Translations under genes and position numbers: made by a program
Virus record (IMG/VR): IMGVR_UViG_3300021400_000252
Reading direction: 5' to 3' (one strand)
From: a virus
Taxonomy: Duplodnaviria; Caudoviricetes
DNA length: 64,000 bases
Notes under the pieces: model-generated
Told to the model about the DNA's origin: nothing
Database searches by the model: none
Seen by the model: the letters and a program-made list of their open reading frames with translations, nothing else
Shown: positions 1 to 64,000 of the stretch, piece after piece
Layout of the letters: every line of letters begins with the position of its first letter
Position numbering within the stretch: the first letter of the stretch is position 1

Positions 1-1
1 A

Positions 2-1186
2 CATTTTAAGACTTATGCTGAAATGGAAAATGTTGTAAAATCTTGTCTTGGAAATAAATTTAAAATTAAAAGTATTGAAAAGAAAGAAAAGAAAGAAAAC
101 CCAAAACCTCCTTTTGATACTCCATCATTCCAACAAGAAGCATCAAGTAAATTACGTTTAAAAACAAAAGATGCACAAAGTTGTGCTCAACAATTATTCC
201 AAGGTATAGAAGTTAATGGTAGTCATGTTGGTTTAGTTACTTATATACGTACAGACTCAACAGAAATGGCTCCAGAATTCGTTGATGAATTAAAGCCATA
301 TATTGAATCAACTTATGGTAAAAACTCATTTAATAAGCCAAGAACTGGAAAGAAAAATGTAAATGCTCAAGATGGACATGAATGTTTAAGATGTACTGAT
401 CCATCAATGACACCAGAAAAACTTGCAAAATATATTAAAAATGATTTATTATTAAAAGTATATAAATTAATTTGGCAAAGAACAATTGCTTCAGCATTAC
501 CTCCTACAACTATTTCAGAAACAACTTATTTAATTGAAAATAATGGTCAATTATTTACATTAGTTTCTAATGAAATTGTTGATCCAGGTTATAGAGTAGT
601 TTATTCTTATAAAGATGATGATGAAAATGAAGATGATATTTATGTAAAAGAAACTTTTAAAAAAGGTGAAATTCTAGAAAAATGTTCTTTAGATGGTCAA
701 GAAAAATCAACTAAACCAAAACCAAGATATACTGAAGCAACATTTAATAAAGAATTACAAAAAGCTGGTATTGGTCGTCCATCTACTTATGCAACTATTA
801 TTGATACTATCTTATCTGAATCTCGTGGATATTGTAAATTAGAAGGAAAAGAAATGGTATTAACAGATTTAGGTAGATTAACTGCTACAACTTTAACTAG
901 AGCATTTCCTAACTTAATTAGTTTACAATATACTAATGAACTAGAACATGAATTAGATTTAATAGCTGAAGGAAAGTTACAAAAACTAGTAGCTTTAAAT
1001 AATTTTTATAATACATTAACTGAATCTATTGCAAATAATAGTGAAGGAAAAATTAATACAGATGGAGAAAAGATCTGTCCTGAATGTGGTAGTCCTTTAA
1101 AATTAAGACGAAACAGATGGGGTCAATTATTCTACGGTTGTTCTGGATATCCATCTTGCCATTATATATTAAAAGACAAAAAGTAA
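2..1186 (+). CDS. topA: DNA topoisomerase IA, 3' portion (starts before the window)
   Basis: Catalytic TYIRTDS, QDGHE, LYKLIWQR-like, GIGRPSTYA motifs and C-terminal CPECG...GCSGYPSC zinc ribbon; frame is open back to the window edge. Confidence 0.93.
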   Translation, partial: HFKTYAEMENVVKSCLGNKFKIKSIEKKEKKENPKPPFDTPSFQQEASSKLRLKTKDAQSCAQQLFQGIEVNGSHVGLVTYIRTDSTEMAPEFVDELKPYIESTYGKNSFNKPRTGKKNVNAQDGHECLRCTDPSMTPEKLAKYIKNDLLLKVYKLIWQRTIASALPPTTISETTYLIENNGQLFTLVSNEIVDPGYRVVYSYKDDDENEDDIYVKETFKKGEILEKCSLDGQEKSTKPKPRYTEATFNKELQKAGIGRPSTYATIIDTILSESRGYCKLEGKEMVLTDLGRLTATTLTRAFPNLISLQYTNELEHELDLIAEGKLQKLVALNNFYNTLTESIANNSEGKINTDGEKICPECGSPLKLRRNRWGQLFYGCSGYPSCHYILKDKK

Positions 1187-1214
1187 AAACGTGACATTTC
1201 ACGTTTTTTATTTT
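1186..1214 (+). terminator. Intrinsic terminator
   Basis: AAAACGTGA-CATT-TCACGTTTT followed by T-run. Confidence 0.8.
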
Positions 1215-1230
1215 ACTAAAAAATAATAGT

Positions 1231-1241
1231 TTGCTAAATTA
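1231..1241 (+). promoter_or_regulatory. Putative late promoter TTGCTAAATTA
   Basis: One of about 15 intergenic GCTAAATTA-type motifs. Confidence 0.7.
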
Positions 1242-1292
1242 ATTGATATTTTGAAAATTAAAATTTCAATTAATATAACATAGGAGTAGAAC

Positions 1293-2627
1293 ATGGAAAT
1301 TAATACAAAAGTATTGAATAAGTGGTTACAAATTGTTATTAGAGCAGCTAAGAATACAGATGTTTCTGATCATGTAACTAATGTTAATGAAAGATTCTAT
1401 AAACTATCTAAATTTGTTATTTCTCTTTTAATGAAAAAGAGCTATAGAGTTTCAGAAATAGATGAATATTTTAGAGCTTTCGCTAATAACTATACTTATA
1501 AATTAGGTGGTGAAGAATTTAATTTAAGTGTAAAACAAGTATTTGTTGCATTTGCAATGTTCTGTAAACTTAAAGGTTTAGTATGGGATCAATCTAGTGC
1601 TCCTTCTGTTTATGAAGTTGATGCATTTAAAGACTCAAACTTTGGTAAATTATTAATTAAACATGGTTTATTTGCTGGAGCTGATTCTAATACACAATCT
1701 GAAGAACCAACACAAGAACCAGAACAAACTACTGAGCCAACAAATGTAACTCAAGAACCTACAGCTGATACAGCTGAAGCTGAACCTACACAAGAACCAG
1801 CTGCAGAACCAGAACAAACTCAAGCTAGTGAAGTTCAACCTGAAGCACAACCTACAGAAGCTCAACCTGCTGAAGGTGAAGCTAAGCCAAAGAGAAAGAG
1901 AAGAAAAAGAGTAAAAGATGGAGATCATTACTATGGAAATCAAAGTGATGTTGTAAAACGTTCTAGAAATAAAGATGTAGATAGAAAGAAACCAGACCGT
2001 TCATTCTATCCTCATATGTCTCCATATGTAATCGATTTAATTGGTACACCAGGTAGTCCAATTGAAATGACTGGTTCAGGTGGATATATTTATATTATAG
2101 CTGGTAGTGCTAATAAGACTAGTAATAAAACTCCAAAAGCATATGTTATGCCTCTAAAGAAACAATTATTAAATACTAGAACTGGTGAAATTGGTGATAT
2201 TAATCCTAAGAAATTACAACCAAACACTGATAGATTAAATGATAAAGGTGAATTAAAAGTTCATATTGCAGGTTCATCTACACTACAAAATCAAATGTTA
2301 TTCTTCAATACTCCTCAAGAAGCTCAACATGTATTAGATCAAGTTTTAGCTAATCCAGAAGGAAGAATTGATACAAATAATATTGTAGTAAGTGACTTAA
2401 AGATTAAAGCTATTAAATTATTCGAAGTCGATCCTAACTGGAGACGAAACTTAGAAGTATTTACTCGTAAGTTCTATAAAATTAAAACTGAATTTGGTGA
2501 AGCATATATTGCAGCCAAAGATTTATTTGAATCAGTTCAAGAATCTATAACTAATGATGACGGTGTTGAAACTTGGTCAGATGAATATGGAAAAGCATAT
2601 GATGAAGCTTTTAGAAGATATTACTAG
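1293..2627 (+). CDS. Hypothetical protein with Q/E/P/T/A low-complexity linker
   Basis: 444-aa ORF, AGGAG RBS, TQEP/QPTE repeats. Confidence 0.75.
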   Translation: MEINTKVLNKWLQIVIRAAKNTDVSDHVTNVNERFYKLSKFVISLLMKKSYRVSEIDEYFRAFANNYTYKLGGEEFNLSVKQVFVAFAMFCKLKGLVWDQSSAPSVYEVDAFKDSNFGKLLIKHGLFAGADSNTQSEEPTQEPEQTTEPTNVTQEPTADTAEAEPTQEPAAEPEQTQASEVQPEAQPTEAQPAEGEAKPKRKRRKRVKDGDHYYGNQSDVVKRSRNKDVDRKKPDRSFYPHMSPYVIDLIGTPGSPIEMTGSGGYIYIIAGSANKTSNKTPKAYVMPLKKQLLNTRTGEIGDINPKKLQPNTDRLNDKGELKVHIAGSSTLQNQMLFFNTPQEAQHVLDQVLANPEGRIDTNNIVVSDLKIKAIKLFEVDPNWRRNLEVFTRKFYKIKTEFGEAYIAAKDLFESVQESITNDDGVETWSDEYGKAYDEAFRRYY

Positions 2628-2636
2628 GAGTTAGAA

Positions 2637-4361
2637 ATGAAAATTAAGAAAACAAAAATTATTGAAAATTTAAAACCATTAAGAGAAGCAGATGGTGATG
2701 ATGACGATCTAGATTTAGATAACCTAGATTTAGATGATATCGATTTCGATGATGCTGATTTAGATGGATTAGATGATTTAGATGGTGATGAAGAAAAAAT
2801 TCAAAAGGTTGCTCCAAAAGAACAACAAGCGCCTCAACCTCAATCTAAACCACAACCACAACCTAAATCAGAGCCAGCTCCTCAACCTAAACAAGAACAA
2901 CCAAAGCCAGCTGAAGCTCATGTTGATAATGCAAAAACATTACCTTCAGGTGATGTTGTAGGTACAACTAAAAAACCTTCAAAACCATCAAAGGTAAGAC
3001 AAGTTATTGATCTTCAAAACTTATTAGATCTTAAAGGTGGAAATTTACCTAAGAATGCTGTTTATTCTGTTTTAAATCGTTCATTAAGAGATTCAAAAAT
3101 TGCAGCAATTAAACAAAGAGTTAAGAAACAACCAGACGCAAACTTTGCACGTGATTTCAATATATTAGTTGAAGGTCTTCCTGGTGGTGGTAAAACTGCT
3201 ACTATTAAAGCTTGGGCTGAGGCTAATGGTGTTAACCTAGTTGCAGTAAATGCAAAGGACCCAGATCTAGAATTAGCAATTAATGGTGCTGTAATGAGAG
3301 ATTTAAGTAATGATAGTGATAAGAACTCAATTGTTATGGCTTATTCTAAATTATTAGCTCCACTTGAAGAACCAAATTCAATCTTATTCTTAGATGAATA
3401 TAATAGACAAACTGATGACCAAATCAGAGCTTCACTTTTAACATTAATTGGTGAGCACTGTATTTATGGTCAAGTTGGTGGACAAGTTGATACTGAAAAG
3501 AAACAAGGATACCATTTCTTTAAAAATATGTTATTTACAGTAGCAGCTATCAACCCAGCTGTACCTCAAGATAAAGGTGCTGCTAAGTTAAATGATGCTG
3601 AAATGAGTAGATTCTTACGTAGAGTAGTATTTGACTCATCTCCAAAAGCTGCAGCATCATATTTTAAATGGTATTTTGATAAAGAGTTAAAAGCAATTAC
3701 TGATGCAAATCAAGATACTTCTGAAGCAGATCCAGCTTATGCTTGGGTATATGCTACAACATTCTTACAAAAACATATAGCAATTTATTTAACTACTTCT
3801 CCAGATTTTAGATTTGATACTAAAGATGATTTACAAGACTTATATAATGGTGACAAAACAATGTTTAACCAAAGATTATTAACTCAATTAATTGCATCAT
3901 TAGTATATCATCCAGAAGCAACAATGGCACAACAAATCTTAGATTATATTGGTAAGATTGCTCCATTAAATCTTGTAGATTTACCTGACCAAGCCGAAGA
4001 TGATTTAAGAGACTGGTCAAATATCTTAGATAAAGATAAAGATATGCTTGAAAAACTTTTAAAAGATTATAAACAACCTCCAGTAAATATTCCTGGTTAT
4101 GGTGATATTTCTCAATTAGATCAAGCTATTGATGACGATGACGTTAATCCAGACGAAGTTGAAGATGAATTCAATGATGATAATGTTGCTACTGAATTTG
4201 ATGATTTAGTAAAACAAGCAGAAAATGGTGAAGAAATAGATAATGATTTATTCGCTAATGACAGTAGTACAGATTCAGCAACTGGTAATGCAGTTAATAC
4301 ACAAGAATTAGATGCAATTACAAATGCAATTAACAATAGTATAGATAATATTAAAATGTAA
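2637..4361 (+). CDS. MoxR-like AAA+ ATPase with acidic termini
   Basis: Walker A GLPGGGKT, Walker B ILFLDEYNR, sensor AAINP, SRF. Confidence 0.85.
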   Translation: MKIKKTKIIENLKPLREADGDDDDLDLDNLDLDDIDFDDADLDGLDDLDGDEEKIQKVAPKEQQAPQPQSKPQPQPKSEPAPQPKQEQPKPAEAHVDNAKTLPSGDVVGTTKKPSKPSKVRQVIDLQNLLDLKGGNLPKNAVYSVLNRSLRDSKIAAIKQRVKKQPDANFARDFNILVEGLPGGGKTATIKAWAEANGVNLVAVNAKDPDLELAINGAVMRDLSNDSDKNSIVMAYSKLLAPLEEPNSILFLDEYNRQTDDQIRASLLTLIGEHCIYGQVGGQVDTEKKQGYHFFKNMLFTVAAINPAVPQDKGAAKLNDAEMSRFLRRVVFDSSPKAAASYFKWYFDKELKAITDANQDTSEADPAYAWVYATTFLQKHIAIYLTTSPDFRFDTKDDLQDLYNGDKTMFNQRLLTQLIASLVYHPEATMAQQILDYIGKIAPLNLVDLPDQAEDDLRDWSNILDKDKDMLEKLLKDYKQPPVNIPGYGDISQLDQAIDDDDVNPDEVEDEFNDDNVATEFDDLVKQAENGEEIDNDLFANDSSTDSATGNAVNTQELDAITNAINNSIDNIKM

Positions 4362-4391
4362 TTAAATTTAATTGCAATATAAGGAGATTAT

Positions 4392-5624
4392 ATGCATAAA
4401 CTTAATAATCTACGTGAATCTGCAACTGATTATATGACTCAAGAAGAAAAAACTTGGAAAAATCAGATAATTAAATTATTAATTAATAAAAAACATAGTA
4501 AGTTTGCTAAACGTTTACTTTATTATGATTTAAATATCGTTGAAATTCAAGATGATCCAGATTTTACTGCTGCAATTTCAACAGATGTAACAAAACCAGT
4601 CATTTACATAAGTAGAGGATTCTTAACGAATCCTCAAACTTTTGACCAATTAGATGTACTTCTTAGACATGAATTATCTCATAATCTAATGATGCATCAA
4701 TTAAGAATGATTAATAAACTTAATGCAAGTGCAAAAAAAGTTAAAGGTACTAATTCTTGGAAAGACTTAGCAAATAGTAATTCGTTTCAAGATTTTTTAA
4801 ATATAATTATGGATGATGAAATTTCTAATTTTAGATATTCACAGATCGATAAAAATACTGTTCGTTATATGGTTTTAAATGGTAAAACTATTAGCGGATT
4901 AGTTACAGAAGACCATAGAGAATCTTGGATGAAATTAACTCTTGAAGAAATGTATGAAAAAAGTTTACAAGAGTTAGAACAAGTTAGACAAAACGTACTT
5001 AATAATATTAAAAATGCAGCTCCAAAAAACATGATAGATAGATCTTATTTTAAAAATTCATCTTATGCTAGAATTGATGCTCCAACATCAACATTTGGTA
5101 CAAAAGATAAATCTGGAGCTCATGGTATTGAACAAATAAAGAAATCAAAATACTATCGTTCATTAGGTGTAAAATATAGAAGAACACAAATTATTATAAA
5201 TAGAATTCTTGAGGTATTAAAGGATAAGTCAGATGACCAATTAAAAAGTGCTTTAAGAAAAATTGGTGAGTCTAAATTAACAGATAAATTATATTTTGGA
5301 GAGATTTTAGTCGATGGCAAACCAGAAAAGATTTATATCACTTCTCCAGAACAAAAGTCTATTACTGCATCTATTATTAAATATTTATTAGGAAATATCG
5401 CCGAAAAACCTGTTGTAGACGTTCAAAGAAAATTCCACACTCAAGAATATAAGAATGCTTATAATGAAATTATGAATAACGTTAAAGATATTTATAAGAA
5501 TCTTTCTTCAAAAGATTTAGAAGAGATTTTAAATCGAATTGCTGCATCAAATGTTATTGCAAATAAAACTTCTTATGGAACTCTTTCTAAAGAAGACTAT
5601 GAGATGAGATATGGAGCTATTTAA
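4392..5624 (+). CDS. HExxH metallopeptidase-like protein (DUF2201 N-terminal-like)
   Basis: LLRHELSH motif, downstream NIIMDDEIS; lies between AAA+ and VWA genes. Confidence 0.7.
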   Translation: MHKLNNLRESATDYMTQEEKTWKNQIIKLLINKKHSKFAKRLLYYDLNIVEIQDDPDFTAAISTDVTKPVIYISRGFLTNPQTFDQLDVLLRHELSHNLMMHQLRMINKLNASAKKVKGTNSWKDLANSNSFQDFLNIIMDDEISNFRYSQIDKNTVRYMVLNGKTISGLVTEDHRESWMKLTLEEMYEKSLQELEQVRQNVLNNIKNAAPKNMIDRSYFKNSSYARIDAPTSTFGTKDKSGAHGIEQIKKSKYYRSLGVKYRRTQIIINRILEVLKDKSDDQLKSALRKIGESKLTDKLYFGEILVDGKPEKIYITSPEQKSITASIIKYLLGNIAEKPVVDVQRKFHTQEYKNAYNEIMNNVKDIYKNLSSKDLEEILNRIAASNVIANKTSYGTLSKEDYEMRYGAI

Positions 5625-7738
5625 TGAAAAAAGATGATTTATTAAAGAAAGTAGATAATGAAGCAACAGTCGGAACTTTTGATGCATTACAAGGATATGC
5701 AGATGCATTAGTTCAAATATTACAAAAAAAGCAACCTAAACCTGAAGGTCCACAAGGTGGTGGAGGTGGAATGCCTCCAATGCCAGATGACCTACCACCA
5801 ATGGAGATAGATCCAGACTTACCAGTATTAAGTCCAGATAATCAAAGTGGAGCTGGAATGTCGATGGATTTTGATGATCCAGAAGACTTAATGAAAAAAC
5901 AAAAACAAATCGACCTTGGTGATACTCCATCTAAAGAAGAAAATGATGATGACGACGATGATGACAGCAATAATGGTGGAAATAGTGGTAGCAGTCAATC
6001 AAAGAATAAAAAGAATAAAAAAGATGATCAATCAGATGAAAATAATGGCGGATCAGATGATGGTGGTGACTTTGAAGATGAAGATGATTTAGATAATCTT
6101 GACAATTCAAATAATAGAAAGCCTCCAAAGAATAGAAACGGAAACGATCTAGACGATTTAGACGATCTAGATGACTTTGATGATTCAGATTTAGATAACC
6201 TAGATGACTCAGATTTAGACGATTTAGAGGACCAAGATAATAATTCTAATGGTAAAGGTAAAAATCAAAATAAGGACGATTTGGATGATTTAGACGACCT
6301 AGATAATACTGACATTGATGATTTGGATTTAGATGATTTAGGTGATGAAGATAATGATAATGAATTTGGTGGATTAGATGATGGTGAAGATTCTGAAGAT
6401 AATTCAGATGATAACCAAAATCAAAAAGGAAAGAATGGTGATTCTAAAGACTCAGATGATTCAGAAAATCAAAGTGGAGATTCTTCTTCAAGTAGTCAAA
6501 GTAGTTCAGATAGTAGTTCAGACTCTGATCAAGATTCTAAAGAACATCAGGCAGGATCTGATAGTGACGAAAATAATTTTGAAGTAGGTAACGACAGCGA
6601 TAATAAGTCTAGTCAAACAAAATCAGATAAAAATAAATCAGATAAAGATAATAAATCTTCAGATTCAAAAGCTAATAAAGATCCACAAGATCAAAATGGT
6701 GAAAAGTCAAACGATAAAGAAAAAGAAAATACACCAAAAGACAATTCAGCAGATGATGATACTCTAGAATTACCTAGTGAAAAAAATGAAGCTAAAGCTA
6801 AAGATAGATTGAGAAGAATAAACAGACTTCAAAAGCATATTTCAAAAGTTTTAGAAAATAATAAATTTGATAAGAAACTAGATAAATCAACTAAAGATAG
6901 ATTAAAGAAAGATTTAGAAGATTTAAAAGATGCTGAAAATCATGTATATGAGGATTCAGATAAAGTTGAAGATATTCTTCTTCAAGGAATTAATGATCTA
7001 AGTCAAATATTACAAATCTCTATAAGTAAAGATTTAGAGAAGAGAGGTTCTGTAGTAACAGCTTTAAATAATGATCCATTTGCTAATATGGAAATCGATC
7101 AAGAAGAAAAAGAAATTATTAAGAACTCTGGTGCTCAAAAGAAGTCTAATTCAGCTGATGCATATCAAGCAGTTTATACTGCAGCTGAATTAAAACGTGA
7201 TATCGAAAAACTTATCGGAATGCAAGTAGAAAAGTATAAGCTTTCTATAAAATCATATAGAATTATGAATAGACATGCTGAAGATAATAATATGATTAGA
7301 AAAGGTCACCAAGATAAACGTAGACTTGATGATAAGAAACCATATATGAGAGTTTATATTGACCAATCTGGTTCTTGGCATAAAGAAGACTTTGATAAAG
7401 CACGAGCTTTATGTTCTGGATTAAAAGCTTATCAAGATGATGGACTTCTAGATTTAGAGTATAAATATTTCGATAGTTCAGTTTACGATACTCCAAAAAA
7501 TGAAGGTAGTGGTGGAACTAGCGCTTGGCCAGAAATATACACACAAATTAGAAATAGTACATTTACTAATGTTATGATTGTAACAGATAGTGATTTACAA
7601 GATTATGAAAAAACAAGTTATCCAACTCTTGAACTAGAAGGTGCTGTCTTCTGGGTATGGAAAGGTGGAGACAGTTCAGACAAGTTATGTAAGTACTTAC
7701 ATGGTGCACTTTGGAATAAACAATATTCATTAGATTAA
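5624..7738 (+). CDS. VWA-domain protein with long D/N/S-rich linker
   Basis: MIDAS YIDQSGS, GGT, IVTDSD; overlapping TAATG start. Confidence 0.8.
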   Translation: MKKDDLLKKVDNEATVGTFDALQGYADALVQILQKKQPKPEGPQGGGGGMPPMPDDLPPMEIDPDLPVLSPDNQSGAGMSMDFDDPEDLMKKQKQIDLGDTPSKEENDDDDDDDSNNGGNSGSSQSKNKKNKKDDQSDENNGGSDDGGDFEDEDDLDNLDNSNNRKPPKNRNGNDLDDLDDLDDFDDSDLDNLDDSDLDDLEDQDNNSNGKGKNQNKDDLDDLDDLDNTDIDDLDLDDLGDEDNDNEFGGLDDGEDSEDNSDDNQNQKGKNGDSKDSDDSENQSGDSSSSSQSSSDSSSDSDQDSKEHQAGSDSDENNFEVGNDSDNKSSQTKSDKNKSDKDNKSSDSKANKDPQDQNGEKSNDKEKENTPKDNSADDDTLELPSEKNEAKAKDRLRRINRLQKHISKVLENNKFDKKLDKSTKDRLKKDLEDLKDAENHVYEDSDKVEDILLQGINDLSQILQISISKDLEKRGSVVTALNNDPFANMEIDQEEKEIIKNSGAQKKSNSADAYQAVYTAAELKRDIEKLIGMQVEKYKLSIKSYRIMNRHAEDNNMIRKGHQDKRRLDDKKPYMRVYIDQSGSWHKEDFDKARALCSGLKAYQDDGLLDLEYKYFDSSVYDTPKNEGSGGTSAWPEIYTQIRNSTFTNVMIVTDSDLQDYEKTSYPTLELEGAVFWVWKGGDSSDKLCKYLHGALWNKQYSLD

Positions 7739-7757
7739 TAAAAAAATTAAATAATTA

Positions 7758-7768
7758 TTGCTAAATTA
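7758..7768 (+). promoter_or_regulatory. Putative late promoter TTGCTAAATTA
   Basis: Repeated intergenic motif. Confidence 0.7.
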
Positions 7769-7852
7769 TCTGTATAAGCGTATTAACTTATTCCTTTCAT
7801 AAATACGCTTATACAGATTTTTTAATCTTAAAAATTGATTAGGAGAATTATA

Positions 7853-9739
7853 ATGGCAGAACGTAAAAAGAAAAAATATTCTAATTGTACATATACTACT
7901 GGAAATTTATCTTTAAATATGAACCAATTTAATAAAGATGCTGTACTTCCAGATGATGATTCAAATAAAGAAGTAAATGTAGATACAACAACACCTACAA
8001 CTACTAGTGAAACAACTACTACTCCATCAACTGGTGATGGTGGAAACGGTGGAATGGCTGAAGGATTAAATGAAGCAACTGCATATAGTAATGCAGTACA
8101 TGTTCAAGGTGACTTTGAAATTCCAGATGAAGTAAAGATTCTTGATCAGAAGCAAATTGAAGATGCTTTAATTGGATTGGAAATCGAAGAAGAATTTAAA
8201 GTTGGTTATGTTAGACCATTATATTTATATAAAGAATTAGTTGATTTATTTAAAATTGTAAAAACAACAGAATTAGTTGGATATACTGGAATAGATTATA
8301 TTGAAGCAAGAGCTGACTTAGATAATAATAGAGATGCTAGATTAGCGGTAGCTAAAAAAGTTGCTCAATTAGATAATGACAAAGGTACACATCTAGATTA
8401 TCAACCAGGTGCTAATAGAGAAGGTGACTTCTCAGCTGATTATTATTCAGTTGGTAAATTAGTTCAAAGAGATGATAAAGTTAATAAAACTACTGATTTT
8501 AGAACAATTTTATTCTATCCAACAATTGGAAGTAAACCAAGAGTTTGTTATTGGTTTAAATTAACTATTAAAGGACAAGAATGGCCAAACTTTAAACAAA
8601 TTGGTAGAGATCAATTAGTTCAATTAGTTCTTTCTACTGCTGAAAAACTAGATAAAAAATCTAATCGTTGGAATATGGAAAAATTAAAACGTAAAGTTTT
8701 AGATGAAATTGCTAAAGACGAACAAACTATTTCTGCTGTTGAGTTTGATCAAGAAGATAATTTAGAAACTCGTTCTAAATTAGATAAAGGTGGAGTTATT
8801 GCTAAACCTAGAGTAAGAGCGTTATATTCAAATCAAATTTATTATTTATCAACTAAGAATGTTACATATGGTGCTCCTGTTGTTAAGTATATTAAAGAAG
8901 ATCTAGATCAAGATTTAGAAGAAAAACGTGAAACTAAGAGATATTATATTAGACCTCAAAATATTTTCTGTGCAAATAAAAAAGACGTATTAAAAGCTTT
9001 AATAGATGTAGCTGATGCTGGTGAGAACTGTACTGTGTATACTTTAAAGAACTTAGATGACCATGATGATGTACAAAAATTAAGTAATGATGATATTATT
9101 TATACGTACGATGAGCATGCACTAAGAGATAAAAATGGTGTATTAGTAATGGATTATGACTTATTCATTAAACATGAAGAAGAACGTCCTAAATTAGGAA
9201 AATCACCAGATCAAATTACAAAGTCAGAATTCGATCAAAATTATGACGATAGAATGACTCAAAACACATTCGTTGAATCAAAGGAAGATAATATGGAAGA
9301 TTTAGTTGGAAAGAAAGTTACAATAATTTCAATTGATCCAAACGATCCAGCTGCAGATGATTATGCTGGTAAAGAAGGAACTATTACTGAAGTAGGTAAA
9401 GATCCTTGGGGCGATATTTATTATCGTGGAACATGGGGTGGCATTGCTCTATATCCAAATATAGATAAGTTAAAGATTACAGAAGGATTTGAAGTAAAAT
9501 ATGAAGATCCATTTAATTTATCTTTTGATACTTATGAAGGTGATCGTAAATTATTTGAAGATGCAAATGAAGAACAAATCTGTTGTATTTGTGGTGAACC
9601 ATATAAAGGTTATGGAAACAATGCAGAACCATATAAACATGGATATTGCTGTGATGAATGTAATTTAAAATTTGTTATTCCAGCAAGAATGCAAGGATTA
9701 AATAGTTATTACGATAAAAAAGATGAAGATGAAGAATAA
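7853..9739 (+). CDS. Hypothetical multidomain protein with C-terminal Cys-rich zinc finger
   Basis: AGGAG RBS favours ATG 7853; CCICGE...GYCCDECN. Confidence 0.75.
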   Translation: MAERKKKKYSNCTYTTGNLSLNMNQFNKDAVLPDDDSNKEVNVDTTTPTTTSETTTTPSTGDGGNGGMAEGLNEATAYSNAVHVQGDFEIPDEVKILDQKQIEDALIGLEIEEEFKVGYVRPLYLYKELVDLFKIVKTTELVGYTGIDYIEARADLDNNRDARLAVAKKVAQLDNDKGTHLDYQPGANREGDFSADYYSVGKLVQRDDKVNKTTDFRTILFYPTIGSKPRVCYWFKLTIKGQEWPNFKQIGRDQLVQLVLSTAEKLDKKSNRWNMEKLKRKVLDEIAKDEQTISAVEFDQEDNLETRSKLDKGGVIAKPRVRALYSNQIYYLSTKNVTYGAPVVKYIKEDLDQDLEEKRETKRYYIRPQNIFCANKKDVLKALIDVADAGENCTVYTLKNLDDHDDVQKLSNDDIIYTYDEHALRDKNGVLVMDYDLFIKHEEERPKLGKSPDQITKSEFDQNYDDRMTQNTFVESKEDNMEDLVGKKVTIISIDPNDPAADDYAGKEGTITEVGKDPWGDIYYRGTWGGIALYPNIDKLKITEGFEVKYEDPFNLSFDTYEGDRKLFEDANEEQICCICGEPYKGYGNNAEPYKHGYCCDECNLKFVIPARMQGLNSYYDKKDEDEE

Positions 9740-9763
9740 TTAACAAATATTTAGGAGTGCATT

Positions 9764-11122
9764 ATGGATATTTTCAGAAATTTATTTGAAGAGCTCGCTC
9801 CAGAAGATAATATCGAGAAAATTAAAAAAGAAATATTAAAATTAAAAACTCCAACTGCAGAAAAAACTTCTAACTATGTTTTATATGATGAAGATTCTAT
9901 TAAATATTATAAAGAAAAAGGTGAGCCAGGAACTGTAGACCACGAAACTGAGCGCTATGTATTTAGACTTGGTGGTGGTTTAAATGGCTGTGGTACTTGG
10001 TCTAATTATTTTAAAGATTTAAGTGTAATATTTAAAGAATTAGAAGAAAATACTGGTTGAGCTCCAGTTGCTACTGATTTTTCTTTAGATACTATTGATG
10101 ATGTATTTGATGTTGAAATAACATTATTTAATCCAAAAGACCATGATGAATTAAATGATAAATTAAATGAAGATTTAATTTTTATTGACAAAAATAATGC
10201 TAAATCAAAATTATATGGATTAAGAAAACAAATTGAAACTACTCAAAATGATAGTGTAAAAGAATCATTATTAAATTTATTTAATCTATATCTATATCAA
10301 ATTAAATCTTTAATGTTTGATTATAAAGTAGATTTTAGTGAAGATGAATGGCAAGAAAATCGTAAATTCATGATGGATAACATGGATAACTTAGAAGGTA
10401 AATCTGATCAATTAGAAGAAGATATTGAAAAACATGAAGAGTTAAATCCAAAATTATTTAATGAAGATGAAAAATTAAAAGATGAAGTTTTAGATAAAAT
10501 TAATTTAATTGTTGAATATTTTTTATCTGATCTAGAAGAAGATGGAATTAAAATCGATGTTGAAGATATTATCTTAGTTGGTTCTAACGTAAGTTATAAT
10601 TATACTAAAGACTCAGATTTAGATATTCATATTATTGCTAATACAGATGATTTAGATTGTCCAGACAATTTATATCCATTATTATATGGTGCTTATAAAT
10701 CTTTATTTAATAGAAAGATGGATATTAGTTTCTATGGAATTCCAGTTGAAGTTTATGTTGAAACAGATGATACTCCATTAAGAAGTAACGGTATTTATTC
10801 TGTAAAAGATAATGATTGGATTGTTCACCCGGTTCAAGCTAATATTCCTGATATAGATTTTGATCAAGTTGAAGAATTAGTTAAACCTTATGAAGACAGA
10901 TATAAAGAAATTCTTGAAAATCCATCTGTTGAAGAAATTGAACAACTAATTACTGATATCTATGAAGAACGTAAAAAAGGTATGAGTGATGAAAATGGTG
11001 AATATTCTTTAGAAAATTTATGTTTTAAAGAATTTAGAAACAGAGGTTATTTAGATAAATTAAAAGATTTAAAAAATGAAGTATTATCTAAAGAACTATC
11101 ATTAGAAAATTTAGAAAACTAA
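9764..11122 (+). CDS. Pol-beta-fold nucleotidyltransferase domain protein (452 aa; TGA=Trp at 10058)
   Basis: Track ORFs 9764 and 10313 are in frame across one TGA; ILVGSN...DSDLDIH and VEVYVE motifs. Confidence 0.8.
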
Positions 11123-11171
11123 TTAAAAAGTTGTATTATATTATATATTGATATAATTAGGAGAAATTTAA

Positions 11172-11807
11172 ATGATTTTAAATGAAAAGAAACAAAAACT
11201 TCCAGAGATTTTCCTATCTACATATATTTCAGATGCTTGGGATAGAATTGCTACATTAAAAGCTGATATTGATGGAATTAAAGCTGAATATTCTGATACA
11301 AAAGATGTCGAAGAGGTATTGAATGATTTAATTGATACTTATTTAATTCTAGTAGGTACTTTTGAAAATAAATTAAAATCTATTGGTTCAAATGTTGAAA
11401 TTGTTAGAAAAGAACCTGAAGTAAAGAAGGTAAATGAAAGCGTTTTACAAAGAACACAAGTTCAAAGACCACAACCTGTTCAACCTCAAGTTCAACAAAG
11501 ACCTGTAAATAGAAATCCTCAACCACAGGTTCAAAGAGTTCAACCTCAGCCTCAACAAACTAGAGCTCCTCAATTAGATGATGATTTATGGAGTGATGCA
11601 GTATTTGCTCCACAAAATCAACAAAGAATGAATGAGAGTTATAATCAACAAGCTGTAACTGCTGGTGGATTAGATAGTTATTATGATGCTCCAGTTCAAT
11701 CTAATTCAGATACTTATGATGTTCCAGACTTCCCAGATTCAGATTTCGAGATGTCTCAAGAAGAATTAATGGAATTAGAAAAGTTTAAAGCACAATACAG
11801 AAGATAA
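11172..11807 (+). CDS. Hypothetical protein, Q/P-rich centre
   Basis: 211-aa ORF with AGGAG RBS. Confidence 0.7.
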   Translation: MILNEKKQKLPEIFLSTYISDAWDRIATLKADIDGIKAEYSDTKDVEEVLNDLIDTYLILVGTFENKLKSIGSNVEIVRKEPEVKKVNESVLQRTQVQRPQPVQPQVQQRPVNRNPQPQVQRVQPQPQQTRAPQLDDDLWSDAVFAPQNQQRMNESYNQQAVTAGGLDSYYDAPVQSNSDTYDVPDFPDSDFEMSQEELMELEKFKAQYRR

Positions 11808-11831
11808 TAGCTCAGCTATTATCTTTTTTTT
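11801..11831 (+). terminator. Intrinsic terminator
   Basis: AAGATAATAGC-TCA-GCTATTATCTT plus T-run. Confidence 0.75.
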
Positions 11832-11848
11832 ATTTTTATGTTATCTTA

Positions 11849-11859
11849 TTGCTAAATTA
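11849..11859 (+). promoter_or_regulatory. Putative late promoter TTGCTAAATTA
   Basis: Repeated intergenic motif. Confidence 0.7.
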
Positions 11860-11978
11860 TCTGATCGATTAATATTTTATTACGTAAAAATGCGTTTTTT
11901 ATCGTTTATATATGAATATTCAAATAAACATTAAAACGCTTCCTGAGCGTAAATTTTTGATGTCTAGTGGAGAATTAT

Positions 11979-13511
11979 ATGGCACTTATTCAGTTATATT
12001 CTTGGATAAATAATGAAGAAGATATTTTAAATTTAGATTTTACAACTACACATTTTACTTCTGATTTAGATGCTGTCGATTATTTTCAAAAAAGAGACAA
12101 TTTAAATATTCCTATCGGAAGTGCTTATGCATTTACATTAGATTTTAATATTAATCCATTAATTTTCTCTTCTGATTTATTTGATTGGTCAGCTAAAAAT
12201 ATTATTAATAAAATATTAAATAGCTATGGAATTAATTTAAATAATGATGAATTTCAAAATGCTAATTGTGATATATTAAATGCACCTCAATTACAAAACG
12301 TTCAAATTGAACAATTAATTGATATGTATAAGTTAATTGATGCTTTCGATGTAAATGATAGTAAGAGAAATAAAGCTTGGTTCGAATATTTATCAATTTA
12401 TTTAAATAAATTAGGAATTAATGCTATTCAATATTCTGTTGGTACTTCAGATTTTTATATTTTATTAACAAAAAATCTTGAAATTATTGAATGTAAGAAA
12501 ATTGAAATTCATAAAGATGGCGAAAGAGATTTATTTAAACAATTTTTCACCGAAGATACTAGAATGCAATTAGTTTCAACTTCAAGAAATGCTGGTCCAT
12601 ATAAAAATCAAAAATACGGAAAAAATAGATTTGAAAGAAAGAAATTATCAAAAATTGCTAGAACAGTAAAACAATATAATAAAATTGATATGAATCAATT
12701 ATTTAAAAATGATGTTTTAGAAGTAGAAATTCCTGTAATTGGAGAATCAGATGAATATTTAGTTACAGTTAGAATGGATGGAGTTATTGCTGAACTAGCA
12801 AAAATTTTAAAAAATAATAAATTCAAATTAGAATATAAAATTGTTGTTCAAGCATTAACTAAAATTTTTAATAGTGCTGATTTACAAATAAATTGTACAT
12901 GTCCAGATCATAAATACCATTTTTCACATTGGAATATTATAAGAGGTGTTTCTACTTTAGATTCAGCACATGACCCAGGACAAGGTAAAGGAATTGCAAA
13001 TCCAAATGATGATCAAGGTCGTGGTTGTAAACACTCTTTATTAGTTTTAAATAATGGAGATTGAATTTTAAAAGTTGCTTCAGTTATTAATAACTATATT
13101 CATTATATGTCAGAAAAGTCTCAAAAATTATTCTTAAAATTAATATTCCCTAAATTATATGGAATTACTAGTGATGAAATGGTTGAACAAGATTTATTAG
13201 ATAAAGAAACATTACAAGATTGTTTAGATTCAAACGAAAGCTTTATTGATGCTATTAATGAGTATGGTAAAAATAGAGGTAAATTCCAAAAAGGTTCTAA
13301 TATTAACCCTGTTTACGCTGATAAGCTTGAAGCTGAACAAAAAGAAGAAAATACTAAACAACAAGTTGATCCAAACAAAAAGAATTTACAAAAAGCTGTT
13401 AAAGAGACAGAAAGAGCTAATAAACTTGCTCAAAAAGAATCTGAAAAAGCTGATAAAGAAGCTTCAAAACCTATTGAACCTCCTAAAGAAGATGAAGAAC
13501 AACCAGTATAG
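11979..13511 (+). CDS. SWIM zinc-finger protein (510 aa; TGA=Trp at 13062)
   Basis: NCTCPD...GCKH; ORFs 11967 and 13107 in frame across TGA; GGAG RBS before ATG 11979. Confidence 0.72.
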
Positions 13512-13563
13512 TTAATATTGTATTATATATATAATATATAATATATCCAGATTGGAGAATATT

Positions 13564-15678
13564 ATGAATTTTGATCAAGAAAAATTTAATAAACTCTCAA
13601 CTGAAGAACAAAAAGTCGTTTTACAAATTTTAAAAGAATATTCTAAAACTGGAAAATCTGAACTTTTAGATTCATTACAATCTATGGAATGGGACGAATT
13701 TCCAGTAGATATTCATACATTCTTACATGACAAACGATATTTAGGAAATGCATTATATGATGCTGAAGGTAAGTTTACAGTATTCCCATACTGAGAAAAA
13801 TGTTTAGAAGATATATTTCCAACTAATACTTCAACAAAATATAATACTATAGTATTTACAGGAGCTATCGGTTTAGGTAAATCAACTATAGCAGTTATTT
13901 GTTTATTATATTTATTATATAGATTACTTTGTTTAAGAGATCCATATCAATATTATGGAATGCAAAGTATTGATAAATTAAGTATTTCAATGATGAATAT
14001 TACATTAGAAAATGCTAGAGGTGTTGCATTAGATAAAATGAATTCAATGCTTTTAGCTAGTGAATGGTTTATGAGTCATGGTGAAATGCATGGTACAACT
14101 AATATGAGATATGTTACTGATAAACATATTGAAATTATTTGTGCTTCAAGTAATAATCAGATCATAGGTCGTGCTTTGTTTGCTAACTTTACAGATGAAG
14201 TTAACTTCTCTCTTGTTCAAGACCCAGTTAAGTCTAAGAAGAGAATGATGAAAATTATTACTCAAGTAGATGCTCGTATGAAATCACGTTTCATGCGTGG
14301 TACCTACTTACCTACATTAAATATTATCGCATCTTCAAAAGATAGTGAACAATCTTTCCTAGAAGAATTTATTCAAAATAAACAAAAGAATGAAAGTAAA
14401 AATACTTTAATTGTAGATGAACCTCAATGGGTAGTTGACCCAAGAAAAGATTCACCTCAAAAATTCTGGGTAGCTATTGGAGATAAAGTTCTTGCTAACG
14501 AATTATTACCATTAGATGCAACTCCAGAATTAGTTGATGAATATAGAAATAAAAATTATACAATGTGACAAGTTCCAATTGGATACTTAGATACATTCCA
14601 ATTAAACCTTGATGAAGCAATTTGTTCTATAATTGGTATTGCAACAGCAGCATCTTTAAAATATATTTCAGGTGAAAGATTAGTTAAAACAAAAACTACT
14701 GATTATGAAAATCCATTCCTGAATGATATACTTGAAATTGGAGATGGAGAAGATGATTTACATCAATATTCAGAATACTTTGATTTAAGTAGAGTTAGTG
14801 ATAAAGACAAAGAAAAACCATTATTTATTCACTTAGACTTATCTGAGTCTGGAGACATGACTGGTATTGCAGGCGTATGAATAACTGGTAGAGATGAATC
14901 ATTTGATAAATCTAAAATGATTGAAAATGATTTTAGTCAATTATCAAAATTAATTTTACAAGAATCTAGTGTAGAATCTCAGATGTTAATTTATAAATTA
15001 GCTTTCTCTGTTTCAATTAAAAATCCTAGAGGCGCACATATTAGTTCAATAAAGCATAGAATATTTATAAATTGGTTAAAAGATAATGGATTTGATATTA
15101 AAATGATTACATCAGATACTCACCAATCTGCTACTCTTTTACAAGAATTAAAAGCTGATGGATTTGAAACAGAAGTATTATCAGTAGATAGAACAACATC
15201 ACTAGAAAATAAAAAGAAAGTTTGTTTACCTTATCACTATTTTAAAACAGCAATTTATGAACGCCGTTTCATAATGTATGACAAAGCTAAACTATTAACT
15301 GAAGAGTTATTAGGATTGGAACGTGAAGCTGATGGACACATCAACCACCCTGAAAATGGTAAATATGGTTCTAAGGACCAAGCCGATGCAGTCTGTGGTG
15401 CAGTATGAACAGCTAGTAAAAATGGTGAAAAATATTCATTTGATTTTGGTGATTCAATTGAAACAACTGTTCAAATTTCAAAACCAAGTAATACAAGTCA
15501 AAATGAGATTGAAAAACATGATTTTGGAAAAAATCTATTAAATGTAATGTCTAAAGAAAAATATATTGAAGTTGATGAATATGGTAATCCAAAATATTAT
15601 GGAGACCTAGATGATACTGCAATAGATGATGATGCTATAAATTCAATAGCAATTTCTAATGGAATAATTTGTATATAA
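13564..15678 (+). CDS. Terminase large subunit (704 aa; TGA=Trp at 13792, 14566, 14878, 15406)
   Basis: Read-through restores Walker A TGAIGLGKS, Walker B FTDEVN, nuclease HLDLSESGD and KDQADAV; ends TAA just before portal. Confidence 0.92.
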
Positions 15679-15694
15679 TAATTAGGAGAATAAA

Positions 15695-17758
15695 ATGCCA
15701 GAAAATGATAACAAAACTAAAAAAATTAAAAAACAAGCATCTCAATTAGTAGGAACACTAATTCAAGCGACTCCTAATAATAACGATAATACTCGATTAG
15801 ATGTAGATTTAAATAAAACGTTAGAAGACATTTTAATTTTAGGTGGATTAGAGGATAGAGTAAATTTCTCAGAACTTGAAAAGTTTACACAAATTTCAAA
15901 TTCAAGAGACTATATGTATAGTCAATTAGACACAATGTTCCAAGATGCATCAGTTTCGGCTATTGCAAGAATTTTAACTGAAAATGTTTGTGAAGTTGGA
16001 GATAATGGTCATATTGTTTGAGCTGAGTCTGATGATCCAAAAATTAGTAAATTCGTAAATTATGTATTAAATACTATGAATGTAGATAAAAATATTTTTG
16101 GATGGGCATTTAATCTTGTTAAATACGGTGATATCTATTTAAAAAATTTAAGAAATTCAGACTTTACAAATACAATTTTTAATTCACAAAGTATTCAAAA
16201 TATGTATAGTGCTAAATCTCATTTAAACGAAACTATTCAATTAGATTTAAAGAATGCTAATGATGAATTCTGTTGGAGATTAAAATTAGTTCCAGATCCT
16301 GCTACTATGTTTGAATTAAATCAAAATGATATTACTTTTGGATATGTTGAAACTCCAAATGATATTACTCAATTAGCTAATCAAGATGCATATGCAGCTA
16401 ATACTGGTTTAAATTCTAATGCATTAAATGGTGGTGGATCATTTAATTATAAAGTTAAATCAAATGATATTATACTTCATGATGCTGAAGATTATATTCA
16501 TATTTATTTATCAGATGGTCAATCAAGATTCCCAGAGACTATCGATTTAATAATGGAACCTGACATTAAAGATAAGAATGCTAAGAATCGTTCAAATTTA
16601 AAATCAACAACTTATGCTTTTGATGTTATTAGAGGAAAATCATTATTCTATGATGTTTATAAGATTTGGAGAGAAAAAACTCTTATTGAATCCGCATTAT
16701 TACTTGCAAGATTAACTCGTTCATCAGTATTTAGAATTGTTTCTATTGAAACAGCTAATATGGATAGAACTAAAGCTAATCAATTACTACACCAAGTAAA
16801 AGATATGTTTGAACAAAAACGTGCTTTCTTAAGTGGTAAAAATGCTTCAGATTATAATAGCCCAGGTCCAATCGAAAACTGGATTTATAATAATACTAAG
16901 AATGGTAAAGGTGCTATCACAGTTGATACTGTAGGTGGAGATTATGATCCAAAGAATTTAACTGACTTAGATAAATGGAACGATAGATTCTACGGTGCAT
17001 TTGGTATTCCTAAACAATATTTCGGATTAACCGAAGATGGTGCTGGATTTAATGGTGGTACTGCATTAACTATTACTTCAACAATTTTCCAAAAGAAAGT
17101 TTCTCAAGTTCAAAATGCTTTAATTCAAGGAATTAATACTGCAGTAGATTTATATTGTATTAAAAAAGGTTTAAAATCTTACGTACATAGATACACTATT
17201 AAGATGAGACCTCCAGTTTCTCAAGAAGAACTTAATTATAGAGAAAAATTAACAAATCGTTTAAATGCTGTATCAACTGCTAATGCTTTATTCCAAGATG
17301 TTGAAACAAAGAGTAGTAGATTAATTATCTTAAAGAATTTATATAAGATGGTTGATTATGGTGAAGATGAAATTCTTCAAGTACTAGATGAAGAAATTAA
17401 ATTAGCAAAAGCTGCTGAAGCTGAAGCTAAGAAACAAAAAGAAGAGGAAGCTAAACAAGCTGCTTTAGATGCTGCTAATGGTGAAGCTGCTAATGCCGAG
17501 CCAGCAAATGTTCCTGGTGGTACTGGTGAGACAGGTGGAGCTAATGAAGCATCAGCTCCTGAAGGTGAAACAGCTAGTGAAGGTGATGATTTAAATCTAG
17601 ACTTAAATCTTACTGATTTACCAACAGCTGAATCTTTCAATAATACTAACCCAGATGCAGTAACATTAAATGAGGATGTTGACTTTCTAGATGAATCAGA
17701 AGATCTTCCAACTCCAGAAGAATTAGATGATAAAGTAGATTTTACTAAAAATAAATAA
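15695..17758 (+). CDS. Portal protein, T4 gp20-like (687 aa; TGA=Trp at 16019)
   Basis: Follows terminase; LDTMFQDASVSAI, KYGDIYL, RSSVFRIVSIE, FGIPKQYFG. Confidence 0.85.
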
Positions 17759-17781
17759 TTAATATTTGAAAGGAATTAAAT

Positions 17782-18252
17782 ATGTTATCTAAAAATGATT
17801 GCATGAATTTATTATTAGAGCTAGAAGATAAAGGTAAAGAAGTAAATTCATATATTAGAAGATTAATGTTATCTAAAGATGTACCATTAGAAGTATTAAA
17901 ATTTATTGTAGAAAACCAAGGCATGAATGCTGCAAACTTCTATGAGGTTCTTAGACAAAAACATAATAAATCAAAATCTCAATTATATGTAAATCTTGTA
18001 AATGAAGAATTAGATGATTCTGAAATATTAATAGTTTTATCTAGCTTATTGACTCAAATTTTCTTATATAAAAATAAGAATGAAAACGTTTCAGATATTT
18101 TCTTTAATGAAGTTCGTTTAAATGAAATATTACAAGCTTTGGAAAATTTTAGACAAACTGGCAATTTAGATTTATGTAAAAAATTATTAAGATTAGTTCG
18201 ATCAGACTTATTAGTTTTAGAATATATAAGTGGTAGAAGAGAATTATCTTAA
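17782..18252 (+). CDS. Hypothetical protein
   Basis: 156-aa ORF, AAGGA RBS. Confidence 0.7.
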   Translation: MLSKNDCMNLLLELEDKGKEVNSYIRRLMLSKDVPLEVLKFIVENQGMNAANFYEVLRQKHNKSKSQLYVNLVNEELDDSEILIVLSSLLTQIFLYKNKNENVSDIFFNEVRLNEILQALENFRQTGNLDLCKKLLRLVRSDLLVLEYISGRRELS

Positions 18253-18277
18253 AAATATTTAAAATAGTTAAACATTT

Positions 18278-18304
18278 AAAAGGTGAATTAATTCACCTTT
18301 TTTT
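18278..18304 (+). terminator. Intrinsic terminator
   Basis: AAAAGGTGAAT-TA-ATTCACCTTTT plus T-run. Confidence 0.75.
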
Positions 18305-18322
18305 ATTTTTATTTTATAAAAT

Positions 18323-18333
18323 CTGCTAAATTA
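18323..18333 (+). promoter_or_regulatory. Putative late promoter CTGCTAAATTA
   Basis: Repeated intergenic motif. Confidence 0.65.
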
Positions 18334-18393
18334 AATGATTTAGATTTTTAAATCTTTTTCAACTTCTCAAATTAACAATTAAGGAGATATTAA

Positions 18394-18879
18394 ATGAAAT
18401 TAGAGAATGGTTATAAAAAAGTATATACTGTTAATGAAGACGGTGTAAGAACTTTACATGCTACTAAAGATGTTTTAAATCCAGCTGCTGATGAAACTAT
18501 CATTGATAAAGCAAAAGCTCAAACATTAAAAACTGCTAACTTCTATCAAGATGGTGATGCAATTAGATATGTACTAGGTGCAAATAGAGCTATTGATCGT
18601 AAAGTTGATCCAGAGTTAACAGAAGTTAGAAAGTTATTCGTTGCAGTCCATGTTCATGAATATGAAAATCTTGAAGCTCGTTGGAATGAAGAAACACATG
18701 TTTGTACTTTTGATTTAAAGTGTAAGACTTGTGATGATACAAAGAGTATTCCTCAAGCAGGTGTTTTAGTTGAAGGTGAATATGTTGCAACATTAAAATT
18801 AGAGAATGGTCAAACATTTACTTCTAGAATTGCAGTTCCAGCACAAGAAACACCAGTTGCAGAACCTGCAGGTAATTAA
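18394..18879 (+). CDS. Hypothetical virion-module protein
   Basis: 161-aa ORF, AAGGAG RBS, HVHEY...CKTC. Confidence 0.7.
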   Translation: MKLENGYKKVYTVNEDGVRTLHATKDVLNPAADETIIDKAKAQTLKTANFYQDGDAIRYVLGANRAIDRKVDPELTEVRKLFVAVHVHEYENLEARWNEETHVCTFDLKCKTCDDTKSIPQAGVLVEGEYVATLKLENGQTFTSRIAVPAQETPVAEPAGN

Positions 18880-18905
18880 TTTTTAAAATAGTAACTAAGA
18901 ATTAT

Positions 18906-18916
18906 TTGCTAAATTA
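18906..18916 (+). promoter_or_regulatory. Putative late promoter TTGCTAAATTA
   Basis: Repeated motif upstream of protease-capsid operon. Confidence 0.72.
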
Positions 18917-18959
18917 TTTGTAATCAAATTGATTAATGATATGTAATGGAGGTAAGTTC

Positions 18960-20939
18960 ATGAATAACACTACGAATTTATCAACAGATAAAATCCGTGA
19001 AGCATTACATTTTCAAGAATTAACTCCTGAAGAAAAACAATCAAGAGGAATTCTTGGTAGACTTTATGGTCCTTGTGCTTCATTCATCGCACCAACAAGA
19101 AATGATCGTTTCTATGGTGATGAGTTATGGACTAATGTATTTGAAAAAAATGAAATAGTAAAAGAAATGTTTGATAATGGTGGTATTCCAATGGAACTAG
19201 ACCACCCATTAGGAGATAGAGAAGAAACTACTTCAATTAACATTGCAGCTATTCTTCCAGAAAGACCTAAAAAAGATAAAGATGGACATTTAATTACTTA
19301 TGTTGATATCCTAGATACTCCAAGTGGTAAAATTGTTTATACTTTAGCTAAGTATGGTTTTAAATGAGGTATTAGCTCAAGAGGTTCTGGTGAATTAATT
19401 TCTGATTATGACGGACATGAGTCTGTTGATCCAACTTCTTATGATTTTCAAACTTTTGATTTAGTATTACTTCCAGCAGTTAAAGATGCACGTTTAACAT
19501 TCGTTGAATCTTATGATGCAAAACAAAAAACCGCTATGAAGAAAATGAAGAGAGAATTAAAAGAAGCTTTAAGTACAGCTTCAGATGGAGATCGAAAAAT
19601 TATGGAAAATGCTTTAGATAATTTAAAGATAAACTTAGATGATGAAAATCTTAGTCCAGAAAATGTTGTAACTGAAGCTATCTCAGATAAAATGTTTGAT
19701 TTAAATAATGCTCCAAAAACAACACCAGATGGAATTGAAATTGAATATGTAAATATTGATGATTTCGATAGCTGGTTAAATGAAGGCTTAGATGATTTAG
19801 ACGAAGCTAAAAAGGACGAAGATCAACCAGAAGATAAAGATAAAGATAAAGAAGAAGAAAAAGATTCAGATAAAGATAAAAAAGAAGATAAAAAAGATAA
19901 AAAAGAGGACAAGTCAGAAAAGAAGAAAGATGACAAGTCTGATGACGAATCTGAAGAATTTGAACCTAAGAATGAATTTACTGTAAAAGAAATTACAGAT
20001 GCATTCAAAGGTCTTGATAAAGATGCAGTAGTAAAAGTACTACCAGTTGAAATCGATAATAAAGAAATGAATATTAATCTTTATTTTGATAAAACTGATG
20101 AAGACAACCTTGTTATAGGTGGTACCATCGCTCCTGAAGAGAACGATGAAAACATAGATAATCCTGAAACTGAAGAAACTATTGATGTATTCGGAAACGA
20201 AGACGTTGCAGCTAGTGATACTGGAGCAGAGGAATTAGTAGACGATTCATTTATAGAGGACTTCAAGAAAACTGTTCGTGAAAATAAAGCTTTAGAACAA
20301 AAAGTTAAGACTTTAGAAAACGAAAAGACAGTTAGTGATGCTAAGGTTAATGAATTAGATAAGGAACTTAACCAATATAAAGAAGCTTTCAATAGAACAA
20401 GTCAGGTTGCGTCTCAATATAAGAAATCAAAATTAGAAATTCAAAACTTAAACAATCAGTTAGCTGAAAAAGATAACCAAATTAAAGCTTTAAGTGAAAA
20501 ATTATCTAATAACAAATTAACTGAAAGTTTAGATTCTACTAAATTAGAAGTTACTAAGTTAAAACAACAATTAGTTGAACAAGCTACAAACTATAAGCAA
20601 AAATATGCTGAAAGAACTGATGTAGCTAAGAAGTACAAATCAATGTATTTAGGTGTAATGCAAAAATATGTTGAATCAAAAGCTAATATGTTAAACGTTA
20701 GAGCTTCAGAGATCACAAGTAGACTAGACAAAAACTATACTACAGATGATGTAGATCAAGTATGTGATCAAATCTTAAATGAAGGTATGACAATGTCAAA
20801 TATGAGTCATTTACCTTTAACAAATGCAAATACTAAAGTTAAATTCAGTGAAGGCCTACAAAGACAACAAGCTCCTAAAGAGGATGCTGGATATGAGATC
20901 GCTGATTGGGCTCTAGAACTTGCAAATATGGAATATTAA
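18960..20939 (+). CDS. Prohead protease (T4 gp21-like) fused to acidic/coiled-coil scaffold (659 aa; TGA=Trp at 19365)
   Basis: ELDHP, DILDTPSGKI; after the TGA come GISSRGSG and FDLVLLPA; frame continues into ORF 19536; GGAGG RBS. Confidence 0.9.
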
Positions 20940-20975
20940 AATTTAAATTAGAAAATATTATAGGAGAAAAACATT

Positions 20976-22406
20976 ATGGCAAATTTAATGGAAAAATATG
21001 GCCGTCAAATTAAAGTTGCTGAGTCTTTCGTTGCTGAAAACTTCGGTAAGAAGATTTCTGATAGAACAAGACTTAACACTGCTGTGTTAATTGAAAACAC
21101 AAATAAATTCATCTCAATGAGAGAATCTTTCGCTACAACTAGAACAGATCTTGGTGATTACAAGAAATTCTGTTTAAACTTAACTAATATCTCAGTTCCA
21201 AGCTTAATTGCTAATGACTTAGTTATTACTCATGCTTTAACTTCATTCTCTGGTTCTGTTGCTTACTTAGAGTATCAATCAAGAACTAATAAAGGTGGTG
21301 TAAATGCTGGTGATACATTCAATAGTGTATTCGGTCTTGGTGAAATGAATGCTGCTCGTCAAAACTTCACTTCTGCATACATCGTAGATGTATTAGCTGC
21401 TGGTGAAACTAAGGTTACTGTATCAACTGCTCAAAACCAAATCGTTAAGGGTTCATTTGCTGTTCCTCAAGATAGAACTGCTGCTGATGGTTCTGATATG
21501 TACACTGGTGGTGTAGTATACACTAAGAGAAATAATGTTGCATATGCTGATATTAAGTATGTTATTGTTGATCCAGTAACTAAGAAGACTCATTTCGAAT
21601 ATGATACTGTTGATGCTGATGCAACAACTGCTCCAGTAGCTCCAGACAATGCAATTAAAGCATTATATGCTTCAAATGAATTCCAAATGACTAATGTTCC
21701 TGCTAAAGACATTCCAACAATTGGACCTGTTATGAAGAATATTCCTCTAGTAGCTGAACCTAGACGTATCGCTGTTAAGTATGATCAAATCACTGCTTTC
21801 CAAGCTAAGACTGATTATGGTTTCTCATTAGATAAGCAAATTGCTGAACAAGCAGTTGGTGAATTAAACTATGAAATCGATACTGAAATCGTAGATATGT
21901 TATATCAAGCTGCTAAGGCTGAAACTACTGCTGATGAATTAAAGTTAACTACATTCTCTAAGACTTTACCTCTTGGTGTTGATATGTTCAGACACTATAG
22001 TTCATTCTTAAATACTTTATCTAAGGCTAGAACTATTATCTACAAGAGAACTAAGAAGTTCTTACCTAACTACATGGTATGTGCTCCAGACGTTCTTAAC
22101 GTATTAGAGTTCGTTCAAGGTTATAAGGATACTACTCCTAACAAGATCTATGGTCCTTATAAAGCTGGTCAATTAAATGGTCTTGCAGTTTATGTATCTC
22201 CATTATTAAATGATGGTGAATACTTCATTGGTTTAAATGGTTCTGATATGGTTTCATCTGCAGGTGTATATGCTCCTTACATGGCTATCGTTCCTACTAA
22301 CCTATTAGGTACACCAGATGGTGGTTTAGCTCAAGGCTTCTCTACTTACTATGCTAAGGCACTTGTTAACCCAAGTCTATTAGTATTTGGTAAGATTGTT
22401 GACTAA
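20976..22406 (+). CDS. Major capsid protein, T4 gp23-like
   Basis: AEPRRIAVKY, ELNYEIDTEIV, GVYAPY; strong codon bias; position after scaffold. Confidence 0.92.
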   Translation: MANLMEKYGRQIKVAESFVAENFGKKISDRTRLNTAVLIENTNKFISMRESFATTRTDLGDYKKFCLNLTNISVPSLIANDLVITHALTSFSGSVAYLEYQSRTNKGGVNAGDTFNSVFGLGEMNAARQNFTSAYIVDVLAAGETKVTVSTAQNQIVKGSFAVPQDRTAADGSDMYTGGVVYTKRNNVAYADIKYVIVDPVTKKTHFEYDTVDADATTAPVAPDNAIKALYASNEFQMTNVPAKDIPTIGPVMKNIPLVAEPRRIAVKYDQITAFQAKTDYGFSLDKQIAEQAVGELNYEIDTEIVDMLYQAAKAETTADELKLTTFSKTLPLGVDMFRHYSSFLNTLSKARTIIYKRTKKFLPNYMVCAPDVLNVLEFVQGYKDTTPNKIYGPYKAGQLNGLAVYVSPLLNDGEYFIGLNGSDMVSSAGVYAPYMAIVPTNLLGTPDGGLAQGFSTYYAKALVNPSLLVFGKIVD

Positions 22407-22429
22407 TCTAAACTAAAATAAAAAATATA

Positions 22430-22455
22430 AAGAGCCTCGAAAGAGGTTCTTTTTT
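22430..22455 (+). terminator. Intrinsic terminator after capsid gene
   Basis: AAGAGCCTC-GAAA-GAGGTTCTT plus T-run. Confidence 0.88.
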
Positions 22456-22493
22456 ATTGTATAATTATTATATAAAACAGTTTTGGAGGTTTT

Positions 22494-23282
22494 ATGAGTA
22501 TTTTTACAGATAAAGAGTTAAAATCAATCTATGAGCGATTATTACCACAAATAAAGGATGAAATAACTGCCGAAGATTATTTTAGATTGGTAGAAAATTT
22601 AGATCAGTTTTCTTTAGCTGATGCATTAACGTTCGAAAAAATAAATCGAACTGCACCAATATATTCAGATATGGTAGGTAAATATAATGGACCTCAAAGA
22701 ATTGGATTATTTGCTAATACGACTTTAATAGAACAGAGTTGCATTAATAAACCAATAAATCCTTTTAATTTATTTAAATATCCAATACGATTTAAATATG
22801 GAGATAATACACATAATATAATTAATGGTGGAGCTGGAAATTATGCTTCTGATTTATATTATGAAACATCTGGAACTTCTGGAATAAAAATAAAAGTAGA
22901 AGTAAAGAGTTTTGTAGGCGAACTAGAATCAGCCATGAAATTATATGGTTTCAAAGATACAAAAACTGGTTTTCCATATAATGCTACATTTTTAATATTA
23001 TTTAATAGAGACACTTTAAAATATTATTTAATAGGTAATGATAAGCAATATTATAATTATGCAACAAAGACAACTAATTATATAAATACTGATAAAAAGA
23101 TTAAAGTAAAATCTGATGAAGTAGAAAAAGTATTTATCTATGAAGAACTAGATTGGGTTTGTGATCCTAGACTGCATGATGTTCATACAATTAAATGGAA
23201 TTCTGAGTTAGTTAAACTTGCAGAAGAAATATGCGACCATGTAGGAATAAAACCAATGATAAATGAAAGAAAGAATTATTAA
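22494..23282 (+). CDS. Hypothetical protein, possible PD-(D/E)xK nuclease; stand-alone insertion
   Basis: ASDLYY...KVEVKS; own TGTATAAT -10 and flanking terminators; many ATA/CGA codons. Confidence 0.55.
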   Translation: MSIFTDKELKSIYERLLPQIKDEITAEDYFRLVENLDQFSLADALTFEKINRTAPIYSDMVGKYNGPQRIGLFANTTLIEQSCINKPINPFNLFKYPIRFKYGDNTHNIINGGAGNYASDLYYETSGTSGIKIKVEVKSFVGELESAMKLYGFKDTKTGFPYNATFLILFNRDTLKYYLIGNDKQYYNYATKTTNYINTDKKIKVKSDEVEKVFIYEELDWVCDPRLHDVHTIKWNSELVKLAEEICDHVGIKPMINERKNY

Positions 23283-23309
23283 AAGCTAAAATTTATTTTT
23301 AGCTTTTTT
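23281..23309 (+). terminator. Intrinsic terminator
   Basis: AAAAGCTAAAA...TTTTAGCTTTT. Confidence 0.65.
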
Positions 23310-23317
23310 ATTTTTAT

Positions 23318-23393
23318 CTGCTAAATTATACGTATAATGTTAAACATAATAACATTAAAAAAATTTAAAAAAGTTTAATACTATGCTAAATTA
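23318..23393 (+). promoter_or_regulatory. Two tandem putative late promoters (TGCTAAATTA at 23319 and 23384)
   Basis: Repeated intergenic motif. Confidence 0.65.
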
Positions 23394-23413
23394 ATTAGTT
23401 TTGGAGGTTTAAT

Positions 23414-24136
23414 ATGAATGTAACCTTAGCTGATGTTATTAGAGAGATTAAACGTAAAGTTTGGGCAGGTGACAACCTAGAGCATGATCTAGAAGATGTT
23501 GATCTTAATGAGATTGTAAATGAATCGATTCGAGAAATAAGACGATATTTCGATGAAACTGCTAAAGTGACGATTCCATTCCAACGATGTATTAATCTAA
23601 ATGAACAAAAATTTAAACCAAGTTCTATAATAAAAATTTATAAAGTAAATGGAAATAGTGTTAATACAGATGATATAAATGTTAATACCGACCCACTATA
23701 TGCTTATCAATTTTTAATATGGAGTAATGGTGGTACTATGTACAATGTACAAGATTACACTTATAATTATGGTGCTTGGAGTACTATGAACCAAATTCGA
23801 AATACTTTAACAACTGAATTAGATTTCGAAGAGGATAAACAAAATAATTTAGTTTATATATTTACGAGTTTGAATCCAAAAGCAATCACACTTGAATATA
23901 TTCCAAGAATTGAAAAAGTTGAAGATATTCAAACAGATAGATGAATAGATATATTAATTCAATTAGCTGTAGCTCATACAAAAGTTGAAGTTGGTAGAAT
24001 TAGAACAAGATATACTACTTCAAATGAACTATGGGGTGATGATGCTGAAAAAATGTTAACTGAAGGTCAAGAAGAACTAAAAGCTTTAAGAGAAAAACTT
24101 GAAGAAGAAGACTCAGTTATACCACCATTAAATTAG
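23414..24136 (+). CDS. Neck/head-tail adaptor, T4 gp13-like (240 aa; TGA=Trp at 23942)
   Basis: Read-through gives WIDILIQLAVAHTKVEVGRIR...EGQEELKALREKL. Confidence 0.75.
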
Positions 24137-24156
24137 ATAAAAATAGGAGAACATAA

Positions 24157-27100
24157 ATGTCAAAGAATAGAAATAAAATACTTACTCAATTTGATTTATC
24201 ATCTGCATTTACTGCACTAAGTGATATGGATTATGCAGCACCTGAAGGAAATGTAAAAAGCTTCCAAGAAAATTTAGTTGAACGTAAAGGTTATGGTAAA
24301 TGCTTTGAACCTTTATTTGAAGATTTATATGACCTTGAAGATACACAAGATTTAAACGATGCAGCTGACGCTAGAGAAGCAGAAGTTGCTCAAGCTAAGT
24401 TATCAAGAATTGAAAAGATCATTGATTTAGATGCTAAAACTCCAGATGAATTATTACCTTCTTATGTAGGTAAAATTATTGTTCAATGTCCTCAATGTAT
24501 GAATTTATTCTACAAAGATGAAGCAGACATCGAAAAAGATGAAGAAGATCCAACTTTATGCAATGTTGGTGAGGAATGTCAACATTGTGGAAATACTTCA
24601 GGTTATACATTAATTGGTAAAGTTGATGCAGCAACTGAGGAAGATTTAAATCAAGGCACTGATGTTCCTGCAGAAGAAACTCCAGCAGAAGAACAACCAA
24701 CCGAAGAAACTCCTGAAGAAACACCAGAAGAAACAGGTGAAAAAGGTGGAGATGAAGATTTAAATTTAGATGATATGGATTTAGATCTAAATCTAGATGA
24801 AGAGCCAGCTCAAGAATCTTTTAATACAAATCCAGATGGCCAAGTATTAACAGAAAATGTTGAGAAATTAGATGAAGAATGTATGAATAAAGCAATCACT
24901 GATTTCTTATTAGATGACTCTAGTACTCATAAGAGCTTAGATGTTATTCTAGCTGATCTATATAAAGCTCATCCTGAAGCACCAGCTGAAAATGTTCAAT
25001 CAGCTATGGATGGAGTTTTAAATGTTGAATGGCCTTTAAATAAGATTGAAACTTTTGGTTTCTGTGCTAAGCAACATCCTTATGTTGAAGGTTTAACAGA
25101 AGAAGTAGATAAAGACTTAGATAAGAAATTAGCAGAACATGATACTTATATTGAGTATTTAAGAAAAGAAATTGCGACTTTAGAAGATTCTATTAAGAAT
25201 GAAAAGAATGAAGAAATTAAAGCTGCAAAACAAGCTCATTTAGATGAATTAAATCAATCATTAGATGCAGCTCTTCCTGATGCTGTTAAGAATGGAAGCG
25301 TAGAAGTTAATACTGAAAATACTGAAGATGCTTCAGATGATAACTTAGATGCAGATGACGTTCTTAATGGTGAATTAAATAACAAAGAAACTACTGAAGA
25401 AAATGCAGAAGCAGAATCAACTGAGAATTCTAAAGATGAATCTGATGAAAATTCAGATGAAAATACTTTTGCTATGACTTTAGATAATCAAGAAGTTAAA
25501 GAATCTTTAACTGAAAGTGTTACAATTGATGTAGATGATTTAGAATTCTGTCAAATGGTTAATGATGGAAAAATTAATGATGTAAGTAAATATAATCTTG
25601 GATATATTAGATTAGGTGAATTATCTCAAATTTGTGTTGATAATCATTTAGATAGAGCTTATGATATAATTGAAAAAGCAATAGATCAAATTACAGGTTA
25701 TACTGAAGAAAACTCTCTAACTGAAGATAAGAGAGATGACGATGACTACTATGGTAGAGACATCGATGATGCTGTTATTCAATTAAAGAAAAGAGGTCAT
25801 GCTGAATTCTGGTGCCGTCAAGGTAAAGAGAAAGCTGAAGAAGTAAAGAAAATTGTAAAAGATAAATATAATTTAGATGTTGAGTATACAATTGATAATG
25901 ATTATTGTGAAGCTAAAGTTGTTAAATCAAAAGATTTAAATGAAGCTGTTGCTATTACAATTAGTGTTGATGAAGTAGATGATACAGTTACTCCATCAGC
26001 TGATACAATGGTTATAGATAATGGTGATGCAGGAGTTGCAGAATATCATGCAGATGATAATTGTGTAAACTGTGAAGATCCATTTAATCAAGACTTTGAA
26101 CCAGTAGAATTCAATCGTCCAGCTTTTAATCCATTTGCTAATACTGAATTTGATTTCGATAGCGAAGCTGATGAAACAGCTATTCAAAATGTAGAACCAG
26201 AAGAAATGGATAATAAAAAACTAGATAAATCAGAAGAAAAAGAATTAGATAAAGAATTAAATTCTGAAGATGATTCTGATAAAAAAGATGATGATAATGA
26301 TGACAAAGATAAAGGTGAAAAAGCTAAAGATGAATCTTTAACAGAATCAGTAAAATTAGTTGAAAATAAAAATGACAAATGGGCTCAAACATTAAATACT
26401 TTTTATAAAAATGATCTAGAAGCCGGAAATCGTTATATTGTTTTTGGTAAAGACAGAGATTTAAGTGGAGTACAGTCTGGTCAAAATCAACGATTCTTTG
26501 CATCAAGTGATTTCAAACAAATTTTAACACAATTAACTACATATTCAAAAGCAGATCGAGATAATACTTTAATCGTTTTATCACCTAAAGTAAATTATGC
26601 TCAATTTAAAAATGCTATTGAAAAAGTTCAAACTGAAGCACAAAAGAATCCAAGAAGTAAAGAAACTAAAAATGCTTTAACTGAATTTAATAAATTTATG
26701 GTTCCAACAAACACTATTACTGCTTATGTTAATGGTAAACAAACAAAAGAAGGAAAAAATTGTTTAGATAGATTATATAAAACTATTAAATCGTCACCAA
26801 TAACTAAAAATAATGACGTCTTTGGAAATTCAGCATGGGAAGATACTTCTGCTCAAAATAATGAAGCAGAAAATCCTAATCCTGAAGTAAATAATAATCA
26901 ACAAAATCAAAATGTTCAACAAAACCAAAATACTGGTGAACAAGGTATTGTTGGTCAAGATAATAAAGTAAATACTCAAGCTCCTGCTTCTGCTCCTGAA
27001 GCTCAACAAGCTGAACCTCAACCAGCTGCAACTCAAGCTGAGCCTGCTAATAATGCTCAAGCTGAAAATACCGAAAATACTGATACTAATGCAGATTCAA

Positions 27101-28278
27101 CTAAAGCTCAAGAAGCACCTAAGATTAATCCACAAGAATTAATTAAAGGATTAAGAGCTAAGTATGGTGATAAGTATGATGGTTGGAAAACTATGGGTAA
27201 TACTTTAAAAACTTTAGATGATGCTGGTTTATTAAGCGGTGAATATAATAAAGAACAATGGGATGACTATGATGAGTATAAGAACCATCGTACAGAAGCA
27301 TTCAATAATAATTCAAATGGAACAATTTTAACAGAGGCAATGTCTGATGAAGATTATAATAGATTATTTGATTCGACTACTTACGGTAATAAATTAAGTG
27401 ATTTCTATGATCTATCAGCAAGATGTGGTGAAATCTTCGAATCTACTTATGAGTCTTTAGGATATCCAATGGATGATGAATGGATTATTGCTCCAGAAAT
27501 CTTAAAAGATGATAATAAGGTTACTGAATTATATAATGCAGTAAGAAAGAATGTTGTTGATATTTTAAATAATGGATCTAGAGATGAATTAGATGATGGT
27601 CATCATGGTGATGTTATTGGAACTCTTATCGATTTATTTGATATAAATCAAGTTTTTGAAAATTTAGATGAAGCTAAAGATGATAAAAAAATTGTTGATG
27701 ATGTAACTGATGCTGAATTTAAAGAATTAATTACTAGTGATATTTTTAATGAAAAATGTGAAGATAAACCTACTGAAGCTAAGAAAATTACTGAAGATTC
27801 TGAATTAGACCATATGTTAGATCAATTAGATACAGAAATTGATAATGTATTAAATCAAGAAGAACAACCTCAAGAGAATTCTAATAATTCTAATAAAGAA
27901 GAATTTGATCAAGAAATGCTTGATGAAATTGACGAGGATGGTCTAGAGGAATGCTTATCTAAATCATTGGTTAATATATATGAAAACGTAGAAAACTTCA
28001 AAATAAGTGATATTAATTTAGTTAATAATAGATTAATTGTTGAAGGTAAAATTAAGTTTAATAAATCTGGAAATACTCTAGATACAAAGTATATTTTCAA
28101 TGATATCTACAAAGATAATGATAAATTAATCTTAAATGGTTATAATAAGACTTTATCTGAAGATTGTAATTTAGTATTAACTGGAAATATTAAAGATAAG
28201 AAATTCATAACTGAATCTTTCGAATATAATTATACAGTTGAAGGTGACAAAGTTCACGGTAAAGTTAATAATAACTAA
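24157..28278 (+). CDS. Large acidic protein with zinc ribbon, probable internal head protein
   Basis: 1373 aa; CPQC...CQHC; many LTE/LNE/LDE motifs. Confidence 0.7.
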   Translation: MSKNRNKILTQFDLSSAFTALSDMDYAAPEGNVKSFQENLVERKGYGKCFEPLFEDLYDLEDTQDLNDAADAREAEVAQAKLSRIEKIIDLDAKTPDELLPSYVGKIIVQCPQCMNLFYKDEADIEKDEEDPTLCNVGEECQHCGNTSGYTLIGKVDAATEEDLNQGTDVPAEETPAEEQPTEETPEETPEETGEKGGDEDLNLDDMDLDLNLDEEPAQESFNTNPDGQVLTENVEKLDEECMNKAITDFLLDDSSTHKSLDVILADLYKAHPEAPAENVQSAMDGVLNVEWPLNKIETFGFCAKQHPYVEGLTEEVDKDLDKKLAEHDTYIEYLRKEIATLEDSIKNEKNEEIKAAKQAHLDELNQSLDAALPDAVKNGSVEVNTENTEDASDDNLDADDVLNGELNNKETTEENAEAESTENSKDESDENSDENTFAMTLDNQEVKESLTESVTIDVDDLEFCQMVNDGKINDVSKYNLGYIRLGELSQICVDNHLDRAYDIIEKAIDQITGYTEENSLTEDKRDDDDYYGRDIDDAVIQLKKRGHAEFWCRQGKEKAEEVKKIVKDKYNLDVEYTIDNDYCEAKVVKSKDLNEAVAITISVDEVDDTVTPSADTMVIDNGDAGVAEYHADDNCVNCEDPFNQDFEPVEFNRPAFNPFANTEFDFDSEADETAIQNVEPEEMDNKKLDKSEEKELDKELNSEDDSDKKDDDNDDKDKGEKAKDESLTESVKLVENKNDKWAQTLNTFYKNDLEAGNRYIVFGKDRDLSGVQSGQNQRFFASSDFKQILTQLTTYSKADRDNTLIVLSPKVNYAQFKNAIEKVQTEAQKNPRSKETKNALTEFNKFMVPTNTITAYVNGKQTKEGKNCLDRLYKTIKSSPITKNNDVFGNSAWEDTSAQNNEAENPNPEVNNNQQNQNVQQNQNTGEQGIVGQDNKVNTQAPASAPEAQQAEPQPAATQAEPANNAQAENTENTDTNADSTKAQEAPKINPQELIKGLRAKYGDKYDGWKTMGNTLKTLDDAGLLSGEYNKEQWDDYDEYKNHRTEAFNNNSNGTILTEAMSDEDYNRLFDSTTYGNKLSDFYDLSARCGEIFESTYESLGYPMDDEWIIAPEILKDDNKVTELYNAVRKNVVDILNNGSRDELDDGHHGDVIGTLIDLFDINQVFENLDEAKDDKKIVDDVTDAEFKELITSDIFNEKCEDKPTEAKKITEDSELDHMLDQLDTEIDNVLNQEEQPQENSNNSNKEEFDQEMLDEIDEDGLEECLSKSLVNIYENVENFKISDINLVNNRLIVEGKIKFNKSGNTLDTKYIFNDIYKDNDKLILNGYNKTLSEDCNLVLTGNIKDKKFITESFEYNYTVEGDKVHGKVNNN

Positions 28279-28343
28279 TTAGTAATGGATTGGCTGGCTA
28301 ATCTTGGTCATCCAATCCATTATTTTTAAGAAAGGTGTTTAAT

Positions 28344-28919
28344 ATGGACGATAATAAAATTAATGATATTAAACAAAAAAATGATGACTTTTTACATCAA
28401 AAACGTAGTGAAGAAGAAAAAAGAAATGATTATGGTAGATTAATTACTCCACAAATTAAATTTCACAGAAAATGGTTTAATGAAATGTGTAGAATGCGTG
28501 GAGTTCGTGCTATGTATCAAGCTCCACTTTCAGATAAAGAATTCGATCTTAATGCTGAATTAAAAAGTAATTATCAACCAAAAGAGCCTGTATGGTGTAT
28601 CTTTGATCAATATCCAGATCAAAAGACTATGAAAAAAGTTGGATGGGTAGCTGAATTACAAGAAAATTCATCCATTATTCATGTTCCATACGATTTACAT
28701 GATCTTCAAGTTGGAGCATTATTCTGGATTCCTACTGGTTTAGATGATGGAGAACCAAGATTATTTAGAGTTATTTCAATGTACACTAAAATGATCTATC
28801 CGGCAAGTGTTGCATGTGAAATTGCTCCAGAATATGAATCTACAGATGAACCAGTTTTAGTAAGTGATTATGATACCTCTACTGATAACTTATTATTAGA
28901 TTTAGAAGGAGATGACTAA
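28344..28919 (+). CDS. Putative head-closure/neck protein (gp14-like position)
   Basis: Beta-rich stopper-like pattern (LQVGALFWIP...LFRVIS); gene order. Confidence 0.55.
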   Translation: MDDNKINDIKQKNDDFLHQKRSEEEKRNDYGRLITPQIKFHRKWFNEMCRMRGVRAMYQAPLSDKEFDLNAELKSNYQPKEPVWCIFDQYPDQKTMKKVGWVAELQENSSIIHVPYDLHDLQVGALFWIPTGLDDGEPRLFRVISMYTKMIYPASVACEIAPEYESTDEPVLVSDYDTSTDNLLLDLEGDD

Positions 28920-29872
28920 TGAAAAAATATATATTATGTGAATCTCCAAGTAAATACATTTTAAAAGAAGCAAATGAACTTAAAAATTGGACACAAATAT
29001 TAGACCCATTAATTTTACAAGATAATAGAGAATTCGATGAAAAATATGATGAATATCTAGAAGAATATTGAGGTAAAGAGAATGCTGAGATTGTTAAAAG
29101 AGATTTAGGTAAAGCATTTGCTCAAGAGGTAACTCAATTTGGATATATGGAAGAAGATAATCCATTTATTAGATTTTTACATACGAATAATTGTGAACGT
29201 CTTCAATGGTTTAAAGACGCAGATGCTAGATATATCTATTTACATAATGCAGCTGCAAATGGTTATGTTAGAGAAAAAGATATGGATGGAAAGGGTTACT
29301 TTGGTAAAAAACATATAATTTTTTATCGAGAAGCATTCTCAGTATCTGAAAAAGTTTTTGATTTATATTTAAGAATCCTAGATAACTTTAAAATTGATGG
29401 ACAACCATTCAATAATAAAGAAAATTTATTTGATCAAATTTTCTTCGATCATGGAAAATTAAGAACTAATTATATGGAGTTAGTTGATGCAAATAAACAA
29501 GCATTTGGTGCAAAGGCACAATTAAAATCTGATAATCAATCATTGGAATCAATTTTCAAAGCTTATCTTACTCCATCATTTACAAAAGATAAATTATTCC
29601 ATTTAGTACTCGATAGTTTAAGTCTTAATGCTTATAATTTAGGTGAAGAAAAAGATGCTTTATTGAATATTTTAAGTATTCCACAAGCATTAGAAAAGAA
29701 TCAAGCAGATGATAGACAATGGCGTAGAGCTTGGAACTATGTTCAATTTAATAATCAAAAATTAATTAGTGAGTTTGCATTAAATATCTATCACGATAAA
29801 CATAAAAATGATACTTCTAAAGATGAAGAAATCCGAGGTTTAGTACATGCATTTTTCAATAAGCTTGGATAA
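28919..29872 (+). CDS. Hypothetical protein (317 aa; TGA=Trp at 29069)
   Basis: TAATG-coupled start at 28919 is in frame with ORF 29147 across one TGA. Confidence 0.72.
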
Positions 29873-30185
29873 AAAATATGATTCTTTTAAAGTAAAAGAT
29901 AAAATACGTGTAACTGCTGTAAATAATGTGCTTAGATACTCTCATAAAAGCACAGAAAGAGCTTTAGATAGATATATAAAAGAACAGTATAAAATGTCTT
30001 TAGAAGATTTATGTTTAGTTATTATATATAGTACTAAAATCGAACAAGTAGCTCCGAGAGAATATACAGTGATTATTCCAGACCCACGTTTAGATGATGC
30101 TGCAAGATTAATTACTTTCGGTGACGGAAAATTATTTGGAAGTAATATTCTCTTAAAAGCTTTTGATTGGAAAGGAGTTTATTAA
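29847..30185 (+). CDS. Hypothetical protein
   Basis: 112-aa ORF with GAGG RBS. Confidence 0.65.
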   Translation: MHFSISLDKKYDSFKVKDKIRVTAVNNVLRYSHKSTERALDRYIKEQYKMSLEDLCLVIIYSTKIEQVAPREYTVIIPDPRLDDAARLITFGDGKLFGSNILLKAFDWKGVY

Positions 30186-30919
30186 TGGCAACTCAAAAAG
30201 AAGATATGCTATCTGGTATAGCTTTATATGATATTGCACTTTGAAATAAAATTAATAAATATATTCCTCAAACAGGATTAAATACTCAAAAGGTTTACAA
30301 GCCAGATCAAATGGATCAATTTTTAAAGATTATGGCTGATGAAAATAATGATAAAAAGATATTATTTCCATTAATTAAAATTGATAGAGAAAAAGATTTT
30401 GAACTTTTATCAAATATTAAAAATTTAAAAACATTTAACGGTAATAAGATTTATCAAGATAATGACCAAACAATGGTTAGTAATGTTATCCCAATTAAAT
30501 TAAATTATCAAATTAATATTTTTACTGGTTCTTATAATTCAGGATGTGAATGGGTTAGATCTTTATTATTTAAATTAATAAATAATCCAGTTATAGATAT
30601 AACAATTCCATATCAAAAGTCAAATTTAACATACGTCACTAATATTAGAGTTCTTCCAACTATTTCAGATATCAGTGATATGTCTCAAAGACTTTATCCA
30701 GGACAATTTTCTTGTTTTAGTATTAAATTAGAACTTCATGATGCTAATTTATTTAATATTCCTATTAGATCAAACTGGAAAATAGATGGTGCAGAAATTG
30801 GAACTTTTGTTGAATTAAAAGCAATAAAAGATGAAGAAACAGATGAGATAGATATAACAGAAGATGAAGTTGAAGCTCCAGTTAGAAAAAAGCCAACTTT
30901 TTCTATCTTAGAATCATAG
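30185..30919 (+). CDS. Tail terminator/sheath stabiliser, gp15-like (244 aa; TGA=Trp at 30242)
   Basis: TAATG start in frame with ORF 30311; FPLIKIDR, PIKLNYQINIF; precedes sheath. Confidence 0.65.
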
Positions 30920-30945
30920 AAGAATTAAATTAATTTATTAATCAT

Positions 30946-30956
30946 TTGCTAAATTA
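30946..30956 (+). promoter_or_regulatory. Putative late promoter TTGCTAAATTA
   Basis: Repeated motif upstream of sheath-tube operon. Confidence 0.72.
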
Positions 30957-30999
30957 ATTGATTTAGTAATTTGAATAAATATATTATAAGGAGATACAA

Positions 31000-32658
31000 A
31001 TGCCATATCGTAATATATATGAAAAAGATTATACAAGACCTGTATCATCTGCTGCTGGTAGTAACTTTGCAGTTTTAGTTCCAGGTTTTGTTGGTGATGG
31101 AACACCAGATGAGGATACATTCGTTAATGGTGTTGCAGAGTTTGATACTCAAGCCGATTTTATTAAGAAGATTGGTAAAAGAAATGCTTTAGTTGAATAT
31201 ACTCCAGGTGTGAAGGAAAAAGATGCAACCGCACCAGTTATTGCTGATATATCTAAATATGTTCCAGCTGAAGCTGAGCCTACTGATGGTACAACTGATG
31301 AAACTCCAACTGATGAAACTCCAACTGATGAAAAAGCTCCAGAAGATACAATTACAATAACATTCAATAATGGTGAAACCACAGAAGAAATAGTTTTAAT
31401 TAAAAAGGCTTATGCGGAAATATCTGATAGCCTTGAAGGTAAAACATTAGTTCGAGCTACTATTAATGAAAAACAAGCTATAACAACAGTTGGTGAATAT
31501 AAATTAGGAAACTGTGAGTTCACACCAGTTGATCGTGAAGCTGCTGTTGATACTGAAAAGTATATTGTATTAGATTCAATTGGAAATGATCATATTGAAG
31601 CTGTTGATGAAGTAAAAATTTATCATTTTGGTAACCAAATCGCTTATGAATTATTAGGACTTGGATATCACGTTTTATTTAAAGAAATAAAAAGTGTTTC
31701 TGAGTTAAATACTGATGAATTCTACGATGGATTAGAAGACAAATCAGTTTATAATTTCAGATATATTCTTTCAGGATTAAGAACTGATAATACAACTGCT
31801 AATAATAAACTTGCTGCTTTAGCTACATTACGTGGTGATACTATAGCATTATTAGATTTAGATGAGAATTGTTATTTAGATCAAAAAATTCAGTCAAGTC
31901 CACTTGAATTAGCTAAAAGTATGACTAATACAATTAATACCTTAACTTCAGCTAACACCAACTCAACTATATTAGCTCCATCATTAAAGTTATATATGAA
32001 TGATGATCAAGTTTATAACAATAAAACATTACCAATGTCTTTATATTATCTAGCATGTGCTAAGTATGCTTTAGAAAATAATTACAAAGAGTGGTATGCC
32101 GTAGCAGGTTATAGACGTGGTATTTGTAGATATACAATAGATAAACCATTATTAACTGCAGGTGAAACTTTAGTTAATAAATTATCTCCAAGACGTCAAA
32201 CAACTATTGGAACAAATCCAGGTGGTGGACAATGTATCGTATCTAAAGCTTGTAATCTAGTAGCATTAATTAAAGGTAATTATTATATTTGAGGTAACAG
32301 AACTGCTGAAACACTTGGTGATGCTCAATCTGGTGAACTAAGTGCTAAACATTACTTAAATATTAGACAATTGATTACTACTTTAAAACAAGAATTATAT
32401 ACAGTATTAACTTCAAAAACATTTAATCCTAATAGTGATACATTATGGTATTCATTCAAGAGTGCTATAACACCTATACTAGAAACTATGGTAAATACTG
32501 ATGGTATTGCTGATTATGAAATTAGACGTTCAGAGAATACTCAAAAAGGAACAATGAGTGCAGTAATCAGATTAGTTCCAATTGAAGCTGTTGAAGATTT
32601 CGAAATTACTATTTCTCTTGAGAATTCTCTTGAAGAAACTGGTACTATTTTAGAATAA
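31000..32658 (+). CDS. Contractile tail sheath protein (552 aa; TGA=Trp at 32290)
   Basis: RGDTIALLD, WYAVAGYRRG; read-through restores IWGNRT and YLNIRQL; FNPN. Confidence 0.92.
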
Positions 32659-32677
32659 GATAAAGGAGTAAAGAATA

Positions 32678-33304
32678 ATGGCAGATACAAATTATAAACA
32701 CAATTACCCTTCATCTCTATCTGGACATCATATTGCAAATAACCAGTATAGAAATAATGAAGCAGCTCGTACTGGATTTTTCTCTTTAAGAGTTAATGGT
32801 TTAAATGAAATTTATAAATCAACAACTACTTATACTGATCCAAATAAAGCTCCAAAGGCAACTGCTGAAAATGCATGGATGACTGCTGAAGATAACTTAG
32901 AGCTACATGTGGTTAAGTTCTTCGAACCAGACTTTACTATCACACCTTTAAATTACACTCGTGGTAATGAAGTTGTAAAGTTTGCTGGTAAGCCTGAATG
33001 GCAAGGTGGTGACTTAGTTGTAGATGACGTAATTGGAATGCATACTTATGAAATTCTACAAGCTTGGTTATTTAAAGCTTACAACCCATTCACTCAAAAA
33101 GGTGGACGTATGTCAGATTATAAGTTCACAGCTACATTAACACAATATACTCAAGATTACGAAGAAGTAAGAACTTGGACATTATATGGTGTATGGATTA
33201 GTGGATTATCTTCTGAAGGATTTGATAAAGAGAACGATGGTAAGAGACAAGTAACAGCTAAGTTCGAATACGATTGGGCTCTACCTGAAAAATTAGAAAA
33301 TTAA
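32678..33304 (+). CDS. Tail tube protein, gp19-like
   Basis: KFAGKPEW, RTWTLYGVW, FEYDW; follows sheath. Confidence 0.85.
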   Translation: MADTNYKHNYPSSLSGHHIANNQYRNNEAARTGFFSLRVNGLNEIYKSTTTYTDPNKAPKATAENAWMTAEDNLELHVVKFFEPDFTITPLNYTRGNEVVKFAGKPEWQGGDLVVDDVIGMHTYEILQAWLFKAYNPFTQKGGRMSDYKFTATLTQYTQDYEEVRTWTLYGVWISGLSSEGFDKENDGKRQVTAKFEYDWALPEKLEN

Positions 33305-33309
33305 TTTTA

Positions 33310-33338
33310 AAATAGGAGATTAATCTCCTATTTTTTTT
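33310..33338 (+). terminator. Intrinsic terminator
   Basis: AAATAGGAGA-TTAA-TCTCCTATTT plus T-run. Confidence 0.8.
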
Positions 33339-33375
33339 ATTATTATATTTTTATTAAATTTTTATTAAAAATAAT

Positions 33376-33386
33376 TAGCTAAATTA
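33376..33386 (+). promoter_or_regulatory. Putative late promoter TAGCTAAATTA
   Basis: Repeated intergenic motif. Confidence 0.65.
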
Positions 33387-33415
33387 AATGTATAATTAAC
33401 GAATAGGAGCTTAAT

Positions 33416-33577
33416 ATGGGTAGAAATAAACTCGACCGAAGCCAAAAAGTTATACAATCTTTTGAATCAACTAAACCATTAAAACAACGTTTAGAAGATG
33501 AAGCTAGTAAAAGAAATATAACAGTATCGGCGCTAATTAGAGAAATATTAGAAAAGCACTATGAAGAAAGGGATTAA
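33416..33577 (+). CDS. Ribbon-helix-helix (CopG-like) DNA-binding protein, 53 aa (not in ORF track)
   Basis: AGGAG RBS; LKQRLEDEASKRNITVSALIREILEKH. Confidence 0.75.
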   Translation: MGRNKLDRSQKVIQSFESTKPLKQRLEDEASKRNITVSALIREILEKHYEERD

Positions 33578-33579
33578 TT

Positions 33580-34374
33580 ATGGAAAACGAGAAATTAGAA
33601 AACTATGAAGGTCAAAGACTAGAAAATTACACTATTAATGAAGGTTACTATCTTCCTTCACGTGGAAAAATCTATAGCAAGCCAGTTAAACCATTAGTAG
33701 AATTAACTGCAATGAATGGATTTGATGAATTAAGAAGAAAAGGAAATTCAGTAGCTCCATTAAAAGTACTAGCTGACTTAATTGAAAAGTGTATGATTGA
33801 AAAGCCAGCAATTCATGTTTATGATATGAGTTTAGGTGATTATCAATACTTGTTACAAAAATTAAGAGTAATCACCTATGGTTCAGCTTATCTTATGGAT
33901 GTTAGATGTCCTAATTGTGGCAGACATGTTGAAATTGAAACAGACTTAGATGAATTTGAAGCTGAAGAATTAGATTTAGATGAGTTTGAAGAAAAAAGTA
34001 ATATTACGCTTCCAGTATCTGGTGATAAGATTGGATTAAATTTCCAAACTCCACACTTAATTGATGCAATCGATGATAAAGCTAAAGAATTAAAGCGTAA
34101 GATGAAAGAACTAAAAATGGATTTCACATCATTTGCTACATTATTATTAACTATTAATAATGTTAATGGTGAACAATTACCTCTTGGTGATTTAGGTGAA
34201 TATATCAAGAAAATGCATGCTAAGGATTTACGTTTCTTAGAGATTTCTATTGATAAGTTAAACGAAGTAATGGGTGGAATTGTAACAATTACAAAGACTT
34301 GCCCAGAATGTGAGGAAGAACTAGACGTAACCTTTCGCTTCGGACCAGACTTTTTTAGACCCGAAATATTGTAG
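33580..34374 (+). CDS. Tail assembly chaperone / baseplate hub assembly protein (T4 gp26-like)
   Basis: LPSRGKIY, LRVITYG, CPNC and CPEC, terminal DFFRP; between tube and tape measure. Confidence 0.75.
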   Translation: MENEKLENYEGQRLENYTINEGYYLPSRGKIYSKPVKPLVELTAMNGFDELRRKGNSVAPLKVLADLIEKCMIEKPAIHVYDMSLGDYQYLLQKLRVITYGSAYLMDVRCPNCGRHVEIETDLDEFEAEELDLDEFEEKSNITLPVSGDKIGLNFQTPHLIDAIDDKAKELKRKMKELKMDFTSFATLLLTINNVNGEQLPLGDLGEYIKKMHAKDLRFLEISIDKLNEVMGGIVTITKTCPECEEELDVTFRFGPDFFRPEIL

Positions 34375-34594
34375 TGATAATCCAGATGAATTATATGCTC
34401 CAAAACATTTTAAAGATGTAGTGCAAGAAGCATGGTTTATCTGTGACGCACTTCATATTGGATATGAAGATGTAATGAAAATGACTGTAGTTGAAAGACA
34501 TTATTTCATTGAATTTATTAAAGCTAAGAATGAAGCTGTAAATAAAAAGATTGAAGAGTCTAGACAACAAGCTATGCAAAATAGACATAAATAG
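34352..34594 (+). CDS. Probable frameshift extension of tail chaperone (+1 frame)
   Basis: Open frame ...EAWFICDALHIGYEDVMKMTVVERHYFIEFIK... overlapping the upstream stop, no RBS-backed start. Confidence 0.6.
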   Translation, partial: FLDPKYCSDNPDELYAPKHFKDVVQEAWFICDALHIGYEDVMKMTVVERHYFIEFIKAKNEAVNKKIEESRQQAMQNRHK

Positions 34595-34620
34595 AGCATA
34601 TTTACATATATGCTCTTTTT
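34593..34620 (+). terminator. Intrinsic terminator
   Basis: AGAGCATAT...ATATGCTCT plus T-run. Confidence 0.75.
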
Positions 34621-34658
34621 ATTTATTAAATTTTTATTAAATTAATAGAAAGTTTGAT

Positions 34659-34669
34659 TTGCTAAATTA
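34659..34669 (+). promoter_or_regulatory. Putative late promoter TTGCTAAATTA
   Basis: Repeated motif upstream of tape measure. Confidence 0.7.
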
Positions 34670-34698
34670 ACTGATAGTTTAATTGATTGGAGTTCAAG

Positions 34699-37047
34699 AT
34701 GCCTGAAAAGAATTTAACTTCATTAAAACCATTATCTGTTGATAATGATATAAAAGAACAACTTAAACAAATTCATAAACAAATTAAGCAAGTTAGACTT
34801 GAGTCAAAACAATATGTTGAAGACGATTTACTTAAGTCTAAATCTTATTGGGAAGCTCAACTTGACTTCTTAAAGAAATATGAGCTATATAAAAAAGAAG
34901 CACGTGAAAGAGAATATACTGAAGACGTGCGTATACAAGATAAACTATTAGAATTTAGAAAAAGTAATGATGAAAAAGCTCTTAGATCAGAAACAACTGC
35001 TCTTGAACGTTTATATAAACAAAAGAAAATTTGATCAAAAGCTGATTTTGATGACCGAATAGCTGCTATCAATGCTGAATTCGATGAAAAGATTAAAAAG
35101 CTAGAACTTTACGACGGACTCAGTGCAGCAATGATGGAAGAGCGTAAACAGAAAGCCATTGAAGATGCAGAAGAGCAATATAAAAAAGGTCTTGAATTAG
35201 CTAAAAAAGAAATTGAAGAACAAAAGAAACGTGATAAAGAAAAAGAAAAGCGTGAAGAAGATAAGCGTAAAAAACAAAAAGCTAAAGATGCATATCAAGT
35301 ATTAAATCCTTCTTTACGACAAGGTTTATCAAATGGACTAATGTCTCTTTTTAGTAAAGACTTTAGAGAACAAAGAAGAGCCGAAAAAGAGGCTGCTAAA
35401 CAGGATTTAAGAGATGAAGGATACTCAGATAGTGATATTAGAAAAGGACGTATTACTGGTGTTCTTGATTCATTAACACATGCATTAGGTACATTTACTA
35501 AACAATTAGATTCAGCAATTACAACTACAGGTAATTTACAATCACAAATAGATACAAGATTATATGGTTCTAATTTAGAAACTAAAGGTGGTTCTATTTG
35601 GAGAAAAATAAGTTCAGATATAACAAGTGTTGCATCTGTATCACCAATTGTAAAAATGAATGACATTGTTAATAATTTAAAAACAATGGTTGATTCTGGT
35701 ATTGTTTATAATGTTGAACAACGTGCATTCTTAGCTACAATTAAAGATAAAATTGCTACAACATTCGATGCTAATGATGCATCACTAAAGAAATTAATTC
35801 GTATCCAACAACAAGATACTACAGCTGGTAGACTTGGTATGGAAGCTGCATTAAATTCATTCTTAAATAATATGTATCAAACTACAGAATATTTAAAGGA
35901 TTTAGCTACTCAAGTTAGAGGTGATTTATTCGAAGCTGAAGCATTATCTGATGCAAAGACTGGAACTGAACTAGAATATACAGTTCAAAAATGGTTAGGT
36001 TCTATGTATTCAGTTGGTGCTAATAACGTTCAAAATATCTCAAAAGCATTAGGACAAATCTTATCTGGTGATGTAAATGGTATTACTAGTGGTGGAGCTG
36101 GTAATCTATTAATTATGGCTGCCAATAGAGCTGGTGTTTCAGTTTCTGATATGTTATCTAGTGGTTTAAATAGTGATCAAACAAGTAATTTATTAGAAGA
36201 AGTTGTTAATTACTTAGGTGATATTTATGATCAAGCTAAGAATAGTAGAGTTGTTCAACAACAATTAGCTCAATTATATGGTTTAACTGCTTCAGACTTA
36301 AAAGCTATTGCTGGATTAGCTCAAGATCAAAAAGCAAAAAAAGCAATTTCTAACCAATTGAGTTATGATGGAATGGTTAATAACTTAATGAATATGGCAA
36401 ACTCAATCACTAAGAGAATGTCTACTGGTGAAATGATGGATAATGTTTGGGAAAACTTTAAATATTCACTTGGTGCTAGTATTGGAGCAAACCCAGTAAC
36501 ATATGCTATCTATAAAGCTGGTGGATTATTAGATGATGTCGTTGGTGGTATAGCTTTACCGGATATTAAATTTATGGGTACAGGTGTTAACTTACAAACC
36601 ACTGTTGCTGACTTAATGAGAGTTGCTGCATTAAGTGGTGGTGTTATGACTGGTATTGGTAGTATGTTAAGTGGTTTAGGTTCTGGTGGTAATGGAGCTT
36701 CAATGTTAAAGAAGTTAAATATAGGTGCAAACTTAACTACAGTTCAACGTGGTTCTGGTAATTTAGGAATTGGTGAACGTGGTGCTTCAACATCTTCATC
36801 AGGTTATGTTGGTAATGCTAGTGGATCTGATGTAAAGAATAAAGTTATGTCTGATGCTAGTGAAGAGCAAGAAAATACTTTAGCAACTGTTAAAGAGGAA
36901 AATACTGAAGTAACTATTGAAGACGTAAATGAAAATGTAGTATTAATTTATAAATTACTAGAAGATGTTACAACCGGAGCATTAACATTTAAAGTTGAAG
37001 ACCAAGGCTCAACAACTAGTAACTGGATAAGAGATACACTTCATTAG
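34699..37047 (+). CDS. Putative tape measure protein (782 aa; TGA=Trp at 35032)
   Basis: Coiled-coil then A/G/S/L-rich helical sequence; ORFs 34687 and 35131 in frame; gene order. Confidence 0.72.
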
Positions 37048-37061
37048 AATAGGAGATAAAA

Positions 37062-38525
37062 ATGTTTACTTTTGATAATACTCATATTTTTACAGGTTAT
37101 TTAAAACAATATTTATCTTCATTTAACCTTCCAAAATATCGAGTTTACACAGCAGAAAATGAAAAATATCATAGAGAACATATCTCTGAACGTAAAAATG
37201 AAAAAGATATTTTTAAAACAGTATTTAAAAATACAAATAATGAAACATATCACAAAGACACAAAATATATTGAATATATCAAAGATGGATTTATTCAGTA
37301 TTGTGTAGAAGAAAATGGAAGTTATAAGTGGATTAAATATGATAATAGACCATATGTATATAATAGATTAGACTTAAATCATACTAAGAGATTAGTATTA
37401 AGTTCAAATGTTTATGATACATATACTCATGAATACTTAGGAGATTTCTTAAGATTTCAAAGAGATTATAATCATGTAGACTTAATGCCATTATATAATT
37501 GTTTTAATAATAAAATTGTTAATCACTTAAATCTTGAATTTGATAAAACTTATTTTGAAACAGAAAACTTTGTTTCATCAGATGCAATTTCAAATAATCC
37601 AACAGTATATAATGTGTCATTTAAATCTTCTGATACTAACTATAAAATATATATGCTTCCAGTTAAGTTATTTCATGAATATACTATAGCTATAGATAGT
37701 CCAAATGTAATTGAAATGTGTTGTGGATTCTTTGGAGAATATTTAGATGAAAGAGAAAAGTTTAAACCTTTCTCTCAAGCTACTTATGTTAAGTATAAAT
37801 CAATGAATTTTAACCAACCAGTAATATTTGATAAATTATTAAGTGAAAATTTAAGTAAAGAAATTAAACGATTAACTAATAATGGTGATTATATAAATAC
37901 AGAATTAGCATTAATGGAAAAAGATTTAAAATTATTTATAAAAGTTCCACATGATTTAAATTCAACAATCACAATTCTAGAAGGAAATTATATTGGATGG
38001 AATGATTCATTCTATTCAAAGCGTGATAATAAAGATTTTAAATTTATTCAAAATAAATTCGTTACTAATTATCAAAATTATTCCGATGATCAGAAATTTG
38101 TACCAATTACAAGACTACAATTATTGAGTTTAAATACTAAAGTTAGTTATCCATTTGCAGATAAATTGTTAGAATATTTAGCTGGAAATGTAATTACAAA
38201 TTTAGATACTATTGAAGATAATATTAAGAGAGTTGAAACTGTTTTAGCATTAAATGGTAATCCAATCCAAAGAGATTCAGATGGCAATCCATTAGGATTA
38301 TGGACAGATCGTTATAGAAGAACAGTTTATGATAAACTAACAGATGTCACATCAATTGAACACTTAGATCAAAATAAAAATAAATCAAATTTAAGTGAAA
38401 CAAACCTAGAAACATTAGGATTTGTTGATAAAGTTGCTGAGAAAAATTATACCTATTCTTATACTAATGAGGATGGTAAAACAGTCTTAACAAGTATTGC
38501 AGGTGTAGATATTTACTCAGAATAA
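37062..38525 (+). CDS. Hypothetical baseplate-region protein
   Basis: 487-aa ORF, AGGAG RBS. Confidence 0.7.
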   Translation: MFTFDNTHIFTGYLKQYLSSFNLPKYRVYTAENEKYHREHISERKNEKDIFKTVFKNTNNETYHKDTKYIEYIKDGFIQYCVEENGSYKWIKYDNRPYVYNRLDLNHTKRLVLSSNVYDTYTHEYLGDFLRFQRDYNHVDLMPLYNCFNNKIVNHLNLEFDKTYFETENFVSSDAISNNPTVYNVSFKSSDTNYKIYMLPVKLFHEYTIAIDSPNVIEMCCGFFGEYLDEREKFKPFSQATYVKYKSMNFNQPVIFDKLLSENLSKEIKRLTNNGDYINTELALMEKDLKLFIKVPHDLNSTITILEGNYIGWNDSFYSKRDNKDFKFIQNKFVTNYQNYSDDQKFVPITRLQLLSLNTKVSYPFADKLLEYLAGNVITNLDTIEDNIKRVETVLALNGNPIQRDSDGNPLGLWTDRYRRTVYDKLTDVTSIEHLDQNKNKSNLSETNLETLGFVDKVAEKNYTYSYTNEDGKTVLTSIAGVDIYSE

Positions 38526-38541
38526 AGATAGGAGATAAAAT

Positions 38542-39189
38542 ATGGGATATCAACCTTCTTATGAATACTCATCAGAAGTAATCAAAAAATATACCAAAGA
38601 AAATATATACCAAGCTCCTAAAAACTATATTTATATTTCTCACCTAGATGAGGATTATAGATATTGGAGATTACCAAATTGGCCTGATGAGTTCAATGAT
38701 AGTATGCAATCATCTTTTGCTACTACTACAGCTTTAGGTAGATCTGCTCCAGTTTACACTTATTCAAATTCAGGTCCAAGAACTATTAATATTACATTAG
38801 TAATCCACAGAGATGAATTTGATGATGTTAATATGTCTTGGAGTAATTCAAAACTCGGATATGGTGAAGATTATGTTGATAATCTAATTAGAGCATTACA
38901 ATCAATTGCTTTACCGAGATATAATGTAGATAATAAAGCAGTAGAACCACCTTTAGTTGCATTAAAAATTGGTAAATCTTTATTTATTAAAGGTATTGTA
39001 AATGGACCTGTCGGTGTTACACAAGGAAAACCAATTTTAAGAGGTGATTTATATGCAAACCTACAAGTGTCATTTTCAATAACTGAAGTAGATCCATATG
39101 ATGCTACAACAGTATTTACTAATGGTTCTTATAGAGGTGAAATGAATACATTTAGACAAGGTGCTAGAAATATTGGAATAGACGATTAA
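38542..39189 (+). CDS. Tail tube initiator-like baseplate protein
   Basis: LGRSAPVYTYSNSGPRTINITL, PPLVALKIG. Confidence 0.65.
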   Translation: MGYQPSYEYSSEVIKKYTKENIYQAPKNYIYISHLDEDYRYWRLPNWPDEFNDSMQSSFATTTALGRSAPVYTYSNSGPRTINITLVIHRDEFDDVNMSWSNSKLGYGEDYVDNLIRALQSIALPRYNVDNKAVEPPLVALKIGKSLFIKGIVNGPVGVTQGKPILRGDLYANLQVSFSITEVDPYDATTVFTNGSYRGEMNTFRQGARNIGIDD

Positions 39190-39202
39190 TTTGGAGATTT
39201 AT

Positions 39203-39529
39203 ATGGATAGATTAAAAAATAAATCTTATAAAAACTATAATTATACAAATCGATACACTACAGTACCATATTATTATGATACTAAAACTGGAAAATATGT
39301 TTATGGTATAGGAACTTCTATGGATAAATCAATTCCATACTATACTCATAAATTATCTAGTAATGATACATTAGATTACTTAGCTTTAAAATATTATGCA
39401 AATCCAACTTTATGGTGAATTATTGCTTATTTTAATGATATTATAGATCCATTTATTAAATTAACTGACTGTTATACTCAAATCAAAATTCCAAATATGG
39501 CAAGTATTAAATTTGGAGCAGATAGATAA
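39203..39529 (+). CDS. LysM-like baseplate wedge protein, gp53-like (108 aa; TGA=Trp at 39416)
   Basis: DTLDYLALKYYANPTLW-W-IIAYFNDIIDP; stop overlaps next ATG. Confidence 0.82.
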
Positions 39530-40851
39530 TGATAAACACTAAATTAAAATTTTCAGAACAAAGACGTAGTTTATTATCTGATGGTGCTAGAGTTCAAGTA
39601 CCTTGGATAAAAGTTACTATTGGTAAATATACATTTGGAGTATTTTCAAAAACAAAAGCTACAAAAAATGTAGACGGTTTTTATGAAAATTTTAATGTAA
39701 TGTATCCAAATTATATTTCAAGACTAGATATAACAAAAATTAATGGTCAAGTTAATCAATACACATTAACTATTAATTATCCTATTACAGTTAATGATGA
39801 TCCAAATTTCTTTGAAAAAGTCTTTTCGAGTGTAAGTAGTTCACGTAAAATAGTCTTTACTTATGGAGATTGTTCATTACCAACTTATGTTTATAAAGAC
39901 GAAGAAGCAATTATTACAAAAGTTACAACAAATGTATCTCTAGAAAGTTCTAAAATAACTTATGTTGTTAATGCAACTTCAACAGCAACATTAGGTCTAT
40001 CTGGCTCTATTACTAGAATTAGTGATGAAAGACCACATAAACCTAGTGATATAATTAAAGGATTATTTAGAGATAAAACAACAGGACTTCAAGATTTATT
40101 TAAAGGTATGAGCGTTGATAACTTAGATAAATTAATAGATAGTTCAGACCAAGCAGTTGTCTTACACTCTAAAGTAAATATTTCAGTATTAGATTATATT
40201 TCATATTTAGTAAGTTGTATGATTCCAGATGGCTCTGTTGTTGGAGATAGAAGTAATGCTATATACATATTAACTATTCATGATGAAACATTATATGATA
40301 GAGCTTATGAATCTTTAGGAACAGCTAATGATTTATTAAATGTAGGTCCTTATTTTAAAGTTACTAGAACAACACACTTAGGAAATCATTCAGACGCGTA
40401 TAATATTGATGTTGGATATAATACTTCAACTATTGTTTCTAACTTTTCATTACAAGATAATGAGAATTATGCATTATTCTATGATTATCAAGCTGAATTA
40501 AATCAAAATAATTATGTTAGAAGAATTAATTCAGATGGAGTATGAGAAGATGTGTATGCTCCAAGTTTAGCTTCAAAAAATGAGCATTTTGAAGTTAGAA
40601 CTGAAGATAGAACATGGTGGACAAAGATAACAAAATATCCTGTAAAAGCTTCTATAACCATTCAAGGATTATTACGTCCAGCAGTATTAATGTCTTATGT
40701 AAGATTAAATGTAATCTTTCCTGGTGGACATAAACATATTTCGTCTGGATTATATATTATAACAAGTCAAACAGATTCAATTAGTGAAAGTGGTTATAAA
40801 ACAACATTATCTTTAACTAAGATAGATGGTGATGATGATATTAAAATTTAA
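39529..40851 (+). CDS. Baseplate hub protein (440 aa; TGA=Trp at 40543)
   Basis: C-terminal ASITIQG...SGLYIITS...GYKTTLSL hub pattern joined through TGA. Confidence 0.72.
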
Positions 40852-40946
40852 CGTTTAGGAACGTTTTATTTAATTAATGATTAATTTAATTACTTAATAA
40901 ATAAACGCTATCCTGGTGACGATTTCTATTGAAAGGAACGATAATT

Positions 40947-41831
40947 ATGTTAACTCAAGCTGAAATTAAACAAGTAATAACTCGTAATAATCTAAGTGGA
41001 TCCTCTGAAGAAACAGGTGTATACTTAGTCCATATTCCATTATTCGATACAGTAACAAAAATTAATACACTTGTTTATGCTCATGCATTATACAATGATG
41101 CAGGATATGGTTCATATGAAGTCGGTGATTTAGTGTGGGTTGGTTTTGAAAAGAATGAAGCCGGTAAGCCAGTAATTCTTGGAAGGATGTATCAAGGAAG
41201 AGAGTTAGCCACACTTAAAAATAAATATAAATCTCAAGTTACTGGTAAGGATTTAGATATTAAAGAAAAAGCATCATTACCTTATGATACTTTATTTAAA
41301 GATAAAACATTTGCAAGTCTTAATACTGATGTAATTAATTTAAATGAAAAAGTTGAAAAACTGCTTCCATTAGTTGAACTTCAAAATGCTGATACAATGG
41401 ATACTGAACAAAGATACATTCGAACTAAGAATATTAAGTATAGTGCTGAAAAAACGTTTTATAATAATGTTAAATCAACTCAAGCAGAAGTTTATACATA
41501 TAACTTACTTATTCCATCTCAACAAGTATTTACTAGAATGAGCGTAGCTGCTTTATCGAGTTATTCGCCTAATTATAAATTACCAAATGGTGATTTAATC
41601 ATTCATAATATTAATGCTTACTGTTTACTTACAGAAAGTAATCAATCAAGACATTTAAATATTAGTCCATATATTTATATTCAAACTGTTGGATATGGTA
41701 AATCTAAAACTAATGATATATTTTTTGATACTATAAGATTTTGTGAAGACTTTGATATTAGTTCTCAATTTAGTATTACTTTAGATTACTTATCTTTAAA
41801 TATTGAATATTCAAACATTACAAAGAAATAA
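40947..41831 (+). CDS. Baseplate spike OB-fold protein (gp5/GpV-like)
   Basis: VGDLVWVGFE...PVILG. Confidence 0.7.
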   Translation: MLTQAEIKQVITRNNLSGSSEETGVYLVHIPLFDTVTKINTLVYAHALYNDAGYGSYEVGDLVWVGFEKNEAGKPVILGRMYQGRELATLKNKYKSQVTGKDLDIKEKASLPYDTLFKDKTFASLNTDVINLNEKVEKLLPLVELQNADTMDTEQRYIRTKNIKYSAEKTFYNNVKSTQAEVYTYNLLIPSQQVFTRMSVAALSSYSPNYKLPNGDLIIHNINAYCLLTESNQSRHLNISPYIYIQTVGYGKSKTNDIFFDTIRFCEDFDISSQFSITLDYLSLNIEYSNITKK

Positions 41832-41883
41832 TATAAAAAAAATAAAGTTATTAAATATTTAATAACTTTATTTTTACTTTTAA

Positions 41884-41894
41884 TTGCTAAATTA
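41884..41894 (+). promoter_or_regulatory. Putative late promoter TTGCTAAATTA
   Basis: Repeated motif, after hairpin terminator 41838-41875. Confidence 0.7.
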
Positions 41895-41921
41895 TATAGT
41901 TAGTTGTAAAGGAGATTAAAA

Positions 41922-42305
41922 ATGCGTTCAATTAAATTTCCAAATATGTTTAATACGAATAGTACTAATGTATGAAAGTCTTCTGAGTATAAAGAAGCAA
42001 CCGCACAAAACACAGAATTAGTTCTATTAAGTGAACGTCGTTCTTTAATCGGTGACCCATTCTGGGGTGGATTAATCGATTCATTAACTTTTGAACAAAA
42101 CTCTCAAATGACATCTGAAATTTTGGCTGATGTAATTTATGAACAAGTTTCAATTTTTATACCTCAGTTAAAAATTAGACGTGAAGATATAGTTATAAGA
42201 CGTGAATCAGGAAAAATATATGCAGATATTCATGGAATAAATCAAATAGATTATCAAAATGATCTTTACACTTTAATACTTTCAAATAATTCATTAAACG
42301 AGTAA
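41922..42305 (+). CDS. Baseplate wedge/sheath initiator, gp25-like (127 aa; TGA=Trp at 41973)
   Basis: AAGGAG RBS at ATG 41922; LLSERRSLIGDPFWG...FE. Confidence 0.78.
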
Positions 42306-42320
42306 ACAGGAGAATGAAAT

Positions 42321-45300
42321 ATGATAAATAATAAAGATATCGCTGCAATTGAATTATCACCAACTGCTAAAGATTATTATCAAATATGGAACGAATTACT
42401 AGAGACTGCAAAAAAGCTTTCTGCTAGATGGGATCCAACAACAACAAATGAATCAGATCCTGGTATCGTTTTATTAAAAGTTATTACAGCTATTGTAGAT
42501 AGACTAAATTTCCAAAATGATATTACAGCTCTTGAAGTTTTTATGCCATCTGCATCTGAATTTGAAAGTATGCAAAAATTATGTAATATGATGGGATATA
42601 ATATTAAATATTATCAATCAGCAACAACTGATGTTACGTTATATTATAGTGGACAAAAAGAATGGACAGAGTCTTCTTATTTAATTCCAATGTTTACTGC
42701 TTTTACAAATGCAGATAAAAGTATAAATTATTTTACAACTGAACCAAAATATTTAACAAAGAATTCATACGGAGTTCTATTACCTTGTATTGAAGGACAA
42801 ATAGAACAATGTGAATCAGATAATGATAATATTATTTCTATTTATCAATTAGATGATAATCATAGATATTATTTCTCTGAAACTCAAGTTGCTCAAAATG
42901 GTATCTTTGTTTTCAATATTAATGATGGAAATAAGAGTGAAAGATGGACTGAAGTAGATAATTTAAATTCTCAACAAGCAAAGAGTAAAGTATATAAATT
43001 TGGATTTGATTCTAGATTAGCAAAACCATTCATCGAATTCCCTGAAGATATTAGTTCAATAATTGAAGACGGTCTAGAAATTTATTATACTAGAACATCT
43101 GGTATTAGTGGAAATATTAGTGCTCGTGAATTAAGTGCTTTCGTAACAGTACCTTCAACATTAAGCGATGGACTTGATGGTGATTCAGCAAACTATACTA
43201 TTGTTAATGCTTCATCATCAACTAATGGAGCTAATATTGAATCAATTCCTGAAGCTTATACTAATTATAAAAAGACAATAGGTACTTTTGATACATTAAT
43301 TAATTGTAGAGATTATATGAATAAAATCTATCAATTAAAAGATGATGCAAATATTGATTTAGTTTCAAATTGTTTAGTTTCAGATATTAATAATGATATT
43401 AACCACTCTATTAAATTATGTACATATAATGATTATGGAATTTATTATAAGAACGTTCAAACTTCTGATGATTCTCCTATTGATAACTTTACATTAACAT
43501 TATATCCATTTAAGAGAGTAAATAATTTAAATACTAAATCTGAGTACTTAAATTCATTTAAATTGGATAGAAGTGTTTTAACAGATATTGAAACTAAGCT
43601 TGAAAATCTTAAGACATTAGTTCATAAATTTAGATTACCTTCTGAAGAATACGGTGACAATAAAGAACCAGAAATTGTTGCAATTAAGAATTACTTACAA
43701 TTAAAGGCTATCATTACTACTACTGAAAGAGTAAATAAAGCCGAGCAAAGCGTAATTCTAGCAAACATTAAGACTGCAATTTATGAAAACTTTAATTTAC
43801 GTAAATTAGATTTTAGTGAACAAATTCCATATGAAAGCATACTAGAAGTAATCACTAATGCAGATAAAAGAATTAAGAATGTTAACTTAGACGAACCAAC
43901 ATTATTAACAAAATTTTTATTAGCAAATAATAATGAATATAGTGTTGCTAGTACTTATTCTATAGATCAATCAAATAAAAAATTTAATAACTTAAGTGGT
44001 GAAGAACAATTAAGTAGAAAGATATATAATAAACTTGCACTTAGAAATATCTTAGCTGGAAAGCTTGAGTTATTTAATTATAATACTGAATTTAAATCAT
44101 CATTCACTGAAGCTAAATATCCAGACACTACTACTATTAGTGTTGTAACACCAAAGGCAGGAGATTTAGAAAGATATGGTGTTGTAAAAATTAATACAGC
44201 AACTCAATATGATTTAAATAGTACTGGAGATAAAAAATTAACTAATGGTGAAATAATTCAATTTAGATCTAAAAATCTAAGAACAACAATTACATATCCA
44301 GCATATGTAAATTATTATTTATCATTAAAAAATACTTCAGGATTGGATAATTCAGCAAAACCTGCATCATTTATCACTTTATATGATTGTTTAATGTATT
44401 TAGGTAAATCATCAAGTACTCCATTATCATTTAGTACAAGTCAGAGTTCATTTACTTTTACACCTACTTCTATCTCAAATGAAGTTGAATTTAATGCTTA
44501 CGATGGTAGAGAAATCTTATTTGTACAATCTACAACAGATAGTACTAAATATAACACAGGAAATGGTTGAGTAAATGACCAACGTCAAAGATTCGTAAGT
44601 GACACTACATATTATACTTTAAATGTAAAAGCTGCAGATAATTTCTACGCATTAGTTTCTTATATTAAAAAGAAAATTCTTGTTAACTCAATTTATTATG
44701 ACGGAATTTATAAATGTTTAGGTGCAAGCAAGAATTATATTCCAGGATACTTAATTGATCAAAATCAATATAAATATACTAGATTACTTTTTGCTCCAGT
44801 TAATGGTAGCTGGACTAGTTACTTTGTTCAAGATCCAACTAATGGATATGCTAAAGCAGAAAATAATTATAGCTTAGGTAAGGATGCTGTTCTAGAAGGT
44901 CTTGCAAAGAATGGTGAATATCAATTAAAAGATGGAGAATTCTTATTAATTAATTACACTAATTCAGAAACAGAAACTGACGGTACATCACAAAAAGAAA
45001 CCATAATAAATAAATATTATGGAAAAGGAACTATAATTAGACCTAATTTTAAAATGGTTGATTCAATTCAAAAGTTCAATGCTGGTAGTTCTTATACTAA
45101 AACAGATATAGATTTTAAAACTGCATTCGACGAAGCTAACGTTCAATTAACAAATACTGTTTATTCATTATTTACATTAGGTTCTGATGAACAAATTGAG
45201 ATAAGAGAATTTGCTGATATTTATTTAGATTCAAACACAGTGTACTTATATTGGAATTTAAATAATAGTTCAAATGTATTAAGACTTAAGTTTGAATCAA

Positions 45301-47159
45301 AGAAAACTGTTGGTGGTTATAATGTATATACTCACACTTATACTCTAAGTGAGAATGAATATATTTATTATTCAGATCAAAATCAATTAGACATGGCATA
45401 TTATGGAAATGGTACAAAGATTTCTATGAAACAATATGTCTCAGTTTCAACTTCTGTTGATGAATCAGAATTACGAGCTGATAGAACATTCTATATTAAA
45501 GATAAGACTGTAAATAATGAAACAATTTTAACTGAAGGATTAAGAAGTATTCCTTGGCAAAAATTTAACTTTGATTCACACTCTATTGATTCAAATAAAA
45601 CATTCATGGTTTTAACTGAATATAATTATATAAATTTAATCGAAGGTGATTATATTGTTAACTTAGAATTAGATACTGAAGATTCAGATGAGTCTGATGG
45701 CTCAGCATTAGCGAGTGAACAAAAAATTGGTAATGACTGAGTTAAAATTAAGCAAAACAGTCTAGTTAGTTATTATTCAGACGGTGTTTACAAAGAATTA
45801 CCAAAATTAGATTTTGAAGATAAAGAAAATTACTGGGAAGTCTCTTGTAAATTAGTTTTAAACTGTGGACCGGATTTAGATCAAACATTAGTAAATACTA
45901 ATGATACAATTACTTTACATTTATTAAGTAAGACTATAATTAATGATATTATTAATAGTTATAATGAGACTGGTGCGGATATTAAAGGAAGTATTGATAG
46001 CAAGATTGCAGAATATACTCAATCACCAGACCAATCAAATTATAAACCAATAGAATTAAAGAAAACTAATAATCAATATCCATTAAACTTAAAATCTAAT
46101 TATGAATTAAGAAATGCATATGGTGATATTTATACTTTAATTCAGACTACAGATTCTGATACTGGTGAAGATACATTTATTTATGACTTTAAAGTTAAAT
46201 CAACTAGTATAAATAATCTTACAACTGCTTTAAATACATCATTAAATCAATCATTACATAACGTAAGTGATAATTTAACAAGATTTTCATTCAATGAAAT
46301 CTTCAACTCAAGATTAGTTACTCAAAATCTTGATTATAAACCAAATGATGATAATGTTAATCTAAGTTTATTACTTCCAATTGAAAATGCTGGTGCAGGT
46401 ACAACTCAAACAAATTGGCAATATGGAATAGTGATGATTTATTATATTAAAAATCAAACTACTAAGACAAATGTTCAAGATGTTGCAATAACACTTTCAA
46501 CCGCTACATCTGCACCAACACCAAAGATATTTGGAAACTTTGTTAAAGATCCAGAAGATAATCTATCAAATGTAGATCCATCTAAATTTGGTTGGTGGAA
46601 CCAAGACAGTGATAGTTTAAGTGCTGATACATATTATAGTTATAATAGTGGTACTTATTATAAATTAAAACCAGGAATAAACATTTTATATATTCCATCA
46701 TCAGTTACATTAAAGATTTATCCAGATGTTTATTCTGACGATGGTGGTACTACATATAAATTAAAATGTGAAGATTCGATCATCATATCTGATTTAAGTT
46801 TAGTTAATGCAACTAGAGATAATATCTTCGGAATTAATTTAGATTTAGTTCATTATTATATTACAACTAAAGCTTCACCAAGTGATAATGAAGTTAGTGA
46901 TATTGGAAAGCAATTAATTCTTGATATTAGTAAGATAGATAAAGATAATGAATTCTTCTACAATTCTCCTATTAACAATAATAATGCAATTGATATTAAC
47001 ACAAAAGCATTAGATGTTAATGGAGATAATGAGAGTTTACAAAGTCCAAATATTTGGTACAGCAGAAACAATGTAAATAATCCATATGTAATTTCTGAAA
47101 TCGATATAAAGTCAGTTGATAGTAATATTCAAATAGCTAGATCTTCAATGAAGAATTAA
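42321..47159 (+). CDS. Large baseplate wedge protein, gp6/J-like (1612 aa; TGA=Trp at 44568, 45738)
   Basis: WDPTTTNESDPGIVLL, MMGY, GANIES...RDY; three track ORFs share one frame broken only by TGA. Confidence 0.85.
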
Positions 47160-47169
47160 GGAGACATTT

Positions 47170-47868
47170 ATGATAAAGATTCAAGATGAAACTCCAAGCA
47201 TTTATTATAACAAATCTCGAGACTTCCAATTTATTGGTAGATTATTCGAGATTATGTTAAATTATTCAAAAACAAATACAGATCTATTATATAGTTTACC
47301 TTCTAAAAATACTGACTTTGCAGATTTATTAGCTCTAACACTTGGAATCAACTTAAAACATGATTATAATACAGATCAGTTAATGGCTATTTGTAGTATA
47401 TTTCCAACAATTCTAAAAAATAAAGGAACATTTAATGCATTAAAGTTAGTCGGTGATACTATTCTTCATGCAGAAGGTATCACTGATAACTTCGATTATC
47501 AATTTGATTCAGATAATTACACATTAACAATCTTCATTCCTATAGAATTAACAGATTTAAGTTTATTTAATGATTTATTAGAATATATTTTACCGGCTGG
47601 TGTTTGTTATAATATTGTAAAAACAACAAGAGTAAAAGAAGTGATAACTCAAAAATTTGATTTAAACGAAAAAATGACTATCACAAAATTAGACCTTGAA
47701 AGAACAGCTAAATTAAGAAAAGAGTATGATAGTAAACATACTCAAATAGGTGCTCAACCTGGATATTTAATTAATACAGGAATTATTAGACCTACAAGTA
47801 CCTTAGATAAACCTAAGGAAACAACCACAGATAATATTGTTTATCAAGATGACAAGTTATCTGAATAA
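47170..47868 (+). CDS. Baseplate/tail protein I-like
   Basis: LLALTLG, KNKGT, EYILPAG. Confidence 0.68.
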   Translation: MIKIQDETPSIYYNKSRDFQFIGRLFEIMLNYSKTNTDLLYSLPSKNTDFADLLALTLGINLKHDYNTDQLMAICSIFPTILKNKGTFNALKLVGDTILHAEGITDNFDYQFDSDNYTLTIFIPIELTDLSLFNDLLEYILPAGVCYNIVKTTRVKEVITQKFDLNEKMTITKLDLERTAKLRKEYDSKHTQIGAQPGYLINTGIIRPTSTLDKPKETTTDNIVYQDDKLSE

Positions 47869-47890
47869 TATATAGAAAGTTGAGTGTAAT

Positions 47891-48478
47891 ATGACTGATA
47901 CTTATTTAGACTCATTACAATACACTGGAACAATTATTGTTAAAGAATTTAAAGGTAAAGAGTTAATAAAAATAAATAAATTTCATAATCAAGGTTGTGA
48001 TCCGTTATTTAGATTCTTTGCAAAGTGTCTTGGAGGAGATTTTGCTTCTGCAAAATTATTAAAACCAACTAAGATAAAATTATTTGATGTTATTAATAAA
48101 AATTCCGATTCGCCTGCTGGATTTGATTTTAGTACTACATCAATGAGAAATGTATCTACTGATTTTATTTATTTAGATACAAATGTATTTGTACAAGAAG
48201 ATAAAGCTACCTTTAGATTTTCAATTCCATATTCATATCTAATTGGTAGCTTCCTATCTGTTATTGGATTATATGCTGATTCAGAAACAAATGATAAAGC
48301 ACCTTGTGCTTATTATCTACTAACAAAAGAAGTTGTACAGAATTATAATAAGATATTAGAATGGGATCCAGTAGATATTCGAGATAAAAACCATAACTTT
48401 AGTTTATTAGTTGAATGAACAATGCAAGTAAGTAATCCAGAAAAAATTAAAGAGAATAATGTTGTTAGTAGTAATTAA
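47891..48478 (+). CDS. Tail-fibre attachment-like protein (195 aa; TGA=Trp at 48416)
   Basis: IGLYA...; read-through gives LLVEWTMQV and ends TAA beside next RBS. Confidence 0.62.
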
Positions 48479-48489
48479 GGAGAAAAAAC

Positions 48490-50874
48490 ATGGCTATAAA
48501 TTATTTTAAAAGTGATAATGTAGAAGTTTATCCTTCAGCATATAGAGGAACATATAAAAAAGATAATGAATTATATACTTATAATGTTGAAAGTTCAATT
48601 TATACAGAAGTAAATCATACATTATTCTCACATATTAATAAAGATACTTACATTATTACTGATCCAGATAAAGTCTCAAAAAATAATCCACTTGAAGTAT
48701 TGATTCATGGATATTATTTTAAAATACTTAATCCAAGTGAGCTTTTTGATACAACAGGTAAATTCAATATTAGTTATTTAGGTATTAGAACTAAGTTAGT
48801 TCCTATTGGTACAGATCAAAATAGTACAATTTTATGTGCATTTACTAATGATACTAATGTTGATAGTACTGGAACATTAGATGTAGCAAATGGTGATTTT
48901 GTCGGACTAGCTTATTCAAAAGATGTTAAACCTGTAGAAGGCCAATCATCTGAATATAAATACTATTTCTTAGACTTTACTACTAATGACAAAAATGAAT
49001 TATACGGTAAAATCAAAAATGTTGATTTAGAAGACGATATTATAACTACAGAAAAAATAGTTGATCAAAGTGTTACTACAGACAAATTACATGATGGTGA
49101 TATCACAACTGAAAAAGTTAAAGATGAAGCTATTACTCATGAAAAAATAGCTGATAATGCTATTGAAAATAATAATATTAAAAATAATACTATTGAAAAT
49201 GTAAAGCTTCTTAATAAAACTATTGAAGGTAATAAGATTAAAGACAGTACTATCGGTACAAGTCATATTATTGATAAAGCAGTTACTTCTAAGAAAATTG
49301 CTGAAAGTAATGTATTAACTGAGCATATCAAAGACGATAATATTACTTTTGATAAACTTGGACCTGGAGCTATTAAATATGATCCAGATAAACGTATTAT
49401 AGCTGATGATGCAATTAGAGCAAGTAATATTGCTGCTAATAGTATTATTGAAGAGAAAATTCAAAACTCAGCAGTAACAACTAAGAAAGTAAATGATAAA
49501 GCAATTACAACAGAAAAAATCGCAGATAAAGCGGTTACAAACGATAAGATTGCTCAAAGTGCAGTAAAGACTGATAATTTAGATTCTAATGCGATTATTT
49601 ATGGTGCTAAATATATTGTAAATGCTAGTGGAAATGGAAATAGATATACTCGTAGCGATAAATTATTATTTATTGACAATGGTGAAATTAAAGAAAGTAA
49701 CGTTAACATTGGTTCTGTAAATAACCCAGTATATTTAGATAATGGTATATTTAAGTCAGTTAATAGAACTGGTTCTTATTCTAAACCAATTGTTGGAATA
49801 AATGATTTAAACTATGCTTTTGTTAATGATGGTATTCAATTTAATAGTTATGCAAAAATTTATCTTTCAGGAAATAAATTATATGTAAATAGATCATTAG
49901 ATTTATCAAATAATAATATTGAAAATATTAAAAAGATTAATGTAGGTGAACTTAATGCAAATACGTTTACAGCTCAAACATTTAAAGTAAGTGGTTCTAT
50001 TATTTGTTATGGTAGTCCAAGTATTAAACTTGCAGGTGGACAAAACATTGTTTTCCAAGATGTACCAAGTGAGCATACTGGAACTAAATTATTTATTAAG
50101 ACAAATAATAATGGAATAAAACTATCTGCAGAACATTATGCTTATAATCCTAGTTCATGTTCTAGTACAAAAGATACAGAAAATTATTTATGGTTAACAA
50201 AAGATTATACTCAGTTAAATAAAAAATTATGTGGTACTGGAAGTCTTATTCTAACAAACTCTAGTTCTGAATCTTCTCGAATAACACTAAATAGTTCAGA
50301 TATTAGTATTAAAACTGATACTATAGTTTTGAATAATGATACTAAGATTTCAAATGGTAGAGTTCGATTCATTAAAACTCCTTACTTTAACAAAGGTATA
50401 TATTCTGATACTTTTGACCTAACATATTCTTGATGGTCAAATCTTTGAAAATATAGTGATTATTATTATAATAGTTCTCTATTACAGGATATAGTTGCAA
50501 ACACAATACATGATCGTGGATATACATCCAGTACATTAATATTAATAGAAGGAGTTGTTTACTTTAACTTAAGTTATCATGATAGTGATCAACTTCGAAG
50601 AAGAATCGGTATACCATTTGCAATAAGTGCTTACTATTATAGTAATGGAAATTATGTTGATAAACTTCCTGATTCTTATGATCAGAGTTATGTTGCTGTT
50701 GCAAATCTAGATTATTTATTAGGATGGGATAAAGATAATGGAGGTATTTATCTAGAAATCGAAAATAGAGAATTTAGACTTAGAGGATTTAAAGGACAAG
50801 GAAGCAATAACGAAGTATTTCAATATATCGATAAGCCTGGAATCATTATTTCTAGAATTAGTACATTACATTAA
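48490..50874 (+). CDS. Tail fibre / receptor-binding protein (794 aa; TGA=Trp at 50431, 50446)
   Basis: Decapeptide (A/S)(I/V)TTxKIxD repeats; frame stays open for 147 codons from the first TGA. Confidence 0.75.
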
Positions 50875-50906
50875 TATTTAATTAAACTTAAATATAAATA
50901 TTATTT

Positions 50907-50942
50907 AAAAGAGATAATATCTAATATATATTATCTCTTTTT
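50907..50942 (+). terminator. Intrinsic terminator ending virion module
   Basis: AAAAGAGATAATAT...ATATTATCTCTTTT. Confidence 0.75.
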
Positions 50943-51056
50943 ATTTTTTATAAAATTAAATAAAAAATTTTATAAAAAATATATAAATATTATATAAATA
51001 TATACTATAATAATGTATAATATAATAGAGATATAATATATAAGGAGTTTTATTAT

Positions 51057-51344
51057 ATGGAAAATAAATTTATAAAAATTACTTGTCCACATTGCGGAGC
51101 AGAATATACTTTAGATGAAATTTATCTTTCTAAATATTTAACAGGAACTTCTAATACTGTAGTTAAAAATGCTTTAGGAAAGATTTTAGCTGTAGATTAT
51201 GATGAAGAACCAGATTTATCAGAACAATATATTTGTGATTATTGTAATAAAGAATTCAATGTAGATTTAGAAATTAAAGTAAAGACTGAAGATGTTGAAG
51301 AAGAAGTTAACTTTACATCTACAGAACCAGTTTCATTATTCTAA
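51057..51344 (+). CDS. Small zinc-ribbon protein
   Basis: CPHC and CDYC. Confidence 0.7.
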   Translation: MENKFIKITCPHCGAEYTLDEIYLSKYLTGTSNTVVKNALGKILAVDYDEEPDLSEQYICDYCNKEFNVDLEIKVKTEDVEEEVNFTSTEPVSLF

Positions 51345-51643
51345 TGATTTATATTACAGAATTAAGACCACCTAAGAAATTAAGTGGAAAATCTTCATTT
51401 TTAATAAAGTATAGTAAATATGTACCAGAATTATTATCATTAATATTTAGTTATAATAAAGTTAAACCATATTATTATTTTGAAAAAGCACATGAATGGG
51501 AAATAAGTTGTGTTAATTTAAAAGAATTTATGGATGAAGCTATTAAATATGATGATATAACTCTAACATTAGTAAAAGATGAACCGACTTTAATTAAGTC
51601 TGATATGCCATCATGGTTAATATATTTCTTAAATAAATTTTAA
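51344..51643 (+). CDS. Hypothetical protein (possibly HARP-like helicase partner)
   Basis: 99 aa; YYFEKAHEWEI; precedes SNF2 helicase. Confidence 0.55.
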   Translation: MIYITELRPPKKLSGKSSFLIKYSKYVPELLSLIFSYNKVKPYYYFEKAHEWEISCVNLKEFMDEAIKYDDITLTLVKDEPTLIKSDMPSWLIYFLNKF

Positions 51644-51654
51644 AAGAGTTAAAT

Positions 51655-53367
51655 ATGATAGAATTATTTTATAAATATAAAGATATAGATAATAATTTAA
51701 TCTTTGAATTAAAATATAATAAAAATTTAATATATAATTCTTTAGAAATTAAACCAGGTGAAAATATTATTTCTCAAACTAATATTAATAATTTTTTATT
51801 TGCACTTTTAAATGAAGATGACTTAAAACTTTATTATAATAATGATAAATTTGTTATTTTAGAAAAAGAAAAATATAAATATTCAATTAAACATAAAGAA
51901 TTAGAACAATTAAATTTTAAACCATTTCCACATCAAGTAGATGCTTTTAATTATCATGTTAAACATAAACAGTGGTTATTATTAGATAGTATGGGATTAG
52001 GTAAAACTCTAGAAATAATTGGTGCAGCTGAACTTCTTTATAAAAGAGGTCTTATAGAGCATTGTTTAATTATTTGTGGAGTAAATTCAATTAAAGAAAA
52101 CTGGTTAAATGAAATCAATAAATATAGTTCTTTATCTGGCATAATTCTTGGACGTAAAGTTAGTAAGAATGGTAAAGTAAGTTATCGTTCGGTAAAAGAA
52201 TGTGTAGAAATTTTAAAGCATCCTATTGATGAGTTTTTTGTCATTACCAATATTGAAAAATTAAGAGGTGGAGGCAAAAAAGGAAAAGATAAAGAAAAAG
52301 ACTTAACTACAGCTTTATTAAAAGGAAAAAATGATTTTGGAATGATCGTTGTAGATGAGATTCATAGAACTAATAATAAAAAATCTCAACAAGGTGCTCA
52401 TTTATTAAAATTATCTTCTGAATATATGGTTGGAGTTACTGGTACTTTAATTACAAATAATCCTATTAGTGCTTATTTACCTTTAGTTTTTACTAAGAAC
52501 GATAATTCTATTTTAACTACTTATAGACCTCAATACGAGATTAAAGATGCAGATGATAGAGTTATTGGATATCAAAATCTAGATGTATTAAGAGAAGAGG
52601 TTGAGAGTTGTTCATTAAGACGAACTCTACCTCAAATTAGATCTGATATGCCTGGTAAATTTATTGAATATGAATATATTGAAATGGAACCTGACCATAA
52701 GAAATTTTATGATGAAATTGTAGATGGAATTGGAACTCAAGTTAACTTAATTAATTTAGAAACTTCTAATTTATTAGCACTAACAACTAGACTTCGTCAA
52801 GCATCTGTAGATCCATCTATTTTATCTTCTAATGACATAAAATCGTCAAAAATTTTGCGTTGTTTAGACTTGGTTGAAGAAATACTCAGTCAAGGTGAAA
52901 AAGTCGTTATAATGTCAAATTTTATTCAACCAATAAAGACATTAAGTGAAGCTTTAAAAGAATATAAACCACTATTAATCTTAGGTGAATTAAGTGCAGG
53001 CGAGCGTCAACGTAATAATAATTTATTTCAAGAAAATGATGATTATAAAATAATTATGGGTACACATCAAGCAATGGGTACTGGCTTAACATTTAATTCT
53101 TCAATGTATTTAATTATGTTAGATACTCCTTGGACTTATTCTTCTTTTGATCAATCTTGTGATAGAATTTATAGAGTAAATAATACAAGACCAGCATTTA
53201 TTAAAGTCTTAGAAAATATTGGAACTATCGATACTAAGATTCATGAAATACTAGATGAAAAGAAAGAATATGAAGATTATATAGTTGATGGAAAAGAAAA
53301 GACTGTTGATAAAGTTCAATTAGAGTCCCAAAGAGAATTATTCTTACGTTTATTATCAGAAAATTAA
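51655..53367 (+). CDS. SNF2-family helicase
   Basis: DSMGLGKT, IVVDEIH, TGTLITN, GTGLTF, QSCDRIYR. Confidence 0.9.
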   Translation: MIELFYKYKDIDNNLIFELKYNKNLIYNSLEIKPGENIISQTNINNFLFALLNEDDLKLYYNNDKFVILEKEKYKYSIKHKELEQLNFKPFPHQVDAFNYHVKHKQWLLLDSMGLGKTLEIIGAAELLYKRGLIEHCLIICGVNSIKENWLNEINKYSSLSGIILGRKVSKNGKVSYRSVKECVEILKHPIDEFFVITNIEKLRGGGKKGKDKEKDLTTALLKGKNDFGMIVVDEIHRTNNKKSQQGAHLLKLSSEYMVGVTGTLITNNPISAYLPLVFTKNDNSILTTYRPQYEIKDADDRVIGYQNLDVLREEVESCSLRRTLPQIRSDMPGKFIEYEYIEMEPDHKKFYDEIVDGIGTQVNLINLETSNLLALTTRLRQASVDPSILSSNDIKSSKILRCLDLVEEILSQGEKVVIMSNFIQPIKTLSEALKEYKPLLILGELSAGERQRNNNLFQENDDYKIIMGTHQAMGTGLTFNSSMYLIMLDTPWTYSSFDQSCDRIYRVNNTRPAFIKVLENIGTIDTKIHEILDEKKEYEDYIVDGKEKTVDKVQLESQRELFLRLLSEN

Positions 53368-53414
53368 TTTTTTCATTTGTATTATAAATTGTACTAGTTA
53401 AGAGAGGTGAAACT

Positions 53415-54002
53415 ATGTTAAATTATTTTAAAGAACAAATGTCTATAATTGAAAAGTCTTTAGAATCTTTATCTGAAGAGAACTTCAATGACATTTTAAA
53501 TCAAGCTGAAACCTGTATTAAAAATGGTGGAAAGCTAGTATTTTCAGGATTAGGAAAAAATGTTCCAATCTGTGAAAAGATTGTAGGTACTTGTACTTCA
53601 TTAAGTATTCCAGCTGTATTTATGCATACTAATACAGCAATGCATGGTGATTTAGGTTATATTGGTAAGAAAGATCTAGTTTTTGTCTTATCAAAGAGCG
53701 GTAATACTGCAGAGTCTATTTTACTTGCAAATTATTTAAATCAACGTGGCGATAGAGCTATAGCTGTTACTTTTAATAAGGACAGTTTATTAAATAAGAC
53801 TTTAAGTACTAATCTTACTTTAGAGTTAGAACATGAAGGCGATAATTGGAATATTGTTCCTAATGCGTCAAGTTCAACTTATTTAATTTTACTTCAAGGT
53901 TTAGCATTACAATTAGCTGATAGACTTGGAATTACATTAGTTGATTTTAAGTATAATCACCCAGGTGGAGCTATTGGAAGCATTCTAAAGGATGTAAAAT
54001 AA
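53415..54002 (+). CDS. SIS-domain sugar-phosphate isomerase (KdsD/KpsF-like, no CBS domains)
   Basis: SGLGKN, AMHGDLG, SKSGNT, HPGGAIG. Confidence 0.87.
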   Translation: MLNYFKEQMSIIEKSLESLSEENFNDILNQAETCIKNGGKLVFSGLGKNVPICEKIVGTCTSLSIPAVFMHTNTAMHGDLGYIGKKDLVFVLSKSGNTAESILLANYLNQRGDRAIAVTFNKDSLLNKTLSTNLTLELEHEGDNWNIVPNASSSTYLILLQGLALQLADRLGITLVDFKYNHPGGAIGSILKDVK

Positions 54003-54054
54003 TTGCTAAATTTTTAACATAGGCTTTGTATTATTACATTGTCTATGTTCTCTT

Positions 54055-54150
54055 AGGGGCTTGGTGTAACGGCAGCACAGCGGTCTTCAAAACCGTAAAA
54101 GGCCGAGTCCAAACCGGCCGGTGCGGGTTCGAATCCTGCAGCCCCTGCCA
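54055..54150 (+). tRNA. tRNA-Trp(TCA), UGA-decoding, long extra arm
   Basis: AGGGGCT/AGCCCCT-G-CCA acceptor, GCGGT-CT TCA AA-ACCGT anticodon arm, GGTTCGAATCC T arm. Confidence 0.92.
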
Positions 54151-54171
54151 GAACAAATAAAAAGTTAGGAG

Positions 54172-54804
54172 ATGATTCTAATGAGTTACTGTAAGAGATG
54201 TTATCTCGAAAAGATTAACCCAGAAGCAAGACAAGAAAACTTTATTTATTTTGAAGAACCAGGTAAGTGTGAATGCTGTGGTAAAACACGTTTATTAGTT
54301 GATTCTTATGAAAATGATGAAGATTATATGTCGATTGCAGAGTGTAATGAAGAAACAAGAAAGCATATTGCTATGGTACAATATTACATTAAATTAATTA
54401 CTGATGAATTAACTCAAAGAGGTATTGACCATGATGCATCTAAATTAGTTTCACCAGAAGTAGAGATTTTTGCTAAGAATACTAAAAAGTTAGCAAGATT
54501 AAAATTCCAAAATGAAAATGGTGAAATGAGTGAAGAATATAAACAAAGTCTAGAAAATATTAGTGAAGCAACAGCACATCACTATGCAGTTAATAGACAT
54601 CACCCAGAACATTATCCTGATGGAATTAATGGAATGGATCTAGTAGATATCTGTGAAATGTTAGCTGACTGGAAGGCTGCTTCATTAAGACAACATGATG
54701 GAAATCTATTAAAGTCTATTGAAGCAAATGCTAAGAGATTTGGAATTAGTCCACAATTAACTAAAATTTTGGTAAATACTGCAAAATTAATTGATAGAAA
54801 TTAA
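54172..54804 (+). CDS. HD-like protein (DUF5662-like) with N-terminal Cys motif
   Basis: HDASK, HHYAVNRHHPEHY, EMLADW. Confidence 0.72.
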   Translation: MILMSYCKRCYLEKINPEARQENFIYFEEPGKCECCGKTRLLVDSYENDEDYMSIAECNEETRKHIAMVQYYIKLITDELTQRGIDHDASKLVSPEVEIFAKNTKKLARLKFQNENGEMSEEYKQSLENISEATAHHYAVNRHHPEHYPDGINGMDLVDICEMLADWKAASLRQHDGNLLKSIEANAKRFGISPQLTKILVNTAKLIDRN

Positions 54805-54831
54805 AAAATTATAAAAAATTTCAAAAAAGTA

Positions 54832-54860
54832 TTTACAAATTTAAGATTTTGTTGTATATT
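54832..54860 (+). promoter_or_regulatory. Sigma70/SigA-type promoter
   Basis: TTTACA-17 nt-TATATT. Confidence 0.6.
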
Positions 54861-54914
54861 AGTAGTGAAGTTAATCAAAAACTTCAAAAAATTAAAAAAT
54901 TTTTAAAAAATATA

Positions 54915-54943
54915 TTTACAAAATCAAAAATTTATTGTATAAT
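54915..54943 (+). promoter_or_regulatory. Sigma70/SigA-type promoter
   Basis: TTTACA-17 nt-TATAAT. Confidence 0.75.
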
Positions 54944-55070
54944 ATAAATGTAAAATGATTTGGTGCTAGTAAGTTCGGAACTAGCTAAGTGGAAAAACCT
55001 AAGTCTCGGCCAAATTTATTTATATTATATGAAAAAATTTAAAAAATATTGTATAATATAAAGTAAACAA

Positions 55071-55704
55071 TTAAATATGCTTAATAATGATTACCTATTA
55101 CCCTAGTGAATGACCGTTTGTTACGGTGCTAGGATAGCGGCTGACAAAGATTCGTAGCTTGCAAAAAATCTTCGTTCATAGACGATAGCCTATGATGGCA
55201 AGTCGATTCGGAAGTATATATTGAAATCAAACCGAACACAATCTTCAAAGAAGAATTACGATAGTCGTTAGTGTATTTGTTATTATTAGAGTTAAGACAT
55301 GATTCTTCTCGGTTCCACAATAGATGATAACCAAAAGTTATATGAATCCTAGTTAGGAATAAGCCTGGAAAACTTACTCAAACCTAGGAAAATCCACAAG
55401 GGACTTGACAGTTGAATACCTAGTAATAGGGATATAAGAGAAGTTTACATGTGAGTAGCCGTATCTGTCGAATACAAAGAAGAACAACCCTTACTTAAAA
55501 GCATGGAACTTTTATAATGATTGTAATTATTTCTGAATACTCGGTGAAAGTTAGAGGTAATGAGTCCTCTCAGTGCTAGACAGCGGTAAGAAGTTTAGAG
55601 GTAGCTCCTTTAAGCTCAGACTTATCGTCACTGTAGTCAAACAACTACCTTAATAATGAAATAAGATGAAAGTCTAATAAGTAGTTATTATTAAGCATAT
55701 TTAA
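55071..55704 (+). ncRNA. Large structured ncRNA, ROOL-like (GOLLD is the alternative)
   Basis: About 630 nt without a credible ORF, closed by a 24-bp terminal stem (55071-55094 with 55681-55704, two G-U), many internal hairpins, upstream TGTATAAT, next to tRNA array. Confidence 0.72.
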
Positions 55705-55739
55705 TAAAAAATAAAAATTTTTGAATTGCTAAAAATAAT

Positions 55740-55750
55740 TAGCTAAATTA
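55740..55750 (+). promoter_or_regulatory. Putative late promoter TAGCTAAATTA upstream of tRNA-array leader
   Basis: Repeated intergenic motif. Confidence 0.62.
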
Positions 55751-55796
55751 AGTGATATCAAATCAGATATCAACAATCTATTTAGGAGATGAAATA

Positions 55797-55931
55797 ATGA
55801 GAACAGTTTTAATGACAAATGTATCTTGGAATTTTAATAACTATGTCTCTTCAAACGTTAATCCGTTTGGTTATTTCGATGCGCCTAATGCGAATGGGTA
55901 TGATGCCGATTATAGTAATTCAAATAAATAG
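55797..55931 (+). CDS. 44-aa leader peptide of the tRNA array (not in ORF track)
   Basis: AGGAG RBS; MRTVLMTNVSWNFNNYVSSNVNPFGYFDAPNANGYDADYSNSNK. Confidence 0.78.
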   Translation: MRTVLMTNVSWNFNNYVSSNVNPFGYFDAPNANGYDADYSNSNK

Positions 55932-56034
55932 AAGTTAAGTTACTGAAAGATGTAGCTTAACAAAAATTAAGCTACAATGAATAAAAGTATCAGTAACAGT
56001 TCCATAGATTGTTTTACATATATTCCCTTTGTTC

Positions 56035-56066
56035 AACGTAGCTAGATGGTTACGTTTTTTATTTTT
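56035..56066 (+). terminator. Attenuator-like terminator between leader and tRNA array
   Basis: AACGTAGCT-AGAT-GGTTACGTT plus T-run; competing upstream helices. Confidence 0.7.
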
Positions 56067-56137
56067 ATTAATATCTTACCGTTAGCTCCTCGGTTTTGAG
56101 CTTCGATCCGTTGTACGTTAAGCCTCGGTAATCCCAT

Positions 56138-56213
56138 GGGGTTGTAGCTCAGTTGGGAGAGCGCTAGCTTTGCAAGCTAGATGTCGCGAGTTCGAGCCTC
56201 GTCTTCTCCACCA
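56138..56213 (+). tRNA. tRNA-Ala(TGC)
   Basis: Cloverleaf, G3-U70, CCA; two T-T mismatches in acceptor stem. Confidence 0.9.
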
Positions 56214-56289
56214 GGGACCGCATGTTCTGAGATAGCGAGACAGTTTTGCAAACTGACTGTTGTGGGTTTGACTCCCACCGGCTCCACCA
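56214..56289 (+). tRNA. Atypical tRNA-Ala(TGC)
   Basis: G3-U70, loop TT TGC AA, T loop TTTGACT, divergent D arm, CCA. Confidence 0.7.
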
Positions 56290-56307
56290 CTAAAATTTAA
56301 TAACATA

Positions 56308-56367
56308 GAGCCTATACTTATTTCTAAAATCTAATAAAGTTCTTTGGGTGAATATAATAGTTAGGCC
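56308..56367 (+). ncRNA. Bulged-stem repeat RNA, copy 1
   Basis: GAG-CCTA-T-ACT-TATTTC...T-AGT-TAGG-CC. Confidence 0.68.
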
Positions 56368-56375
56368 AAGTTAAT

Positions 56376-56452
56376 GGGGGCTTAGCTCAGCTGGTTAGAG
56401 CAGTGGACTGTTAATCCACGTGTCGCAAGTTCGAATCTTGCAGTCCCCGCCA
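56376..56452 (+). tRNA. tRNA-Asn(GTT)
   Basis: Canonical cloverleaf, CCA. Confidence 0.95.
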
Positions 56453-56468
56453 ATAATTAAATATTAAT

Positions 56469-56561
56469 GTCGAGTTGGCAGAGTCTGGTTTATTGCGACG
56501 GTCTTGAAAACCGTTGACGGTGATGAGCCGTCCGTGGGTTCGAATCCTACACTCGACGCCA
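56469..56561 (+). tRNA. tRNA-Ser(TGA)
   Basis: Cloverleaf with long variable arm, G73, CCA. Confidence 0.93.
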
Positions 56562-56660
56562 TAGGTATGCTAGTGGTACCTATATGCGTGGTTTGTTAAG
56601 GGGTTTGTTAACAAGCATACAAAAATAACTAGTTCATGAAAATCAAATTCCACCGTATTT

Positions 56661-56736
56661 GCTCCGTTACGTCAACTGGGAGACTACAATCCCTACAAGA
56701 TTGTGGCTGTAGGTTCGAGTCCTGCACGGAGCACCA
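56661..56736 (+). tRNA. tRNA-Val(TAC), C33 variant
   Basis: CAATC-CC TAC AA-GATTG, canonical T arm, CCA. Confidence 0.85.
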
Positions 56737-56765
56737 TTAAAAATATTAAAGAAGGAGTTAAAGCG

Positions 56766-56843
56766 ATGTTTATCTTAAGTACACGATTTAGCAGCTTAAA
56801 ATTTAATACTTATATAAATGCCGCTTTAGCTGAAATAGATTAG
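56766..56843 (+). CDS. 25-aa Phe-codon leader peptide overlapping atypical tRNA-Phe
   Basis: AAGGAG RBS; MFILSTRFSSLKFNTYINAALAEID. Confidence 0.58.
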   Translation: MFILSTRFSSLKFNTYINAALAEID

Positions 56844-56894
56844 CACTAGGTTGAAGCCCTAGGGATGTTGGAGCATTACCAACAGGCGGCACCA
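56820..56894 (+). tRNA. Atypical tRNA-Phe(GAA), AGCATTA T loop
   Basis: All four stems pair; loop TT GAA GC; CCA. Confidence 0.75.
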
Positions 56895-56899
56895 TATAT

Positions 56900-56975
56900 G
56901 GACAGTTGGCATATGTGGTCTGTGCGCTAGTCTGAAGAACTAGATATCTTGGTTCGATTCCAAGACTGTCCACCA
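56900..56975 (+). tRNA. tRNA-Phe(GAA)
   Basis: Cloverleaf, loop CT GAA GA, CCA. Confidence 0.92.
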
Positions 56976-56983
56976 ACTTAAAT

Positions 56984-57060
56984 CCGGATTTAGCTCAGCT
57001 TGGTAGAGCACTTGGCCTGGGACCAAGGGGTCAGAGGTTCGAATCCTCTAATCCGGACCA
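56984..57060 (+). tRNA. tRNA-Pro(TGG), C33 variant
   Basis: C1-G72, loop CC TGG GA, CCA. Confidence 0.9.
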
Positions 57061-57078
57061 CTAAAAATTAAATAATTA

Positions 57079-57231
57079 GAGCCAAAGCTTATTTCAAATT
57101 TTCAGGGCACCTGCGTGTCGATGGTTCGAATCCATCCCTCCCGACCAGCTAATATAATTATTATATTAGTAGTTATATCTCGGGACGGTAGCTCAGTAGG
57201 TAGAGCAGCAGGATATAAATTTAGCTTGGCC
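57079..57231 (+). ncRNA. Bulged-stem repeat RNA, copy 2, with circularly permuted tRNA domain (YrlA-like)
   Basis: tRNA 3' half 57110-57147, hairpin linker, tRNA 5' half 57181-57212, enclosed by GAG-CCAA-A-GCT-TATTTC / T-AGC-TTGG-CC. Confidence 0.78.
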
Positions 57232-57239
57232 ATATTAAT

Positions 57240-57316
57240 GGTGTCATAGTTTAGTTGGTTAGAATGCCGGCCTGTCACGTCGGAGATCGCGGGTTCGAGT
57301 CCCGCTGGCACCGCCA
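57240..57316 (+). tRNA. tRNA-Asp(GTC)
   Basis: Canonical cloverleaf, G73, CCA. Confidence 0.95.
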
Positions 57317-57321
57317 TAACT

Positions 57322-57398
57322 CGGGATGTAGGCCAGTTGGTTAAGTCGCTGGTTTTGGGAACCAGAAATCGAGTGTTCGAGTCACTCCATTCCGACCA
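57322..57398 (+). tRNA. tRNA-Pro(TGG)
   Basis: C1-G72, loop TT TGG GA, CCA. Confidence 0.9.
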
Positions 57399-57440
57399 AA
57401 TAAGTTGTGGGTATAATAAGACTTGAAACCCTCGAAAAGT

Positions 57441-57515
57441 GTGCGAGTCGTTTAATGGTTAGGACTTCTGCCTTCCAAGCAGATGATGCCGGTTCGATTC
57501 CGGTCTCGTGCTCCA
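57441..57515 (+). tRNA. tRNA-Gly(TCC)
   Basis: Cloverleaf, U73, CCA. Confidence 0.92.
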
Positions 57516-57546
57516 GTAACAAAAATCTTTAAAGGAGAATAATGTC

Positions 57547-57618
57547 ATGGAATATTATTATTATTATCGATATTGCATTAAAAATTTAATAACTATATTT
57601 CGTGGCGTAGTTCGTTAA
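57547..57618 (+). CDS. 23-aa Tyr-run leader peptide overlapping atypical tRNA-Tyr
   Basis: AAAGGAG RBS 9 nt upstream; MEYYYYYRYCIKNLITIFRGVVR. Confidence 0.65.
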   Translation: MEYYYYYRYCIKNLITIFRGVVR

Positions 57619-57685
57619 AGAGGCGAGGAAGTCCGTAAAACTTTCATCTTAGATCCGCTGGGAGCATTACCCAGAGCCACGACCA
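57601..57685 (+). tRNA. Atypical tRNA-Tyr(GTA), AGCATTA T loop, C33
   Basis: CGTGGC/GCCACG acceptor, GAAGT-CC GTA AA-ACTTT, CTGGG/CCCAG T stem, CCA. Confidence 0.68.
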
Positions 57686-57689
57686 CTAT

Positions 57690-57774
57690 GGCCAGATAGT
57701 CTAGCGGCAATGACTGGAGACTGTAAATCTCCTCCCTTCGGGGTTCGTAGGTTCGAGTCCTACTCTGGCCACCA
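57690..57774 (+). tRNA. tRNA-Tyr(GTA)
   Basis: Canonical bacterial Tyr with variable arm, CCA. Confidence 0.94.
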
Positions 57775-57797
57775 TTTTATTGTATTATATATTATAT

Positions 57798-57872
57798 GTG
57801 GTAGTAGTATAACGGTTATTATACCTGGTTGCCATCCAGGAGATGGCGGTTCGATTCCGCTCTATCACTCCA
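57798..57872 (+). tRNA. tRNA-Gly(GCC)
   Basis: Cloverleaf, U73, CCA. Confidence 0.92.
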
Positions 57873-58067
57873 TAAATAGATATTATAAGGTACCTATAAT
57901 ATTCAGTGAAACTCTGATAGTGGTAAAAATACTTTATACTAATTGCAATGTCGTATAGAGTCACTTTGTCCGTACCGGTGAGGTCACACAATAAACTGTA
58001 TTCATCGGCCCATTTAAAAATAATTATTATATTAATAATATTAAATATAAAAAGGAAGTGTTTTATC

Positions 58068-58493
58068 ATGAGTAGTACAAGTATGTACTGGCGTGTTCAT
58101 AGTGACATGCAAACAGCAAGAAAAGAAAAGAATGAAGTTAATAAGAGCATCTTATCATTGCTTTATAGTGAGTTAAATAAGAAAGCTATTGAGTTAAGAG
58201 TTGAAGAGTTAACAGATGCAGATTCTACTAATGTAATCAAGAAATTTGCTAAGCAATTAGATGAAGAGATTGAGTCTAATGTAAAAGTTGGTAGAACAGA
58301 AAAAGCAAACGAATTAACTTATCAAAAGAATTTAATTCAAACATATTTACCTAAGCAATTAAGTGAAACTGAAATTAAAGATATTTTAGCTACTCTAGAG
58401 GATAAATCAATTCCTTCAGTAATGAAATACTTTAAGACAAATTATAATGGCTTAGTAGATATGAGCTTAGTAAGCAAGTTAGCAAGAATGTAA
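58068..58493 (+). CDS. GatB/YqeY domain protein
   Basis: AAGGAAG RBS before ATG 58068; YLPKQLSETEI, VMKY...GLVDM. Confidence 0.85.
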   Translation: MSSTSMYWRVHSDMQTARKEKNEVNKSILSLLYSELNKKAIELRVEELTDADSTNVIKKFAKQLDEEIESNVKVGRTEKANELTYQKNLIQTYLPKQLSETEIKDILATLEDKSIPSVMKYFKTNYNGLVDMSLVSKLARM

Positions 58494-58564
58494 ATTTAAT
58501 AAGTTCTCCAAGACAAGATAAAGTCTATAAAACCTAACAAATTTTAGAATAAGGAGAACTTACA

Positions 58565-58630
58565 ATGAATTTCTTACGCAGAATTGCAGATTTATTCGTG
58601 ATGGTTTTGATGTCTAGTATTAACGACTAA
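58565..58630 (+). CDS. 21-aa leader peptide upstream of tRNA-Met
   Basis: AAGGAG RBS; MNFLRRIADLFVMVLMSSIND. Confidence 0.55.
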   Translation: MNFLRRIADLFVMVLMSSIND

Positions 58631-58650
58631 TTAAAACCATCTTTTTTCTT
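58600..58650 (+). terminator. Terminator overlapping leader ORF, ending at tRNA-Met 5' end
   Basis: GATGGTTTTGAT / ATTAAAACCATC 12-bp stem plus TTTTTT. Confidence 0.6.
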
Positions 58651-58729
58651 GGCTCGGTAGCACAATTGGCTAATGCACTCGGTTCATACCCGAGAGATTT
58701 TGTGAGTTCGACTCTCACCCGAGCCACCA
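58651..58729 (+). tRNA. tRNA-Met(CAT), elongator type
   Basis: G1-C72, loop TT CAT AC, CCA. Confidence 0.85.
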
Positions 58730-58752
58730 TGATATTGTATATTATACTGTAT

Positions 58753-58826
58753 AGGTGCGTCGTTCAATGGTAGGACTGTGGTCTCCAAAACCGCGTATGA
58801 GGGTTCGAATCCTTCCGTGCCTGCCA
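58753..58826 (+). tRNA. tRNA-Trp(CCA)
   Basis: A1-U72, G73, loop CT CCA AA. Confidence 0.93.
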
Positions 58827-58846
58827 TAAAGAAAGGATATGATATC

Positions 58847-59143
58847 ATGGAAGTATATTTTATATCAATGTTAAAAGGATGGGACAAATATGGTCCTACA
58901 GGTCTTAGAACTGTTGGCTATTTTGAAAGCTTTGATGAAGCAGAAGAAAGAGTTATAGGTAATGTGTGTGATTTATATGAAGATGGTTATTGGCCATATG
59001 CAATAATTGAAAACATTGAACCTGGCTTATATCAAATTTGTGAACATCCAATATTTTATAAGTTTAACAAAGAAAAAGAACAATTTGAAAAGATTGATTT
59101 TCCAGAAGAACTTCAAATGTTTAGAGGTTTTACTATCGGGTAG
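58847..59143 (+). CDS. Hypothetical phage protein (98 aa)
   Basis: Track start overlaps tRNA-Trp; AAGGA RBS supports ATG 58847; RTVGYF...CDLYE...YAIIE. Confidence 0.72.
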   Translation: MEVYFISMLKGWDKYGPTGLRTVGYFESFDEAEERVIGNVCDLYEDGYWPYAIIENIEPGLYQICEHPIFYKFNKEKEQFEKIDFPEELQMFRGFTIG

Positions 59144-59153
59144 GAGGTAAGCT

Positions 59154-59660
59154 ATGAATTACATATTCTTAGATGTAGATGGTGTTCTTAATAATGAGAC
59201 ATATTTTCGTCAACACTTAGATGATGATGGAATTTTAGACGAAGAAAATATTAAATTATTAGCTGATTTAGTAAGTAAAACTAATGCTAATGTAGTATTA
59301 TCTTCTTCTTGGCGTACTCTATTTACAGAAAAAGGAAATCCTAGACGTCCTATCTTTGAAAATGGCACTCGTCGTGGTTTTGAATTAAAGAGACTATTAA
59401 AGAAATATGGAATTAAAATCATTGGTAGAACAGAGGTTGCTAAAAATAAATTTGGAGATTACTATGATGTTGGAGAACGTCCAGATGAGATCTTTAATTA
59501 TATAATGCATAACTTAACTGCTGGTGATAAATTTGTTATATTTGATGATGAAGATTTTAGAGGAGGTATGAAGAGATTTGCTAATAATTTTATCATTACT
59601 GATTGGAAGTATGGCTTACAAGAAAAAGATATCAAAAAAGCATTAAAGATATTATTATAA
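59154..59660 (+). CDS. HAD phosphatase of the Swiss-army-knife RNA-repair type
   Basis: IFLDVDGVLN, VVLSSSWR, FVIFDDE, GL. Confidence 0.85.
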   Translation: MNYIFLDVDGVLNNETYFRQHLDDDGILDEENIKLLADLVSKTNANVVLSSSWRTLFTEKGNPRRPIFENGTRRGFELKRLLKKYGIKIIGRTEVAKNKFGDYYDVGERPDEIFNYIMHNLTAGDKFVIFDDEDFRGGMKRFANNFIITDWKYGLQEKDIKKALKILL

Positions 59661-59684
59661 TGTTGTATAATAATATATGAACTT

Positions 59685-59775
59685 GGCGACTTACTCAAGC
59701 TGGTGAAGAGGACGCACTGCTAACGCGTTAGGCCGAGAGATCGGTGCGAGGGTTCGAACCCCTCAGTCGCCGCCA
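59685..59775 (+). tRNA. tRNA-Ser(GCT)
   Basis: Cloverleaf with long variable arm, G73, CCA. Confidence 0.93.
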
Positions 59776-60125
59776 AACAGTTGGTTGATTTAGTCACTAG
59801 GATACCAACACTCATTGGATGAAGACTAACGTCGCGAATGAGAGGTGAAGGAAGAGAATCTATCTTGGCAATTGCTATAGGATGGATTTTAAAGGATACG
59901 ACCTTCTACAAAGGATACCTAATCGTCCAAAAGTCCTTTTATTTAATTAAATATTAAAAATATATTTAAATTTTTTAAATAATATTGTATAATATATATG
60001 TGGATGCCTGAGTCTCTGAGTCGACGGTTAGATATCAGCCATTTAGCGATGGAAGTGATCTAATTATAGCGAAAGAGATAGCTACTGCAGAGCGAGCGTA
60101 CTACGGTCCCTCAGGCCTAATATAT

Positions 60126-60201
60126 TGCGGGCGAGTGAATGCGGTCTCACGCAGGGCTCATAACCCTGAAATACGCGGTTCGACTCCGCGGCCCGCAACC
60201 A
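60126..60201 (+). tRNA. Initiator-type tRNA-fMet(CAT)
   Basis: GGG/CCC at base of anticodon stem, loop CT CAT AA, T1-A72, CCA. Confidence 0.85.
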
Positions 60202-60238
60202 ATCGGTTGGGAATGGCAAACCCTCAAGCTCAGTTACC

Positions 60239-60576
60239 GATGCCAGAAAGACGATGCGATCGAGTTATTTATTTTCGATCTTAAATAAGATAATAGATCT
60301 GGAAATCTGGTTGGCTAGTTGGCGTGAACCTAGAAATAGGAGCGTTTGCAACAGACCTACAAGATGCGATCGTGAGTAGGCAAGCACAGGCAAGAGACAG
60401 AGAATGGGATGCTTTTAAATGTAAGCTACGGTTGAGTCATTCTGCAGAGGACACAAGGGTCACCAAGGATCAAAGACCAAAACACGGGTTGATAGTTTAA
60501 AATGGTAAAACGCCGGCATGAATGTCGGAAATGTTGTTCGAGACGATAATACCCACCAGGTTACGGTTCTGGCATC
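60239..60576 (+). ncRNA. Unidentified structured RNA with embedded tRNA-like domain
   Basis: GATGCCAGAA/TTCTGGCATC closing stem; GC-rich, no long ORF; tRNA-like 60486-60558. Confidence 0.5.
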
Positions 60577-60659
60577 TACACAAGCCATGGTTAGGAAGAT
60601 GCTAGCTTTAGCTAAAATATTGGCTAAATTATAAGTATTAAAATTTTATATGGAGACTA

Positions 60660-60791
60660 ATGATGGTAGTAACATTAATTTGTACTGCTATTATCTTAAT
60701 TGCATTTGGTTTTGCAGCTCATTATATTGATTCTTCTTATGAAGATTTCAAAGAATATATGGAAACTCAAAATAAATACAATGATAGATAG
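60660..60791 (+). CDS. 43-aa single-pass membrane peptide (not in ORF track)
   Basis: GGAG RBS; MMVVTLICTAIILIAFGFAAHY...; GGCTAAATTA upstream at 60622. Confidence 0.6.
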   Translation: MMVVTLICTAIILIAFGFAAHYIDSSYEDFKEYMETQNKYNDR

Positions 60792-60917
60792 TAACCTATA
60801 AATTTGCTTATAGCTAATTACTGTAAGCTAATTTTTAGAGATATCATGAAAACGTTTTCTTCAAATTCTCCAGAAAAATTTTAAAATTTATTGTATAATA
60901 TAATGATCAAATAATTA

Positions 60918-60999
60918 GAGGCTATACTTATTTCTTAAAAGTAGGTTATCACAGGTTCGAATCCTGTATCCGCCACTCGGCAGATATGTTAGTTAGTCC
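60918..60999 (+). ncRNA. Bulged-stem repeat RNA, copy 3, with T arm plus loop-closed acceptor stem
   Basis: GAG-GCTA-T-ACT-TATTTC...ACAGG TTCGAAT CCTGT ATCCGCC-ACTC-GGCAGAT...T-AGT-TAGT-CC. Confidence 0.75.
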
Positions 61000-61025
61000 T
61001 ATATTATTTGCTAAATTATGATGTA

Positions 61026-61122
61026 GAGGCTGTACTTATTTCTGAAGTTAAACAACTAATACAATATGAGATACTTGGATCATATGATCAAAGTGGTCTC
61101 ATATATCAAATTTAGTCAGTCC
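61026..61122 (+). ncRNA. Bulged-stem repeat RNA, copy 4
   Basis: GAG-GCTG-T-ACT-TATTTC...long hairpin...T-AGT-CAGT-CC; TTGCTAAATTA at 61008. Confidence 0.7.
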
Positions 61123-61145
61123 ATTAATTTAATAAAAAATTATTC

Positions 61146-61204
61146 GAGCCTATACTTATTTCGAAAAATTATAGAAGATCATGGAAAATACAGTTAGTTG
61201 GGCC
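61146..61204 (+). ncRNA. Bulged-stem repeat RNA, copy 5
   Basis: GAG-CCTA-T-ACT-TATTTC...T-AGT-TGGG-CC. Confidence 0.7.
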
Positions 61205-61229
61205 AATATAATTTACAAAAATATTCCTA

Positions 61230-61289
61230 GAGTTTATGCTTATTTCTCAAATAAAAAATAATAGGTTGATAGTAAGTAGTAGCTAAACC
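61230..61289 (+). ncRNA. Bulged-stem repeat RNA, copy 6
   Basis: GAG-TTTA-T-GCT-TATTTC...T-AGC-TAAA-CC. Confidence 0.7.
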
Positions 61290-61387
61290 AGAGAATATAA
61301 ATTTGAAAATTATTTGGCTTCCGGCATGAGTGTTGGAAGCTTTTAATTTTATATAAATAGTTAAAAAAGAAAGGAAGATTTAAAACT

Positions 61388-63418
61388 ATGACAAAACAAG
61401 AAATTTTATTTAAGAGACATTATTTATTAGAGGAAGTAGGCGTAGAACCATCAGTTACTACTGCTTATTTAAATGCGTACTTATTAGCTAACTTTGGTAT
61501 CGAAGTGGATAAGCCAGCTAAGTTAACAAAAGGAATGATTAAGTTAATCTCTGATACTATGCATTTAGATGTTCCACATTCATTCTATGCTAACCCTCAA
61601 CATATGAGATACTTCACTTCTGAAGAGTTATTAATTGAACAATTAGTTTCATATTTAGTTGTTGAATGTACTGGTAATGGTGCTATAGATCCAGAGCACC
61701 CAGAAAAGTACGATAGAATTGAAGTATTTAAGAAAACATTACCTAACTATGTAGTTGGTGATGAAATTAAGTTAAGAAAGTTCAATATCTTAACTAATGA
61801 TGAAGCTGACGTAGAATTAACAAAGATTGCTAAGTCTTATGCTGAATATACTCGTCCACTTTCATTAGATGAGAATGATGAATTTATGTTCTTACTTGAG
61901 AATGGATATTTTAAGGATGAATTTGGTATTGCATGTAAGGAGACTGTCTTTACATTAATTGACAATGTCGACATTTCTTATGCTAGATTCTTAGATAAGA
62001 AGGATATTGTAAAATATTCAGTATTAAAGTTTGGTGAAAATAAGTCTTTCAAGGATTTATCTAAGGAAGATTTAGCAACATTAAACTTCATTAGACAATT
62101 AGCAACTTATGCTCATTATTGCCCACTTTCTAAGAAACAAGCAAAGATGTATAATAAGTTAATCAAAGTAGCTGGAATCGATGAGAAGAAAGTTTCTAAT
62201 GATAAATCTCCAGATAAGTTAGCTATGGCTAAGTTAGATGCTGGTGATATTGTTGGTGCTGCAAAGATTTATGCTAAAAATGGTTCTATGTTAGAAAGAC
62301 ATATTAAGATGTTATTATCAAGAGCTAATCCAAGAGAAGCTATTGAAATCTTAGATTTATTACCAGCTAAGAATCCGATTGCATTATACCAAATGGTTGC
62401 AAATATGCAAGCTGATGGAAACGAAGCAAGAGTATTCTCATTCAAGAAACGTAATCTAACTAAGACTCATGTTGAAACTGAGTATGAAACTAAGTGGAGA
62501 AAGTCTAGATTAACTGAAGGTACTAAGAAATTATTACATGATGAAGCTTTAAATAAGATTGATGATCACTATAGTGAATTACCATCTTTAGGAAAGATCT
62601 ATATCAATCCAAACTTCTACAGAACTATGATTCCAACTAATACTTCAGCATCTGGTCAAGGTTTAGATGTACCTCCAACAGGTTCAAGAATTGCTATCAG
62701 AGGAACTGCTATTAGAACATTCGTTCGTTGGAAAGATATCCACGATGTAGATGCAGACTTCTCTGCTATTAAGGTTGATAAGTTTGGTAATTGTACATTT
62801 GGTAATTATATGTACTTCGGAAATTATCACGAAAAGCCATTTGGTAACGACGCATTATTCTCAGGTGATGATCGTTCAGCTAATGGTTGTGAATATGTTG
62901 ATATTGAATTAGAAGGTATGAAGAAACAAGGATATAGATACATTGTATTTGCATTCCATGGTTTTGCTGGAAAGTTCAACAACTGTGAAGTTGTTTGTGG
63001 ATATCAAGATAAGACTAACTTAGCAACTAAGGCTTGGGATCCAAAGAATATCGAATTCCAATTCAGAGTTCGTGGTGATTCAAGTGTTTGTCAAGCATTT
63101 GCTATTGACTTAGAGACTAAAGAAATTATTGTATTAAATCAAATGGACGACAGCATATCAAGAGTTGTAGATAAAAATACATTCAAGAGTGTTGCAAGAT
63201 ATTTAAACGATTCAGCTTTAGATCTATCTATGGGTAGAATTCTAGAACACCGTGGTGAAGTTGTAGCTACTCCTGAGGAAGCTGACATTGTGTTCGATAA
63301 TGAATATCAACCAACTGAGTCTCAAGTTGCAGTACGTTCTTACAATGTTGAAACATTAGTTTCTCTTGTAAATGATGGTACTATTGAATTACCAAAGAAG
63401 GAAATAGTAGAGGAGTAA
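61388..63418 (+). CDS. 676-aa protein, helical N-terminus plus TerD-like C-terminal domain
   Basis: IRTFVRW...DVDADF...FSGDD...GCEYVDIEL...RYIVF. Confidence 0.6.
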   Translation: MTKQEILFKRHYLLEEVGVEPSVTTAYLNAYLLANFGIEVDKPAKLTKGMIKLISDTMHLDVPHSFYANPQHMRYFTSEELLIEQLVSYLVVECTGNGAIDPEHPEKYDRIEVFKKTLPNYVVGDEIKLRKFNILTNDEADVELTKIAKSYAEYTRPLSLDENDEFMFLLENGYFKDEFGIACKETVFTLIDNVDISYARFLDKKDIVKYSVLKFGENKSFKDLSKEDLATLNFIRQLATYAHYCPLSKKQAKMYNKLIKVAGIDEKKVSNDKSPDKLAMAKLDAGDIVGAAKIYAKNGSMLERHIKMLLSRANPREAIEILDLLPAKNPIALYQMVANMQADGNEARVFSFKKRNLTKTHVETEYETKWRKSRLTEGTKKLLHDEALNKIDDHYSELPSLGKIYINPNFYRTMIPTNTSASGQGLDVPPTGSRIAIRGTAIRTFVRWKDIHDVDADFSAIKVDKFGNCTFGNYMYFGNYHEKPFGNDALFSGDDRSANGCEYVDIELEGMKKQGYRYIVFAFHGFAGKFNNCEVVCGYQDKTNLATKAWDPKNIEFQFRVRGDSSVCQAFAIDLETKEIIVLNQMDDSISRVVDKNTFKSVARYLNDSALDLSMGRILEHRGEVVATPEEADIVFDNEYQPTESQVAVRSYNVETLVSLVNDGTIELPKKEIVEE

Positions 63419-63445
63419 AATCCTTTACTATTTTCTAAAAAAGTA

Positions 63446-63474
63446 TTTACAAACATTAAAAAATGTTGTATAAT
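63446..63474 (+). promoter_or_regulatory. Sigma70/SigA-type promoter
   Basis: TTTACA-17 nt-TATAAT. Confidence 0.75.
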
Positions 63475-63509
63475 ATAAATGAAATATGGAAAGTGAGGTG
63501 AATATAGCT

Positions 63510-64000
63510 ATGTTAAAAATCAAATTATATCCATGTTTCGAGCATTGGTTAGAATTTAATAATATCTGGTTATATTCTGATCCACACTTCAATGATCCAG
63601 AAATGGTTCATCTAAGAAAGAATTATATTTCTGATGAAGAGCAGGTTAAAAGAATTAATGCCAAAGTTGGTAAAAAAGATTTATTAATTTGCTTAGGAGA
63701 TGTAGGAGATATTTCTTTTGTTTCAAAGTTAAGAGCTGGATATAAAGTATTAATTAAGGGTAATCATGACGATAAAGGTGATGCCTACTATCAAAGAGAA
63801 ATTATCGAAAGATTTTCTAATGAAAATATGGATGAATTAGATAAAACAACATTTGCATTAGCAGGAGTTACTGGCGAACAGGATATTATCCATAAAATAG
63901 TTAGAAAATATACTAAGGTTGAAGATAATCACTTATTTGATGAAGTATATTCAGGACCAATTTGGATTGCTGAGAAAATCTTATTGTCTCATGAACCAAT
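63510..64000 (+). CDS. Calcineurin-like metallophosphoesterase (runs off window)
   Basis: SDPHF, LGDVG, KGNHD, SHEP; GAGGTG RBS. Confidence 0.85.
   Translation, partial: MLKIKLYPCFEHWLEFNNIWLYSDPHFNDPEMVHLRKNYISDEEQVKRINAKVGKKDLLICLGDVGDISFVSKLRAGYKVLIKGNHDDKGDAYYQREIIERFSNENMDELDKTTFALAGVTGEQDIIHKIVRKYTKVEDNHLFDEVYSGPIWIAEKILLSHEP

What the first reader, a model, noticed from the sequence alone, without database searches (positions are those of the whole stretch)
57079..57231. Complete inside-out tRNA: 3' half precedes 5' half
Seen: CCTGC-GTGTC-GATGG TTCGAAT CCATC-CCTCCCG-A-CCA (57110-57147), then an AT-rich hairpin, then CGGGA(C)GG-TA-GCTC AGTAGGTA GAGC-A-GCAGG (57181-57212). Acceptor and anticodon stems pair across the halves, and the repeat stem takes the place of the anticodon loop. 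C1-G72/A73 are Pro-like. Established: YrlA has this topology, and permuted tRNA genes in some algae and archaea mature via a circular intermediate. Inference: either an anticodon-less tRNA mimic that retains an internal CCA and could be opened and charged, or a spliced permuted tRNA.
Basis: partly seen in the sequence, partly recalled or inferred. Interest (0 to 1): 0.8.

Follow-up and report, generated by a model that had tools for sequence, protein, structure and literature searches.

The report
Inside-out tRNA mimic on a phage RNA handle
The 'inside-out tRNA' is real: it belongs to an apparently undescribed family of phage small RNAs that carry tRNA look-alikes on one shared bulged stem and always sit beside one uncharacterised 676-residue protein, much as Y RNAs sit beside Ro60 but with different parts.

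Summary
Window 57077-57234 (+) folds as a permuted, anticodon-less tRNA body. The order is anticodon-stem 3' strand, variable loop, T arm, acceptor 3' strand plus ACCA, a 33-nt AT-rich spacer, acceptor 5' strand, D arm and anticodon-stem 5' strand. A bulged terminal stem closes it.

It is not decayed tandem tRNAs. I found 25 distinct relatives in phage contigs. On 18 of them, 94.7% of pair cells are paired and 22 of 29 pairs show double changes.

The closing stem is a conserved 'handle': UAGA, a 5-bp helix, one bulged base, a 3-bp helix, UAUUUC, then the cargo, then the 3' strands and a C. It occurs six times in this tRNA array. Elsewhere it carries short hairpins, T arms, normal-order tRNA mimics or permuted ones.

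In 41 of 45 loci chosen by protein alone, a handle RNA lies within 450 nt upstream of a homologue of window ORF 61388-63418. That protein has no Pfam family, a TerD-like C-terminal domain and no detectable Ro60 homology.

The topology matches YrlA, but YrlA membership fails: 26.6 bits against a cut-off of 69, no GNCGAA motif and no rsr gene. A spliced, decoding permuted tRNA is not supported. The internal CCA recurs (10 of 25 members) but is lost in the closest orthologue.

The parts
57077..57095 (+). Handle, 5' side. It comprises the conserved UAGA (57077-80), the 5-bp helix strand (57081-85), a bulged A (57086; U in most relatives), the 3-bp helix strand GCU (57087-89) and the invariant single-stranded UAUUUC (57090-95).
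   Evidence: Consensus of 63 distinct handles from protein-selected loci. All 8 handle pairs are kept in 18/18 aligned members, and 6 of the 8 show double changes.
57096..57109 (+). Linker. AAAUUU (57096-101) can pair with 57217-57222. This is followed by an 8-nt internal-loop strand.
   Evidence: Direct reading and the MFE fold. It is not conserved in relatives.
57110..57119 (+). Anticodon-stem 3' strand (57110-14) and a 5-nt variable loop (57115-19).
   Evidence: It pairs with 57208-57212. This helix is 82.5% paired across relatives and 3 of its 5 pairs show double changes.
57120..57136 (+). T arm with a canonical UUCGAAU loop.
   Evidence: Rfam YrlA alignment. The helix is 98.9% paired and 4 of 5 pairs covary.
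57137..57147 (+). Acceptor 3' strand (57137-43), then discriminator A (57144) and CCA (57145-47).
   Evidence: It pairs with 57181-57188. All 7 acceptor pairs covary in relatives. NCCA stands at this place in 10 of 25 members.
57148..57180 (+). A 33-nt AT-rich spacer that interrupts the acceptor hairpin. It contains a 9-bp hairpin at 57149-57169.
   Evidence: Direct reading. The orthologue L168:1261-1425 has a spacer of similar length but different sequence.
57181..57212 (+). Acceptor 5' strand with a bulged C at 57186 (57181-88), U8-A9 (57189-90), D arm (57191-57206), A26 (57207) and anticodon-stem 5' strand (57208-12).
   Evidence: The D helix is 98.6% paired.
57213..57234 (+). Linker and handle 3' side. 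AGC (57223-25) pairs with 57087-89, UUGGC (57226-30) pairs with 57081-85, and a conserved C follows (57231).
56306..56370 (+). Sister handle RNA, short class. Its hairpin loop UUUGGGU resembles a tRNA-Pro(UGG) anticodon loop.
   Evidence: (41.5 bits).
60916..61002 (+). Sister handle RNA carrying only a T arm and a capped stem.
   Evidence: 47.1 bits.
61024..61292 (+). Three more handle RNAs (61024-61125, 61144-61207, 61228-61292) directly upstream of the protein gene.
61388..63418 (+). Gene for the 676-aa candidate partner protein (P0001). It has a helical N-terminal region of no recognised fold and a TerD-like beta-sandwich at about 438-602.
   Evidence: Linkage. No Pfam family. NCBIfam NF041916 core, E 2e-17. 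AF2 model pLDDT 83.4. TerD match Z 12.9.

Best explanation
The element is a modular phage small RNA built like a Y RNA.

Shown:
- It has a conserved bulged terminal stem, the 'handle'.
- The cargo is a tRNA body (acceptor, T arm, D arm and a short anticodon stem) wired in permuted order. The anticodon end runs into the handle, and the acceptor/elbow end is exposed.

Inferred from gene linkage only:
- The handle is the docking site for the 676-aa TerD-domain protein encoded 4.2 kb downstream.
- Handle RNAs in that gene's leader may give the protein feedback on its own expression.

Inferred from the tRNA shape and from YrlA precedent:
- The tRNA-like cargo engages tRNA-binding factors such as RNase P, CCA-adding and modification enzymes, or host tRNA-targeting nucleases.
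- In this copy the acceptor hairpin is interrupted by ACCA and a 33-nt spacer. RNase P could cut before 57181, and 3' trimming could stop at 57147. That would give a two-piece mimic with a free CCA end.
For: Fold and family:
- The MFE fold shows this topology.
- Rfam YrlA matches the core.
- On 18 relatives, 94.7% of cells are paired and 22 of 29 pairs show double changes. Slid controls give 30-46% and 0 of 500 shuffles reach the observed values.
- Covariance model R1 scores the target at 94.1 bits.
- There are 25 distinct full-length members.
- The orthologue L168:1261-1425 keeps the fold with a compensated acceptor.

Handle:
- In 45 protein-selected loci the octamer CUUAUUUC occurs 142 times on the gene strand and 19 times on the other strand.
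- 106 of the 142 have the 5+3-bp partner within 200 nt, against 1 of 19 on the other strand.

Linkage to the protein:
- 41 of 45 loci chosen by protein alone have the octamer within 450 nt upstream of the gene. Three of the four exceptions have a truncated gene or only 204 nt of upstream sequence, and two of them (including L152) carry handle RNAs downstream.
- No other gene is a conserved neighbour.
- In loci whose protein is only 37-42% identical, the handle is kept inside a promoter-to-terminator unit that abuts the gene's ribosome-binding site.
- Complete relative G001 has the protein and 9 handle motifs, all on its strand. Relative G002 has neither the protein nor more than one motif.

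Precedent for opening: M. smegmatis YrlA is cut by RNase P and receives CCA (PMC4201824).
Against:
- Protein-handle binding rests on synteny alone.
- The energy z-score of the single sequence is modest, at -2.2.
- The acceptor has a bulged C that the orthologue lacks.
- CCA is not conserved in the closest orthologue, so an exposed CCA end may be a relic of tRNA capture rather than a function.
- Relative G002 carries a permuted tRNA-like module with a different outer stem and no handle. The tRNA-like module can therefore exist without this protein.
Confidence: 0.6

Rival explanations
1. The handle is not a protein platform. It is an RNA-level punctuation, processing or attenuator element, or a ligand-sensing leader of the TerD-like gene. 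The tRNA-like cargo then acts on its own, for example as a decoy for host tRNA-cleaving defence nucleases.
For: In divergent loci the handle sits between a sigma-70-like promoter and a U-run terminator that abuts the gene's ribosome-binding site, which is a leader or attenuator layout. Short-class cargos include loops identical to the tRNA-Lys(UUU) and tRNA-Pro(UGG) anticodon loops: the UGGG motif occurs in 12 of 75 against 0.6 expected. G002 has a permuted module without a handle or the protein.
Against: The handle sequence is kept across 37-100% protein identity and across very different cargos. It also occurs in many copies far from any gene start, for example 90 kb away in G001. That fits a shared trans-acting partner better than a cis leader alone.
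Confidence: 0.2
2. It is a canonical YrlA-type Y RNA that works with a host-encoded Ro60/Rsr.
For: The tRNA-like topology is the same and the Rfam YrlA core matches. Some gut bacteria encode Rsr: the TROVE control rings in Bacteroides thetaiotaomicron.
Against: It scores 26.6 bits against the 69-bit cut-off. The 5' strand lacks the GNCGAA(N)G/CGAA motif (PMC4201824, PMC12135203). No TROVE gene lies near it or in complete relative G001. The linked protein shows no homology to the Ro60 of phage Bxz1 (hhalign probability 0.8%).
Confidence: 0.1
3. It is a genuine permuted or split tRNA gene that is circularised or spliced into a decoding tRNA-Pro.
For: Both halves are complete with all tertiary-contact bases, and C1-G72, A73 and CCA are Pro-like. 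Some handle RNAs carry a Pro-type anticodon loop, and in L001:7141-7324 and L117:10893-11075 one is nested in the acceptor loop.
Against: No anticodon loop can be formed from the junction nucleotides. No bulge-helix-bulge is present. 15 of 25 relatives close the acceptor with a short loop and so can never yield a free acceptor end without cleavage. Two intact tRNA-Pro(UGG) genes flank the element.
Confidence: 0.04
4. It is debris of two tandem tRNA genes with no function.
For: The ACCA-spacer-5' end layout looks like an inter-tRNA junction. The YrlA model and R1 both hit true tandem tRNA junctions weakly.
Against: The outer halves are replaced by the conserved handle. The halves pair with each other. 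Compensatory changes are seen in 22 of 29 pairs across relatives. The score is 94 bits, against 31-42 for real junctions.
Confidence: 0.02

Closest known systems
YrlA / bacterial and phage Y RNAs with Ro60 (Rsr) (Rfam RF02553; Chen et al. 2014, PMC4201824; phiLo Ro60-Yrl, PMC12135203)
   Same: Both have a modular design: a bulged terminal stem plus a tRNA-like module ordered T arm, acceptor hairpin, D arm. Several paralogous RNAs per genome share the stem, some with a T arm only. The RNAs lie beside, and on the same strand as, one protein gene. The 7-bp acceptor version is known to be cut by RNase P and to receive CCA. Both orientations of the tRNA-like module exist (YrlA versus Yrn1), as they do here.
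   Different: The stem sequence differs: there is no GNCGAA/CGAA motif, and instead an invariant UAUUUC with a single bulged base. The Rfam score is far below the cut-off. The linked protein is not TROVE plus vWA but an unclassified helical domain plus a TerD-like sandwich. Cargo is far more varied, including anticodon-loop look-alikes. Copies are embedded in a phage tRNA array next to a ROOL RNA.
Two-piece (circularly permuted) tmRNA genes of alpha-proteobacteria, cyanobacteria and others (own knowledge: Keiler 2000; Sharkady and Williams 2004; Rfam RF04321)
   Same: This is a bacterial precedent for a permuted gene in which the CCA-bearing acceptor 3' strand precedes an intervening segment and the acceptor 5' strand. 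The intervening segment is excised to give a two-piece tRNA-like domain.
   Different: The element has no tag reading frame, no pseudoknots and no G3-U70 Ala identity. ARAGORN and Rfam find no tmRNA at the element.
Permuted tRNA genes of Cyanidioschyzon merolae and some archaea (own knowledge: Soma et al. 2007)
   Same: The 3' half is encoded upstream of the 5' half, and the halves pair to form acceptor and anticodon stems.
   Different: Those genes keep a true anticodon loop, use bulge-helix-bulge junctions and a splicing endonuclease, and yield decoding tRNAs. None of that is seen here.
Small stable RNAs inside the phage T4 tRNA cluster (species 1 and 2; own knowledge)
   Same: They are non-tRNA stable RNAs of unknown role encoded within a T4-like phage tRNA cluster. 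This phage has a T4-like portal and capsid.
   Different: No sequence or structural relation was tested or is known.

Membership tests
YrlA (RF02553) | tRNA-like module in the order T arm, acceptor-like hairpin, D arm, closed by a stem | tested here: met
YrlA (RF02553) | Reaches the Rfam gathering score (69 bits) over the full model | tested here: not met
   26.6 bits, covering model positions 23-85 of 114 only. The best relative reaches 33.8 bits.
YrlA (RF02553) | GNCGAA(N)G / CGAA motif near the 5' end (the Rsr contact) | tested here: not met
   The 5' strand is the handle. Family consensus from 63 handles, motif definition from PMC4201824.
YrlA (RF02553) | Within about 4 kb of an rsr (TROVE) gene on the same strand | tested here: not met
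   ORFs within 4 kb are SIS, DUF5662, YqeY, an unknown, HAD_SAK_2 and P0001. There is no TROVE gene in relatives G001 and G002. P0001 against Bxz1 Ro60 gives hhalign probability 0.8%.
Ro60-type RNP (partner protein has the TROVE fold) | HEAT-repeat ring plus vWA fold in the linked protein | tested here: inconclusive
   The phiLo Ro60 chain 9l5y_B appears only at Z 4.8, rmsd about 7 A, which is within noise for helical proteins. The C-terminal domain is TerD-like, not vWA (Z 12.9).
Permuted tRNA gene (decoding) | A 7-nt anticodon loop and a bulge-helix-bulge junction at the permutation point | tested here: not met
   The anticodon stem continues through an 8/4-nt internal loop into the handle.
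Permuted tRNA gene (decoding) | Circular or spliced RNA intermediate | not testable with these tools
Two-piece tmRNA | Internal CCA followed by an excised spacer and the acceptor 5' strand | tested here: inconclusive
   The layout is present, but excision was not tested.
Two-piece tmRNA | Tag reading frame, pseudoknots and G3-U70 | tested here: not met
   ARAGORN finds no tmRNA. Rfam gives only a 6.3-bit T-loop match. Pair 3-70 is G-C.
Ordinary tRNA (RF00005) | Collinear cloverleaf detected by ARAGORN or Rfam | tested here: not met
   There is no call at 57061-57239.

The most novel reading that the evidence does not exclude
The handle RNAs and the 676-aa TerD-domain protein form a new kind of phage ribonucleoprotein, convergent with Ro60-Y RNA. 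One protein-binding stem displays interchangeable tRNA parts: anticodon-arm look-alikes of tRNA-Lys and tRNA-Pro, T arms, and whole bodies in either orientation. These could decoy, sense or recruit tRNA-directed host enzymes such as anticodon nucleases during infection. The target would be processed by RNase P into a two-piece mimic with a free 3' end.
Probability: 0.3. Interest if true: 0.9.

Novelty: new variant of a known kind. Interest (0 to 1): 0.8.

Why it matters
If the handle is the binding site of the linked protein, this is a second, independent invention of the Y-RNA principle: a protein-docking stem plus a tRNA-mimic module.

It occurs in large T4-like phages of gut and rumen Firmicutes. 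The protein family has at least 511 unannotated members. The RNA family is absent from Rfam 15.

It gives a concrete, testable handle on three open questions:
- Why phage tRNA arrays carry non-tRNA RNAs.
- What TerD-like domains do.
- How tRNA mimicry is used in phage-host conflict.

The many naturally varied cargos on one scaffold also amount to a ready-made mutational series.

Tried and rejected
- **Cultured phages.** BLASTN of the element and of the array against 50,697 records found only generic tRNA pieces. TBLASTN of P0001 found only distant partial matches to the TerD-like part. No isolate carries the system.
- **Exact 25-mer of the element in IMG/VR.** No match.
- **Rfam at permissive thresholds over 54000-61500.** No family fits the handle RNAs.
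- **TROVE search.** No whole genome is held for the window, and relatives have none.
- **Ro60 relationship of P0001.** Sequence profile negative. Fold searches gave only Z 4.8. Foldseek against PDB found only TerD for the C-terminal domain. The N-terminal 348 residues folded alone gave no match above Z 6.2.
- **PDB sequence searches with P0001 and with its profile.** Nothing.
- **Literature.** Five searches found the YrlA and phage Ro60 papers but nothing on this handle or protein. The search on SCO0854/TerD terms returned only noise.
- **Promoter and terminator scan of the array.** Uninformative for the target.
- **Selection bias in handle pairing.** My first scripts required perfect handle pairing, which biased the first helix. 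I repeated the count selecting on the octamer alone in protein-chosen loci.

Full report
**1. Setting**

The window is AT-rich (about 28% GC) and all long ORFs lie on the + strand. It encodes a T4-like portal and a Gp23 capsid protein, so it is part of a large T4-like phage genome. No whole genome is held for it.

From 54055 to 60201 it carries 17 tRNA genes and a ROOL RNA at 55078-55695 (246.9 bits). One tRNA has anticodon UCA, consistent with the scan's earlier notes on this genome that TGA is read as Trp. The target lies between tRNA-Pro (56984-57060) and tRNA-Asp (57240-57316).

**2.

Direct reading gives this order:
- anticodon-stem 3' strand, 57110-14
- 5-nt variable loop
- T arm, 57120-36, with a canonical loop
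- acceptor 3' strand, 57137-43
- A-CCA, 57144-47
- a 33-nt AT-rich spacer containing a 9-bp hairpin
- acceptor 5' strand, 57181-88, with one bulged C
- U8-A9
- D arm, 57191-57206
- A26
- anticodon-stem 5' strand, 57208-12

The bases for the usual tertiary contacts are all in place: U8, A14, G18-G19, the R15-Y48 pair and T54-Psi55-C56. The minimum-free-energy fold of 57075-57235 reproduces this topology, including an outer stem. The energy z-score alone is modest (-2.2), so the case rests on comparison with relatives. Neither ARAGORN nor Rfam calls a tRNA here. The Rfam YrlA model aligns its T arm, acceptor and D arm core at 26.6 bits.

**3. Relatives show a conserved RNA, not decayed genes**

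A neighbouring protein led to two related IMG/VR phages. One of them has a YrlA-like hit flanked by the same sequence as the target. That flank is a recurring motif. It occurs six times on the + strand of the window's tRNA region and six times in L001.

A pattern scan of IMG/VR and my scripts gave 77 distinct elements built on one 'handle'. The handle reads UAGA, a 5-bp helix, one bulged base (usually U; A in the target), a 3-bp helix (RCU with AGY), invariant UAUUUC, the cargo, the two 3' strands and a C.

Eighteen members with permuted tRNA-like cargo were aligned (A1). RNAalifold recovers the handle, T, acceptor and D helices, and 19 of its 24 pairs show compensatory changes. On the full 29-pair structure:
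- 94.7% of cells are paired, against 30-46% when partners are slid.
- 22 pairs have double changes.
- 0 of 500 shuffles reach the observed values.

G-U pairs and the T and D loop sequences fix the strand as +.

A covariance model (R1) scores the target at 94.1 bits, whereas real tandem-tRNA junctions score 31-42 bits. The syntenic orthologue in a phage whose partner protein is 69% identical (L168:1261-1425, between tRNA-Asp and tRNA-Pro) keeps the fold. Its acceptor is a perfect, compensated 7-bp helix.

**4. What the handle carries**

Cargo falls into four classes:
- **Short hairpins of 50-75 nt.** A subset has loops identical to the tRNA-Pro(UGG) or tRNA-Lys(UUU) anticodon loops. The UGGG motif occurs in 12 of 75, against 0.6 expected from shuffles.
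- **T-arm-only modules**, for example window 60916-61002.
- **Normal-order tRNA look-alikes** tied in by their acceptor end, with defective acceptors or anticodon loops. L001:8923-9038 is an example.
- **Permuted bodies** tied in by their anticodon end. There are 25 distinct ones, and the target is one.

The family therefore displays either end of a tRNA on the same stem.

**5. The internal CCA**

Ten of the 25 permuted members have N-CCA immediately after a 7-bp acceptor 3' strand, in about seven separate lineages. The following loops range from one base to nested handle hairpins. The other 15 close the acceptor with 2-9 nt loops.

The target's closest orthologue reads A-A-C-A at that place, although it keeps a long AT-rich spacer. 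CCA is thus recurrent, far above the 1-in-64 chance per site, but it is not fixed. It may be a trace of capture from CCA-encoding phage tRNA genes, a functional end in some copies, or both.

Opening is plausible by precedent. The 7-bp acceptor of M. smegmatis YrlA is cut by RNase P in vitro and in vivo and then receives CA (PMC4201824). The target's nearest tRNA in the window is the adjacent tRNA-Pro, by a small margin.

**6. The linked protein**

TBLASTN of window proteins against the RNA-selected loci showed that only ORF 61388-63418 (P0001, 676 aa) recurs next to handle RNAs, in 13 loci.

I then reversed the selection and chose loci by protein alone: 25 from IMG/VR and 20 from genome contigs.
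- 41 of these 45 have the invariant octamer within 450 nt upstream of the gene on its strand.
- Of the four exceptions, L153 and L164 have a truncated or partial gene, L147 has only 204 nt of upstream sequence, and L147 and L152 carry handle RNAs downstream.
- Most close relatives also have one to three permuted tRNA-like handle RNAs just downstream.
- Selecting on the octamer alone, 106 of 142 gene-strand copies have the 5+3-bp partner, against 1 of 19 on the other strand.
- No other gene is a conserved neighbour.

In divergent loci (37-42% protein identity, GC up to 63%) the handle sits in a unit with a TTGACA/TATAAT promoter. An extra outer stem and a U-run end this unit just before the gene's ribosome-binding site. 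There the 3-bp helix has changed to UCU with AGA while UAUUUC is unchanged.

Complete relative G001 has the protein and nine handle motifs, all on its strand. Six of them lie in the tRNA array, 90 kb from the gene. Relative G002 has neither the protein nor more than one motif.

**7. What the protein is**

P0001 has no Pfam family even at E 10. At least 511 homologues exist and none is annotated. NCBIfam shows homology of residues 282-581 to the core of the MXAN_6230/SCO0854 RING-protein family (E 2e-17, far below that model's cut-off). The ESM Atlas labels its neighbours as TerD-like.

The AF2 model (pLDDT 83.4) has a C-terminal TerD-like sandwich (2qz7 Z 12.9, rmsd 2.3 A over 147 residues). 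The helical N-terminal region matches no fold above Z 6.2. Ro60 appears only at Z 4.8, and a profile comparison with mycobacteriophage Bxz1 Ro60 gives probability 0.8%. By any measure available here the protein is not a Ro60.

**8. Reading**

- **Shown:** the fold, the family, the handle and the gene linkage.
- **Inferred:** that P0001 binds the handle, that the upstream copies act as autoregulatory leaders, and that the cargo engages tRNA-binding factors.
- **Not supported:** a decoding, spliced permuted tRNA.

The element works like a YrlA but fails each YrlA membership criterion other than topology. It is therefore best filed as a new variant of the Y-RNA kind, with a new stem and a new candidate partner.

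Hosts are probably gut and rumen Firmicutes. The homologous loci sit in MAGs labelled mostly Clostridia, Christensenellaceae, Anaeroplasmataceae, Mollicutes and Erysipelotrichaceae, with one labelled Bacteroidales. No cultured phage carries the system.

**9. Earlier notes of this scan**

I had found the family independently. I used the neighbour as a lead and tested it.

Noticed in passing
window 55078-55695 (+): A full-length ROOL RNA (Rfam 246.9 bits, model 1-574) heads the tRNA region.
   Followed up: partly
window 56214-56289 (+): Directly after tRNA-Ala lies a 76-nt tRNA-like unit that ARAGORN does not call. It has an acceptor ending in ACCA, a T arm and a UUUGCAA (Ala UGC-type) loop, and the D region looks aberrant. 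Rfam gives only a gapped tmRNA match (22.7 bits).
   Followed up: no
window 60203-60650 (+): A GC-richer non-coding stretch of about 400 nt lies after the last tRNA-Met. It has no ORF and no Rfam match at E<=1, so it may be another structured RNA.
   Followed up: no
window 54055-54150 (+); L001:273-347; L002:1365-1440: A tRNA with anticodon UCA (ARAGORN labels it SeC) is present in this phage and both relatives. In the window copy it is 96 nt, which implies a long extra arm. This is consistent with the scan's earlier notes that TGA is read as Trp here.
   Followed up: partly
window 59154-59660 and 57948-58493 (+): A HAD_SAK_2 ('Swiss Army Knife' RNA-repair HAD) protein and a YqeY-like protein are embedded in the tRNA array. 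They are syntenic in relatives L167-L169.
   Followed up: partly
L002:9456-9569 (+): A relative that lacks both the handle motif and the protein still has a permuted tRNA-like module (G-CCA plus an AT-rich spacer). It is closed by a different 9-bp outer stem.
   Followed up: partly
L001:7141-7324 and L117:10893-11075 (+): These are nested elements. A short handle hairpin with a Pro-type UUUGGGU loop sits inside the acceptor loop of a permuted tRNA-like handle RNA, right after ACCA.
   Followed up: partly
L154-L163, about 70-190 nt upstream of the protein gene: In MAG contigs the handle RNA has its own TTGACA/TATAAT promoter and a stem plus U-run terminator that abuts the gene's ribosome-binding site. 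This layout looks like a transcription-attenuating leader.
   Followed up: partly
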